Assembly: GCF_006345805.1 (NCBI RefSeq)
Contig: NC_043011.1
Span: 16,008,464 to 16,072,463, forward strand
Reading direction: 5' to 3'
From: Octopus sinensis
Taxonomy: Eukaryota
Length of the DNA stretch: 64,000 nucleotides
Shown one piece after another: positions 1 through 64,000 of the stretch. The notes below the pieces were generated by a model that saw nothing but the letters and a program-made list of their open reading frames with translations, did no database searches and was not told the origin of the DNA. Position 1 is the first letter of the stretch, and every line of letters starts with the position of its first letter. Made by a program: the position numbers and the translations under genes.

Positions 1-360
1 TGTCAGTTAAGAGAAAAAAAATATTTCATTTATTCCTTGCGTATCACATATAAGGTTATAATCTTCCAACCAAATTGCATGTTTTTGTATCTCTAAACCA
101 ACAAATTACGCCATTTTACGTCCATGCATGATTTTCCGCCAATAGAAAAAAAAATTAAACGATCATACAGCATTGTTTTGGAGGTATGCCCTTTCACAAA
201 GTTGAGATTATGAATGTCAATTTTTTTCAAGATAAAACGCCAATATATTTCTCTATGAACATGCCACATAGAAGTCAGAAGTATCTAAAATGCATTTGTG
301 GACATTTATATATATACATGTAGACGTGGTATTACTGTAATTAATTTAGCATTATGATAT

Positions 361-755
361 ACTCTTTCTCTTTTACTCTTTTATTTATTTCAGTCATTTG
401 ACTGCGGCCATGCTGGAGCACCGCCTTTTAGTCTCTTTTGCTGAACCGCTAAGTGACGGGGACGTAAAAACACCAGCATCGGTTGTCAAGCAATTAGGGG
501 GACAGACACATACACACAAACACATACACAGCCACATATATATATATATATATAATATATATATATAATATATATATATATATACATATATACGACAGGC
601 TTCTTTCAGTTTCCGTCTACCAAATCCACTCACAAGGCATTGGTCGGCCCGGGGCTATAGCAGAAGACACTTGCCCAAGATGCCATGCAGTGGGACTGAA
701 CCCGGAACCATGTGGTTAGTTAGCAAGCTACTTAACACACAGCCACTCCTGCGCC
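361..755 (-). mobile_element. tRNA-derived SINE, family A (head GGCGCAGGAGTGGCTGTG...), with internal CA/TA microsatellite
   Basis: Minus strand begins GGCGCAGGAGTGGCTGTGTGTTAAG (A-box-like) and has GGTTCAGTCCC (B-box-like); near-identical copies at 35159, 36932 and 47488. Confidence 0.85.
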
Positions 756-3630
756 TATATATGAACTGATGTTCAAGATTTGTTACTTGATTCTAATATA
801 TATAAGAGACATTTTTGAGAGAAATCCCATGGAGGGTTTCAAATTTAGAGCCGAATCGCCACATTCCATAAAACATTTACCAACATGTTGATGTGGTGAG
901 TTGTAGAAGTTTAACTTGAGGTCAAATCTTACAAAATCACACAAATTCCAACCTATGGTTCCAGCCATCGTGTCTTTCAGTGATATCTAGAACTACGTTA
1001 TGTAATCTGCTCATCTTTGTGTAAGTTGATTGAATCTGATTTCGAGGATAATTGACTGCCATTTCTAGAATATTAAGCACAGAGACGCACACAGGCACAG
1101 ACACACACACACGCACGCACACACATGCACACTGACACACCGACAAACAGACAGACAGACAGTCAGACACACATGCACAAACACACACTCAAACATTCAC
1201 TAGATTGTTAACGTGGGTTACTATCAAAACTTGTTAACATAGATTATATAATTACGGGTAAAATAAACTTAATCATAGAATAGTAAATTATGGGCGTTTC
1301 TCAGATTAACTTGGTTTATTGCATTCCGATGTGTACACAGCTCGGTTGTTAACTGAATTAGTCCCAATATTCTACAGGATAAGTAAACCTTCTTATCATA
1401 TTAGTCAATATAATCAGGCTATATGAATAATCTTCAAACATATTTCTCTAAATTGACTTGAGATTTCAACAGCCATTAAAACTCATTACAGACTTTTATA
1501 GCATTATTTAATTGATACAATGTCAGCACGATGTCAGCCTATAAAGAGCCTATACCACTGGGATCTATAATGCTATTGCCGATGTAACCTCATTAATATC
1601 CACATGATAGTTGTGATTAAAGTTCAGCTGAAGTTAACAGAGCCTTTGCCACGATGTCTTGCAGTAAGCATATATCATGGCTTTCTCCTGAAAAAATATC
1701 GTAGCAAAGACGGGTTCAGTAATATATCAACATTTTATTGGCACATGCAGAAGCAATTAAAGAAAATAAAATCAATACTGACAAACATTAACAACTGTTT
1801 CACGATGGCCTACAAATTACAACACACTTACACCTGACTTGCCCCTGATTTCTTGCCAATAAAATAATTATTTAAAAGAATCAAATTGAGTGTTCTCCAT
1901 ATATTATATTAACTTGAAATTAATTAGTTTCAGATTCACAAAAGAAATAGGGGAGTTCGGTAGTTTATTACCTACTCTGTTCACTATAACCAGTGACTGA
2001 ATACCATCCTGACAAATGGCCCATAAAAAATTCAACATCACAGTTTAATTTTATGAGCAGTGTAATTAAGAATGCAATATATATTTCAGATGATTGATTG
2101 TCGAACTTAAATTCCATGGAGTCATGCTCATCTGTGTTACTTAAGTATCGTATATATATCGCGGAAACAAAATATCACGTAAAATACAAAGAGAAGGACA
2201 CCACACTTCAAATGATTCACAGGGAAATAACCTTGAATAAAAAGGTGAACCGATGAAAGAAAAGTCTTCCTCAGCTAAATGTAATATGCAAATAAATTTA
2301 CATAAATTTGTCACTTTTTCTGTCCTACAAAATCCCTCTTTATCAATAAAATTTAGCACACATTTTATACACACAATCGCACGTATGTGTGTGTATGTGT
2401 GTGTGTGAGCGTGTGTGTGTGTGCGTGTGTGAGTGTGTGTGTATGTGTTTGCGTGCTGTGTGTATGTGTGCGTGTCTGTGTAAAAATGTAAAAAGCAGTA
2501 AGAAAATGATCGTAATCTTTTATGAAATATTAAAGAATACATTACATTTAAATGTGTTTAACTTAAATTACTTAAACCGTTTCATTCATGGTCTCTGGAT
2601 TTTCAAATAAATATCTTTATACTAATCGCAACATATAAGTTTGACGTTTTTGTAACTGAACAATGGAGTCTGTTTATAGTAGCTGAAATGATATAAAGCG
2701 AAACTTTTGTAGCAATACTACCACCAATGTAGATTGTTAGTAAACATTAGTCTTTTTATAGTATATAAAACCACAGATATACGTTCACATGCGTATTTAC
2801 TCGTGCATTATGTTTAGACATACGTTCACACGCATGCTTACTCGCGCTTAAACACAATATATATATATATAAGTGCCATGCTGTGGGACTGAATACGCTA
2901 GTATGTAGGTACCACACAGCCACGCCTGCACCTATGTAGCCCTCATTTAATAGCTACGGATATAGCATTTACTCACGTCTTAATTTCGAGCACCTTAATT
3001 TCACTTGAAAATACCTGAATATTTTCAATCAGAAAACTATGATTTCCTCACTCTATATTCTTAATTTTAGCATATTGTTCTCCTAATGCCCTATTGATAA
3101 TCAAGATTAAATGAAAGAAATATTATGAAATTCGAATTTAAATTTATGTAATGAAGCACATTTAATTCATTTTATAGAAGTGGTTTTATTCAGTTCGAAA
3201 AATTGATATAAATAGCGCCGGATTAAGAATCTCAAAGGCTCTAAGCACTAAAGATTTTTGGTGACCACATAGATATGTAATTCAACATATAATCAATAAT
3301 AAATCATAAAATGGATCACAGCTAACACTAAGATGTGCAATAATGATAATGTTTATATAGTTCCAATTTATATTTGAAGAATTTTCTCTGGCTTTTGATA
3401 ATTCCAAAGTTTTTGATCAGATCCTCAATAATAATCTTACATAACACTTCTGCTTCTGTACTTGTTAGAGGTAATGCATCCCGAAAATTATTTTAGCAAG
3501 TCTAAAGCGATTTCTGTGGTGCTCCCTCCTTCCCTTGATGCACTAAGTATGTGATCGCTTTGCCTAATGATTAATCCAGCGCTGATTGTATGATGATTCG
3601 TGACAATTAATGGTTAGATATAGCAAAGAT

Positions 3631-3632
<2 letters not shown>

Positions 3633-3714
<82 letters not shown>
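3633..3714. repeat. (TC)n(AC)n compound microsatellite
   Basis: Directly visible. Confidence 0.95.
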
Positions 3715-3717
<3 letters not shown>

Positions 3718-4537
3718 TGAAATAATATTGGTTTGCATGATGCTATTTCCAGTAAAACTAGTGGTATTTCGAAGAAACCTTACAGAAAACTTCTCAGTTA
3801 TCACCTATCATCTATTCAGTGTTCATAATACCAGCAAAAGGTATGACAAAGATTATAATATAACACTGTGTTATCCCTTACAAAATGTTACGCTGAACTC
3901 AACATTCATGTTAAAATGGCTTAAAATAGCCTGAGAAATAATAATTCCAAATATGAGTTCCTATTACTATCTCGCATCTCAAATTTCGATAAAGAATTTC
4001 TAAGCTTTCGGAAAGGTTTAGCAAAGGCAATATTAATAAACGTCTAACTGTATGTGATACTATAATGAAAATATTTGAAACCGTTAACCCTATCTTTAAA
4101 GGTGGAAATATCTAAAAAATATTTATTTCAATACTTGTCGCTCGAGTTGATATTCAACAGATGCAGATGACTTTGCTAAGGTTGCTTAAATACAACCCGA
4201 CCGTTTCATAGTTTGGAATTTTCGGGTCTATCCTAATGCTTATAAAATTCTTATTCACTTGACCAGTTAGTGATCGGAGATCAAACTTATCGAAGCTTAG
4301 TGTAAGTTTAGATATAGTTTTTGCATTGCAAACTACAAGAATAATGATTTTCATCGTGATTTATTCCTTGCATATACACATAAAATGAATTTTATGCGTA
4401 TTTATACTTGGTAGGTGGTAATTTTTGTATGCCGGTGAGTTTAAGACGACTATCGAAACGTCTGAAAACCCACACAACCAAAGTTAAAATCACAATATAA
4501 TTAATATGGGTAAATCTATATTTTCCATATAGATGAG

Positions 4538-4745
4538 GTGCTTAGCTGGCAGAATCGTAAGCACCCCAGGATAAATGTTCAGCTGCATTTCGTCCATCTT
4601 TCACATTCTGAGTTCAAATTCCGTCGACGTTGACTTTAATTTCTTCGGGATCGATAAAATAAGTACCAGTTGATCATTTTGGTCGATCTAACGGATTTAT
4701 CTCCTCACAGAAATTACTAGACTTGTACCAAAATTTGAAACCGAT
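4538..4745 (+). mobile_element. SINE family B, diverged copy
   Basis: AGCTGGCAGAATCGTAAGCAC...GAGTTCAAATTCCG...GATCGATAAAATAAGTACCAG matches the family B head and core. Confidence 0.7.
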
Positions 4746-5338
4746 ATTGTCCAAATAGAGAATAGCGGGACATTTATGAGCTAAAAATCAGATTATGTAT
4801 ATTTATTAGCATCATATTGTAAGAGAAATGAGATATTTTCCTATAATACATATATTAACAATAATATACTTATAAAAAAAAAACTTAGCTATAACCCTGG
4901 AAATTCTCCAGTTATTTTGGACAATTTAAGGTGAATTAATATTTATAAAACATCACGAATACTTAATTCCTATCAATTTTTTTTTTCTGAAACAGTTTAT
5001 GCTTGAGGTGGTGTATATTTTCATGTAAATAGTATTGGGAATACAATCAGTAGAAGAAAACAATCTTAAAAAGTCTATTAGTTTATTATACGCTACTCAG
5101 TTATTTTTTTCTAATCACGAGGACTGTTAACTGTTATATTTCATTTATGACAGAAACTAAACAACTTTTATCATGGAATAACTTAATTCGATTTAACACT
5201 CGAAAAAGAAATGTCACCGCTGTATATAACGTGGCGCCGCTGTATGAATATACGTATATATGCATATATGTAACTACACATACACACACAAACAGACACA
5301 CATATACGCACATATACATACATATATATACATACATA

Positions 5339-5490
5339 GGCGCAGGAGTGACTCTGTGGTAAGAAACTTGGTTCACCAATACATGATTCAATCCCACTGC
5401 ATGGCCCCTTGTGGAAGTGTCTTCTACTGTAGCCTCGGGTCGACAAAGAAAGGAACCCGTCGCATATATATACATACATATATATATATA

Positions 5491-5535
<45 letters not shown>

Positions 5536-5630
5536 ATCTATATATGTATGTATATATGTATGTATGTATTTGTGTGTTTGTGTTTACCCCCACCCCAGCA
5601 ACGCTTGTCAAATAATTTTGGTGTCTTTAC
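5339..5630 (+). mobile_element. SINE family A, diverged copy
   Basis: GGCGCAGGAGTGACTCTGTGGTAAG...GATTCAATCCCACTGC...GTGTCTTCTACTGTAGCC. Confidence 0.75.
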
Positions 5631-5842
5631 TTTAACTTACTACGCATTATCTTCTAATTGATCCATTAACCTTCCACTCAAAACAAATAAATGCAAATTT
5701 AAAGCATAAATTTGTAATTTACCTATTGAGCAGTAATGGAAACGGCTGTAACAACTAAAGATTATCAACTTTTTAAGAATAAATAATTGTTATAATCTTA
5801 ACTCTCCATTTTCTCACCATCATTTAAGTGAACATGAACTTT

Positions 5843-5879
<37 letters not shown>

Positions 5880-5993
5880 CTGAACATTGCTCTACATTTT
5901 AATTGATGTAATGTTTGCATTGTTCAGTTAAATGGAGTCGCATGAAACGACCGTACTGCATTACCTCTGGATATCCTTGTTGCTTATTTTGAC

Positions 5994-6025
<32 letters not shown>

Positions 6026-7889
6026 AGCATTCGACAAATACATCCGAATAAAATAACAACCACATATAGAAATATAAAAATACGGAAATATATATTCTCC
6101 TTCATATGCTGTAAGAAATCATAGAAGGCAGTACCCTACCATGACCGCAATTCAATTGCATGCATAGTCAAAATGAAAAAAAAATGAACAATGAATATAT
6201 AATGTAGAGATATCAGTTGATTGTCTTACGAATAATACATGTTACATCTTATACAGATTACGTCTGTGATTGCATACCGTAGGTTATTGCCTTAGGTGCA
6301 ATGTAAACCATATCTTCCTTTTCTTTTAAGACTGTTAAATATGTAGAGAAATAAATACTGAAAGTTGTGATTTACAATAATACGTACAAGTGCATGTGTT
6401 GAGCAATTGACGATTTCATAAAAATTCCCCCTCCTCTGTCACCGTTATGATTCACTCAGAACACAGGAAATACATTCAATCTTTCTCTAGCTCATTTTTT
6501 TCGAGTCTGAAGTAAACGTAGAACAGCGTAAATTATGTTATTAGATAAGCTGCCATGTACAGAAAAACTAACGTTCTAACTGTAGCTCGAAAATTCAGTG
6601 TGGTACTCTTCGGTATGTCATTTAATGCCATTTATGCCACTGATACTTTTATATATGATATATTTTCTAAGGGTTTTATGACAAAGTATATTTAATAATT
6701 TATTTATTTCAGTGTAAATGAGTATATATTTAACGAGGGTCTGTTTATAAGTATACAATCATTTGTGTATATTTGTATATTTGCCGCATTTGCAAGTGAG
6801 TTAGTGAATGTGTACTTGCCCCTTGTGTGTTGTACTTTAGTGGATGCATGAAACTTAGATAAAATATCAAAATGGCGTAGTTTAAAATTTGATTTCCATT
6901 ATTTCCCGTCTTCTTATAAGCAGGTTCTTGACCCTGAGGCAATATCGATATTTTCGTTTAGAGGTCGATGATAAAATATCTAAATATCAACAACTAATGC
7001 ACTTATGGATGTTTTCTGTCCAAAGAGATTTCTGTTAACAATGGTATAAGTAAAGATAAAAAGAAGAAAATGCCGAAACAATTTTTTTTTATTTCTTCAT
7101 AAAAAATGATGTAAATATCAAATGATATCGTTGTTAAAACGAAAACATTAATGAGAGAGGACACAATGTGTGCTGAAAGCAAATTGTCCGCTGGTTGTAA
7201 ATCGAAAATTATAAAAAGTGAAATTAATATAAATTTTATAGCTTAAATATCTATAGTATGTAATGCTTGGAACGTATATAGAATTTATAAAGACTTTATT
7301 CTGTAAAATGGACTTGCAAACGATCCACCCCCCACTTTCATATCCGAACGAGAATGAGTAAAAATGTAAGCAACCATTTTTATGTGCAGAAGTCAGTGTT
7401 CAAATATTTAGGTGCGTGTGTGTGCATGTCTGCGAATGAAAATATTCATACATATGCACACACCAATAAACATACATATACATATACCCATAAAAATACA
7501 TACTTGCATAAGACCCATACCTTTTACACATACACATACATAAATATAGATGCATATATATGCACACTCATACATACAAGTACACATACAAATGCATAGC
7601 TATGCGTAATATATTAGATTATTTTCGTCGATAGATAAAATCTAAGGACTATAAACACTGCACTTCACGGCAGACTGCTCAGAGATATTAGAAATGTAGT
7701 CGAAAGTTGCTAAGCCGGAATATATGTTAGTTGAAAACAACTACAGCAGCAACGAAACGAACAACAATCGTATGACTGTGTGTTTCTGTGTATATGCTTA
7801 TAAACACATAGACATAATCATATAAATATAACCATCTTTGCATTAAATATAGGTACATGCTTGCATACTTACAGGTGCACTCACTCTCT

Positions 7890-7974
<85 letters not shown>

Positions 7975-8329
7975 ATATGTACGGAGGTAGAGAATTTGTA
8001 TTTGCTTGTATGTATGTGTGAGTATGCTTGTGTTTGCATAAATAGCTATATGACTTGAATATCTTCTAGTTATTGACCATAATATTTTTGAATGCTGAAA
8101 CATTACAAAAGCCAAAGTGCACGCTGTTTCCATTGTTTTATTTATTTTCTGAGAACGCTCTTATTCTACCCAATTTATTTAGGCTTCACCAGACATGAAG
8201 ACGTTTGAGTACGGAATTTAAATATACCAATATCTGAACCTATACTACAATGATAGTTCCAGGACATATTTGTAACGGTTATCCCTTCTGGTTCATACGT
8301 AGCACCATAGTATGATAAGTAATGTTATA

Positions 8330-8681
8330 TAGCACAACGCCAGCAATTGCGGGGAAGCGGCTAAATCGATTAAACCTACTCCAGTGCGTAACGTTTACAT
8401 AATTATCGACCCCTAAAGGATGAAGGGCAAGGCCAACCTCATTGGAATTTTAAGTGAGAAAGTAAAGACTGACGAAATACCTATTTTTTTACTACCCACA
8501 AGGGGCTAAACACAGAAGGGACAAACAAGGACAGACAACGGATTAAGTCGATTATATCAGCCCCAGTGCGTAACTGGTACTTATTTAATCGACCCCGAAA
8601 GGATGAAAGGCAAAGTCGACCTCGGCAGAATGCCGCTAATAATTTCGCCCGGCGAGCTAACGTTTCTGCCAACTCGCCGCC
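8330..8681 (-). mobile_element. Two adjacent SINE family B copies (older fragment plus internally deleted younger copy at 8483-8681)
   Basis: ATCGACCCCGAAAGGATGAAAGGCAAAGTCGACCTCGGC motif occurs twice; ends CTCGCCGCC. Confidence 0.8.
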
Positions 8682-9502
8682 TTAAAGTCATATATAATAT
8701 ATTAGAACATAGTTGTAATCATTGTCAGAAAAGTGGATTTTGCAGGAATATAACATTACCCTACTTACAGCATATGGGTCTACGGATTATAGCGTTTAAC
8801 CCCTTCTTCTCGAGGATGAACTTCACCGAGCTTAGCGTATCCGTGGGTCGTAAATCCTATTTAATCAAAGGAGTTAACATACCATATGCATTGTTACAAA
8901 ATTCTGTATTAACAACACATTATATATTCAGTCATCACACTATAGAGTGGATTAGATCATTCCGTAGAATAGCAATTGGTAATCAATTCAAAGTTCCTTA
9001 GATTTAAGTCTGCCTTAACCATGAAAATTACACGAGTCCTTTGCTGGGTAAAATCGAAACTGGTGGTGGTATTTTGTTTCAGATGAATGATGGGAGCGAA
9101 TTCAGAGAACATATTTTACTGCAGAACACATTCATCAGTTCTGTCTGCACAGTTAAACCACAAGTTCAGATTGTGTTAACATTGTGAGTTCAAAACCCTA
9201 ACCGCTAAGTCACTAATATAAATAAGAATTTGAAAGGATTCCCTTCTCGCTTGAAAAGAGCGAACGGCTGGCACATTTATTCTCTGGCAATATTTTGAGT
9301 CGGTATTGCGAGTCTAATGCTCATACTCTAAAGTTCACTTGACTGGAATCTATATTTCTCACAGATATAGTTTGGCTGATCTGACGTCGACAATCACAAG
9401 TTTCATCAGCTGTTGTCTTGCGTTATTTTTGTCATTTCTCTTATATTAGGTAAATGAATGCGTTTGAATTCTCTATAATAGAATATATCTCACTGCAGTC
9501 TG

Positions 9503-9795
9503 ACATGAGACCTCCTTCGGTCATGACTGACCATGGGATTGCACCTTGAATGTTACCCTCTCAGGCACAAGTCCGGGCAAGATTGTTTATGGAAGACCAG
9601 CAGTCACCCATGCATACCGGCCTCCTCTCTCCACGCCACCAAAGGATGATACAGCTTGACACCAGTGATGTCGCAACTGGAGCAACTTGAAATAAAGTGC
9701 CTTCTTCAAGAACACAACAGGCAGCCCGGTCCGGGATTCGAACTGAAAACCTCACGATCGTAAGCTCGATGGTCTAACAATTAAGCCATGCCCTT
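9503..9795 (-). mobile_element. tRNA-derived SINE family C
   Basis: Minus strand GGCATGGCTTAATTGTTAGACC...AGTTCGAATCCCGGACCGGGC; homologous to 49553-49886. Confidence 0.8.
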
Positions 9796-10154
9796 CACAA
9801 TCGTGTGCTACAGCACAGCACAATATATACAGCAAACATGTCAATAAACCCGAAATAACAGTGATTGATTACAGCATTAAATTATTGGACTGCATTTTAA
9901 ACAATACATTATCCACTTCATTTTAGTGACATGTTTACACATAAACATCCCACTGGGTCGCCATTAAGCTATTCTATCTTTTATTCAACGCACACTGTTG
10001 CTCTGACGGGCGTACCTGTACGGTTATCAAAATTAGACTGGCAAAGAAGTAGCCCAATTGTCAGTACCTCGCAATGCCAACTGCAACTCCTTTCAGCATT
10101 GGCTCGAGGTAACCCATAGTTATTACAAAATGTGGAATATACATATATATATTC

Positions 10155-10231
<77 letters not shown>

Positions 10232-10232
<1 letters not shown>

Positions 10233-10726
10233 CGTGTTGGATGGCGAAGAAAGGTGTGGAGTGGAGTAAAAAATTTCAAGAGGCCAGGATAACGCAAGTA
10301 ATACTCAAAAGAGTTCTAAGGAAGAATGATACGACCAAGAAAGTGAATGACAATGACCTTTTGTGTGCACAGTCTGTGACAGACCATGACTGTCTTTGGC
10401 TGGCCTAAAATCTCATCTGCGAACGCATGGAAAACGAACGTCTACCACCTATTCTGACTATATGTCAGTGCACACCTTTGAGTGGAATGTATGCCAGAAG
10501 GTTTGCAAATCAAACGGAGGCCTCCGAAGTCATGATAAAATCCACAAAGAGCAGAACTTATATGCAGGTGTTGGTGGTCGAAATCCTAGGTGCGATATAT
10601 GTGGATGTCTTTTCAGGATATTGTCTGGTTTAAAAAGCCACATCAGACGCCATGCTGGCGCTAAGTTAGAGGTAGGTGTAGGTACAGGAGGTGGTCAAAC
10701 TCTGTATGAGGAGTAGTTAACCATCA
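10232..10726 (+). mobile_element. 3' end of an RTE-clade LINE encoding three tandem C2H2 zinc fingers (frameshifted)
   Basis: W..KKG....FQEARI....KR.LRK followed by GLKSHLRTH, CQKVCKSNGGLRSHDKIH and CDICGCLFRILSGLKSHIRRH; this layout matches the C-terminus of RTE ORFs; flanked by (TA)n. Confidence 0.7.
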
Positions 10727-10728
10727 TG

Positions 10729-10799
<71 letters not shown>

Positions 10800-10881
10800 T
10801 ACATATACATATATATATATAATATATATATATATTATATATATATATTATATATGTGTGTGTGTATACATACACACACAC

Positions 10882-10946
<65 letters not shown>

Positions 10947-11420
10947 ATTACATTATATATATATATATACGAATGTATGCTTGTATAAAGATGAATCTCA
11001 GCCAAACTTAAGACATTTCGCAGCTACGCGGGTGCGGCAATAAGCATCTTTCTGTCACCGGAAGGTGGCTATCACAGATAGAAATCGATATCGATTTGTG
11101 TGATGTAATCACCTTTCCGAATATATTCAAAACCAGCCAAAAGCGCCATAGAAACCAGTAAGAATGTAAACAAAATCCTACCGCCAGTACCACCATCATA
11201 AAAAAAAAATATCTGTCAGATTGGTATCTGGTTATTCTGATCTGACAGTGATAACTGTGGAATGTATACAGTTGAAAAAATATTTTTATAACCACAGAAA
11301 ACAATTTTTATAATTTTTCTAAACTATCATTGAATACGATGCTGCTTCTGACAAGACAGAAGAGTGAACAAAACCAAGCATTTTGTGGATAAAAGTTAAA
11401 TGCGATCTCGCAGGGGATAC

Positions 11421-12514
11421 TGCCAGTTATGTGAGTGTCAATACCTGACTCTATACAAATACTCTCTCCCTAAATGATCGTCTGGGAGGTGTTTTCAGAG
11501 GCCGCAGCAGAGAAACAGCGTTGCATAAGCAACCCAGGCGCAGCATAAACAACGCAGACGCGGTGCTTATGCATTGGCACGCTCCACTGTAGAACTGGAC
11601 CGTTCATTACCATTAGGAACTATTAGGACCATTGCATACTGGAAACAGTTTCTAGTGAAATTTAAAAAAAATGTACAGTAATTCTACTCTAAAGCTCGAT
11701 GGATAATTACTGACATAGTAGAAAAAATCCTAGGGAAAAATCTATGTTGTTACAGTTTATGATTTAGAACGAAATTACAAACTTTAATCGGAATGCAGCA
11801 TAGTGAAAGACAATTAAGCAAGATAACAGTATATAATTCAATGATGAAACTTTCTAGAAAGCTATTACAAAGCCGCATAGGCTGTACGGAGTGACCTGGT
11901 AGCTGACAACTGGTAAATCTATATATTTCAAATGGTGTCCATATAGTTTTCCACACCACGAGCATAGAGTGTGGCTATAAATGAGAACACGTTCTTTAAA
12001 GAAGAAAACGTAGAGCCTTCATGAACAAGCTGTAAGCAAACTGCCTTTATTTCTCCGAGAACATTCCAAGACTAACGATGTAATCACTGATAAGCTGGCA
12101 TATAGAATGCGTTGTGTGCGCGTCGAAAAAATATATTAAGTACCTCTACACCATAGAGATCTTGAATACAGAAAGTCATTCGATTACGTTCCCCGCTGCT
12201 ATCTACTGAACTCAGTGTTGTTTACAAAAGTACCTGCAGCTTTAGTTGCTATATTCGAAAGTTTTACAGAGATTTGGTCTACATCCATCCCAGTTAGGTG
12301 AGTTTCAATACCATGCCTCTATACAACTTCTCTCACTTTGAAAGAACGTTTGGGAGGTGTTTGCAGATGCCGCAGCAGAGAAACAGCCTTGCATAAGTAA
12401 CCCAGGCGCAGCATAAGCAACGTAGGCGCAGTATAAGCAACCCCCGTGCTTATGCATTGGCACTTAGAGCCTTCGTGTAGAAGCTGTAAGCAAGCTGCCT
12501 TTATTTCTCCGAGA
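11421..12514 (+). repeat. Diverged local duplication (11421-11580 vs 12291-12462; 12011-12060 vs 12464-12514) with internal ~19-bp GCATAAGCAACCCAGGCGCA repeats
   Basis: Direct alignment by eye. Confidence 0.8.
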
Positions 12515-14169
12515 AAATAGAATAAATGTTTATAATATTATGAATATTTGTTGGCGACGAGCTGGCAGAATCATTAGCGCGCTTTTCTTTCGTATTTAAT
12601 TCTAAGTTCATATGCTGCTGGGATCAACTTTATCATTCATCCTTTGGATGTCAATAAAATAGGTACCATCCCTCGAAATTGCCGGCCTCGTGCAAAAAAT
12701 TGTAACCAGCATTATGAACATTTGACGGGTAATATTCCACGGCGGCATTCTGCATGCTTAATTTTGGCCATAAAATTTCTCCCGTGAAAACACAATTATA
12801 TACTGGGGTCTACAACAGCAAGCGGCAATAATTTAATCCATAATATTTTGTAAGCGATATAAAGAAAATTCTGTGCTCGAAATATTTGAGGAAACTGGAA
12901 ACAGCATGATTTAATTAGATATATATTCCACAGATACAGTGAGATAGAGTCAAAAACAAATTTTCATATCTTACAATTGAATGCGTAAACTTTTCCCAGA
13001 ACAAAACCTCATTGTCTCAGCGCTCTCTTCCAATGCCCTCAGTTCTACGTTGTGAGAAGTAGCATTATCTAGGTATCTACAGAAACGTCAAAGAAATGTT
13101 CTGTGAAGAAATATGGGTTAACCAAAAACACTTATTCTGGTACGTCCGTCAGAGATTTTCTGTTACTACAGGAGAATATACAACAATAGATTTGCAGTAC
13201 TGGTATTAAGGTATAATATATTTCACTTGCCTATAGAGCAACTGCACTGCATGAACATTGAAATCCATAAGATCATTTCACCCCCTGTGAACTTCTAGAG
13301 TACCGGTGATATTGACTGGCTCTATTTTGCAAGAAAAGAGAGAAAAAAGTACATGAGAGTACAGAAATAGCCCTTGAGTGTTGCATGATATCACTCAGAT
13401 GTCACATGCAAAATCATAGCAGTGAAATAAATACATTAACCAAATGCGGAAAAATGAAGTGAACAATGTTTAGTAGCCGTAGTAAACTACTCAAGCAGCA
13501 CACATTTCCTAATTGCCTCCAGTGGTATCCTATACCGACACGACTCAGCAAAGGCTCGGAAGAGAAACACTTTACATACCAGACAAAAGGTATGGGAGTT
13601 GTATGTTTCCCCGCAAAATTGTGGAGGAGGATAAATATCAGCGTGAAGTGAAACATTTCCGAGATTCGTCACCGTTATCTAACGTTACATTTACAAATTA
13701 AGTGCATGAGTTAGTTACGAAATATCTTAGCAGCAAAGGAAATGGGGAAGTACTTAATCACCCTAAACGTAATCATCAATGCTGATTATATAACTTTTTT
13801 ATGGAGGATATAACGCATGAAGTCAATACCTTCCTAAACATACCAATGCGATGATATGCTCCATCTAAAAGAACGTATACGAAATTCGCAGACATTTTTT
13901 CTGGTTGAAATATAATCAACTCTTCTACTATTGAATATGCATATAGTATAAAAGCAAGGAATACTGGTTGATCATTTGCATTGAAATTCAACAAATATGT
14001 CAAGCCCAACATAATTCTGGTCGAAAAGAGAAACTGTTTATCGCCAAACAGATGAGATGTTATGCAGAAAGGAAAGACCTTCAGAAACGTGCGAGAAATG
14101 CAATATATATGGACACCTGCTTCCAAAATCTTAGTTCCTCTAGTCTAATCATAACTTCACATTTATACC

Positions 14170-14400
14170 TATTTCTTTACTACCCACAAGGGGCTAAACA
14201 CAGAGGGGACAAACAAGGACAGACATAGGTATTAAGTCGATTACATCGACCCCAGTGCGTAACTGGTACTTAATTTATCGATCCCGGAAGGATGAAAGGC
14301 AAAGTCGACCTCGGCGGAATTTGAACTCACAACGTAACGCAGACGAAATACCGCTAAGCATTTCGCCCGGCGTGCTAACATTTCAGCCAGCTCGCTGCCT
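14170..14400 (-). mobile_element. SINE family B (head GGCGGCGAGCTGGCAGAA...), full length, 18-bp target-site duplication
   Basis: TSD TAACTTCACATTTATACC at 14152-14169 and 14401-14418; B-box-like GAGTTCAAATTCC; core GCCTTTCATCCTTCCGGGATCGATAAATTAAGTACCAG. Confidence 0.9.
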
Positions 14401-15470
14401 TAACTTCACATTTATACCACTAAGCTTTGGTGCACTATTTGATATTAGTAAATATCTAAATGACACTCAAGATAAGCTATTATTTCACTTAACTTCCATG
14501 TCTAAAACATTTCCATGATGATATTCAAAACGCCAATAATTAAGTCTTTGAATTTCCCCTACAAACCAGCTCCCGACTTCTTTGTAGTCCTCTAACAAAT
14601 TAATAACAAATAATTGAAGTTACACACACGTACACACGCACACTCATATGTATATACGTATATATGTCTATCTTCTGTATCGGTGAGTGTAGTGTAGCCT
14701 TAGGTAATGGTATTTTAATGAGGCTGTCTTTGCAAAGTGGCTTCAGGTAATGCTATATTTAAATACTGTGCTCAAACCACTTCATGCCTGTCAAAGTCAA
14801 ATAAATTGGGTTGAATAAGAGCATCCACATACATTCATACAATGCGCTAACAACACATTATCTTGTTGAATTTCTTCATTTTTTCGCTGAAATATCTCAC
14901 TGCATATTTGATTAGGATCTATTGTTCATTCGTTGTTGTGTCCTAATTATAAAAATGACAACATAATTCTGATTTCGTGAGAACTTGCTTCACGCAAGAT
15001 TCATATAAGTTTCGACAAAACAATGACATTCATTAACATGACTGACAATGCTTTACTGCTTGGGCTCATAAAATCAGTTACACGTGCGCGCACACGCACA
15101 CATGCACACATATTACATTCATATCTACTGTGTGTTGCTAACTTAGAGCTGTATCTTATTTTATTTTCTCAATTTTCCAGTCGGTTACTCTTTACTGGAC
15201 AGTTCTCACGCATTCAGAAGTTTTAAGCTTTATAACGACCGGCTGTTTAATCCATCTTCCCATTCAACTAGTAATATGAGGATTTCTGATAATAACAGCA
15301 AATGTTCTCACTAGCGAATGAATAACACACTTTAACAGAACTATTATTTGACACTTTGCCATCTATTAAGCAAATGAATTTCGTATGGTTAGCTATGCAT
15401 CAAACCATATCGGACGACCCTCAATTTCTTAGCACTTCATTATATTACCAAGCCGCTCCTATGAAAGCAC

Positions 15471-15535
<65 letters not shown>

Positions 15536-15774
15536 CTTGTTAATTTCCCGATAATACCCGATAATTCTTGTTAAGATCCCTTATTAAGAGATTATCCTTA
15601 ATTGTTAAACTTATTCCGAAATGCTTTTCATTACCCGACATGCAGTTCGTAAAAAGCCCGCCATTTACCGGATATATGATTTATAAACATTCCATGTGCT
15701 TGGCCGGAGTGAGCAGTTGTCTGTTCGTCTTCGCTACGTAAGGTTGGTAGTTTATAAATGATGTGTTCAGAATC

Positions 15775-15832
15775 AGTTCTGCTGATGATCATAAGACGTA
15801 AGTTGAATGTGAAATCACGGTGATACAGAACT
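15775..15832 (+). ncRNA. Type I hammerhead ribozyme, array copy 1
   Basis: AGTTCTG-CTGATGA-TCATAAGACGTAAGTTGAATGT-GAAA-TCACGGTGA-TA-CAGAACT: 7-bp stem I, intact core, stem II with GTAA loop, stem III, AUA cleavage triplet (predicted cut after 15825). Confidence 0.85.
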
Positions 15833-16251
15833 AAATTCATTTTTTAAATGTCTTGCTTTGAAAAACTGCATTTGGGTATGATTAGTATAATTTTGGTAGT
15901 AATGACTTTGTCCCTCTTAGTGTGAGGCATTTATGTGTAATAATGCCCTCTAACAATATAGATATAATTAATTTGTTCAAAAGAAAAAAATTATTTTCGA
16001 ATTCTTTTCTTTTATGAGGTTTTCACGCTAACTACCCGAAAATTTCTTGTTAAGATCCCTTATTAAGAGATTATCCTTAATTGTTAAACTTATCCGAAAT
16101 ACTTTTCTTACCCGACATGCAGTTCGTAAAAAGCCCGCCATTTACCGGATATATGATTTATAAACATTCCATGTGCTTGGCCGGAGTGAGCAGTTGTCTG
16201 TTCGTCTTCGCTACGTAAGGTTGGTAGTTTATTTATGATGTGTTCAGAATC

Positions 16252-16309
16252 AGTTCTGCTGATGATCATAAGACGTAAGTTGAATGTGAAATCACGGTGA
16301 TACAGAACT
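16252..16309 (+). ncRNA. Type I hammerhead ribozyme, array copy 2
   Basis: Identical motif to copy 1. Confidence 0.85.
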
Positions 16310-16730
16310 AAATTCATTTTTTAAATGTCTTGCTTTGAAAAACTGCATTTGGGTATGATTAGTATAATTTTGGTAGTAATGACTTTGTCCCTCTTAGTGT
16401 GAGGCATTTATGTGTAATAATGCCCTCTATACAATATAGATATAATTAATTTGTTCAAAAGAAAAAAAATATTTTCGAATTCTTTTCTTTTATGAGGTTT
16501 TCACGCTAACTACCCGATAATTTCTTGTTAAGATCCCTTATTAAGAGATTATCCTTAATTGTTAAACTTATTCCGAAATACTTTTCATTACCCGACATGC
16601 AGTTCGTAAAAAGCCCGCCATTTACCGGATATATGATTTATAAACATTCCATGTGCTTGGCATAGTGAACAGTTGTCTGTTCGTCTTTGCTACGTAAGGT
16701 TGGTAGTTTATTTATGATGTGTTCAGAATC

Positions 16731-16788
16731 AGTTCTGCTGATGATCATAAGACGTAAGTTGAATGTGAAATCACGGTGATACAGAACT
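16731..16788 (+). ncRNA. Type I hammerhead ribozyme, array copy 3
   Basis: Identical motif to copy 1. Confidence 0.85.
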
Positions 16789-17210
16789 AAATTCATTTTT
16801 TAAATGTCTTGCTTTGAAAAACTGCATTTGGGTATGATTAGTATAATTTTGGTAGTAATGACTTTGTCCCTCTTAGTGTGAGGCATTTATGTGTAATAAT
16901 GCCCTCTATACAATATAGATATAATTAATTTGTTCAAAAGAAAAAAATTATTTTCGAATTCTTTTCTTTTATGAGGTTTTCACGCTAACTACCCGATAAT
17001 TTCTTGTTAAGATCCCTTATTAAGAGATTATCCTTAATTGTTAAACTTATTCCGAAATACTTTTCATTACCCGACATGCAGTTCGTAAAAAGCCCGCCAT
17101 TTACCGGATATATGATTTATAAACATACCATGTGCTTGGCCGGAGTGAGCAGTTGTCTGTTCGTCTTCGCTACGTAAGGTTGGTAGTTTATTTATGATGT
17201 GTTCAGAATC

Positions 17211-17268
17211 AGTTCTGCTGATGATCATAAGACGTAAGTTGAATGTGAAATCACGGTGATACAGAACT
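17211..17268 (+). ncRNA. Type I hammerhead ribozyme, array copy 4
   Basis: Identical motif to copy 1. Confidence 0.85.
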
Positions 17269-17688
17269 AATTCATTTTTTAAATGTCTTGCTTTGAAAAA
17301 CTGCATTTGGGTATGATTAGTATAATTTTGGTAGTAATGACTTTGTCCCTCTTAGTGTGAGGCATTTATGTGTAATAATGCCCTCTATACAATATAGATA
17401 TAATTATTTGTTCAAAAGAAAAAAATTATTTTCGAATTCTTTTCTTTTATGAGGTTTTCACGCTAACTACCCGATAATTTCTTGTTAAGATCCCTTATTA
17501 AGAGATTATCCTTAATTGTTAAACTTAATCCGAAATACTTTTCATTACCCGACATGCAATTCGTAAAAAGCCCGCCATTTACCGGATATATGATTTATAA
17601 ACATTCCATGTGCTTGGCCGGAGTGAGCAGTTGTCTGTTCGTCTTCGCTACGTAAGGTTGGTAGTTTATTTATGATGTGTTCAGAATC

Positions 17689-17746
17689 AGTTCTGCTGAT
17701 GATCATAAGACGTAAGTTGAATGTGAAATCACGGTGATACAGAACT
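17689..17746 (+). ncRNA. Type I hammerhead ribozyme, array copy 5
   Basis: Identical motif to copy 1. Confidence 0.85.
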
Positions 17747-18168
17747 AAATTCATTTTTTAAATGTCTTGCTTTGAAAAACTGCATTTGGGTATGATTAGT
17801 ATAATTTTGGTAGTAATGACTTTGTCCCTCTTAGTGTGAGGCATTTATGTGTAATAATGCCCTCTATACAATATAGATATAATTAATTTGTTCAAAAGAA
17901 AAAAATTATTTTCGAATTCTTTTCTTTTATGAGGTTTTCACGCTAACTACCCGATAATTTCTTGTTAAGATCCCTTATTAAGAGATTATCCTTAATTGTT
18001 AAACTTAATCCGAAATACTTTTCATTACCCGACATGCAGTTCGTAAAAAGCCCGCCATTTACCGGATATATGATTTATAAACATTCCATGTGCTTGGCCG
18101 GAGTGAGCAGTTGTCTGTTCGTCTTCGCTACGTAAGGTTGGTAGTTTATTTATGATGTGTTCAGAATC

Positions 18169-18226
18169 AGTTCTGCTGATGATCATAAGACGTAAGTTGA
18201 ATGTGAAATCACGGTGATACAGAACT
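18169..18226 (+). ncRNA. Type I hammerhead ribozyme, array copy 6
   Basis: Identical motif to copy 1. Confidence 0.85.
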
Positions 18227-18645
18227 AAATTCATTTTTTAAATGTCTTGCTTTGAAAAACTGCATTTGGGTATGATTAGTATAATTTTGGTAGTAATTAC
18301 TTTGTCCCTCTTAGTGTGAGGCATTTATGTGTAATAATGCCCTCTATACAATATAGATATAATTAATTTGTTCAAAAGAAAAAAATTATTTTCGAATTCT
18401 TTTCTTTTATGAGGTTTTCACGCTAACTACCCGATAATTTCTTGTTAAGATCCCTTATTAAGAGATTATCCTTAATTGTTAAACTTAATCCGAATACTTT
18501 TCATTACCCGACATGCAGTTCGTAAAAAGCCCGCCATTTACCGGATATATGATTTATAACATACCATGTGCTTGGCCGAGTGAGCAGTTGTCTGTTCGTC
18601 TTCGCTACGTAAGGTTGGTAGTTTATTTATGATGTGTTCAGAATC

Positions 18646-18703
18646 AGTTCTGCTGATGATCATAAGACGTAAGTTGAATGTGAAATCAGGGTGATACAGA
18701 ACT
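18646..18703 (+). ncRNA. Type I hammerhead ribozyme, array copy 7 (stem III variant TCAGGGTGA)
   Basis: Same motif with C>G in loop III. Confidence 0.8.
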
Positions 18704-19121
18704 AAATTCATTTTTTAAATGTCTTGCTTTGAAAAACTGCATTTGGGTATGATTAGTATAATTTTGGTAGTAATGACTTGTCCCTCTTAGTGTGAGGCAT
18801 TTATGTGTAATAATGCCCTCTATACAATATAGATATAATTAATTTGTTCAAAAGAAAAAAATTATTTTCGAATTCTTTTCTTTTATGAGGTTTTCACGCT
18901 AACTACCCGATAATTTCTTGTTAGATCCCTTATTAAGAGATTATCCTTAATTGTTAAACTTAATCCGAAATACTGTTCATTACCCGACATGCAGTTCGTA
19001 AAAAGCCCGCCATTTACCGGATATATGATTTATAACATTCCATGTGCTTGGCCGAGTGAGCAGTTGTCTGTTCGTCTTCGCTACGTAAGGTTGGTAGTTT
19101 ATTTATGATGTGTTCAGAATC

Positions 19122-19179
19122 AGTTCTGCTGATGATCATAAGACGTAAGTTGAATGTGAAATCACGGTGATACAGAACT
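19122..19179 (+). ncRNA. Type I hammerhead ribozyme, array copy 8
   Basis: Identical motif to copy 1. Confidence 0.85.
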
Positions 19180-19598
19180 AAATTCATTTTTTAATGTCTT
19201 GCTTTGAAAAACTGCATTTGGTATGATTAGTATAATTTTGGTAGTAATGACTTTGTCCCTCTTAGTGTGAGGCATTTATGTGTAATAATGCCCTCTATAC
19301 AATATAGATATAATTAATTTGTTCAAAAGAAAAAAATTATTTTCGAATTCTTTTCTTTTATGAGGTTTTCACGCTAACTACCCGATAATTTCTTGTTAAG
19401 ATCCCTTATTAAGAGATTATCCTTATTGTTAAACTTAATCCGAAATACTTTTCATTACCCGACATGCAGTTCGTAAAAAGCCCGCCATTTACCGGATATA
19501 TGATTTATAAACATACCATGTGCTTGGCCGGAGTGAGCAGTTGTCTGTTCGTCTTCGCTACGTAAGGTTGGTAGTTTATTTATGATGTGTTCAGAATC

Positions 19599-19656
19599 AG
19601 TTCTGCTGATGATCATAAGACGTAAGTTGAATGTGAAATCACGGTGATACAGAACT
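19599..19656 (+). ncRNA. Type I hammerhead ribozyme, array copy 9
   Basis: Identical motif to copy 1. Confidence 0.85.
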
Positions 19657-20072
19657 AAATTCATTTTTTAAATGTCTTGCTTTGAAAAACTGCATTTGGG
19701 TATGATTAGTATAATTTTGGTAGTAATGACTTTGTCCTCTTAGTGTGAGGCATTTATGTGTAATAATGCCCTCTATACAATATAGATATAATTAATTGTT
19801 CAAAAGAAAAAAATATTTTCGAATTCTTTTCTTTTATGAGGTTTTCACGCTAACTACCCGATAATTTCTTGTTAAGATCCCTTATTAAGAGATTATCCTT
19901 AATTGTTAAACTTAATCCGAAATACTGTTCATTACCGACATGCAGTTCGTAAAAAGCCGCCATTACCGGATATATGATTTATAAACATTCCATGTGCTTG
20001 GCCGGAGTGAGCAGTTGTCTGTTCGTCTTCGCTACGTAAGGTTGGTAGTTTATTTATGATGTGTTCAGAATC

Positions 20073-20129
20073 AGTTTGCTGATGATCATAAGACGTAAGT
20101 TGAATGTGAAATCAGGGTGATACAGAACT
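20073..20129 (+). ncRNA. Type I hammerhead ribozyme, array copy 10 (1-nt deletion in stem I, TCAGGGTGA variant)
   Basis: AGTTTG-CTGATGA...GAAA-TCAGGGTGA-TA-CAGAACT. Confidence 0.7.
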
Positions 20130-20395
20130 AAATTCATTTTTTAAATGTCTTGCTTTGAAAAACTGCATTTGGGTATGATTAGTATAATTTTGGTAGTAAT
20201 GACTTTGTCCCTCTTAGTGTGAGGCATTTATGTGTAATAATGCCCTCTATACAATATAGATATAATTAATTTGTTCAAAAGAAAAAAATTATTTTCGAAT
20301 TCTTTTCTTTTATGAGGTTTTCACGCTAACTACCCGATAATTTCTTGTTAAGATCCCTTATTAAGAGATTATCCTTAATTGTTAAACTTATATAT

Positions 20396-20453
<58 letters not shown>

Positions 20454-20522
20454 CATATGCATATAGTTTACTGATTCGTTACAGGTAGGACCAAGAAAAA
20501 TGTATTACATCCAGTGAGAGAA

Positions 20523-20697
20523 ATATCATGTAATGTCCACAATATTGCAATAAGATCCACGGAGGTTTCATACCATGGAGGACATGGTAATTTGGCAGAT
20601 ATATATATAGTGCTTAAAATCTGCGGAATTATTGTGTCTCCATGGTATGAAACAATTAGTAGCTATTATTATAATATTCTGGGACATTAACTGATAT
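20523..20697 (+). repeat. Imperfect inverted repeat (long hairpin) between TA tracts
   Basis: GTTTCATACCATGGAG (20565) / CTCCATGGTATGAAAC (ends 20653) perfect 16 bp, extended on both sides with G-U pairs. Confidence 0.85.
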
Positions 20698-20866
20698 ATA
20701 TATATATAGAGAGAGAGATTAATCGGTCAAGGTTAATCAGCTGAAATTGCGAGGATGATCACGTTCTTGACTGAAGATTAAATGCTTCGAATGACCCGTC
20801 CGTGTTTTTTATATCGTCTATCTCGACGTTTTACGTTCTTGTCACATTTTGTATTTTATATGTATT

Positions 20867-20926
<60 letters not shown>

Positions 20927-20985
20927 TTGTGTGTTTGTATCTATAAACATATATAATGATCGACAGATATCTCTAAATATAAATA

Positions 20986-21288
20986 TCACGTGACCACGTG
21001 ACCGACCAGACCATCAGATGTTCTTACACATCGCTGATCAGAATGCGCTTCGCATTGTTTTAGCCTTCGATAAACGCCACCCCGCAACCTAAGCGAGCAG
21101 GCCAACAGAAGAAAGATTGATAGAAAGTTGTGATGAAAGAGTACAGCAGGGATCACCACCCCCTTCCGGAGCCTCGTGGAGCTTTTAGGTGTTTTCGCTC
21201 AATAAACACTCACAATGCCCGGTCTGGGAATCGAAACCGCGATCCTACGACCGCGAGTCCGCTACTCTAACCACTGGGCCATTGCGCC
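20986..21288 (-). mobile_element. tRNA-derived SINE family D1 (possibly octopus OR-type)
   Basis: Minus strand GGCGCAATGGCCCAGTGGTTAGAGTAGCGGACTCGCGGTCG...GGTTTCGATTCCC with A/B boxes; shares its 5' half with 50894-51191. Confidence 0.8.
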
Positions 21289-21364
21289 TGCAAATAGGCG
21301 AAGTAAATATAAATATATACGCCTATATACATACACACACACACATACATATGTATATATGTAC

Positions 21365-21482
<118 letters not shown>

Positions 21483-22662
21483 TATAAATATGTGTAAGTT
21501 TGTGGAGGGTGTTTGTGTACATATGCCCAAGGGCGTTCAGAGAAGCACTGATTTGTTTTCGTTTTTTTAATGTTCGCTTATAATTTGCTTTAGAAATAAA
21601 TAATAAGGAAGTGTATTAATGTAAAACTTCTTTCAACCACACACCATTATGAGAGGTAAAAACATGTTATCGCTAAAGAAGCGCAAGCTGAAAGAATTTT
21701 TTGCTATATGGTATTGAATGAAATAATTGCTAATATTTTTATGAATGCTTTTTTTTGACGACCCATATTTTTGTATATGTGTTATTTTCAAAACCTTGTA
21801 AGATACTCGCCATAATCGTGAACTCAGCTTTGATATTTTGTACAATAAACAGCATGCAGTCTAATACGGAATCCAGCTGCAACCGACCTTTAGTAGTTGA
21901 TTGTATGATTGATTCAAAATGTCAATTACAGATATGTGTGCTGTGATATATAAATATATTTTCCCTTAAAAGCTGTTTATTCTTTCTTTTTTTTCCAACT
22001 TCAATTCCTACCTTTTTATCGTGCGCCACTTGAGTAGGATCGCTGAAAATATCTCGTTAAGGATAACGTAAAATGGAATGAACGGATCTTCATTCCCCCT
22101 TTCGCTCCATATTGGTTAAGAATTGTTTGAATAACAGAACACAATATATAATACCTAATTCCAATGGGTTAAGAATTGCAGAATGAGATAATTGAACATA
22201 GTATATATCATTCGTGTTCGTTGGAAAGAATTTTCTATCGAAAGAAAAAAGATTTTCTTAATTGATGATGTCACCTCTACACTAAAATGTGATTTATAAC
22301 AATTAATATACTGAGACCTATTTTCCTAATCATAAACGTTTATTTAATGTACTTGGTCTTCTTTTTGAATTTGCCACGACCCAACATATTTTTCAAATCT
22401 GTTGCATGCTCATTATCAGACAACACAGTAATCTCAATGAGATATGGCGATCCATTGTTTTTGTGTTTCCTTAAATGGTTCGAAAATGTGTATATATAAT
22501 TTGTTTAGTTCCTTGAATTCCTGTATGGATACAATAATCCACTGGCAGCATTCAGTATCTCAGACGAAACATCTTATTGATAAATTCCTATCTACTATAA
22601 GAAAAATGTACGGACTAAAACATTTGCACCTTTGAAAAATTCTTTCTAAATCTACATATACC

Positions 22663-22895
22663 TATTTCTTTATTACCTACAAGGGGCTAAACATTGAGGG
22701 GACAAACAAGGACAGACATAGGTATTAAGTCGATTACATTGACCCCAGTGCGGAACTGGTACTTAATTTATCGACCCCGAAAGGATGAAAGGCAAAGTCA
22801 ACCTCGGAGGAATTTGAACTCACAACGTAACGACAGACGAAATACCGCTAAGCATTTCATCCAGCGTGCTAACGTTTCTGCCAGCTCGCCGCCTT
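22663..22895 (-). mobile_element. SINE family B, full length
   Basis: Matches 14170-14400 along its length. Confidence 0.9.
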
Positions 22896-23569
22896 ATATA
22901 TATACCACGGGGACAACAGCTGGTAAGAGTAAAATGATAACAATTCCTAGAGAATAACACTCTTATGACGAATAACAAACTAATAAAAATGCATTCGAAC
23001 TAGTCTCTCACTAAAATGGAGTTTCTCCCTAGCTACACTTAACCTGCGCAAATCCTGTCTAGACAGCATTCGCTAAATCGGAGTATATTTCATGTTCAGT
23101 GTAACACAGTGATCAAATCTAAAATAGTGTATGGTCATTCAGTGTGAAATAAGGTGTTACAAGAATAAGTAGTTCTGTTTCATTCTTCGTATGATGAAAT
23201 GTATGCATGTATATAAATTAATGCTTATGTGCATGCACAGTAATGTAAGTGTATACATTGAATTACATCTACCTGTATACTTGCACACACGGATAGATAC
23301 ATATATATACATTGAAAATATGCTTCTTCACATACAAAAGCGGACACACGCGCGCGCGCGCACGAACACAATATATACATACGTGCGTGTACGTATGTGT
23401 GTTTACATGTGTGCGTATGGCTATGTATGTGTATCTTTGTTTGGCGATGGATTCAATAAATGCGTTAATGAACGTATATTAAGCTATGAGAGTAAAGGGC
23501 TATACACCATGAATAAACTTACGCTAATTGGATGTCTGAAGTTATTTAGTAGTCGGTCTGCGAATATAT

Positions 23570-23782
23570 TGATTTCAAATTTTGGCACAAGACCAGTAAT
23601 TTCATGGGAGATAGCAGCTCGATTACATGACCTCCGTACTCACCAGCTTCTTATTTTATCGACCCGGATAGATCGATGGCAAACTCGACCTCGGCCGAAT
23701 TTGTACTCAGAATGTGACGGCGGACGAGATGCCGCTAAGCATTAAGCCCGCCGTGCTAACTATTCAGCAACCTCACCGCTTT
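23570..23782 (-). mobile_element. SINE family B, diverged copy with alternative tail
   Basis: TTTTATCGACCCGGA...CGACCTCGGCCGAATTTGTACTCAGAA...GCCGCTAAGCATT. Confidence 0.7.
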
Positions 23783-24830
23783 AAGTCCGCGAAAATCTCT
23801 ATATATATAAAACTGAGAATGTGTGTCTGTCTGTGTGTTTCCCTAAAATTTGAGAACTACACAACCAATTTCATTCAAATTTTACACATGCCTTATTTAA
23901 GGTCCAGGGAATGTCATCGGCAAACAAATTTTAACTTTTTCACTAAGGCGACCCCACAGCAATATCATATCTTCTCCACTATTTCAGTATTACGTGTTAA
24001 AAGTGAAACAAAAACATCTCATGTAATGCAGACACTTTCACTTTAATACTGAAACTATTAAAGTGAAAGTATTATATAACAGGGATGAACCATTAACGGT
24101 GGTCATCCATTTTGTTAGAAGATGCGCTATAGTCTTTTATGCTACATCACTGGTTTTCAATTCATATTAATCAAATTAATATTCAATTTTTCACCCTTAT
24201 TATGTGTGTGTGTGTGTATTAGCAATTCGTATAAAATTGCATCAATGACTTGGACTTGAATAAGTGGTTTCACATAAATGGGGATAAATTAAAAAGGTTT
24301 GTTATTATTATTATTACTGTTTGGCTATTGTAATCATGTTTGTTGGTTCCTCGTCAGGGAAAAGTTGTTGTGTTGTATTTGTTAAATAATTGTAAACCGT
24401 AACCCTCCTCCTTTCGGAGAAGGGGCTTTGGTTATTGTTTAAAAATTGAATTGTGTTCCTGTTTGGGGAAATTGACAATATTTTCACCGTCTTTACGGAG
24501 GCATTTTTGTTAAAATGCTTTCGATAGAAGAAAGTTCAAAAATGAATTTCGCTGCAACCGTACACTTCTATACAAGAGGGAGGACAAGATCCAATTGATC
24601 GAAATTGCAGGAGACGGGCCTACAATTTAAGTCTGTTATATATTCTGAGTATTGTTATCACTAGCGATATCAAGATATAACTTTGTATTTTGTATTTTAT
24701 GTATAGATGTATATATATAGATGTACATGTAATATATATATACACATATATATACACATATATATACACATATATACATGCATAATATATTTACCCATAC
24801 ACACATACGCACACACACACACGTACATAA

Positions 24831-24962
24831 GGGCAGGTGTGTCTCTGTGGTAACAAACTACGTTCCAAACACATGATCCTGGGTTCAGTCCCACTGTGTG
24901 GTGACTTGGCATGTGTCTTCTGCTGTAGTCTCAGACCAACAAAAGCCTTCTCAGTGGATTTT
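24831..24962 (+). mobile_element. SINE family A, 5' part
   Basis: GGGCAGGTGTGTCTCTGTGGTAAC...GGGTTCAGTCCCACTG. Confidence 0.75.
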
Positions 24963-25329
24963 GTACATATATACAGACATACATACATATATATATATAC
25001 ATGCATACGTACATATTCGGCATAAACACTCTACCACTACAACTAATAACTGCTGGGAACGCTTTCAAACCTGCCTTACATTCGAACCGGAATCTCAAAA
25101 ACATTGTCTCCTTACATCTCATTCTCATTTAATTCCCAACACAGAGAAATAAAACTTCTTCTCACTACTGGACAATGGATGATGGTAACAGATATTTACC
25201 ACGTGCTACCTTATCAAGTGAAGTATATTGTCATCCACTTCACCTCTAAACTCCATAGCGTACGGACAATTCGAACGACCCCACAGCACTATACCACCAC
25301 TGATACTTTAATACTTCTAGCTGTCTACT

Positions 25330-25740
25330 TTCTTATAAATACGACAGAATTCATTTCCAGCCAAAAGGTCTTTCCTAACTTCACACAAAACTACCAAAAT
25401 CACAATTGGCTGTGTGAAAGAGTAATATTAGCTCCAAAAAACGTCGCTGTTAACAAAATTAATCAACAGCTAATGCATTCTCTTCCCGGCACTATACACA
25501 CTTACAAGTTTGTTGATACAATTCCAGATATAAATGAAGATGTGAACTATCCTCCTGAATTTCTCAATTCACTGGAGCCTCCTGGACTACCTCCACAAAT
25601 ATTAGCATTTAAAGTTGGAACTCCTGTAATGCTACTCCGCAGTCTGGAACCACCAAGACTTTGCAATGGAACACGACTGGCTATCAAGAAAATGATGTCA
25701 CACGTTATGGAGGCGATAATTTTTTCTGGATGTGGAAAAT
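25330..25740 (+). pseudogene. Helitron RepHel Pif1-family helicase fragment
   Basis: WLCERVILAPKNVAVNKIN...YPPEFLNSLEPPGLPP...KVGTPVMLLRSLEPPRLCNGTRL: Helitron/Pif1 helicase motifs; truncated by (TA)n. Confidence 0.92.
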
Positions 25741-25800
25741 ATATATCTATTTATAGATATATATATACATATATATATATATTTATAGATATATATATAT

Positions 25801-25831
<31 letters not shown>

Positions 25832-26059
25832 GATGTACTGGAAGTTAAACACACAGACACACACACAGACACACACACAGATACACACACAGACACATAA
25901 GTTGAGTTTTATAAATATAGATATTTCCACTGACATTGGTTTCGTTTTGCAAATAAACTAAGACAGAAAAAATTCGGACAGTTACGTTGTTCTGTAGCAT
26001 TCAAGGGAATTACCACATCATAAGATCCCCTAATGCAATGTTGTCTAAACCTATGTATA

Positions 26060-26272
26060 CGAGGGGTGTTGAAGCACTCCCAGCTTTAAGGGTATTGGGG
26101 AGACCTGTTTGTAGGCCCAACTTTTTAAGACCTTTGACACGGCTTAGAAAAACTGAACGATCACTGCAATAAGTGTGTAAATCTTAGAGGGGACTATGTT
26201 GAATCAAATCATAATTAACTCATCCTCTTGGCTTTTCTTTTATCCAAAGCAGGTACTTATCAGCACCACTTC
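26060..26272 (+). mobile_element. Non-autonomous mariner derivative (MITE-like)
   Basis: TA-CGAGGGGTGTTGAA start, ...ACTTATCAGCACCACTTC end; internal AAGTGTGTAAATCTTAGAGGGGACTATGTTGAA = KCVNLRGDYVE, a mariner transposase C-terminus. Confidence 0.7.
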
Positions 26273-26584
26273 CAATGTCTGTCATGGCATATATGTGTGT
26301 GTGTGTGCATATGTGCGTGCCGGCGTGCTTGCATTTGTTGAAGCATATTACATATGCATACTTATTAATGCATTCGCATATACTGGACTACTCTCTTGAT
26401 GTATGATTTCTAGTTAGATATTTTTATTGCATGTTCCTCTTTTGTTGCCAAGGAATTGGAAAAATTAAGATCCAGGATAACATGTATAAATACATACATA
26501 CCTATATATATATTGGTATGTATGTATGTATATATATATATATATTATATATATATATATAATATATATATATATACCATATAT

Positions 26585-26585
<1 letters not shown>

Positions 26586-26630
<45 letters not shown>

Positions 26631-26631
26631 T

Positions 26632-26709
<78 letters not shown>
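26586..26709. repeat. (TAGA)n microsatellite
   Basis: Directly visible. Confidence 0.95.
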
Positions 26710-26710
<1 letters not shown>

Positions 26711-27349
26711 GAGTATATACCGTATAAAAGTATTAAACGATTTTTTGCAGAAACTGCACAATTCTCACAGATCATGAGGAGAAAGTCAGAATGACCGAGG
26801 GAGTGAGACAGGCAGAGGGAGATCAAAATTAATCTTGGTAATGTGTACAATGTTTGTTCGACTGATCATACATATATACCAATAATTCTTTTTGCTTTTT
26901 TCTTTTGACATTGTGAGGGAAAGTTATCGATATTACACATGTACACGAATGGTAACGCAAATGTTGCTTGATGCACAAAACGATTGGTTTAGCCTATTAT
27001 GTGTTTCCACACTTTCATTGAGGCCATGTTTACCCTCAACTATCGAATATTACGTTAACACAGCTAGGTACACGGGAGCAGGAATATGCATATAGGGAGA
27101 CATAGAAAAATATACAAATATACATATACACACACGTCCAATGTATATAAAATACAAATGCATTGGTTCATTATTGGTTATAAGGATACAATATGTGCGC
27201 GCGTGTCTCTGACTTTTGCGTGCATGTCTGTCCGCATGTACATATGACTATATGTGTATATATAAAGTAAATGTTTTATGTGTGTGTGATTCGGTGAGTA
27301 TGTGTATGTTTCGGGACGCGCGCGTGCGTATATATACATACATACATAC

Positions 27350-27394
<45 letters not shown>

Positions 27395-27727
27395 TATATG
27401 TATATACATGGCTCCGGGTTCAGTCCCGCTTTCGGCTATTGTCTTATCTATAACCCCTTACTAACGGTTAGTAAGGAGAGACACAAATAAGAAAGAAGAA
27501 AACAAAGGACCACTGATGCAGTCACAGGAGTGTGACGAAAGAACACTGGCCGAAATAAGATTAAGATTAATGTAAAAAATAAATAACACTGAAGCAAAGT
27601 AACACCAAATATATAGTGCGTGTGCTTTTATTGGCTAAACTGGCAAAATGACCATTCCGAAATATAACAATACCTATTTCAACTCACGACTTCACATAAA
27701 AAATCTTGCACAACAAATATATAAACG

Positions 27728-27759
<32 letters not shown>

Positions 27760-27831
27760 CGTATGTATGTATGTATGTATGTATGTATGTATGTATGTAT
27801 GTATGTATGGATGGATGGATGTATATATATA

Positions 27832-28739
27832 TTGACTTGGCAACTACATTGACGCACTTTTTTAAATTTTGGAATCTTTTATTTTCTCGAGAATTCTATT
27901 TTCAAATCATTTTAGAATCTTTTTTTGTATAGTTAATTTTACTTATTTTTTGTTTATTTTCAGATCCTTAAAAGGGAATGTCAAGTTAAGAAAAACGAGC
28001 ATTTTCAGACACCTTTCGCCTCAAGGTTCTAAGGCCATAAAAGCTGCTCGCGACATTTGTTTTGTGTATGGAGAGGGTGCCATAGCTGAAAGAACAACTC
28101 GTGATTAGTATGCCAAGTTCAAAACTGGAGATTTTGACCTCAAAGACGCATCACCCCCTGGCTGTCCAGTTGGGTTTGAAGAAGAGCGATTAAATCAGCT
28201 TTTGCACGAAAATTCTCGTCAAGAACTTCATCAACGATGTTGTGCGTATGGTGGGACTGGGAAGGGGTTGTCATTACGAACTACTTGAACGGAAGCAAAC
28301 GGTCAACGCGGAAGTCTATGTTCAACAGATGGATCGACTCAACTCGGCTAATCAAGATAAATCGGCAGCATATAGTTCAGCTGCACGACAACGCCCGCCC
28401 TCATATAGCCAATATGACCAAGGAAGCCATCCAAACGCTTGGCTGGGAAGCGCTACCACATCCGCCGTACTGTCTTGATTTGGCACCAACGGATTTCCAC
28501 CTCTTTCGATCTCTTTCAAATGCTATGCACGGAGTTTCGTTTAATATTGATACAGAATTGAAAGATTGTTTGGATCAAGTTTTTGAGTCGAAACCGAGGC
28601 ATTGAATATCTTGTTGAAAGTTGAGAAGAAGTTGTAAGCAATAAGGGTGAATGCATAATCGATTAATTAGTTATTTTTTATTTAAACTTTTAAAACATTT
28701 TAATTAAAGAAAGCGGCGGGAACTTAATTGCCAAGCCAA
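27832..28739 (+). mobile_element. Decayed, internally deleted mariner transposon (mellifera-like TIRs)
   Basis: TIRs TTGACTTGGCAACTA... / ...TAATTGCCAAGCCAA with TA flanks; N-terminal AARDICFVYGEGAIAERT; catalytic region MLCVWWDWEG, LHDNARPH, HPPYCLDLAPTDFHLFRSL; stops and frameshifts. Confidence 0.92.
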
Positions 28740-28759
28740 TATGTACAAACGCGTGTGTC

Positions 28760-28995
28760 TATGTAAGTGTGTTTTTATGTTGTTGCTTGCCCCCTCCGCA
28801 CTGCTTGACTACCGGTGCTGATGTGCTTATGTCACTGTAAATTAGCGATTCCTCAAAAAGGACCGATAGAAAAAGTAATATGCTTGGAAAACAAGTCGTG
28901 GCGTTCATTTGTTTGTACGACTAAAAACCTTCAAAGTGGTGCTCCGGCATGGATGCAATCAAATGACTGAAACCAGCAGAAAAATAAAAGAATAA
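28760..28995 (+). mobile_element. SINE family A, 3' part (diverged)
   Basis: CTGCTTGACTACCGGTGCTGATGTG...GGTGCTCCGGCATGG...AAATGACTGAAAC. Confidence 0.65.
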
Positions 28996-29046
28996 TTGAA
29001 TACATATATATGTGTGTATGTAAAGAAAATTGTCAATTTATGTTCA

Positions 29047-29117
<71 letters not shown>

Positions 29118-29450
29118 ATATCTATCTATCTATACCCCCATATATACACACAAACACACACACATCTATATATATACGTACATACAAACGTACATACATA
29201 CACATACATACATACATGCATACATACATACATACATACATACATGCATACATACATGCATGCATACATACATATATGCATACATACATGCATACATGCA
29301 TACATACATACATGCATACATACATGCATACATATATGCATGCATACATACATACATGCTACATACATGCATACATACATGCATACATGCATGCATACAT
29401 GCATACATGCATGCATACATGCATACATACATGCATACATACATACATAC
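29047..29450. repeat. (TCTA)n followed by (TACA/TGCA)n compound microsatellite
   Basis: Directly visible. Confidence 0.95.
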
Positions 29451-30235
29451 AGCAGTTCATGTATATTTTCATGCATACATACTTATATATATTGAGTGGC
29501 AACAAGAAACTACTTCCCCTTCGGGTCTGTACATTTCACATGGCTTCTTATCTTAACTCGATCACACATGTATTCATGAAATGACAGAAATGCATATACA
29601 TTCACACATGTACATTATCCCTCTCTTTCTTTTCTTACCCATACAGCGCACGTGCTATTACGTGCATTCCTCTAACAAGCGTCACACTAATATTTAGGGC
29701 ATATTGTATTATAGCTTTGAATGCAAACATATGCATATATATCCTTATTTATATATACGTAAAAGCATATATATACATCCGTGTATGTATTTTACTTCGA
29801 GTCTCTGTAATTGTGTAATGTGTTAATTTATCTGTGTGAATATGTACCTCTGAAACTTTGCAGATTAAGCTCAGAAAACCATTCCTAGTGACAATGAGTA
29901 ATCTATACAAAGAATTGTTTCTATCTTTCGGTTCTACACCAATCAGTCATTTACGCAGTAATGGATTCCTTTTTATTTATTCCTGATTCCTGTTCTTATT
30001 TATTGTTTCATATCCATTTTATGGGAAGAACTGCAAACACGTTCTTTGTTCTGGCAAATATATACAACGCAATATTCTGTTAACATGCAGTAGTTATCAT
30101 GCTTTGCGACATTAACTGTTCGGAGAAATAGAATCCATCTCCAGAGCCTACGTTATTTCAATTCATTAGTTATTGTTATATATATTCCGAAGGACCTTAT
30201 CAATACCATTGGCTATTTCAATGTATATATATATA

Positions 30236-30333
<98 letters not shown>

Positions 30334-30369
30334 ATATATTTGTATATGTATGTATATATATATATATGC

Positions 30370-30420
<51 letters not shown>

Positions 30421-30559
30421 CATAGATATATACATATACAAAAACCTGCTTCATTTTCTGCTCTGCACTCGACACAATTTGTAGCATCCAACAACACAAC
30501 ATCCCAACATACATGTTCCACTCAAAATATATTAATTTTCTACGAATGTATATATCTGC

Positions 30560-30642
<83 letters not shown>

Positions 30643-31241
30643 ATATGTATCTGATATATATATATATTTATATATGAAATATATATATACATGTGATATA
30701 TATATATATATATATAGATAGATAGATAGATATTTACATGTATTTGTGTGTGCATCTGTGTGCGCACACGCGCTTTTGGGTGTGTTTGAGCAAATGATAG
30801 TTGCCTTAGTTTCAATACAATGTTCCTTAATAGGACATAACTATTGATGAGAGAAGTAGGGATGCTAATTATGTATTTCAATAACTCTGAATTGAAGTGG
30901 ATATAATGATGTAGTAATTAATATGTTATATGTTATAAACCAGAAGAATTTACGTTACACACCAGTCCAAGCCACAAATGCTTTAACGAATGTCATTGAT
31001 CGATTTACTTTGAATATCTTGATGGCATACAATATTAACTTTCGCTAGTAATTGAGTGCAGCAAAACAATCTAGACAGTTGATGGTCCGTCGAAATTGTT
31101 TGTGTTGTTTGTTTATGTCCTCAGTGTTCCAATACTTCTGCTTTTGTTGTTACATTTTAATCTATTCGATATCATGCTACGTAACTATGGTTGATTTGAG
31201 AAAGTATTTCACCCATCAATATGCATATATACATACATTTA

Positions 31242-31331
<90 letters not shown>

Positions 31332-31499
31332 TATATATATATTATATATATATATAAAAAATTTATAAGTAAGGGAAAAGAATAATTTTCTAATGCCAAA
31401 ATATGCCGAAAATAGACATAACATCAATAACCATGTAATCAATCACTACAAGCAAGCGTTTCGAAGAAAACCGACAGAAATTTCTAAAAAATCCCGTTA

Positions 31500-31560
31500 T
31501 TACCATATCGGACCCGATTTCAGAGTTAGTTCATAAGAACCTTGTCTTCATCAGTGATAA
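31500..31560 (-). ncRNA. Type I hammerhead ribozyme in a TA-flanked island (about 31357-31690)
   Basis: Minus strand TTATCA-CTGATGA-AGACAAGGTTCTTATGAACTAACTCT-GAAA-TCGGGTCCGA-TA-TGGTAA: all three stems pair, intact core, AUA triplet. Confidence 0.8.
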
Positions 31561-32745
31561 ATGCTGCAAAGAAATAAGTGAAATACTTACTTATACCCAT
31601 GGAAGAAGTGAACACTAAGTCACGAGCACAATTAAGTACCCCAAATATATCCAATATAGAAACTCTCTAGCCCATCTCGAGACACATATATATAAAATTA
31701 AATTAAATTTTTTATCTTATATATATATATATTATTTTGCTCTTCTGAAAACATTAAGAATATTGGTAGTGATGCTGAGAGATATACCCGCTTTCATTTC
31801 AATTTCCATGCAAGTTAAATCCAATTGCGTCACTGAAGTCTTTGACAAGGTGTGAATATTAAAATAATATTACATCCGTCTTCTGTATCCCTTATATCGA
31901 TTTTTTGGGGGCGGGGAGATATGCGGTTTAAAATTAAGTTAAAATATCAATTATAAACTGGAACGAATTTTGAAGTAGTAGTGTTAATAGATCGATTTGA
32001 AATTATAGATTTTCGAGTTCATTAATTATAGATCCATTATGAAAATCTGGGAGACCAAAATGTTATGCAAACAAAATGGTTTCTGAAATGAAATGTGAAA
32101 TATTTAGAATGGTTAATACATTACACAAAATTGTACACTCTAATCCCTGTGCCTCTTATGTAGATTATATTATTCCAAAGTTACCAACAAAAGAATTCCT
32201 TGGCTATCCCTTCAGAATCTGCCCTAACTCAATCTATATTATCATCGAAAGTGGAAAGACACGTAGGATAATGTAATCCATGACGCAAGCAGGTGCGTTA
32301 TCAGTGGAAATTTTACACTCTTGCTAACTAGGGCTAAAATTATGCAATTTCAATAATATATAATGCTGGATTCTATGAAAGCTTTACATCAGGGCTTATA
32401 TCATATAAAACCTGAATGCAGCTGCTATTCGTGTTTGTCTCTTTTTCAATTTATAATTCGGATGTTGAGAAAGACTTTGCATCTTCCCATTTTATTTTGC
32501 CTTGATGTTGAATACCTACGTTCACACTTCAAACATTGAGCAAATATACGAAACCCCAAACACTTATCGGCATACAAAATTGGCTTAACTTTTTTTTATA
32601 TTTCTATCTCACTTTTAACTTTAATAAAAGGTGGAAACCATTTTACATTCTCCCTTTATATGGCAGCTGTAGCTTATTATTTTGTAACTGTTTTATTTCA
32701 TTCTTCGCAATTATATTTCGTCGAATGTACATACATACATACATA

Positions 32746-32803
<58 letters not shown>

Positions 32804-32804
<1 letters not shown>

Positions 32805-33900
32805 GAAAGGGTAGACAAGAGAAAACGGAAGTTTGGTATGTTGTTTTATAATATAATTCTATCGCCTTCAAATTAATCTCCAGTTATAGCCATGCATTGG
32901 TCCAAATGCGTGTTTTCCACTGTTCGAATCAGTCCTGGAAATCTTGAAAAGTGATGCGCTTTAACGCGTCCGTTGTTTGTTTCTTCACCTCTTCCATGTC
33001 TGCAAAACGTCTTCTTTTAAGAACATTTTTCTTTCAGGAGAGCAAATAAAAGTCGCGGGGAGCGAGATCAGATTAATAGGAGAGAGTGCAGAGGGATCAT
33101 GCCATTTTAATCAAAAACTAGCTCACACTCAAAGTGGTGCGCGTACGCTCGTTGTCGTGATGCAATTACCACACACCACTTTCCCACAAGCGTCTCGCAA
33201 ACCGTTCAGAGCATACAAGTAAAATGTGTGGTTAACAGTTTCACCAGGAGGAACAAATTCTGTATGGACAATTTATTTCGCATCGATGAAACCGAAACAA
33301 AGCATTATGGTCTTGACATTGGACTTCACTTGAGGCGCTTTAGGGGAGCGAGGTGACATCGAATGCTTCCATAGACTGGATTGCTACTTCGTTTCTGGGT
33401 ACTAGCCGTAGCACCAGCTTTCATCATCAGTGATGACCTTCGAAAAGATGTACGGATCAACTTCGTATTATTGTTTCAGTTCACGACTACGCATTCTGCC
33501 GCACATGCTTTTGATCTTCCGTGAGCATGTGGGGCACAAATTTTGCTGCAACTCATTTAATTTGCAATTCCACGCTCAAAATGCGTTGGCAGGAGCTTCA
33601 GAACACACCATTCATATCAATATGTTCATCAACTTTTCGGTGACGGTCCTCCAAGATCTGTTCATGAATATGTATGACGTTTTCGTTCGTTCGGGAGGTA
33701 GACGGTCACCATGAACGAGATTGGTCTTCAAGCGAAAAGCGTGAAAACCAATCGTGAACTTATGTTTTGTTCATGGCAGGGTCATTGTAAGCAGTTTCAA
33801 GCTTGACAACTATTTCGGCTGCCGTTTTCCCTGTCAGAATTTCACGGAAGCACGCTGTTCATTCATTTAGCGTTTCCGGTTACTTTTGTGTACTCTTTCG
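32804..33900 (-). mobile_element. Decayed mariner transposon (irritans-like)
   Basis: TIRs CGAAAGGGTAGACAAGAG / CTTTTGTGTACTCTTTCG; minus-strand translation gives VITDDESWCYG*YPETK*QS, LHHDN, SDLAPRDF, RRFADMEEVK, FEQWK, GD*FEGD. Confidence 0.88.
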
Positions 33901-33924
33901 TGTGTGCATATATATATATATATA

Positions 33925-34112
33925 CTGTTGTGTCTTGGGAGAGTCATTCGCTTTTAGTGCCTTATTATTTAACACACAATAGTCTATTGAAAAGTTTGCA
34001 AGACGCAACGAAAATTTTAGAAAATAAAACTAAGAAATAAGTGGAAATTTTACCGGTGAGTGTGTTAAATAATAAGGCACTAAAAGAGAATGACTCTCCC
34101 CAGACACAACAG
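33925..34112. mobile_element. MITE-like element with ~53-bp terminal inverted repeats
   Basis: CTGTTGTGTCTTGGGAGAGTCATTC...AACACAC (33925-33977) is the reverse complement of 34060-34112 with 2 mismatches. Confidence 0.8.
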
Positions 34113-34179
34113 AATATGCTTCAACACACAAACTCATATAAAGAATCTTGCAAACCAAATCTAAAAACGAAATATATAT

Positions 34180-34228
<49 letters not shown>

Positions 34229-34296
34229 GAGAGAGAGGGAGAGAAAGGGATATATATTATATATATTATATATATATATATATATATAGATAGATG

Positions 34297-34331
<35 letters not shown>

Positions 34332-35158
34332 TGATAGATTGTCTGATGTACACAAATAGCAGCTTGTGGGCACTGCGAAGATGTATGACAACAAGTGTTC
34401 TTATCAAGATTATATTCTTTAAAATTAAAATTCAAAGGATATTGAGTAGGAAGTTATGAATTTAACAGTTTTACAACAAGAAAATCTACCATACGTTCAC
34501 AAGTTATGTTGTTTTATTCAATATTTTTCCTCTTTCCATATTATTTTTTCCTCTTTCCATATTTCAAAATACTTGTCTTAAATTTTATTTTCATTTGAGG
34601 TAGTAGCACTCTTTTTCCTCACCCACCTTTATCACTGTACCCAGGAAAAGAAACCCTGCTTAAAAGCGAGAAAAAAAAAAGAATCATCCTGGTTATACTT
34701 AAGAGATATGTAACCTCGTATGTTTGAAGTTCATTTCCTCTGCAGGCGGCTTTGTTCATTCGACCGTACGTTTAATTCTACGTGCATCACTTAACGTAGC
34801 TGTCAGCAATACTTCTCATATCAACTTAGATTTCTGCTGTGCATTAAACAATGTTTATCAACGGGGAAATATATTTCGTATCGCCTTTGTTGCATGTATC
34901 CAAAGTTAATAATAAGTCAGTAAATGCGTCATGAACATACGGAAGTATCCACCTGCACAGATTGCATAATACTGAGCACGTGCCTGGATAAATATATGCT
35001 TATATTTCCTACATATAACTTCCAGACTTCAAAACAGATGAATAATTCAAAATTTATGATAGTAAAAGCAATTTCAAGTGACCAACTCTTCTTCTACAGA
35101 GACTACGGTGTTGTTGTACAGTAATGTTTTAGAATTAATTTTTGATTACTCATGATTA

Positions 35159-35549
35159 GGCGCAGGAGTGGCTGTGTGGTAAGTAGCTTGCTTACCAATC
35201 ACATGGTTTCGGGTTCAGTCCCACTGCATAGCACCTTGTGCAAGTGTCTTCTACTATAGCAACGAACCGACCTTGTGAGTGAATTTGGTAGACGGAAACT
35301 GAAAGTAACCCGTCGTATATACGTATATATATATATATATATGTGTGTGTTTGTTTGTGTGTCTGTATTTGTCCCCCAAAATCGTTTGACAACCGATGCT
35401 GGTGTGTTTACGTCCTCGTAACTTAGCGGTTCGGCAAAAGAGACCGGTAGAATAAGTACTAGGCTTCCAAAGAATAAGTCCTGGGTGTCGATTTCCTCGA
35501 CTAGAGGCGGTTTCTCCAGCATGGCTGAAACAAGTAAAAGAGTAAAATG
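35159..35549 (+). mobile_element. SINE family A, near full length
   Basis: GGCGCAGGAGTGGCTGTGTGGTAAGTAGC...GGGTTCAGTCCC...tail AAACAAGTAAAAGAGTAAAA. Confidence 0.88.
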
Positions 35550-35577
35550 AGAGATTAACATAAAGAGATTGATGCAA

Positions 35578-35760
35578 AGCGGCGAGCTGGTAGAATTGAT
35601 AGCACATCGAGCGGAATGCTTAGATGTAATTTATCCGTTGTTACGCTCGGTGTTCAAATTCTATCGAGTTCGACATTTTTGGGGGTTTGATAAAAAATAC
35701 ACCAGTTGAATTCTGGTGTCGATATAATCGACTCAGCACTTCCTCCAAAAATTTCAGACT
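35578..35760 (+). mobile_element. SINE family B, diverged copy
   Basis: GCGGCGAGCTGGTAGAATTG...GTTCAAATTC. Confidence 0.65.
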
Positions 35761-36021
35761 TTGAGTATACCTAATATACACTAAATTTATTAGAGTAATT
35801 CATTTCATTTGAAACTTTTATGATTTCCATTGTTTCATTTCATATTACTTCATTCATAATATTGTTGTGTTTCCAAACTTCAAAATAAAATTTTAGTTTG
35901 AGGTACACTATGTGCCCAGGGGAAATTACATGAATACACATTCATGCATACACACTCAAAAATACATATGCATATATGTACATACATAATACGCATATAG
36001 GTATATATATATATATGTATC

Positions 36022-36084
<63 letters not shown>

Positions 36085-36096
36085 ATATATATAATA

Positions 36097-36459
36097 TAGT
36101 CAATACAGATATAGGGTGAAATATAATTAATTTAATAAAATCAACAATTTCACCTAGTAGTATTTCGGTATGGAAAAGGACCATGTTCGGTAAAAATTTA
36201 TATAATTATAATAATAAGGTTTTTTTTAAAGGGATTTTAATAAGGGTTTACATAAATTATTATAATCATATATATATATTATATATATATAGTCAATACA
36301 GATTTAGGATGAAATATAATTAATTTAATAAAATCAGCAAATTTCACCTAGTAGTATTTCGGTATGGAAAAGGACCATGTTCGGTAAAAATTTATATAAT
36401 TATAATAATAAGGTTTTTTTTTAAAGGCATTTTAATAAAGGTTTACATAAATTATTATA

Positions 36460-36463
<4 letters not shown>
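36097..36463. repeat. Tandem duplication of a ~175-bp island separated by a TA tract
   Basis: TAGTCAATACAGAT...AAATTATTATAATCA at about 36097-36268 and 36290-36463. Confidence 0.9.
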
Positions 36464-36504
<41 letters not shown>

Positions 36505-36931
36505 GCATATGAATATATACATATATATTATAATTCTTTATAATTTTCACCTTAAAAGGCATTCATTCTTCTGTTGGGAAGTCTGGAATTTACATGTCGG
36601 AAATATAAGCATATATTTATCCAGGCACGTGATCAGTATTATGTAATCCGTGTAGGTGGATAATTCCGTATGCTCATGACGCTTTTACTGACTTATTATT
36701 ATCAACAGATCCCGAACAATGTAACCGGCCCGTCCGTCCAGCACCTAACGTCGCATAAGCTGTGCGCTTATGTTATCGACCACAAAAGGATGAAGAGCCA
36801 AGGAGACGTCGAAGAAATGTGTATACAGAACAGATAGATGGACGACATGCCGCTAAATATTAAGCCCGGCGAGTAATGATTCTACCAACTCTCCATCTTG
36901 AATTATTATTGCATTATTATTGCACATATAT

Positions 36932-37336
36932 TACTCTTTTACTCTTTCTCTTGTTTCAGTCATTTGACTGTAGCCAGGACTTATTTTTTTGTAATAATCG
37001 ACCCCAGGACTTATTTTTTGTAGGCCTAGTACTTATTCTATCGGTCTCTTTTGCCGAATCCCTAAGTTACGAAGAGGTGAGCACACCAACATCGGTTGTC
37101 AAGCGATGTTAGGGAGACAAACATAGACAAACAAACATATATACACACATAGATATATATATATACATATATATGATATGCTTCTTTCAGTTTCCGTCTA
37201 CCAAATCCACTCACAAGGCTTAGGTCGGCCTGAAGCTATAGTAGAAGACACTTGTCTAAGGTGCTACGCAGTAGGACTGAACCCGTAACCATGTGGTTGT
37301 TAAACAAGATACTTACCACACAGCGATTCCTACGCT
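36932..37336 (-). mobile_element. SINE family A
   Basis: Matches 47488-47891. Confidence 0.85.
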
Positions 37337-37384
37337 TATTAAGCAAATATTCAAGTAGAATGTTGTCATTAAATAATATTTTCT

Positions 37385-37589
37385 ATTATAGGCACACAAC
37401 CTGAAATTTGGTGGGAGGGGTAGTCGATTACGTTGACACCAGTGCATAAGTGGTACTTATGTCATCGGCGACGAAAGGGTGAAAGAAAAAGTAGACCTCG
37501 GCGGAATTTGAGCTTAGAATGTAGGAACGTACGAAATGCTGCTAAGCATTTTTCCCGGGGTGGTAACGATTCAGCCAGCTTGCCGCCTT
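37385..37589 (-). mobile_element. SINE family B, diverged copy
   Basis: GTAGACCTCGGCGGAATTTGAGCTTAGAA...GCCAGCTTGCCGCCTT. Confidence 0.75.
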
Positions 37590-39514
37590 ACTTTGTCATT
37601 AAAAAATACTTGTCCAAATGTGAGTAGAAAAAAAATAATACTCCAAGAGTTTTCTAAAAAAATCATACTAGCTAAGAATTCAATTTTAGAATACAGAGAT
37701 TATACAACTGTAGCTCAATAGTTACATATTTTACCTATATCAGTCCCAAGTAAAGCTTAAAAAGACTGCTTCACAGTTTGATAGTGTACCAAATAATAAC
37801 AAATTGACATTACACTTGTGAGGATATTTTTTATGTCAATAAACAAAAGTAAAGATACATCTATAATGGACTGACGGATACGTTAATGTGTAAATAGATA
37901 ATTAAATGACAGTATAAAATATCCATATTTCGAACATCATCTGTAAAATGGGAAATCGAAAAGCGAAAACGTCGACAGATTCCATAGCAACATGCTCTGG
38001 TAAAATTTGACCGTGTATTTTATTTGCTACACTGAAACGATTCGGTAGTGATACTTTCAGTTAAACGTACACTATTATCCTCACACAAGAGACATTGAAA
38101 GAAACCTAAGCACATTGAAATCTCCAGATTGTCCCCCACACCGTATTGTACATAAAATAATCAGAAGTAAAACTTTTTGCAATACTAAATGTTCCAATGC
38201 GCAATATATAGCTCTATGCACACAAAAACTACATAGGTTCAAAAACAGACATTGCGTTACAAAATGTTCTATTCATTCAATAAGAGGGGAAATGGAATAT
38301 TACAGCCGAATTATTAAACGGTCGATTGGAATCCAATTTTCTTTCTCCGAGTGATTTGCCAACCAATGCTGGACGTAATAAAACAAGTCTACTTAGAATG
38401 AGTTATTTCCCTTATAAGGTTTCATTTTCATTCATCTTGAATAAAATAAAGCAGACCATAAAAACGAAAGTATTTACGGGAGATGTGTTTGTCTTTTGAA
38501 ATGTGGACATCATTTTCAACAAAATATTTTGAAATCTAAGTATAAAAAAACACAAACTAGACAACAGTGTGTTTATGTCCATTATAGCTTCAGCTTTCGC
38601 ATTCAGTCTGTTTTTTTCATACATTTCTAATAATGGTTCCCTACTGGAAAACAGTAGAAGTCATTTCCGGTTGGTTACACTACAATACATCATAATATAT
38701 TGCATTGAAGTACACATTCGTGTAATCAGTTCACAAGAATCGAATATTTTGGATATATTCAATCAATTCTTTTAATACCTTAGCTTCGATAATGACTATA
38801 GATGTGAATAGATAAATAGCGCAGCAAGTGGTAGAGATGATTTGTATTTTCTTTCAGTGGTAGGCTTCACACCAGGCATTCAATCAATTGTAGTGACTAG
38901 CTCAATACATTGTCCTCTTTCTCCAACAGAAAGTGGAAACAGAATAACCACTTCAGAAATCGATACTATACAATGATCGACAACTTAGAAATCTTGGGCA
39001 CAGCTTTCTTTGAAACATTGAAAAGGCTGCCTACTCACAACTACACTTCCTAAACATTACACCTTCTTTACTAGGCACCATAAATCTCTTTTAAATTCTA
39101 CATTTCATAGACATAATAGCTATCACGTTATGTCGTTACAAACTTGAGGTATTATTTTATATAAAAATATCATACGAAATAGTTTTTACATATCATTTCA
39201 GTCACTATCTATTAATATCAATCACACCATTCTATATTGTTTGGTACTGTTTACGACTTCAGAATTATGTTTCTTAAGAATTCCATATCTCCCAAAATAA
39301 AATTTGTCCTCGCCACGCTATTACTTTCTATGAAACACAACACCACCGCCGCCGCCACGAAACGCATCATACTTTAGATTCCGAATTATTTCAAATCTCA
39401 GTAGAGCATATCCTGCTTCCTGTGAGTATCCTTCTACCACTCAATCTTTCTCAAAATCTATCTGCTACAGCCTCAGGCGTATGCCTCTCCACTTCTCTCT
39501 CTCTCTCTCTCTTG

Positions 39515-39595
<81 letters not shown>

Positions 39596-39692
39596 CATGC
39601 ATGCATATTTGTGCATAAACATATACGTGTTTACATAGAAAGGAAAGGTGATATATATATATACATATATATATTATTATATATATATAATC

Positions 39693-39727
<35 letters not shown>

Positions 39728-40121
39728 CCTTCCTCTCTCTCTATGTAGACACGTATATATTTATGCACAAATATGCATGAATACATACATACATACATAC
39801 ATACATACATACATACATACATACATACATACATACATACATACGTACGTACGTACATAATACATACATACATACATATATACACACATACATGTATATA
39901 AACACATGTGTAATAATATATCTACTTAAAAGACTTTTGGTAAATGTCGTGTTGTGATCGAAGCAACAATTTCCAACGCCTATCTTATAATAAACAACAA
40001 CTTCTACACAAAAAGTATTCCACTGAAAGAGAATGAAATTTCTATCAAAACAAAGTAACACCCACCTCAAAAACTTAAAAACAGCAACAATAACATAAGA
40101 CTACTTTATTTGAAGTTAATA

Positions 40122-40242
40122 ATATATTATATTACATTATATTATATTATATTATATTATATTATATTATATTACATTATATTATATTATATTATATTAT
40201 ATTACATTATATTATATATATTATATTTTATTTTATATATAT

Positions 40243-40311
<69 letters not shown>
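40122..40311. repeat. (ATTAT)n, (TA)n and (GA)n microsatellites
   Basis: Directly visible. Confidence 0.9.
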
Positions 40312-40314
<3 letters not shown>

Positions 40315-40746
40315 CAACATTGTACCGTACTAGAGGTAGGAATGTTGTGAGACTGGTAATACCGGCATGTGCTATCGAGGTAGGGGAGTAAACAATAATA
40401 ACAGTGTTAAAACATATAAGGAGGACAATATAAATGGAAATGGCAGGAGGAATGGTGATAAATATGACTGTAGTAGGGGAGGGTAAGTATAGATATAGTG
40501 ATGTGAGGGTGAGAAGAGGAGAGTAATTTCCATAAGCAATAGCGGAAGGTAACAATTATGCAATCAAACGCAGTAGTATCAATTGTAGTAACAATAAGAA
40601 GAATAGCCCGTTAGAAAATCTCTATTCGATATCGAAGAAGTATACGAATTAAGAAGTCTTGCATATGGTCGCTTTAATGCGGTCGTCATCTAACAGATGA
40701 CGGTACTGCCATTTTCTAACGGATGAGTTTCCTAGTTACAAAATCA

Positions 40747-41125
40747 CTTACTTACTTGTACTTGTAGCGACAGTCACCCTGGGCGGGTTGAGTTGGCTTC
40801 TTCTACCACCCTCGAGGAATCTCGAACCATGGCAGTGGAAGAAGATTCGTTGGAATATGTGGATTTCACAAGCGGTCCCCAACAATCCTGCATGTAGAGA
40901 GATCCTGTTTGCCGCAGATTGTCCGCAGATGCAGTTACAGAACGACCGGGGAGCCGCCGGTTGCCGAAACAGACACTCCGAGGATTTTCACCAGGTTGTG
41001 GCCCTAATACCACTCAGTGTCAGACCAATCCGCCTTGGGTGACCCTACCAGGAACCGAAGTTCCCGACGGCATAGCTCTGACACTACCCGTTTCCAGAGT
41101 CCCCACTACGGTGAGGAGGGGATGG
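40747..41125 (-). mobile_element. Bipartite non-autonomous RTE derivative (5' UTR joined to 3' end)
   Basis: Minus strand 5' part AGAGCTATGCCGTCGGG...CCTGGTAGGGTCACCCAAGGCGGA resembles RTE 5' UTRs; 3' part encodes AMVRDSSRVVEEANSTRPG* and ends CAAGTACAAGTAAGTAAG. Confidence 0.6.
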
Positions 41126-41653
41126 ACTTTGGTGACAGTGTTAGTATGACACTGAATTTTCTATATATTGCAAGCGAGGATAACTGCTGCCATGCCTAGC
41201 AAAGAGTACTCACCACTGAGGAGATCCAACACAGATCAAAACAACGTGGTCTGGGTGTCGTCAAGCTAGGTTGGCAGGAGTTATCTCTCGCTTGCAATAA
41301 ATAACGGGTGTGGGAAGCTCACTGAATAAATCAGCTGGAGGAGAAGACTTTGTGGAGTTACATGGAAGTATCGTCGTCTCTTAGAATACAGCAGTATTCA
41401 AGTGGCAATAAGCAATACTTTTTGGTTCGTATACGGCTTCGATCTTGAACAGAGTTTTCTCATGGACAAATTTCCTATATTCTTTTATTCTTTTACTTGT
41501 TTCAGTCATCTGACGGTGGCCATGCTGGATCACCGCCTTAAATGATTTTTGATCGAAGAAATCGACCTCAGGATTTATTCTTTGTAAGCGACGTGTTTTT
41601 TATTTCAGCGTACGATCTCAGGTCAAGTCACTTGCTATGCAATTACATCTCCG

Positions 41654-41705
<52 letters not shown>

Positions 41706-41719
41706 TACCTGTGGAACGA

Positions 41720-41795
41720 TCACACTGACGAGCCTACGGACAATTGGATTACATAAGTGATTCATTTGTTAATAGGCGAAACCGGCGGTGTGTGA
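41720..41795 (+). ncRNA. Type I hammerhead-like motif with G at position 17 (probably inactive), next to a (TA)n tract
   Basis: TCACA-CTGACGA-GCCTA...TAGGC-GAAA-CCGGCGG-TG-TGTGA; long well-paired stem II (TGGATTAC-ATAA-GTGATTCA). Confidence 0.75.
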
Positions 41796-42559
41796 GTAAT
41801 TCTTGTTTTTTATATAATTTTCATCTGTCTTGCCCGCATATTGTTCTGGTGTCCGCTGAATTTTCCTCTAGAGAACATTCTTTTCTTTGTAGTTTAATCG
41901 TAGGTGATCTACTTCTAGCATACAGCTGACCACCTAGGGATTTTTGCCCTTTAAATATACACATGTACATATATATGTATAAGGTTTTCGAAATATGTTT
42001 ATAATGATCTATCTTATATTGGCTACCCTGATCAAAGGCTATAACCAGTGTTTAACATTGCACTCATTTTATATCTGCCATTCCTATTTTTAATAGTTAA
42101 GCTTTAGTATCTACATTAACCTTATCATTTTACACCCATTATTTCGGGTCACTGGTTCAAGTGTGTGTTAATTTACTCTTTTACTCCTTTAATTTCCTTT
42201 TTTTTATTCTTCTGAGATCATTCACCTCCTTTATCGCCTTTCATTTTTTTATCTTTATGTGTTTCCCCCCTTTGCACACTTATTCCATTTAGTATTGTAT
42301 TTATAGGCTTCCAGCTTCCAAACACTTCTTTAAATTCGCAAAATGATGATGTAAAGTCTACGATAGTTATTCAACGGGTATGATGTCAAAAGGATATATC
42401 TAAGTTGTCTCATTTTTCTTTCTATATTAACTTAATATTTTCTCTGTATCTATTATCGATTTCTTCTATAACTTTCTACACCTTCCCATCTTAATATTGT
42501 TTCTGTTGGGTTTTTCATTCCATTTACCCTTCGTATTTTTCTACCACTATTAACTCGCA

Positions 42560-43125
42560 ATCTAAGATAGTAGTAACTAGCCAAGTATTAAAGAATTAAG
42601 CTGAGCATGGGAATAAAAGAACAATATCATATTTCAATATCCTGGATACTATCTGACCTAGGAAAAAATGTAAATGTTCCTGAGTGTGATGACCCAATAA
42701 CACACACTAAGACTACTAATGTTTTTATCAGTGTCCCCTCTTTGATTTCTGGCTATCGCATATCCCTTCCTGTCTTCATTCTTTTATCCTTTTCCTCCCC
42801 TCCTCTACGTTTCCCCCTTCCTTTTTATTTTCTCTTTCATGTTATCGTTTTTTCCAGATCATCGCCTCTTTTACCCATTTTATCTGTATCTCTCCTCCAC
42901 TCACATTATACGTATTCTATTCACTCTCTTTCCCACGTGTGAATCGTTCCTTTATCGCTGTTCTGCTTTGTTTTTCATCAAAATATTCCGACTCAGATGA
43001 GTATATCATTAGCACTTCAAGGTTCTTCAATTTGTCTCAACCGCTCAAAGGACCGATCGAAACTATAAGGATTATCGGAAACAGCTTTAAGTCGAATTTA
43101 CTACAATAAAAGAGTATGTAATGAC
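42560..43125 (+). mobile_element. Possible highly decayed Penelope-like element 3' end with degenerate hammerhead (about 42989-43094)
   Basis: KELS*AWE*KNNIIFQ/ISWIL resembles the GIY-YIG C-terminal motif at 55593-55937; CGACT-CAGATGA...GAAA-CAGCTT-TA-AGTCG. Confidence 0.4.
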
Positions 43126-43183
43126 CATTATTTATACGTTATTATCTCTCTCTCTCTTTCTTTCCATCTCTCTCTCTCTCTCT

Positions 43184-43238
<55 letters not shown>

Positions 43239-43436
43239 TTATTTGAGGGAATATTAATCCTAACTGACTTATAAATCTACCAATTATATACGTTTATTAT
43301 TATTATTATTATTTTGCAATTTATTTAATCATCGGTATTTTATTGTTATTTTAATTTTAATATTTCTATTATATGTAATTTTCTAGATGGTGTAATTTAA
43401 TTTTTCATATTGAATTGATAAAAGGTGTTTTTTCTA

Positions 43437-43503
<67 letters not shown>

Positions 43504-43561
43504 GTAGTGATCCGTGATAGAAAATTCAACAAAAAAGTACTCCATCTGGTTAGAGATAAAC

Positions 43562-44094
43562 ATTATTTATCTTAAGGTCACAATACATGTATTAAAGTAA
43601 TAGTCTCATGTGTTGAGAAAATTCAAACATATTCTTTAGGCGCAAACCACATATCATAGCAGACTAAGTAAATTGAATAATAGAATTAACACGAAAAAAA
43701 CTGTCAAGGCAACATATAGAAAACGCAGACAGTAAACAGCGGAAAACGAAAAACAGAGACTGCAATGTAAAAAGTAAAAAGTAAAAATGTGAAAGAGCTC
43801 TCCCCCTTAGACTTCGTCTTTTAAATTCTAGGGAGGATAGCTCTTTTACCTTTCTACTGTTTATATTTTACGTTGTAGTTTCTGGTTATCGTTCTCCGTT
43901 TTCTGTTTCCCATTGTTTACACTCTGCGTTTTCTATATGCTGCCTTCTCAGTTTTTTCGCGTTTCTTCTATTATTCAATTTCTTTAGATCGTTATGACAT
44001 GTAGTGTGTGCCTGAAGAATACGTTTGAGTTTTCTCAACATATGAATCTATTCGTAGCTCGTTAACACATATATTGTGCCATTTAAATAAATAA
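43562..44094. repeat. ~530-bp imperfect inverted repeat (fold-back element) between TA tracts
   Basis: Arms about 43562-43810 and 43827-44094 are reverse complements, e.g. CATATAGAAAACGCAGA / TCTGCGTTTTCTATATG and AAATTGAATAATAGAA / TTCTATTATTCAATTT. Confidence 0.9.
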
Positions 44095-44097
44095 TAT

Positions 44098-44131
<34 letters not shown>

Positions 44132-47100
44132 AGCAACAATGCTAATTCTAAAATCTCCCTAAGAGATCAACGCAATTGTACTAACAGGTAATATTCGTAG
44201 CCACTTCAATATGGTTGTCCTTTCGAACGAGCTGTACTGTAATTTTTAACCCCAAGAGGACATCTCTCCTAGATAGATAACGATGCAGAGCTGCAACCGA
44301 TAAATTACGAGCAAGAGAGTTGACTCCTACCATCTTCTGGCGATGCGACCCTCTGTAATATTGTAGATATCAGGTTAGTAAAAATGTTTATATATTATGA
44401 AAGAGCTATTCACTCGACAGATTCACTGTGCCGTTGTCAAACAATTTCCAACCGAGATTGCATGATAGCAGAGGAAGTTGTCAAAATCAGTGAAAGAATC
44501 TCCACACCTTGGAAAGCTTTGTAAAATGCCGTGGCTCCAGGTAATAGAATATTGTACCGGATGTTTTTCTTTCATCGTTTTATTTCTAGCCCAGCTACAA
44601 AAGTTGAAATTGCTAGACTGTTGTCATCAACTTTGAAGCTGTAGAGATGAAGGTAATTTATTTCTTGTTAACCTCGTTTAAAAGAAATGCAAACGAAATG
44701 GCGAGAATTCTAACACTCTACTATTGTTGCATGAATACATTTTATTGGATGGCCAGTGATTCCCATATGATCACCCACTGTTTTGCAGGTTGTGTAGTCC
44801 ATACTGCGGAATATCGTAAATCTCTCTTCTCATTTAGCTAGCTTGATGGCAATATAATTTAGCCGCCAGCAACCTGACTATGCAACAGATTTTATTGTGT
44901 TACATGTTCCGAGTAGCTATAACATGTGACTTATTACCCTTTTACATTTAACTGTATTGCTAAATTTAATTTGTAGGACATATGATTTAGTGATTTTAAA
45001 GATAACTGCTTTTAAATCCCCTGGGAAACTAACTTGTGCATAAAACTCATCAAGTTATTTAATGTCACACCTTTTTACAAAACCACCATTGTGTTAATTT
45101 AGAGTGAATATTTGTAGAATATTTGAATATTTGTGTCCACTCGAGGGACTCTTATTTACAATTTACATGAATTTACAACCTGTTAAGTTGTAGCAGAGCC
45201 ACCTTTATGCAATACTGCAATCGAGCTCCCCACGAAACATGAATAGGTGTCTCTCTTCAAATAGTACTAAACAATAAATTACTACTTTTTATCTCTTTCT
45301 TGAGATGTTTCTAATCGAATATTGATTCGTTCTGGTATAATGTTACAAGATACAAATGTATATCAATGTTAAAGAACATATAGCATTTCCGCTTTTAGCT
45401 AAGTTTTCACTCCATCAAACTTTCAAATAGAAAGCGTTTAATTTCCCGGATAATTTAATAGTGTTTTAAATTGTATTATTTGCGAAAACTAATAAACTAC
45501 AACTCGGAATATATTAATTAAGTTACTAATGAAAATGTATTAAAGGGGAGGAAAAGTAACAAGATACAAGCAATTTAATGATTCAAAATTATGTAAACTG
45601 TATAGAGAGAATTTCCGATAGAGAAGCATTTCAGCGAAGCGAATTGACTTCAATATGCCTGCTTTGGAAATAAATGGTTGAACGGAAATTAAGGACAATC
45701 ACTTGGTACATTTCCAATTCCTTTGAATATATTAATTTGCAAATAGGTAATTACTTCTCAAATAAACATGTTATCTTCTTTCACCAAAATTTTTCAACAA
45801 TAGTTCAGTATGCATTTTTAAACTTATAGTTGTCGGGGCAGTTTTGTTGACTCTTAACTAGCATTGTTCGCGTTTTCCAGTGAATATAAATTCGTATTTG
45901 CAGTCTTTTGTGTCAAGCATCAGAGAGTAATAAATAGCTAAGCTATTATTCAGTACAGCAAGCACAACAGTTTATGAATTCTGGTCAGAAGCTATTTCAT
46001 TTACGTGGAAAAGAAATAATTTCTAACCAACTAGTTTCCGCATGAAAAGGAACTGAATAACTGACCCTCAGTATTTTATGATAGGAAACTCTCATATAAC
46101 GGGTACGATTATTAAAATATCAGCTATATGCGCGTCGGATGCAAAGGATCATGTATTTGGTTACTTTTTCTGCTTCAATTGCTGCGTTATCTCATAAAAA
46201 TACTCAACCGTCTTAAAGAAAACGGAAGACCTGTTAGATAAAATAGCCTTAAGATATCGTAAATAACAGTGGGTGAAAGGTAAAAATCCTTTATTGTATT
46301 ATCAGTTTACTTCTTTCAGCCACGGTGAGACACAGTCTTGATCGTTTTTAGTCGATCAAATATTGCTGAGTCCTTATTTTAAACTTTGTACATATTTCTA
46401 CTGGTGTCTTTTGCTGAATCGCTAGTGTTCATAAGCATATTACACCGGTTTTGACACAGTGAGAGACAAGCCCAAATATGTATACACGCATATATATGAA
46501 TGCATCAATGAAACGATTTTCTGTACAGCTTTCTTCTATCAGATTTACTCAAAATATGTTGGTCAGCATAGGGCTTTGGTGCAACCCTTGCTCAAGGGGT
46601 CGCGCAATGGACTTAAACTTGAAACTAGTTAGTTACGCAGTCAATGCCTTAGTGACGCCGCCACGTTCGTAATTATAGGTTATAACAATCTTCAGTATAT
46701 TTGAATCCATCTTCTTAGAACTATAGGTAAATAATAAGGCATTTACAGAATTATATGAATTATAGTTGCAAACACTTTCGCTGCTATATAAACGAAAAAA
46801 GAAAAAAAGAATAAGCTAACGGTTAAAATATAGATTTTCGCTTATTCGTCATGAGTGCTAAATTGAAATCAAATTATCAAAAAGTCTTCAGTAATCAGTA
46901 AAACAATATAATGGCGGTGGGGTTAAAATAGTTATGGACCTTCTTTATTTTATGTCACGTAACTTTCATATAAAGATATGAGTATTAGAACATCGGGTAT
47001 ATTTGCACTGGTTTTACAAGGAGAAAAACAAAAAATGGAAAAATAAAAAAAAAACCGATACACGAAAGACAGATAAGCCTATATATTTTCTCGTAGAATC

Positions 47101-47487
47101 AGTGCTGCTTGCCACTGCAGGATCTAAGGATGATGATCGACTGACTCTGAAAAAGATGTGAAGTCCAGTTGATAGTTGATGGAGATAAAAACACCGCAGT
47201 GGAAGCTGCACGTAAAATATATGAAAAAGCATTTTATTATATAGGAATAGAAATTGCCGAATGTAGCAATACTAAGAAATACAGATTCGTGATAATATTC
47301 TCAATAAGATATATTTTACGACACAATAAGTCTTTGTAATATATCTATAGTCTATGTTATACAAAAATGAAAAATATAAGGAAAGTTAACGTATACAATT
47401 GAGATATTACCGATAATAGTCACTCGTCTTAATAATGATCGTGTAATCATTTAGTCATCCAAATTTAAAATAGAATGAAATATTGAT

Positions 47488-47891
47488 TACTCTTTTACTC
47501 TTTTACTTGTTTCAGTCATTTGACTGCGGCCATGCTGGAGCACCGCCTTTAATCGATCAAATCGACCCCAGGACCTATTCTTTGTAAGCCCAGTACTTAT
47601 TCTATCGGTCTCTTTTGCCGAACCGCTAAGTGACGGGGACGTAAACACACCAGCATCGGTTGTCATGCAATGCTAGGGGGCCAAACACAGACACACAAAC
47701 ACACACACATACATATATATATATACATATATACGACAGGCTTCTTTCAGTTTCCGTCTACCAAATCCACTCACAAGGCATTGGTCGGCCCGGGGCTATA
47801 GCAGAAGACACTTGCCCAAGATGCCACGCAGTGGGACTGAACCCGGAACCATGTGGTTGGTTAGCAAGCTACTTACCACACAGCCACTCCT
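47488..47891 (-). mobile_element. SINE family A, young near full-length copy
   Basis: Almost identical to 361-755 plus an additional internal segment. Confidence 0.9.
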
Positions 47892-48714
47892 TCTACAAAA
47901 TCATTAATAATACGTACACGTAAAACCGTATATTTACATACACTTACCATTACACATATACGTTGTATTTTTAGTGTATTATTCTATACTCACAGTTTAC
48001 TGGACGTACTGCCATTTCATTGTATTCTACAATGATTACGATAAATTTAGTTGAGTTCCGGTTCTACCTGTTATTAATATATGTGACGTGAAATACTTGC
48101 GTCGTAGTATACATATATGGTCTAAATACACCCACCTTACTCCCTCAGTTTACAAGGAGTGAAGGATGCCTTTTAACTTCACACAACTCTGAGCAATTCC
48201 TCGAAAATAATGCACCAGCCAGTCATATCTGAGCGGAGACAGGCAAAACCATTTTGTCTGCGAAACCATTTTTTCTGAAACAGTACATGAAGCGGTCAAA
48301 CTCAAGAATCACACATGACTGGCTGGAGTTTGGATAGTTGGAGACTGGAAAATTATGAAGTAAGATGAATTCTGCTCCCTTTCGTACATGGCTTCTTAGA
48401 CTACATATTTGGGATAGAACACCATGTTATATTGGTGTAACCTCACCATTCAGATGCTGTTGCTATGTAAATAGACTGCATCTCCGCTACCTCAGACTGC
48501 ATGTGTTTTTAATAAAGCCAAACTGCATTGGAAATTAACAATTTCCCTATCTCAATAACAATCCGTAAAAATTATAAAGTGCTTCACTAACACTTCTTTG
48601 ATGAGAAAACAACGCATTACATTAGCATCTCACTATATAACACATCATCACACAGTTCGCACGATGAATTACATAGATATTCCGAAACATAATAGATTCT
48701 AAATATTCATACAA

Positions 48715-48945
48715 GGCGGCGAGCTGGCAGAAACGTTAGCACGCCGGGCGAAATGCGTAGCCGTGTTTCGTCTGCCGTTACGTTCTGAGATCAAATTCCG
48801 TCGAGGTCGACTTTGCCTTTCATCCTTTCGGGGTCGATAAATTAAGTACCAGTTACGCACTGGGATCGAAATCATCGACTTAATCCGTTTGTCTGTCCTT
48901 GTTAGTCCCCTTTGTGTATAGCCCCTTGTGGGTAGTAAAGAAATA
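48715..48945 (+). mobile_element. SINE family B, full length, with TSD
   Basis: GGCGGCGAGCTGGCAGAAACGTTAG...GTAGTAAAGAAATA; TAAATATTCAT on both flanks. Confidence 0.9.
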
Positions 48946-49552
48946 AATATTCATGTGATACTTCCGTATGTAATATGTAAAAATTTGTGTTTAACTAAGT
49001 GCACATACAGGTATATGTAAATACATATATGTGCGTGCGTGCGTTTGTGTGAGTGAACTTGTGTCTGTGCATGTGTGTGCATACATGTGTGCGTGTATGT
49101 AAGCGATCATTATTCGATGACTTGATTAGTCTTATATAATCCAATGACATTCCAGTTCATGTCTTTTATTTCATAGCTTCATGGTTTAAGAGGTTTTCAT
49201 ATTTTTTTCTATAACATTAGTGCAACTCTGTAAAACAAATGGATTAAGGCAACGTGAAGTAATGCCTGCTAATCGAAAACGCAACAAGGTATCTAAAAAA
49301 CTATCCAGCGCACCAGAAAAAATCTATGCCTTCCAATAATTGCTCTGCGGTGCGATATATAAGTTCCGATATCAATTTTGTTATCAATCAACACATGATT
49401 CAAACAGCTTTACGGAACACGAGATCAATTGATTCGATCGATGTTTGAATAATAATAAAATACCTGTGGCAAATATATTATGTTTAACGAGCTGCGACAT
49501 TGAACACCAACTGCAATATAAGGTAAAGAATATATAATATTTTAACGATATA

Positions 49553-49886
49553 GAAGCATGGCTCAGTGGTTTAGAGCGTCGAGCTTACGATCGTGAGATT
49601 GTGAGCTCGAATCCCGGAACGGGCTGCGTGTTGTTTTCTTGAGCAAGACACGTTATTTCACGTTGCTCCAGTTAACTCACCTGTAGAAATGAGTTGCAGC
49701 GTCACATGTGCCAAGCTGTATTGGCGTTTGCCTTTCCCTTGGATAACACTGGTGCCGTAAGGAGGGGAGGCCGGTATTCGTGGGCGACTGCCGGTCTTCC
49801 ATAAACCACCTTGCCCAGGCTTGTGCCTGTGAGGGTAACTTTCTAGTCGCAATCCCATGGTCAGTGTCGTGACCGAAGGGGGTCCG
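49553..49886 (+). mobile_element. tRNA-derived SINE family C, full length
   Basis: A-box TGGCTCAGTGG, B-box GCTCGAATCCC, CORE-like TTGAGCAAGACAC...CACCTGTAGAAATGAG. Confidence 0.85.
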
Positions 49887-50893
49887 ACCCGATTGAAGCA
49901 AAAACTAGTTATTTTTGGCCCAGTACATATTTTCATAGGCATAATTTCCTGGATCAGGTAACCGTAAGTGATATGCTCTGTCCACCTGTATAGGTATTGC
50001 CTGGCATTTATTGGGATGTCAGACGTGAATATTCTTATATAACTTAACGACAACCCGATTTATAAAGTATGTTATATGCATCAACATTTACATCATTTAG
50101 GGTCTTTTAGTTACTAAAATAAAGAAGGAAGAATACAAATTGATTCTTGTTAATTGTAGGAAATACTTTTCCTACGAGTACAACATTGTTTGTAAGATAT
50201 CTGTTTGAATAATTACACTCAAAATAGTCAATTTATTCAACCAATTTAATGCAAATTAATCTCAACGATTTAATGGTGAAATGTTAATATGGGATTGTTC
50301 TCATATGTTAGGCTCTACAATGTGTAGAACGAAAGTTATCCAAATAAAATACACAATGAACATCGATTTGTCTGAGTTAAATTACGTTACTCTCATTAAT
50401 AAGGCTGCACGTCACTTGCTTGCTGAAATATTTCTTCTTTTACTTCCCAGCAGTTTGCATCTATTTGAATTTCTCTTGTGTCAAATACTGACTAAGAGCA
50501 AAAACGATTCTGACTGTTATGCCTCAGCTGGAATAATAAAACCTAACAAGGACATGTCTATTCATTGCACTACATCTAAAAATTTCACATTAATCACGCA
50601 GTTATTCTAACTTATTCATATGCTTAAACGTCACAAGATCAATATCTCTTCTGTTACGTTTGACTATATCGATTGCTATACGTATTTTAAACGGCTGCAG
50701 TTTAAGCATTTACCTTTTGCTTTTTTAATTTCTCTTTTTGAGGTAGAGAAACATTTTTGATCAGAGCTATTCATCCTTCAGTTCAATATGTAAGCATAGT
50801 TTCCAGTCTTAAATTCAGCAATGTTACGTTGCGAATAACCTCGGTTATTAAATTGTGTTGGATCTACTTTCTTAGTCTACTTCAAGGTTAAGT

Positions 50894-51191
50894 GGAGGCA
50901 CATCACCTAGCGGTTAGAGCAGTGGACTCACGGTCGAGGGATCGTGGGTTCGAATCTCAGACTCAGGCAATGTGTGTGTTTATGAGCGAAACACCTAAGC
51001 TCCATGCAGCTCCGGCAGAAGGTAATGGCAAAACTTCTGCTGACTCTTTCGCCACAACTTTCTCTCACTCTTTCCTCCTGCACCTTGCAGCTCACCTGCG
51101 ACGGACCGGCGTCCCGTCCAGGTGGGGGAACCTATCCACCAAGAAACCGGCCCTTATGAGCCAGGCATGGCTTGAGAAGGAACAAACAACA
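50894..51191 (+). mobile_element. tRNA-derived SINE family D2 with 14-bp TSD
   Basis: B-box GGTTCGAATCTC; (AAC)n tail; ACTTCAAGG(T/C)TAAG on both flanks. Confidence 0.85.
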
Positions 51192-51814
51192 ACTTCAAGG
51201 CTAAGATACAATTATATTGCTTGGTGGATATAATGTGAAAAAACTAACATAAATTAAATTCAGTATTATAAAGTAAGTGATATGTAAAGATCCATGATCT
51301 CATATAATTTATACTGCAGAATATAACTAAATGATTCATTGATATGCTATGCGAAACAAGCTATGCTATGCTTCTTTCCAATATACGCTGACATATATCA
51401 ATAATTGCATTGAATATGGATTTATGACAATGAACGTTAGTTGATCCACTTCAAATAAGCTGTTTGACGAGTTGTTTAATTCAACAATATTTAAACTCCT
51501 TGTCGAACACAAGATATTCAAGCAGCTTCACGGAACACGAGATCAATTGATTCGACCGATGTTTGAATAATAATAAAATACTTATGGCAAATATATTTGG
51601 TTTAACAAGCTGCGACGAGGTTTCGCAGAGGATGATCTAAAAGATACTGAAATATGAAGTTCACAACGTAGGACCTTTGTAGAGTATTGTACACGTAAAA
51701 TTCATATACATATTTATTTTATATTTTGATATAGCATATGTTGATCAAGAACTCATCATAATGCATTTTCATGGCATCAATGTTTATAATCATACTTAAT
51801 TTCATCACATTTTT

Positions 51815-52179
51815 CGAACCCGGTAATTAAGGGATTATTAAGAACGAGAAAAACGCCCCCCGTTCAATGGGCGGTGCTGAGTTGTCAAACATTTAAACCA
51901 TACTTTCTCAAAACAACTTGTCAGACCGTCCCATCGGTCTCCCCTTTGAGAAACACTGATCGCAACAGCTGATGTACTTGCGCGTAGAAATGCACGTTCT
52001 CACGGCTTTTTCGACCGCATTCTCACCTGGAATCGATTTGTAAAATATTTTCAAGACTTATACACGCCCTGATACCGTCGGTATTTACTTATCAAATTTG
52101 AGCGCAATCGGATGGAGGATGCCCGAGATCCTAGAAGACACGCACACAGACAGACAGAACGGATTTTATATAATAGATA
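51815..52179 (-). mobile_element. Non-autonomous Helitron-like element
   Basis: Minus strand starts ATCTATTATATAAAATCCGTTCTGTCTGTCTGTG...CCGATTGCGCTCAAATTTG, similar in layout to the Helitron 5' end at 23796. Confidence 0.6.
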
Positions 52180-53187
52180 AATGTAAATGCGAAGATGTCA
52201 AATTGTCCATATCTCTATATAGAGGCGGGTAAAATGAGTTGTATTGTCTTCAAATATATTTTGTTCCTTGAACAAATCCGTATTCGGAACTCGGCTTCAC
52301 GGCTTCTCTTTCCATGTTTGATATAAACAAGTACCAGTCGAATTACGGGAGTAAATTTAACATGTCAAATGCCAAACATTACTGATTTTAAATCCATATA
52401 AGGTAATGGTTTCGAATTTCTGATTCAAGGTCAGTAATTTGGAGGGAGGGTATAAGTTAATTCAATTACATAGATCCAGGGTCTTAACTGGTATTTTATC
52501 GAATCGATCTCGAAAGATAAAGCCGACATCAGGGCGTAAAGATGGATGAAATACCGGTAAGTATTTTGCCTGTTCAATGTATATTAGGTGTTAATTAATA
52601 TAAGTTACGAAGGCTAATACTAATTTCAAAACGTCCGTTAATATAAAGCAAGGATGTATATACACATACACACACACACACATAAACACACAAACACGCA
52701 CTCATATATATACATTTATATTTATATGTATGTATGGATATGTGTTTGTGTGTGTGTCTATCTCCGGAGCTTAATGTTGCGTCTAATGATACTATACTCT
52801 AGGTCTAGTTCTTCTGATATGCTAGAGAATAACACTAATAACTCGGTAGAGTGACTTAAAATTAGACCTTTACTTCAAGAAAACTTAACTTAACACTGAT
52901 AATTACAAAGCAATGTTTAACAACTTCTCAGAGTAATAAATGTTTCTCTAGTTCATAGTGTGTATATAAAGGCTGTAAAAATATGCACTCACTGACAATG
53001 ATTATTTAGTTTTTCTATTATTCTGAGTATTTGTCCATTGAATTAACATACATGTGGCTGAATATTCCATAGGTATGTGTAACATAGATTTAATTGTCAA
53101 GCAGAAACAGCAGGATGATCGAAATAGGGCTTATCTGGTTAGCGGGAAGATTTTTTAAATATGAACCCATTATTTGCCTAATATATA

Positions 53188-53417
53188 TTTTTTTACTACC
53201 CACAAGGGGCTAAACATAGAGGGGACAAACAAGGTCAGAGAAACGGATTAAGTCGATTACATCGACCCCAGTGCGTAACTGGTACTTATTTAATCGACCT
53301 CGAAAGGATGAAAGGCAAAGTCGACCTCGGCGGAATTTGAACTCAGAACGTAACGGCAGACGAAATACGGATACGTATTTCGCCCGGCGTGCTAACGTAT
53401 CTTCCAGCTCGCCGCCT
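53188..53417 (-). mobile_element. SINE family B, full length, with TSD
   Basis: Matches 48715-48945; CCCATTATTT..CTAAT on both flanks. Confidence 0.9.
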
Positions 53418-54232
53418 TCCCATTATTTACTAATGTAAATGAGCGCAGAGGCGTACATAAGCACACATCCATTTCGCAACTTCTATCAATAAATATCCAA
53501 AGGCATGTACATCTGTTTCTGTTTCAATTTACGCAAAATTTTCTATATAATTTTATAATAAATATTTATGCATTTCATGAGGTGAAATCAGTGCAATCGC
53601 GAAGTTAATGGCTAACTTGAACTTGTAATTCCATACAAAACAGATACAATAAGCAGATTGGGATCGGTCGCTATTGCAAATATCAATTCAGTTATTGTAG
53701 AGCATTATTGATCCTGACAAGACAGATATACATAAGCAGGACACCCGCAAACACAAACACACACGCTTACGCATGTAGACACACTCTCTCTCACACACAC
53801 ACAGGCGTGTATGTGTCTGTGTCTGTGTATGCGTCTGCGTGCGTACGTTTAGATGCATATAATACTGCTAGAACTGTTTACTTTGTCTCTTCTGAAAATA
53901 TAAAGGTAGGTTTGCCTCAGCGTGTGCACACATCCAGTACGCAGTTATTGATATATTTGATTGTAGCAACCTTATATTATTACACCTTAATCACTTGAAA
54001 CATTATCGGCCTCTAACTTCCTAAATCAAGAGTAAACTGACAGGGCTATAACGCAATTATTGACCATATTGTTCGCTATGAAATTCATATATTGGTTTTT
54101 CGTTGTTTGCTTTGCTGTTTCTATTTTGTTCCGATCTTCCCCCGACTCATTAATTGCTGTTATGTGTTGATTTTGTTGTGTCAATTATATACATATACAT
54201 ACAATATATATGTACGTATGTATGTATGTATG

Positions 54233-54286
<54 letters not shown>

Positions 54287-54404
54287 GCACACACACACTC
54301 AAACACACACAGAGACACAAACACACACATATATACATATATATATACGTATATGAATACATATATATGTTTATATCTACCTATTATGTATATATATGCA
54401 TATA

Positions 54405-54448
<44 letters not shown>

Positions 54449-54534
54449 TATATATATATATGTATAATATATATATATATATATATATGTACATATATAT
54501 ATATATATATGTACATATATATATATATATGTAC

Positions 54535-54569
<35 letters not shown>

Positions 54570-54580
54570 ATATATATATT

Positions 54581-54622
<42 letters not shown>

Positions 54623-55062
54623 ATATTATATATATATATATAGGTAGATAGATAGATATACAATATGCCCATCTCCTGATTTAAAACACCTTTGAACTGT
54701 TTCGACTGTCCCATTTCTTAAAAGGCGCCACTTCCTAGTATAAGTAACTAATTTAAAAGCTAATAATCTGTAGACAAAAGCCGCTTCGTGTACTTCCTTC
54801 GATCCTAAGGTATTCAATACTAATTGAATTACTTTCTACTTAACAAAGCAACGCTGGTTCTGATGTATACAATGGTGTTTGAATGTGTGTGTTTATGCGT
54901 ATAATTATGCATACATAAACATCGCACACATACACATACGTACACACATATACACACAGGCATGTACATATGTATTGCATAATATACAGTATCTCTTTGT
55001 GTGCACGTATATAAAAAATCCTTCATTTTGTGTGTGCGTAAGTTTGTATAACTATGTATATA

Positions 55063-55115
<53 letters not shown>

Positions 55116-55149
55116 GGAGTTAAACGCAGATGTTATTCAAATTCTTTTA

Positions 55150-55238
55150 CTTGCGACATATGTTTCGAAGATCTCACTGGTATTATTCCAAAGGAATAAC
55201 TGTGGTGTAAAACAATGTAAACTTCTCTTCGGGGAAAG
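55150..55238 (-). ncRNA. Degenerate type I hammerhead in Penelope-like terminal repeat
   Basis: TTTCC-CCGAAGA-GAAG...CTTC-GAAA-CATATG-TC-GCAAG; palindromic stem III ACATATGT; U4>C. Confidence 0.65.
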
Positions 55239-55542
55239 GAAGAAATGAAATTCGTCAATAAGACATTTTTACAGTAAATGATAGATATGTATAGTGATTT
55301 ACTGAACGCTATTAAGTTTGTTTGAAAAAGAAACGTTAGACGATATAACGTCAAAGGCAGCCTATAGAAAGAGAAGGTTTAAAGAAAAGAACACAACAAA
55401 TAAATGAGAAGTATATAACGATATGTATATTAAATAAAACTCTATGGTCTTGGAAAAAGATATATCTAGTGAATGTGAAATGTAAGAAGAAAATTAATGT
55501 TTAAATTATATATAATGAGAGATATCACTCATATCAACTAAA

Positions 55543-56180
55543 GGTGTGTTTCCGCCAATGTCTACATCGGTATGCACGTTCTATAACCGTGTTTACAAGG
55601 GAACATTTAGAAAAAAGAAAACAAATAGTTCAGAATTACAGAGAAGAGCGAATTCCTTGCCTTTATAATAAGTTATCGAAATTGAGAGAATCAACCAATC
55701 TAAATGAAATTGTTCATTGTGTTCTTTTAGATCCCAAATTAATTTACTAAGTCCTGTACTGTTACGTTTATTCCTATCCCTAAATGTAGAGTAATGATTA
55801 GAAATTATTTTAGATAACTGAGATGATGAGCTGACTATATAAAAATACTTCATTACCAGAAGTAATTTTACACTCGGATATAGAATTTTTAATTTTAGAG
55901 TTACTTGACATAAACTTGATTGTGTTGTAATTGACATCAGATACGAGGATGCATGATATTAGCTAAATTAATGTTAGTATTAGTAAATGCATGAATATTT
56001 AACAGGCTAACATTATGTGAAGAGATAATTTGTAAGAGATTATTTTGTTTTGGAAAAACCAATCGTAACACTGTGAGTTGAAAATAGAGTAATACCTAGA
56101 ATTCTTTGGAAAATTCTTAATAATAGCTTCACGAAACTGCAACGGAAGAATAGATTTAATTTGCCTCCCATAAGGAATAA
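55543..56180 (-). pseudogene. Penelope-like RT linker plus GIY-YIG endonuclease fragment
   Basis: YFYIVSSSSQLSKIISNHYSTFR...STGLSKLIWDLKEHNEQFHLDWLIL...LCNSE, then LVN...CRH in a shifted frame; linker FPKNSR.YSI.N upstream. Confidence 0.8.
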
Positions 56181-56616
56181 TTTAATTTATACGCCAACAC
56201 CAAACAGAGGAAGGAAGATAACCCTTATTTAATCCCCTATTTTCGTTCTAAACGTAAATCTATGTCTTTCAAAGATAGTTACACTAAAAATCAGGTAAAT
56301 AAGATTTAAAAAAATTTGGTTAATCATTCCTTGTGGGAGACAAACTAAATCTAATCTTCCTTTGCAGTTTCGTGAAACTATTATTACTAGGAATTTTCCA
56401 AAGAATTCTAGGCAATACTCTATTATCAACTTACACACGGTTAGGATTGGTTTGCCAACACAAAAAAATCTCTTACAAATTATCTATTCACATAATATTA
56501 GCCTGTTATATAGTGATACATTTACTAATACTAACTTTAATTTAGCGTTCAGTTGATCACTATACATATTCACAATTTTCTGTTAAAATATCTTCTTGAT
56601 GAGTTTTATTTCTTCG

Positions 56617-56703
56617 TTTACCTGAAGAGATGATTACATTGTTTTACGCCATTTTATTCCTTTGGAATAATACCAGTGATATCTTCGAAACGTGTGTAGG
56701 AAG
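56617..56703 (+). ncRNA. Type I hammerhead in Penelope-like terminal repeat (intact core, imperfect stems)
   Basis: TTTAC-CTGAAGA-GATGA...TCTTC-GAAA-CGTGTG-TA-GGAAG. Confidence 0.65.
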
Positions 56704-57862
56704 GAAAATATTTGAATAACATCTGCGTTTAACTCCATTTATTTATTTAGATATATTATGCAAGCTATTTCACATAAACCTGGAGTACCTACTTTAAAAG
56801 ACAAGGAATTACAACCTTTTTACTTATGTGATTTTTTGATACCCCTGGTAACTATTTAACTATTTTTGCCGTGTTAATTGTTAAAAAGGGAAAAATGCAG
56901 ACACACACACGCACACACACACACACGCGTGTACACACAGACACACACACATATATATAGATTATATTATATATATATATAAAGTCAGATAAACACATAG
57001 ACCTTTTGGCTGCATCTAAATCAGGCTTGTCTGTCCTGTTATGTTGAATAAGATATGTGTTTGTGTGAGCGCTTCTGTGTGACAATTCATCAGTGAGCGC
57101 GTGTCAATGTATATGCGTATATCAAAGATTGATTACAACAAAAGGAAGATGCTACTCTTTCCTCCTGCATTGTTGAACGTAGCCTTCTTCAGGAGTAATT
57201 AGTCTTTTCAAATATTGTCTATTAACTATATACGTTTTGTCTGTGAACCTTACAGTTGCTGGTTCTACTGCGCAGGACAAATCGGTGCTCATCTACTACC
57301 AGGCTAGTTGTTTCCCCTACTCCATATCCAGCAAGTTGCTGATATCCTATATATTGCAACAGCGAGCATTGACTGACATATGATAACCGGACGCCTCCCA
57401 CTACTGACTTCGAATTTGAATAAAATCTCTTGGTACCGGAGTTTCAGCGACCATGACAAATAATTTTCGATCTATGTGCGTATATGACAGGATCTCTCAA
57501 GGCGCATAACTCAGTTTTTTATTTTCTAACAGGACATCTATTTTAAGAAGGAAATAAAGCTTACTTTCTGTTAATAATACTTTTTCCGTCACTAATGTGT
57601 GTGTGTGTGTGTGTGTGTATCTATTTATATGCTTCTACGTGTGTGTGTGCGAGTGCGCGTGTAATTCTATATTCAAGTATCCACCTTGTAGTATGTCGAC
57701 TAAAGACCGTTCACAGCATGTATGTAGACTTTAGTGACAAAACAAGTTGTTAAAAATATTAGCGTGGAAGACTTGACTTATGATTTCTAAGACCATAAAT
57801 TCCAATAGCTTTTTAAACTTTGGACATAAGTAGTAAAGACCAACTGTCATAATCAAATGATG

Positions 57863-58243
57863 CAGGCGAGGTTTTATTAGAAGCTTGCCCCTAATTACAT
57901 GGTTCCGGATTCATTTCCAGTGGGTGGCACTTCAGGCAACTGTCTTCTACTAAAGATGCGGACCGACCAAAGCCTTGTGAGTGGATTTGTTAGATGGAAG
58001 CTAAAAGAAGCCCAGCGTATATGTGTGTGTGTGTGCGTATTATTGTCTGTATTTGTCCCACACAACCAGTGTTGATGTGTTTACGTCCCTCTAACTTAGC
58101 GGTTCGCCGAAATTGACCTATACAATAAGTGCTAGTCATTGAAAAATAAGTCCTAGGGTCGACTTGTTCGACTAAATCACTTGAAGGGGGTGTCCAAGCA
58201 TGGCTGCAGTCAAGTGACTAAAACAGGTAAAAAATAAAAAAAG
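57863..58243 (+). mobile_element. SINE family A, diverged copy
   Basis: CATGGTTCCGGATTCATTTCC...GCCTTGTGAGTGGATTTG...AACTTAGCGGTTCG. Confidence 0.75.
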
Positions 58244-58399
58244 GAAAACGGCACAGGGATCTAGAGAGGAAAATTTAATGATCTGATTCTAAGAGAAGTC
58301 ATGTTAATTATGTAAGTTAACTTGGTCATGCCATTAATACGCGCAACTATAATTCAAGCATTTTGAAGAAGAGTAACTTGTATTAACTACTAGAAACAA

Positions 58400-58780
58400 C
58401 ACTTCTCAAAGAAGCTTGAGAGTCGGTTGGATGGAACTTAGACTCACCTCCTTATGAGAGCTCAAAATCTCTCAGGGAAGCGTCATCAAACCAAAGTACA
58501 AATATATGGGAAACTACCACCAGTATCATCTTGTGAAAGGTAGGAGAGTCCAGTTTGCTGGACATTGTTGTAGAGCTGAAAACGAGGTAATTTCTACTCT
58601 TCTCCTCTGGAAGCCATCTACTCGCGATACCAGAGGGTGCACACACACCTACCCTGATGTAATCCCCAGGGATACAGGCATCCAGCAACAGGACCTCCCT
58701 AATGCTATGATGAACCGCGAAGTCTGGCGTAACATATTAAATTCCATTGTCTCAACCACGGTCGAACAATGATGATGATA
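58400..58780 (+). mobile_element. 3' end of an RTE/RTEX-type LINE with (TGA)n tail
   Basis: RLDGT*THLLMRAQNLS...IYGKLPPVS / RRVQFAGHCCRA...LLLWKP...AMMNREVWR; tail TGATGATGA. Confidence 0.85.
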
Positions 58781-59387
58781 AGGAGTAGTGTGAAGTTATA
58801 ACAAAAGTACATGGGAAATTTTGGATATAAAATTGTAAGAGAAATAGAAGCGAGCAAATAAGCTAAGAGAGAAGATATGTGTTGTAAAACTTGGGATTGT
58901 ATTCGTATACAACCCTCGGTCTGATTCTTCTACTTTAAAGATGGAAGATCATAAAAGTCATAGGCGTAGGCAATCACAGCTGATTATAAAACTGAAAATG
59001 TATAAAAATGTAGTCGAAGAGGAAATTAAATCAATAGGCTATACTAAATTCAAACATATAGAGGTGATAATAATGTGAAGGTGTGGGAAACATATGCAAA
59101 GAAAGAACATTTCCTTGGGATTAAGGTGTAGAGGAAATAGACCAATTAGCATATTGCTTAATAGCTTTTGCTATTACAGACTAGGCAACGATTCAAAAGA
59201 CGTCGTTAGAAAAGTAAAAAAATTGTTTCTGGACATCAAAAGGTAAAAAAAAGACGTACCAGAAATCAAATTAATATTCTCCAAGTTAATAATAAACAAG
59301 CACTGAGGAGTTATCAAGAGAGTAAACATACCAATCGACTATAGAATTGTTAGTGCAAAAATGAAAGTAAACAGGACATTAGTAATA

Positions 59388-59491
59388 CTCTAGATTAGAA
59401 ATAGTGAAAAAGAAAAAATGATTAAGCAGAACATCTTTGGAGATCTCCAAATCAAATTATCCATTAAATCTGGAGTACTAAATATTCTGTG

Positions 59492-59588
<97 letters not shown>

Positions 59589-59691
59589 TCAAGATTAGGA
59601 GAAGTGAAAAGGAAAAAAATGATAAGCGGAAAATCTTTGGAGACTTCCAAATCAAATTATCCATTAAATTTGGAGTACTACATATTCCGTG

Positions 59692-59693
<2 letters not shown>
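59388..59693 (+). repeat. ~105-bp diverged direct duplication around a (TA)n tract
   Basis: CTCTAGATTAG...TCCAAATCAAATTATCCATTAAAT.TGGAGTACTA at about 59388-59493 and 59588-59693. Confidence 0.85.
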
Positions 59694-59771
<78 letters not shown>

Positions 59772-59857
59772 ATATATAAAAGTTGAGTTGTGGAGTATCG
59801 CACGAGTGGAATTATATATGAAAGAAGATTTGAAAATGCAATTTAAAAGATGTTTAT

Positions 59858-59902
59858 TTACTTAACCGGTTTCACTCTTTGGTAAAAGATTGTCAAAAGT
59901 AA
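59858..59902 (-). ncRNA. Minimal type I hammerhead with U3-A8 variant core
   Basis: TTACTT-TTGACAA-TCTTTTACCAAAGAGT-GAAA-CCGG-TT-AAGTAA; 6-bp stem I, palindromic stem III ACCGGT. Confidence 0.65.
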
Positions 59903-60594
59903 CATTGAATATTATGGGTTCAAAAAAAAGTTTTTTACATAATTGTCACATTGAATATTATGAATTCAAAAATGTTTTATTATACATAATTGTCACATTA
60001 CATGTATAAATATAGTGTTTGGTAACAGAGATATGTTAAGGGCATAAAAAAGTTCAATAGTGTGATGAGAATATTTGGAAAAATTGGCAGAAAAGAATAA
60101 AACAAATATATTATTGGAAATTTGGTTGCGTTAATTATTGATTGTCGCAAATTGTCACATTACATGTATATATATACAGTCTTTGGTAGAAAGGACATGT
60201 TAAAGACATAAGGAAGTGTAATAGTTTGGTGAGAAAGCTTGTAATATTGACAGAGAAAATTAAAATGGATATTTTAGACATCTCAGAATATTTTGAAATG
60301 AAGGCGAGAATTTGTTTTTACTGACCTGTTTGTTTTAGCAGAAAAGTTGAATTGAGAGAAAAAAAGATGTGTACCCAGTTTGGTTTATGGTTCCCCTTCA
60401 AGCATCAATGATTTTGGGGTTATCGGGAGGTGAGTATGCGGGTGTGAATAGATGTGTCCGTGTGCCTGCTGGTCAGACGGCGTCTGTTTGTCACACACAT
60501 ATATACACACACACAACACACACACACACACACACATAGTATACAAACACACATGTATGTATATATGTATATGTGTATATATATATATACACAC

Positions 60595-60678
<84 letters not shown>

Positions 60679-60752
60679 TTGAGTTGTGGAGTATCGCACG
60701 AGTGGAATTATATATGAAAGAAGATTTGAAAATGCAATTAAAAGATGTTTAT

Positions 60753-60796
60753 TTACTTAACCGGTTTCACTCTTGGTAAAAGATTGTCAAAAGTAA
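60753..60796 (-). ncRNA. Minimal type I hammerhead with U3-A8 variant core (second copy)
   Basis: TTACTT-TTGACAA-TCTTTTACCAAGAGT-GAAA-CCGG-TT-AAGTAA. Confidence 0.65.
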
Positions 60797-61486
60797 CATT
60801 GATATATGGGTTCAAAAAAAAGTTTTTTACATAATTGTCACATTGAATATTATGAATTCAAAAATGTTTTATTATACATAATTGTCACATTACATGTATA
60901 AATATAGTGTTTGGTAACAGAGATATGTTAAGGGCATAAAAAAGTTCAATAGTGTGATGAGAATATTTGGAAAAATTGGCAGAAAAGAATAAAACAAATA
61001 TATTATTGGAAATTTGGTTGCGTTAATTATTGATTGTCGCAAATTGTCACATTACATGTATATATATACAGTCTTTGGTAGAAAGGACATGTTAAAGACA
61101 TAAGGAAGTGTATAGTTTGGTGAGAAAGCTTGTAATATTGACAGAGAAAATTAAAATGGATATTTTAGACATCTCAGAATATTTTGAAATGAAGGCGAGA
61201 ATTGTTTTTACTGACCTGTTTGTTTTAGCAGAAAAGTTGAATTGAGAGAAAAAAAGATGTGTACCCAGTTTGGTTTATGGTTCCCCTTCAAGCATCAATG
61301 ATTTTGGGGTTATCGGGAGGTGAGTATGCGGGTGTGAATAGATGTGTCCGTGTGCCTGCTGGTCAGACGGCGTCTGTTTGTCACACACATATACACACAC
61401 ACAACACACACACACACACACATAGTATACAACACACATGTATGTATATATGTATATATGTGTATATATATATATACACACACACA

Positions 61487-61533
<47 letters not shown>

Positions 61534-64000
61534 TATATATATATATATATAATATATATATATATATACATATATACATGCACATACTCATATATATAAA
61601 GGTAGATAGGGAGATAAACTGAGAGAAGGAATATAGAAAGTGAGAAAAAGATTAATAAAATTTAAGCTCAGAATTATAAGTCACTGCAACGCCAACGACA
61701 GAAATGTTGGAGCTCAAGGAAGTGAAATGTATTCAAGAGAAACTAAAATAATCGGAAAACAAAACACAACAAGAAACTGAGAAGATAAAGTTGGAAATAC
61801 TCGTTACCATCACAAAAACAATGACACTAAAGTTTGTCGAGAGGCCAAATTGAAATTGAGAGGAGAATCGTAATTATGATATTCGAAAAGGGGACTTAAC
61901 AGAACGCATGATATAATTGAAATACTAAAGAAATGCTTAAATTTTTATCTGCAGTTATACAACCTGACATTCAACGATGAAATGGTACATGAAATACGAA
62001 TGATTTAATAGTTATAGTCAACCATTCCTGAATAAGAAACAGAAATAACGTTGAAGATAGATAAAGTAAAGTTAAAGAAAGCGATGACATCACAAATGGA
62101 TTCAGAAAAGGTGTTGTAAAATTTGTAATGTAGATGATATGAAAACTCTTTAATACGAGCGTAGCAAATGAGAATATCACTAGTTTATGAGACGAAGTTA
62201 ATATTATACTGTTTCGTAAAAAGTGAGATTTCAAAGACAAGAAAATTCACAAACCAATCAGTTAATTATTCCAATTATACAATATGAAAATAGTAGTCAA
62301 AATGCAGTTAACAGACAGCATTCAGAAATAAATTCACCCCACAGTTTATTTGCAATTCTTCAATCAAATCATATAAGACCTACGGATATAACCAAGTACT
62401 AATTAATGGTTACCTGGATTATAAAATCGCCTTTGACTTAATAGAGCGTTATGACTACCTAGAAGCGCTCAACACAATAATAATAACTTAAACCTACGTT
62501 GACATACTTAAATACAATTCCTAACGGAAAAGGCAGACGTGGACCATAGCACAACAGAAATCGTGGCCTAAGAAAGAGGACCCAGATGAGAAAAGCATAT
62601 GATCTCCAAAAACTGTTATCCAATAATTGCATTAATTTGCATTAAATTTCAGGAAAAAAGATTTAATGGCGAATGAAGTCAACTGAACCAAATAAATAGG
62701 ACAAGTAAGAAAAAAATAGCATTGAGTATGAACAGTTGGATGGCCAAGCTTATGACAATATGTAATAGATATAAATAGATAGAAAAAAACGGCAAGAGAT
62801 GACATATGTCAGACAGTTAATATGTCAGACACAAAGAAGTTAATAACACGTATAATATCGATGAAATTTATTTATTAATCAAAGTGATATATAATTGAAT
62901 ATTGAGATTTTACATACACATTCAACGTTCTTTTTCTGTATAATATATAGTGTGACAATTTTAAAGTGGCTTCCAGTGTTTTTCAACAGATCATATACAA
63001 TTTAGTGAAATCAGGCTACGTAGTTTGTATGACAAAAATAAATATAAATCGATAATAATGACCACTAACAGAACGTTCATTGTTAAAAGATGTTTTCGTA
63101 ACAAAATTCGCTAAAATGAACAGTGAAAAGGCATCTAAAATGAAGTTATTTATAATTCCTGAGTAATTGCTTGTTAAATTTCATTAACTTCTACCAATTA
63201 CGACGTGTAATTTTAATCACTAGATTTAGTTCTTTGGCTCGACAATACCATATTTTGTTTTGTTTTCTATTCATTTCCGACTGGATCGGACGATAAACAA
63301 TTATAGTATTTCGTTGCGAAATGTTTTACGTGGGCTCAATGGTTTTAGGAGGGTTTTAAGAGTGACCACATCCAGTCATATTGAGGTCAATAAATTCAAC
63401 TTTAGCAGAATAATGCCTGTTCACTAACGGAACAGGATGTACAAATTCCACGCCTGCAGTCATTCAACTGAGATCAACAGTCTTAAACCTTATAATCTGT
63501 ACTCGACAACTGTGGAACGCACACAATCGATTCTAAGATCCACCAGCTCTATAGAGACGTTTTCTGAACAATATAAGTCCATGATGAATAATTGGAGGCA
63601 AAAGGTATGCACAAAATCGTCGCAGAAAGAAAATAAATGTTCTCAAGTTCTTCGGATGAAAAACAATTCTCTGAATTAATTCCCCTTAATGTATACTTCA
63701 TAGATATAATATCGCATGTAAGTTATATATATATATATATATTTATATATATAGTGCGATCATGTCATAAAATGCTCCCATAAATTTAGCATTTGTGATC
63801 CAATGAAGCACAGCTGTACTAGTAAAATTCTTTTTAGAATTATTTTGCTTTTACAATTCCTCACAATTTTTCTGTAGCGGATGCGGTAGATGCTACATCA
63901 CAATATTCTATTTGACGAGCAAAGACATGTCGAAATCTTTCATTGCCATTTCTAAAGACGGACATGGTCTATGATTGAAGCCAACGATAGAATTCAGTTT

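Follow-up and report, generated by a model that had tools for sequence, protein, structure and literature searches.

An array of about ten head-to-tail, hammerhead-bearing units in the window (the whole 64,000-nucleotide stretch of Octopus sinensis DNA analysed here) is, as its structure and its relatives across the genome indicate, one insertion of a dispersed, non-coding hammerhead-repeat family belonging to the non-LTR retrozymes, and the insertions of this family, to judge from the 92 compared, bear the end signature of Penelope-like elements (PLEs): inverted arms, fixed 3' ends and a TA target. Taken as a whole, the observations are best explained by a hammerhead retrozyme inserted into (TA)n in the manner of a PLE, probably from a circular monomer template, a reading that we regard as likely. 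The family appears to be a new member of the non-LTR retrozymes, which earlier work has described and connected with PLEs; the literature consulted, mostly outside subscription papers, holds no account of this family or of inverted, TA-targeted retrozyme insertions.

Structure of the array and its flanks

TRF places a tandem repeat at 15544-20390 with a period of 479, 10.1 copies and 98% matches, in keeping with the ten-copy, ~480-bp array described in the initial annotation, and the (TA)n reported there on both sides is likewise present (15472-15531 and 20389-20451). No ORF of at least 100 aa lies inside the array (15531..20389), the GC content is 0.33, and the predicted monomer has a minimum free energy of -134.7 kcal/mol (z -6.8; 0 of 100 shuffles equally stable). 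The principal features are as follows.

15472..15531, no strand: left (TA)n run, part of the likely target microsatellite (TRF and family TA-run counts)
15531..15562, + strand: 5'-truncated junction with short re-copied unit pieces (direct reading of the sequence)
15531..20389, + strand: single-armed, non-coding retrozyme insertion, ~479-bp units x 10.1, head-to-tail
16782..17261, + strand: a predicted 480-nt monomer lying between successive cut sites (numbering reference)
20218..20264, + strand: hairpin and 'short' end site S in the last unit, unit position ~142 (putative RT start in other arms)
20265..20391, + strand: ~127-bp tail between S and L, with a long hairpin (the array's own 3' end is L)
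3' end of 20265..20391, + strand: 'long' site L, unit position 266-269 (second putative RT start)
20389..20451, no strand: right (TA)n run, part of the likely target microsatellite (TRF and family TA-run counts)

One-base indels scattered over the later units resemble long-read errors. A sigma-70 scan, irrelevant for an animal, gave nothing above shuffles.

The predicted hammerhead ribozyme

Ten type I hammerhead motifs, all on the + strand and spaced 473-480 bp apart, recur through the array, with the predicted cut always after AUA. Each line below gives the unit, the extent of its hammerhead and the last base before the predicted cut.

Unit 1: 15775..15832; 15825
Unit 2: 16252..16309; 16302
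Unit 3: 16731..16788; 16781
Unit 4: 17211..17268; 17261
Unit 5: 17689..17746; 17739
Unit 6: 18169..18226; 18219
Unit 7: 18646..18703; 18696 (stem III with C>G)
Unit 8: 19122..19179; 19172
Unit 9: 19599..19656; 19649
Unit 10: 20073..20129; 20122 (stem I minus one base, stem III with C>G)

The core CUGANGA / GAAA / UH with three stems, stem I open, is present in 10 of 10 units (stem I being weakened in unit 10), which agrees with the earlier proposal of one type I hammerhead per unit cut after 15825, 16302 and onward, and the 7-bp stem I (AGTTCTG/CAGAACT) extends further via GAAT/ATTC, as had also been stated. Stem III is a 4-bp near-palindrome, and stem II is closed by a U.U mismatch in the window variant; the purine-pyrimidine pair 10.1-11.1 is replaced by U.U in the window's family and is G-C or A-U in relatives. 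The Infernal-type Rfam check that had been suggested returned no call: Hammerhead_1 (RF00163) scored 12.6 bits (E 2.5), below the gathering score of 34, and a scan of 8 kb had no match at E of 1 or less.

The hammerhead is nonetheless more than a chance resemblance, as genome counts and covariation indicate. A pattern of core and stem III, with stem I left out, has 1,205 matches in the genome (G000) against 0 for the reversed control, and related stem III variants add 690, 104 (control 3) and 2,245. Across 33 distinct variants of related families, 167 of 198 stem I cells are paired, against a mean of 124.9 and a maximum of 144 in 10,000 shuffles, which ignore relatedness; such covariation suggests that the hammerhead fold is being kept. 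None of the 12 core positions has an inherited variant and the free position N7 takes three letters, a count biased by the choice of about half of the loci with a pattern demanding an intact core. In the commoner form of the unit N7 is C and stem II has one more pair. Stem I covariation and the invariant core both speak for a ribozyme under selection. Among six variants whose folds were predicted, the window's is the least favourable, its active fold lying 4.6 kcal/mol above an inactive one versus 0.9-3.2 in five relatives, under an energy model that disregards tertiary contacts of the core.

A dispersed family of retrozymes

When the unit was compared with the genome, 237 matches were obtained in 40 scored of 1,221 candidates, the best being 95-100% identical and lying on many contigs. 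The array had been presented as a single locus; it is real, but it represents a single insertion among the many of a young, dispersed family whose ends are of PLE type. Non-LTR retrozymes are defined by a run of two or more tandem units that each contain a type I hammerhead, and the family combines tandem hammerhead units, non-coding sequence, GC below 50%, absence of an LTR, multicopy dispersal and a self-paired monomer. The retrozyme reading of the initial annotation is therefore supported at the level of sequence by tandem non-coding units, a conserved hammerhead and the strong self-pairing of the monomer, while its remark that the unit is unusually long does not hold, with units of 150-450 bp in PMC7229834 and 51-972 bp in 10.64898/2026.07.22.740005.

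Contigs containing the unit occur in four public runs from four studies, each with a contig bridging the head-to-tail junction; in runs X1 and X3 a single contig (509 and 503 nt) spans the whole unit and wraps round, and in the large run X15 the unit contigs are split into 2,485 pieces. Since a tandem DNA array would give an identical wrap, and since the four runs comprise three guessed to be RNA and one untyped, with no silent control stretch compared, the wrap-round contigs are not counted as evidence of expression.

Insertion anatomy

Of 92 family insertions, 77 are bordered by TA runs at left and right alike, and these (TA)n flanks are likely the insertion target, a microsatellite. Two-armed inverted insertions make up 61 of the 92 loci, the window's own copy being single-armed. 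Of 148 arm 3' ends, 142 map to one of two fixed positions, which lie 142 and 266-269 nt past the predicted cut: 68 lie within unit positions 133-153 (site S) and 74 within 262-270 (site L). The 5' ends are spread across the unit and do not accumulate where the ribozyme is predicted to cut, 3 of the 148 lying 10 nt or less from that site. The pairing of ends is strict, 55 of the 61 two-armed insertions being L+S and 6 having one unclassed end, with no LL or SS; among the 55, the longer arm is L in 33 and S in 22. Both ends recur in families merely 72-87% identical, and the ~127-bp tail between S and L lies outside the 30-40 bp usual for PLEs. Cut-site junctions between units are exact in 270 of 282 cases, arms of as many as 14 units occur (L106), and dozens of young unlinked loci with arrays of 1-15 units follow identical end rules. 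On the strength of this PLE end signature, the insertions likely arose when a reverse transcriptase borrowed from another element copied a small, probably circular, RNA into the genome.

The 36 multi-unit arrays comprise 22 haplotypes, with divergence of 0.31% within an array, 0.47% across arms and 1.84% between loci; private variants are fixed in both arms at 3 loci, and a private fixed variant is present in just 4 of the 36 arrays. One haplotype per insertion favours rolling-circle copying of a monomer. The window array carries four variants, each common to 2-4 units, which a single circle does not explain, and at the window, L051 and L069 neighbouring units share a few variants. Periodic variants, considered as a sign of dimer circles, amounted to one case (L046), too few to be used.

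Comparison with known retrozymes and Penelope-like elements

The coral, mussel and axolotl non-LTR retrozymes (PMC7229834) resemble the window's family in having tandem non-coding units, each bearing a single type I hammerhead, together with low GC, no LTR and a highly self-paired monomer, and the axolotl HHR_Amex2, which cleaves better as a dimer, also has U.U at the base of helix II. The window unit differs in its length of 480 nt, just above their range, and in a longer, 4-bp, near-palindromic stem III; inverted arms, two fixed ends and TA targeting are features of the window's family that the consulted parts of that source do not describe, and expression has been shown for those retrozymes, whereas the present account of the octopus family is at the level of sequence. 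With the PLE-derived retrozymes of 10.64898/2026.07.22.740005 the family shares a PLE link, dispersed monomers to multimers and a unit within the reported length range. The link there, made for vertebrates, insects and one coral, consists of co-occurrence together with homology of pLTRs, and here of insertion anatomy, a homologous pLTR not having been found in the PLE loci fetched; that study favours local amplification, whereas the present data favour multimers made at insertion.

PLE hallmarks include inverted 5'-truncated copies, a tail and a (TA)n bias (10.1101/2021.04.23.441226), and the PLE tail lies between two internal RT starts, both strands being nicked and extended (PMC11167929). 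Like the endonuclease-bearing Neptune and Poseidon PLEs (10.1101/2021.04.23.441226; PMC11167929; PMC4209133), the family shows 5' truncation, an inverted 5' copy, a tail between two putative internal RT starts downstream of the hammerhead, an AT-rich or (TA)n target and a palindromic helix III; unlike them, it has no ORF, and its tail is ~127 bp against 30-40. Its putative start sites are used one per arm (55 L+S), whereas no difference between strands in the choice of start site was seen in vitro (PMC11167929).

The genome also holds open RT-GIY-YIG frames of 775-781 aa, whose copies, like the retrozyme arms, have two end sites bordered by TA runs. In the two PLE families whose ends were mapped, the tails measure ~14 bp and ~34 bp (one copy), shorter than ~127 bp. 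No autonomous PLE sharing the unit sequence was present in ~195 stretches screened (31, 104 and 60, a few overlapping). A pLTR matching the unit was found neither in the GIY-YIG scan (150 scored of 5,029 candidates), nor in 14 long-frame PLE loci, nor in 30 loci of each of two PLE families, and four ribozyme-pattern searches yielded no PLE with such a pLTR. One candidate partner, L127, proved to be a single chimera, the 29 other copies fetched continuing into their own 3' UTR.

Proposed mechanism and alternatives

The family insertions were very probably made by PLE-type retrotransposition, the inserting enzyme probably being the RT and GIY-YIG endonuclease of a Neptune-type PLE, and a circular monomer RNA is, with modest confidence, the favoured template. 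Plus-strand transcripts of tandem copies would be cut into ~480-nt monomers by their hammerheads, which may act in dimeric form by way of the palindromic stem III, and a host ligase would close the monomers into circles. The PLE enzyme would nick both strands of a TA run, and cDNA would be primed at a pair of AU-rich sites inside the unit, separated by 127 nt, each of them serving one end of the target; reverse transcription would then run round the circle for a variable number of turns, and joining of the two cDNAs at their truncated ends would give the inverted L+S structure, a single-armed array as in the window arising where one arm was lost or never made. In its most specific form, which we put forward only tentatively, this would be double rolling-circle retrotransposition: a dimer of the PLE enzyme would use a single circular RNA, made by the ribozyme, to prime each of the two nicked strands, once per site, and both subunits would read round the circle. 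Linear cut monomers were rejected as templates because 5' ends do not cluster at the cut, as was L1-style twin priming on linear RNA, L arms stopping near S in 1 of 55 cases versus 2.4 expected. Several observations speak against the proposed mechanism: the U.U pair and unfavourable predicted fold of the window's variant, the lack of cleavage in 8 of 9 Xenopus retrozymes tested, the finding that PLE insertion in vitro can dispense with hammerhead cleavage (PMC11167929), the search of ~195 stretches that yielded no autonomous PLE with the unit's sequence, the shorter tails of the two PLE families, the four variants common to some units of the window array, and the low number of arrays (4 of 36) with a private fixed variant.

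PLE-driven insertion from a long, uncut read-through transcript of a master array, with a ribozyme that cuts rarely or acts elsewhere, is an unlikely competitor. It could account for the 14-unit single arm and for 5' ends that ignore the cut site; unprocessed RNA is the dominant PLE substrate in vitro (PMC11167929), and the window's ribozyme variant is predicted to be weak. Copying of linear multimers, however, only shortens arrays and confines new mutations to single units, yet the 22 haplotypes are each fixed over whole arrays and both arms; both arms exceed two units in 6 of 55 insertions, and stem I covariation points to a fold that is being kept.

Equally doubtful as a general account is priming of one arm by RNA, with the second made by fold-back of the first cDNA and the fixed ends set by endonuclease cutting of element DNA. 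The haplotype common to both arms fits such copying, as do the 9 of 61 insertions (p 0.0013) with junction phases that are symmetric to 10 nt or less, and nesting of the arm pairs in 41 of 55, non-nested pairs being under-represented in the less biased set B (6 versus 11.8 expected, p 0.002). In 9 of 55 insertions, however, neither arm contains the other by more than 15 nt, and fold-back alone cannot make these; the longer arm may be either L or S, and extension of the two strands in vitro starts at sites inside the RNA (PMC11167929). The symmetric junctions and scarce non-nested pairs indicate that some second arms do come from fold-back copying.

That a short solo insertion grew locally into a satellite through unequal crossover or slippage, an idea raised in the discussion section of 10.64898/2026.07.22.740005, is improbable: local growth homogenises units too, and the few variants common to neighbouring units would suit it, but it requires a starting dimer, both inverted arms are multimeric with common private variants, and the same end rules hold at young, unlinked loci by the dozen. 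Such growth may lengthen an array once it is inserted, but it does not explain the family. Over-expansion of a short element by long-read assembly, which the error-like indels of later units might suggest, can practically be set aside given an array below 5 kb with distinct flanks and the junction-bridging contigs of four public runs, which bear on the junction and not on locus copy number.

Significance

The route by which animal retrozymes enter genomes is hypothesised but not demonstrated (PMC7229834), and how PLEs make tandem and inverted insertions has been called undefined (10.1101/2021.04.23.441226). The element class being already known, the value of the window's family lies in its clean insertion anatomy: more than 1,000 young ribozyme copies, a unit of modest length, a pair of mapped end sites and a strict rule of one site per arm. 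Together with the open PLE frames in the genome, these features bring both questions within direct experimental reach, the ingredients being a 480-nt RNA, a target of TA repeats and a candidate enzyme. If double rolling-circle retrotransposition is correct, it would account for back-to-back multimers of one haplotype, would produce the PLE tail and inverted arm in a single step, and would show a route by which the circles of animal retrozymes enter genomes.

Architecture of the array

Features within the window:
15544-20390: tandem array, period 479, 10.1 copies, 98% matches, TA runs on both sides
17090-17108 (unit ~309-327): GCCATTT-type motif
25050-25832 and 28180-28605: remnants of a Pif1-type helicase and a DDE transposase
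31380-31700 (minus strand): short element beside (TA)n with another type I hammerhead-like motif, core at 31554, unrelated to that of the array

The initial annotation had described a tandem array with one type I hammerhead per unit, and both elements of this description were confirmed, with predicted cuts after AUA at 15825, 16302 and onward to 20122 (unit position 1 being the first base past a predicted cut, window 16782). GC content is 0.33, and the array holds no ORF of 100 aa. Standard annotation would overlook it as a ribozyme locus, as its hammerhead motif scores far under the Rfam gathering score. At the sequence level, every testable hallmark of a non-LTR retrozyme, a non-coding hammerhead tandem repeat, was found in the array, consistent with the retrozyme reading.

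The GCCATTT-type motif, which presumably resembles a YY1 site, is retained in most related families and may mark an internal promoter. The helicase fragment is one that we take to be Helitron-like. A motif similar to that at 31554 occurs near position 1085 of a Penelope-like element (PLE) locus, L090, so the window motif probably belongs to another PLE-related family.

Insertion anatomy of the family

Within the 2.72-Gb animal assembly searched (G000), 92 insertions of the family were mapped: set A (44 loci) comprised the window, its 39 best DNA matches and, taken from a pattern list, four long arrays; the 48 loci of set B came from ribozyme pattern lists, 49 having been taken and L167 removed as an inverted duplicate of L166. 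These two insertions with their flanks lie as inverted duplicates ~68 kb apart on contig C23, through either segmental duplication or duplication in the assembly.

TA runs border 77 of the 92 insertions on both sides. Two arms stand back to back in 61 loci, 24 are single-armed, including the window's array, and seven are complex. Across the 85 simple loci, arm 3' ends (n=148) cluster at two positions, site L (262-270) accounting for 74 and site S (133-153) for 68; arm 5' ends are scattered across the unit, and no clustering at the cut site was found among the family's arms. Two-armed insertions pair one end of each kind in 55 of 61 cases, the other six having one unclassed end, with no LL or SS combination. 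Both sites are found again in families with 72-87% identity to the unit, and each is AU-rich and lies after a hairpin; being AU-rich, either might base-pair with a nicked TA run, which would thereby prime copying of the RNA.

Probable relation to Penelope-like elements

This anatomy fits the scheme known from PLEs, whose listed features include inverted copies truncated at the 5' end, a bias towards microsatellites and, at one end, a tail of 30-40 bp (10.1101/2021.04.23.441226). Purified Poseidon protein is described as nicking and extending both target strands; it begins reverse transcription at two internal positions of the RNA, both downstream of the hammerhead, and what lies between them is the tail (PMC11167929). 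The family matches this arrangement, its tail being ~127 bp long.

The assembly has open RT-GIY-YIG reading frames, 775-781 aa long and with a cysteine linker, that are putatively Neptune-type, a name given from the linker described in 10.1101/2021.04.23.441226 rather than from a tree. Copies of these PLEs have two end sites, both bordered by TA runs; the sites are separated by ~14 bp in one family (L201-L230; in 30 loci, 13 ends are long, 11 short and 8 tandem) and by ~34 bp in a single copy of a second family. Among the PLEs checked, with 150 of 5,029 endonuclease candidates scored, none shared sequence with the unit. At L127:700-1700 (G000:C1:63268107-63271156), the 3' UTR of a decayed Neptune-type PLE runs straight into a related unit, with the usual TA run missing at the join; such a junction is absent from 29 further copies of this PLE, and the single case may have arisen by template switching or by an insertion accompanied by a deletion.

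Neptune-type 3' UTRs (L041:7895-7940, L099:1440-1480, L292-L320) carry hammerhead variants in which U and A replace C3 and G8, with a 4-nt palindromic stem III. A young PLE family (L103:5620-5680 and L201-L230) has a canonical core with U.U at the stem II base, like the unit. At L090:1674-5374, in a young PLE family, a 479-aa upstream ORF with no Pfam match overlaps the 781-aa RT-endonuclease frame.

Template and origin of the arms

In 36 arrays, each with at least about three units, there are 22 haplotypes; substitution divergence is 0.31% within an insertion, 0.47% from one arm to the other and 1.84% from one insertion to the next, and at three loci private variants are fixed in both arms. 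Since copying of a linear multimer only shortens arrays, and new mutations reach single units, each haplotype needs a monomer-to-multimer step. The simplest, we infer, is rolling-circle reverse transcription, as proposed for retrozymes (PMC7229834): a ribozyme-made monomer would be closed to a circle, and reverse transcriptase reading round it would yield a multimer. Cut-site junctions are exact in 270 of 282 cases, a result easier to reconcile with a ligated circle than with jumping from one cut end to another. A possible alternative template is the uncut transcript of a long master array, with homogenisation of the copies later. Four variants are common to 2-4 units of the window's array and would stem from conversion, mixed template or assembly polishing. 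At L046, a substitution is present in every other unit of a six-unit arm, as from a dimer circle, in a single case.

Neither arm contains the other in 9 of 55 L+S insertions, so both arms must be RNA-templated there. Nevertheless, symmetric junctions within 10 nt (9/61, p 0.0013) and the scarcity of non-nested arm pairs (6 against 11.8 expected in set B, p 0.002; 9 against 13.7 over all loci, p 0.06) point to fold-back copying as the likely source of a share of second arms.

The predicted ribozyme of the unit

The hammerhead has a 7-bp stem I, a stem II with a closing U.U and a GNRA loop, and a near-palindromic stem III of 4 bp in the monomer, whose duplex with a second copy is predicted at -11.9 kcal/mol; such pairing is the arrangement described as letting metazoan hammerheads act as dimers (PMC4209133). 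It shares the U.U at the stem II base with axolotl HHR_Amex2, whose cleavage is weak in the monomer and improves in the dimer (PMC7229834).

Four genome patterns, constraining the core and stem III and leaving stem I free, gave 1,205, 690, 104 and 2,245 matches, against 0, 0, 3 and 0 in reversed controls. Stem I nevertheless shows covariation, being paired in 167 of 198 cells over 33 distinct variants (shuffle mean 124.9, maximum 144, the shuffle ignoring relatedness). No inherited variants occur at core positions in the close family, about half of whose loci were chosen by intact core, and N7 takes three letters. The monomer folds far more stably than shuffles (z -6.8). Counting against activity of the window's hammerhead, its active fold is predicted to be less stable than an inactive one by 4.6 kcal/mol, the widest gap among six compared, and cleavage is reported to be absent in eight of the nine Xenopus retrozymes assayed (10.64898/2026.07.22.740005). 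Further hammerhead repeat families (L190, L192, L232-L260) have an identical stem III and no detectable similarity to the unit.

Significance

Non-LTR retrozymes, with units of 51-972 bp, have been argued to be non-autonomous PLE derivatives (10.64898/2026.07.22.740005); that study covers vertebrates, three insects and one coral, and its supplements could include related consensus sequences despite the different species. A literature search, with most subscription papers outside its reach, returned no description of the family or of its insertion anatomy in retrozymes. The element class is already known, and the family provides an unusually clear record of how its own copies are inserted.

What the first reader, a model, noticed from the sequence alone, without database searches (positions are those of the whole stretch)
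15631..16107. The whole array unit folds into a branched RNA structure with G-U pairs favouring the hammerhead strand
Seen by eye: a long stem TACCCGA-C-ATGCAGTT...AAAGC / GCTTT...AACTGCAT-TTGGGTA encloses the hammerhead domain. Further hairpins are GAGCAG-TTGT-CTGTTC, GAGGCATT...AATGCCCTC, AAAAGAAAA.AATT / AATTCTTTTCTTTT and GATAATTTCTT..TAAG-ATCC-CTTA..AAGAGATTATC. Several non-Watson-Crick positions are G-U on the + strand and would be A-C on the minus strand. Inference: selection acted on the RNA fold, as in retrozyme or viroid-like circRNAs, rather than on DNA palindromy.
Basis: partly seen in the sequence, partly recalled or inferred. Interest (0 to 1): 0.75.

Follow-up and report, generated by a model that had tools for sequence, protein, structure and literature searches.

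The report
Retrozyme RNA fold kept under selection
This 479-base non-coding repeat carries a hammerhead self-cutting RNA motif in every copy, and base changes among its sister families show that much, though not all, of its predicted RNA fold has been preserved on one strand; it is likely a new member of a known class of animal jumping RNAs (retrozymes) that Penelope-type enzymes copy into TA repeats.

Summary
The helices are real. The circular unit folds far better than shuffles (plus strand z -6.9, minus -3.7). Its conclusion holds on better evidence. Eleven sister subfamily groups in the same genome (68-92% identical) show 14 compensatory changes against 1.9 expected, and one-sided changes to G-U outnumber those to A-C 35 to 12. 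Outside the ribozyme the signal is weaker but present (5 vs 1.6; 49:19). It lies in the enclosing stem and 5' arm; the 3' hairpins as a group are unsupported. The array is a non-LTR retrozyme: 10 units between TA tracts, one of many dispersed insertions. All 32 two-armed insertions examined end once at each of two fixed sites, as Penelope-like elements (PLEs) here do. The scan noted such two-armed retrozymes before on other DNA. Added here: the covariation test, a predicted switch (double hammerhead in the multimer, blocked core in the circle) and one retrozyme-PLE chimera. Cleavage, circles and expression are untested.

The parts
15544..20391 (+). Tandem array, 10.1 units of about 479 bp, 98% matched, 33% G+C; one-armed insertion starting at unit position 197 and ending at 269 (numbered from the predicted cut)
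15472..15531 (.). Left (TA)30 target tract; 15532-15560 holds short duplicated pieces of the unit at the 5' junction
20389..20451 (.). Right (TA)n tract joined to the fixed 3' end at unit position 269
15775..15832 (+). Type I hammerhead, copy 1: helix I 15775-15781/15826-15832, core 15782-15788, helix II with U.U at its base, GAA 15811-15813, palindromic helix III 15814-15824, predicted cut after AUA between 15825 and 15826
   Evidence: no Rfam hit
15632..15878 (+). Enclosing stem (15632-15647/15864-15878) and inner helices (15653-15657/15855-15859; 15662-15667/15845-15850) around the hammerhead
15671..15768 (+). 5' arm (base helix with compensatory changes) with apical hairpin 15711-15726, kept in register only in the closest families
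15918..16030 (+). 3' domain: long-range helix 15918-15925/16023-16030, GGCAT hairpin 15926-15947 (97.8% paired, one compensatory event), poorly kept A/U hairpin 15979-16013
15945..15966 (+). First fixed 3' end site of the family (unit position about 142), just behind the GGCAT hairpin
16038..16093 (+). Last hairpin (16038-16075) and second fixed 3' end site (unit position 269)

Best explanation
The array is a young genomic insertion of a non-coding, hammerhead-bearing repeat whose plus-strand RNA fold has been preserved across sister families, and it was likely copied from a circular RNA by a Penelope-like element's enzyme (a non-LTR retrozyme). Shown: the hammerhead motif, the covariation, many dispersed insertions in TA tracts, two fixed 3' ends, and intact PLE reading frames in the genome. 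Inferred cycle: read-through transcription makes a multimer. The unit fold brings each monomer's two ends together, so palindromic helix III strands of neighbouring ribozymes are predicted to pair as a double hammerhead and cut out monomers. A host ligase would close them. The lone circle is predicted to pair its catalytic core with helix III and so stay uncut. A PLE protein would cut both strands of a TA tract, prime at one of two internal sites on each side, and copy round the circle, giving arrays with one or two arms.
For: Hammerhead core in 10 of 10 units, plus strand only; helix III intact in 8 of 10. RNAalifold on 18 real copies recovers the active hammerhead and enclosing stems; 21 of 65 pairs have two-sided changes. 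Tree-counted compensatory events 14 vs 1.9+-1.4 over 115 pairs; outside the hammerhead 5 vs 1.6+-1.2 over 92 pairs, p=0.016, G-U:A-C events 49:19. Unpaired positions show no such transition bias, and pairs predicted from the minus strand still favour plus-strand G-U 23:8. 230 matches from 40 of 1263 candidates scored; 807 exact hammerhead-pattern hits, 0 for the control. Of 46 insertions, 32 are two-armed and 32 of 32 have one end at 263-269 and one at 109-148 (28 at 140-148); 13 are one-armed; 1 was cut by the locus edge. Two insertions carry a variant seen in no other insertion in all units on both arms (L220, 9 units; L224, 4 units). PLE frames of 775-883 codons are present; one scanned has RT and GIY-YIG. 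A PLE family pairs a short and a long end in 5 of 6 two-armed insertions. The unconstrained fold of a two-ribozyme stretch is a double hammerhead in 2 of 3 tested.
Against: No run on record as RNA holds the unit, so expression, cleavage and circles are untested. Folding z favours the minus strand in 3 of 6 sister copies. Paired positions change nearly as often as unpaired ones (e.g. 0.30 vs 0.32). On real copies the number of pairs with a two-sided change is not significant (21 vs 17.5+-2, 27 of 500 shuffles). Among array-fixed variants at paired sites 7 of 15 break the pair. The window's array has variants shared by only some units, which one circular template does not explain. The retrozyme profile matches no PLE end in 50 GIY-YIG loci or 20 further PLE loci, apart from separate retrozyme insertions in L076 and L247. 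Energy models omit hammerhead tertiary contacts and co-transcriptional folding, and strand swapping between tandem hairpins is generically favoured.
Confidence: 0.78

Rival explanations
1. Only the hammerhead and its immediate stems are selected. The rest of the fold is a by-product of A/U richness and of local duplications made during copying.
For: 9 of 14 compensatory events lie in the hammerhead. The 3' domain alone is not significant.
Against: Non-hammerhead pairs still show 5 vs 1.6 compensatory events, fewer breaks (37 vs 46.8) and 49:19 G-U:A-C. 79% of cells pair against 38-48% with partners slid.
Confidence: 0.2
2. The element is copied by PLE enzymes from linear multimeric transcripts of source arrays. 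No circle is needed, and the fold serves ribozyme folding and protein binding.
For: Variants shared by only some units of the window's array. In vitro the anole PLE uses uncut RNA as its main template (PMC11167929). A closed unit-length contig arises from tandem DNA too.
Against: Insertion-specific variants in every unit of both arms fit one short template read repeatedly. Circles are shown for coral, mussel and axolotl retrozymes (PMC7229834).
Confidence: 0.25
3. DNA-level inverted repeats (cruciforms or single-stranded DNA hairpins) in a satellite expanded by unequal crossing-over.
For: The minus strand also folds better than shuffles (z -3.7), and both strands are equal without G-U.
Against: G-U over A-C bias among substitutions, a one-strand ribozyme, and dispersed insertions with fixed 3' and variable 5' ends.
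Confidence: 0.04
4. The G-U bias comes from A-to-I editing of the RNA template being copied into DNA, not from selection.
For: Among one-sided changes at paired sites A>G outnumbers T>C 21 to 5.
Against: Young copies show no clear A>G excess: fixed variants 5 A>G vs 1 T>C of 21, private 17 vs 24. C>T also exceeds G>A (14 to 7). Editing cannot make two-sided changes, and it would itself need a paired RNA.
Confidence: 0.08

Closest known systems
Animal non-LTR retrozymes (Cervera and de la Pena 2020, PMC7229834: part 3 of the text, Discussion and passages read; review PMC7761336: passages)
   Same: Tandem non-coding low-GC units, each with a type I hammerhead; predicted self-paired circle; U.U at the base of helix II as in axolotl HHR_Amex2; PLEs proposed as helpers.
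   Different: Unit of 479 nt is above their 150-450 bp. That paper has no hit for 'covari', 'compensat', 'inverted', 'microsatellite', 'cephalopod' or 'octop'. It finds that most invertebrate motifs cleave as monomers and leaves open how circles avoid cutting; here a dimer-only switch is predicted.
Retrozymes as non-autonomous PLE sequences (Li, Clavereau, Pollet 2026, 10.64898/2026.07.22.740005: parts 1-3 of 5 read, abstract to discussion; supplements not seen)
   Same: Co-occurrence with PLEs; size within their 51-972 bp.
   Different: They rely on pLTR sequence similarity in Xenopus and sampled 35 species, no mollusc among the groups named. Here no pLTR similarity was found; the link is the insertion pattern and one chimera. 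Their supplements might list relatives.
Penelope-like elements: two internal start sites (Frangieh et al. 2024, PMC11167929: parts 1-2 of 4 read); inverted arms, tail at one end, (TA)n bias (Craig et al. 2021, PMC8557442: passages)
   Same: Both strands cut and extended, AT-rich targets, two fixed internal start sites, an inverted 5'-truncated arm.
   Different: No reading frame; the two sites are about 127 nt apart instead of 30-40; template is likely a small circle.
Viroids and plant LTR retrozymes (recalled, and as summarised in PMC7229834)
   Same: Self-paired RNA whose ribozyme is predicted to be blocked in the circle.
   Different: Genome-encoded, type I hammerhead on one strand only, no LTR structure seen, no evidence of RNA-to-RNA replication.

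Membership tests
Animal non-LTR retrozyme | Type I hammerhead motif in each repeat unit | tested here: met
   Core in 10 of 10 units, helix III intact in 8 of 10; helices I-III recovered with covariation. No Rfam hit.
Animal non-LTR retrozyme | Short tandem units, G+C under 50% | tested here: met
   479 bp x 10.1, 33% G+C; above 150-450 bp, within 51-972 bp.
Animal non-LTR retrozyme | No protein coding | tested here: met
   Only 52-79-codon minus-strand frames, not kept in length across 18 copies; no PLE protein match in the window.
Animal non-LTR retrozyme | Dispersed mobile copies, co-occurring with PLEs | tested here: met
   PLE frames.
Animal non-LTR retrozyme | Self-cleavage of the transcript | not testable with these tools
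   Needs in vitro transcription; 8 of 9 predicted Xenopus elements did not cleave.
Animal non-LTR retrozyme | Accumulation as unit-length circular RNA | not testable with these tools
   Only contigs were available; they cannot show strand, ends or circles.
Animal non-LTR retrozyme | Target-site duplication when present | tested here: inconclusive
   Both flanks are (TA)n, so a duplication cannot be read.
PLE pLTR derivative | Sequence similarity to the terminal repeat of an autonomous PLE | tested here: inconclusive
   None in 70 PLE loci, a small part of 5029 first-look candidates.
PLE-mobilised element | Two fixed internal 3' ends, inverted truncated arm, AT-rich target | tested here: met
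   32 of 32 two-armed insertions; same rule in 5 of 6 PLE insertions.
Autonomous PLE | RT plus GIY-YIG reading frame | tested here: not met
Viroid-like replicon | Ribozyme on both strands | tested here: not met
   Hammerhead core only on plus within the array; other ribozyme classes gave no Rfam hit.
Viroid-like replicon | RNA-to-RNA replication | not testable with these tools
   No stranded reads.

The most novel reading that the evidence does not exclude
The unit fold is a selected switch and landing pad. It docks neighbouring ribozymes into a double hammerhead so that only multimers are cut, locks the core in the monomer circle, and presents two hairpin-flanked start sites to a Neptune/Nematis-type PLE enzyme that primes one site from each DNA end. 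The L241 chimera, a PLE arm at its short end joined to a retrozyme arm at its long end, would then record a helper and its parasite in a single integration event.
Probability: 0.3. Interest if true: 0.72.

Novelty: new member of a known kind. Interest (0 to 1): 0.5.

Why it matters
Animal retrozyme circles have been drawn from energy minimisation. My searches found no covariation test of such a fold and no cephalopod retrozyme paper; subscription journals and supplements were not covered. This radiation of 12 subfamily groups gives evolutionary evidence that structure beyond the ribozyme matters. It also gives a concrete, cheap test of the open question of how these circles avoid cutting themselves, and a lead to the helper enzyme. 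The class itself is known, and the scan has already noted similar two-armed families.

Tried and rejected
Rfam finds no hammerhead here or in four related loci. Single-copy G-U counting was rejected as evidence. Expression: no RNA holder listed. Runs guessed to be RNA hold a contig that closes on itself at unit length, which a tandem array also gives; summed contig depths are not copy numbers. An editing signature in young copies was not found. The contrast of array-fixed with single-unit variants (8 keep:7 break vs 36:149) was not used, because single-unit variants are mostly transversions and may be assembly errors. Pfam PF26215 is not in the library. A 65-nt arm joined to an F1 copy (L024/L268) is 100% identical to the neighbouring element and 86-89% to other copies, so it was rejected as helper evidence. 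The L244 PLE-retrozyme junction may be an insertion with deletion beside an older PLE; L242 and L246 are separated from their PLEs. Only 1 of 77 distinct one-armed 5' flanks runs directly into PLE coding sequence. The 69-codon minus-strand frame at 15631-15840 is not conserved. Rows left out: 209 of 434 profile hits were shorter than 330 positions or duplicates, and 5 of 226 copies (chimeric or outlying clusters) were not used for family profiles; 23 of 138 pairs had letters in fewer than 6 families; the more distant family in L112, L116, L121, L122 and L191 was not aligned. The host was not identified by any search; 'octopus-like' is recalled and echoed by earlier notes.

Full report
Setting. 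The finding is one permutation of the unit of a tandem array at 15544-20391: 10.1 copies of about 479 bp between two (TA)n tracts. Each unit carries a type I hammerhead core on the plus strand (10 of 10), with a predicted cut after AUA at 15825/15826. Two units have a changed helix III. Rfam does not recognise it. The genome is 2.72 Gb; no call identified the host.

Observation. The named helices are present. The stretch folds better than dinucleotide shuffles on both strands, more so on plus: z -5.30 and -2.78 linear, -6.85 and -3.71 circular. Nine background windows gave +2.3 to -2.1. The by-eye G-U argument does not stand: 19 versus 8 G-U pairs is below the 22.7 and 13.0 that shuffles give, because the plus strand is rich in U and G. 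With G-U forbidden the energies are equal.

Homologues. The unit has 230 matches among 40 of 1263 candidates scored, mostly 93-100% identical, too close for covariation. A 73% identical relative turned up by chance. Further searches gave 12 subfamily groups, 68-96% identical to each other; the hammerhead pattern has 807 exact hits and its control none. The groups were partly found with that pattern, so constancy of the core and of helix III is not evidence.

Covariation. I took the structure from the window copy alone (138 pairs with probability 0.7 or more) and mapped it on a structure-blind alignment. Broken pairs were fewer than in a substitution-shuffle null at p<0.05 in 9 of 11 groups, which are not independent. 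One-sided transitions at Watson-Crick pairs gave 35 G-U and 12 A-C states, p=0.001. Unpaired sites showed no such bias, and pairs predicted from the minus strand gave 23:8 in favour of plus. On a tree, 14 events changed both sides and kept the pair, against 1.9+-1.4 when partners were re-dealt; A-C events were depleted while G-U events matched that null. Without the hammerhead: 5 vs 1.6+-1.2 (p=0.016), breaks 37 vs 46.8, G-U:A-C 49:19. The enclosing stem and 5' arm carry this (4 vs 1.2; 39:13); the 3' domain does not (1 vs 0.8; 10:6). On 18 real copies, 79% of non-hammerhead cells pair versus 38-48% slid, and cells with two-sided changes are 60 vs 31+-4, but pairs with such changes (21 vs 17.5+-2) are not significant. 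RNAalifold recovers the active hammerhead, the enclosing stems and the GGCAT hairpin, and not the apical, A/U or last hairpin. Against the reading: z favours plus in 3 of 6 sister copies and minus in 3, and paired sites are only slightly more conserved.

Mobilisation. Of 46 insertions of the youngest family (top hits and pattern hits, not a random sample), 32 are head-to-head two-armed; each ends once at unit position 263-269 and once at 109-148, nearly always in (TA)n. Thirteen, including the window's, are one-armed. I saw the two end sites; the one-end-each rule and the wording 'two-armed' follow earlier notes of the scan and were then counted here. L220 and L224 carry an insertion-specific variant in all units of both arms, which fits one template read repeatedly. 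The window's array also has variants in only some units, which does not. The genome holds intact PLE frames with a C-x4-C-x2-C linker like the motif described for Neptune and Nematis. PLE copies end at two sites about 35-40 nt apart in (TA)n, matching the two start sites shown in vitro for the anole PLE (PMC11167929). At L241 1297-2930 a retrozyme arm with its long end abuts a PLE arm with its short end, with no TA between; the arms differ from their closest relatives by 2.8-4.1% and 2.1-3.2%. This is 1 of 77 flanks: a lead, not proof.

Mechanism. In the circle the lowest-energy fold pairs the core with helix III; the active fold costs 4.6 kcal/mol more, and 1.1-5.2 in 7 sister copies. In a stretch with two ribozymes the unconstrained fold is a double hammerhead for the window and for one sister, not for a third, decayed copy; for the window it lies about 8 kcal/mol below two monomeric ribozymes. 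Dimeric cleavage is known for amphibian retrozymes. The published discussion leaves open how animal circles avoid cutting. These energies omit tertiary contacts and kinetics, so the switch is a prediction.

Verdict. The fold is real and, for the ribozyme, enclosing stem and 5' arm, selected on the plus-strand RNA; 'whole unit' overstates it. The element works like, and meets every testable sequence feature of, an animal non-LTR retrozyme. Cleavage, circles and expression remain untested. New member of a known kind; interest 0.5.

Noticed in passing
window 31518-31554, minus strand (element about 31375-31730): A second, solo type I hammerhead motif of different sequence between TA tracts; its helix III is again a 5-bp palindrome with a 2-nt centre.
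   Followed up: partly
window 59692-61438: Two pieces about 75% identical to a hammerhead-bearing element end in L268 that lies beside a PLE reading frame; 46-47-bp internal repeats.
   Followed up: partly
L241 1297-2930 (G000:C2): Head-to-head junction of a retrozyme arm and a PLE arm without TA between, similar divergence; possible joint integration.
   Followed up: yes
L247-L266, PLE 3' ends: This PLE family has a degenerate hammerhead core in nearly all copies shown, yet spread; its ribozyme may be dispensable.
   Followed up: no
L063, L072: A PLE family whose 3' hammerhead has U.U at the base of helix II, like the array's.
   Followed up: no
alignment A1 columns 486-523 and 1-33: A 13-nt indel removes only the top of the last hairpin, and the more distant families carry an extra hairpin just after the 269 end that the window's family lacks.
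   Followed up: no
L112, L116, L121, L122, L191: A more distant hammerhead family with the same helix III and similar 3' regions; perhaps the 404-bp family of note e1-8806667, not checked.
   Followed up: no
runs X1, X8, X13, X14: Contigs hold a further variant of the unit whose hammerhead was not among the own-genome pattern hits.
   Followed up: no
L213, L236, L237: A minor 3' end at unit positions 109-114 replaces the 142 end in 3 of 32 two-armed insertions.
   Followed up: no
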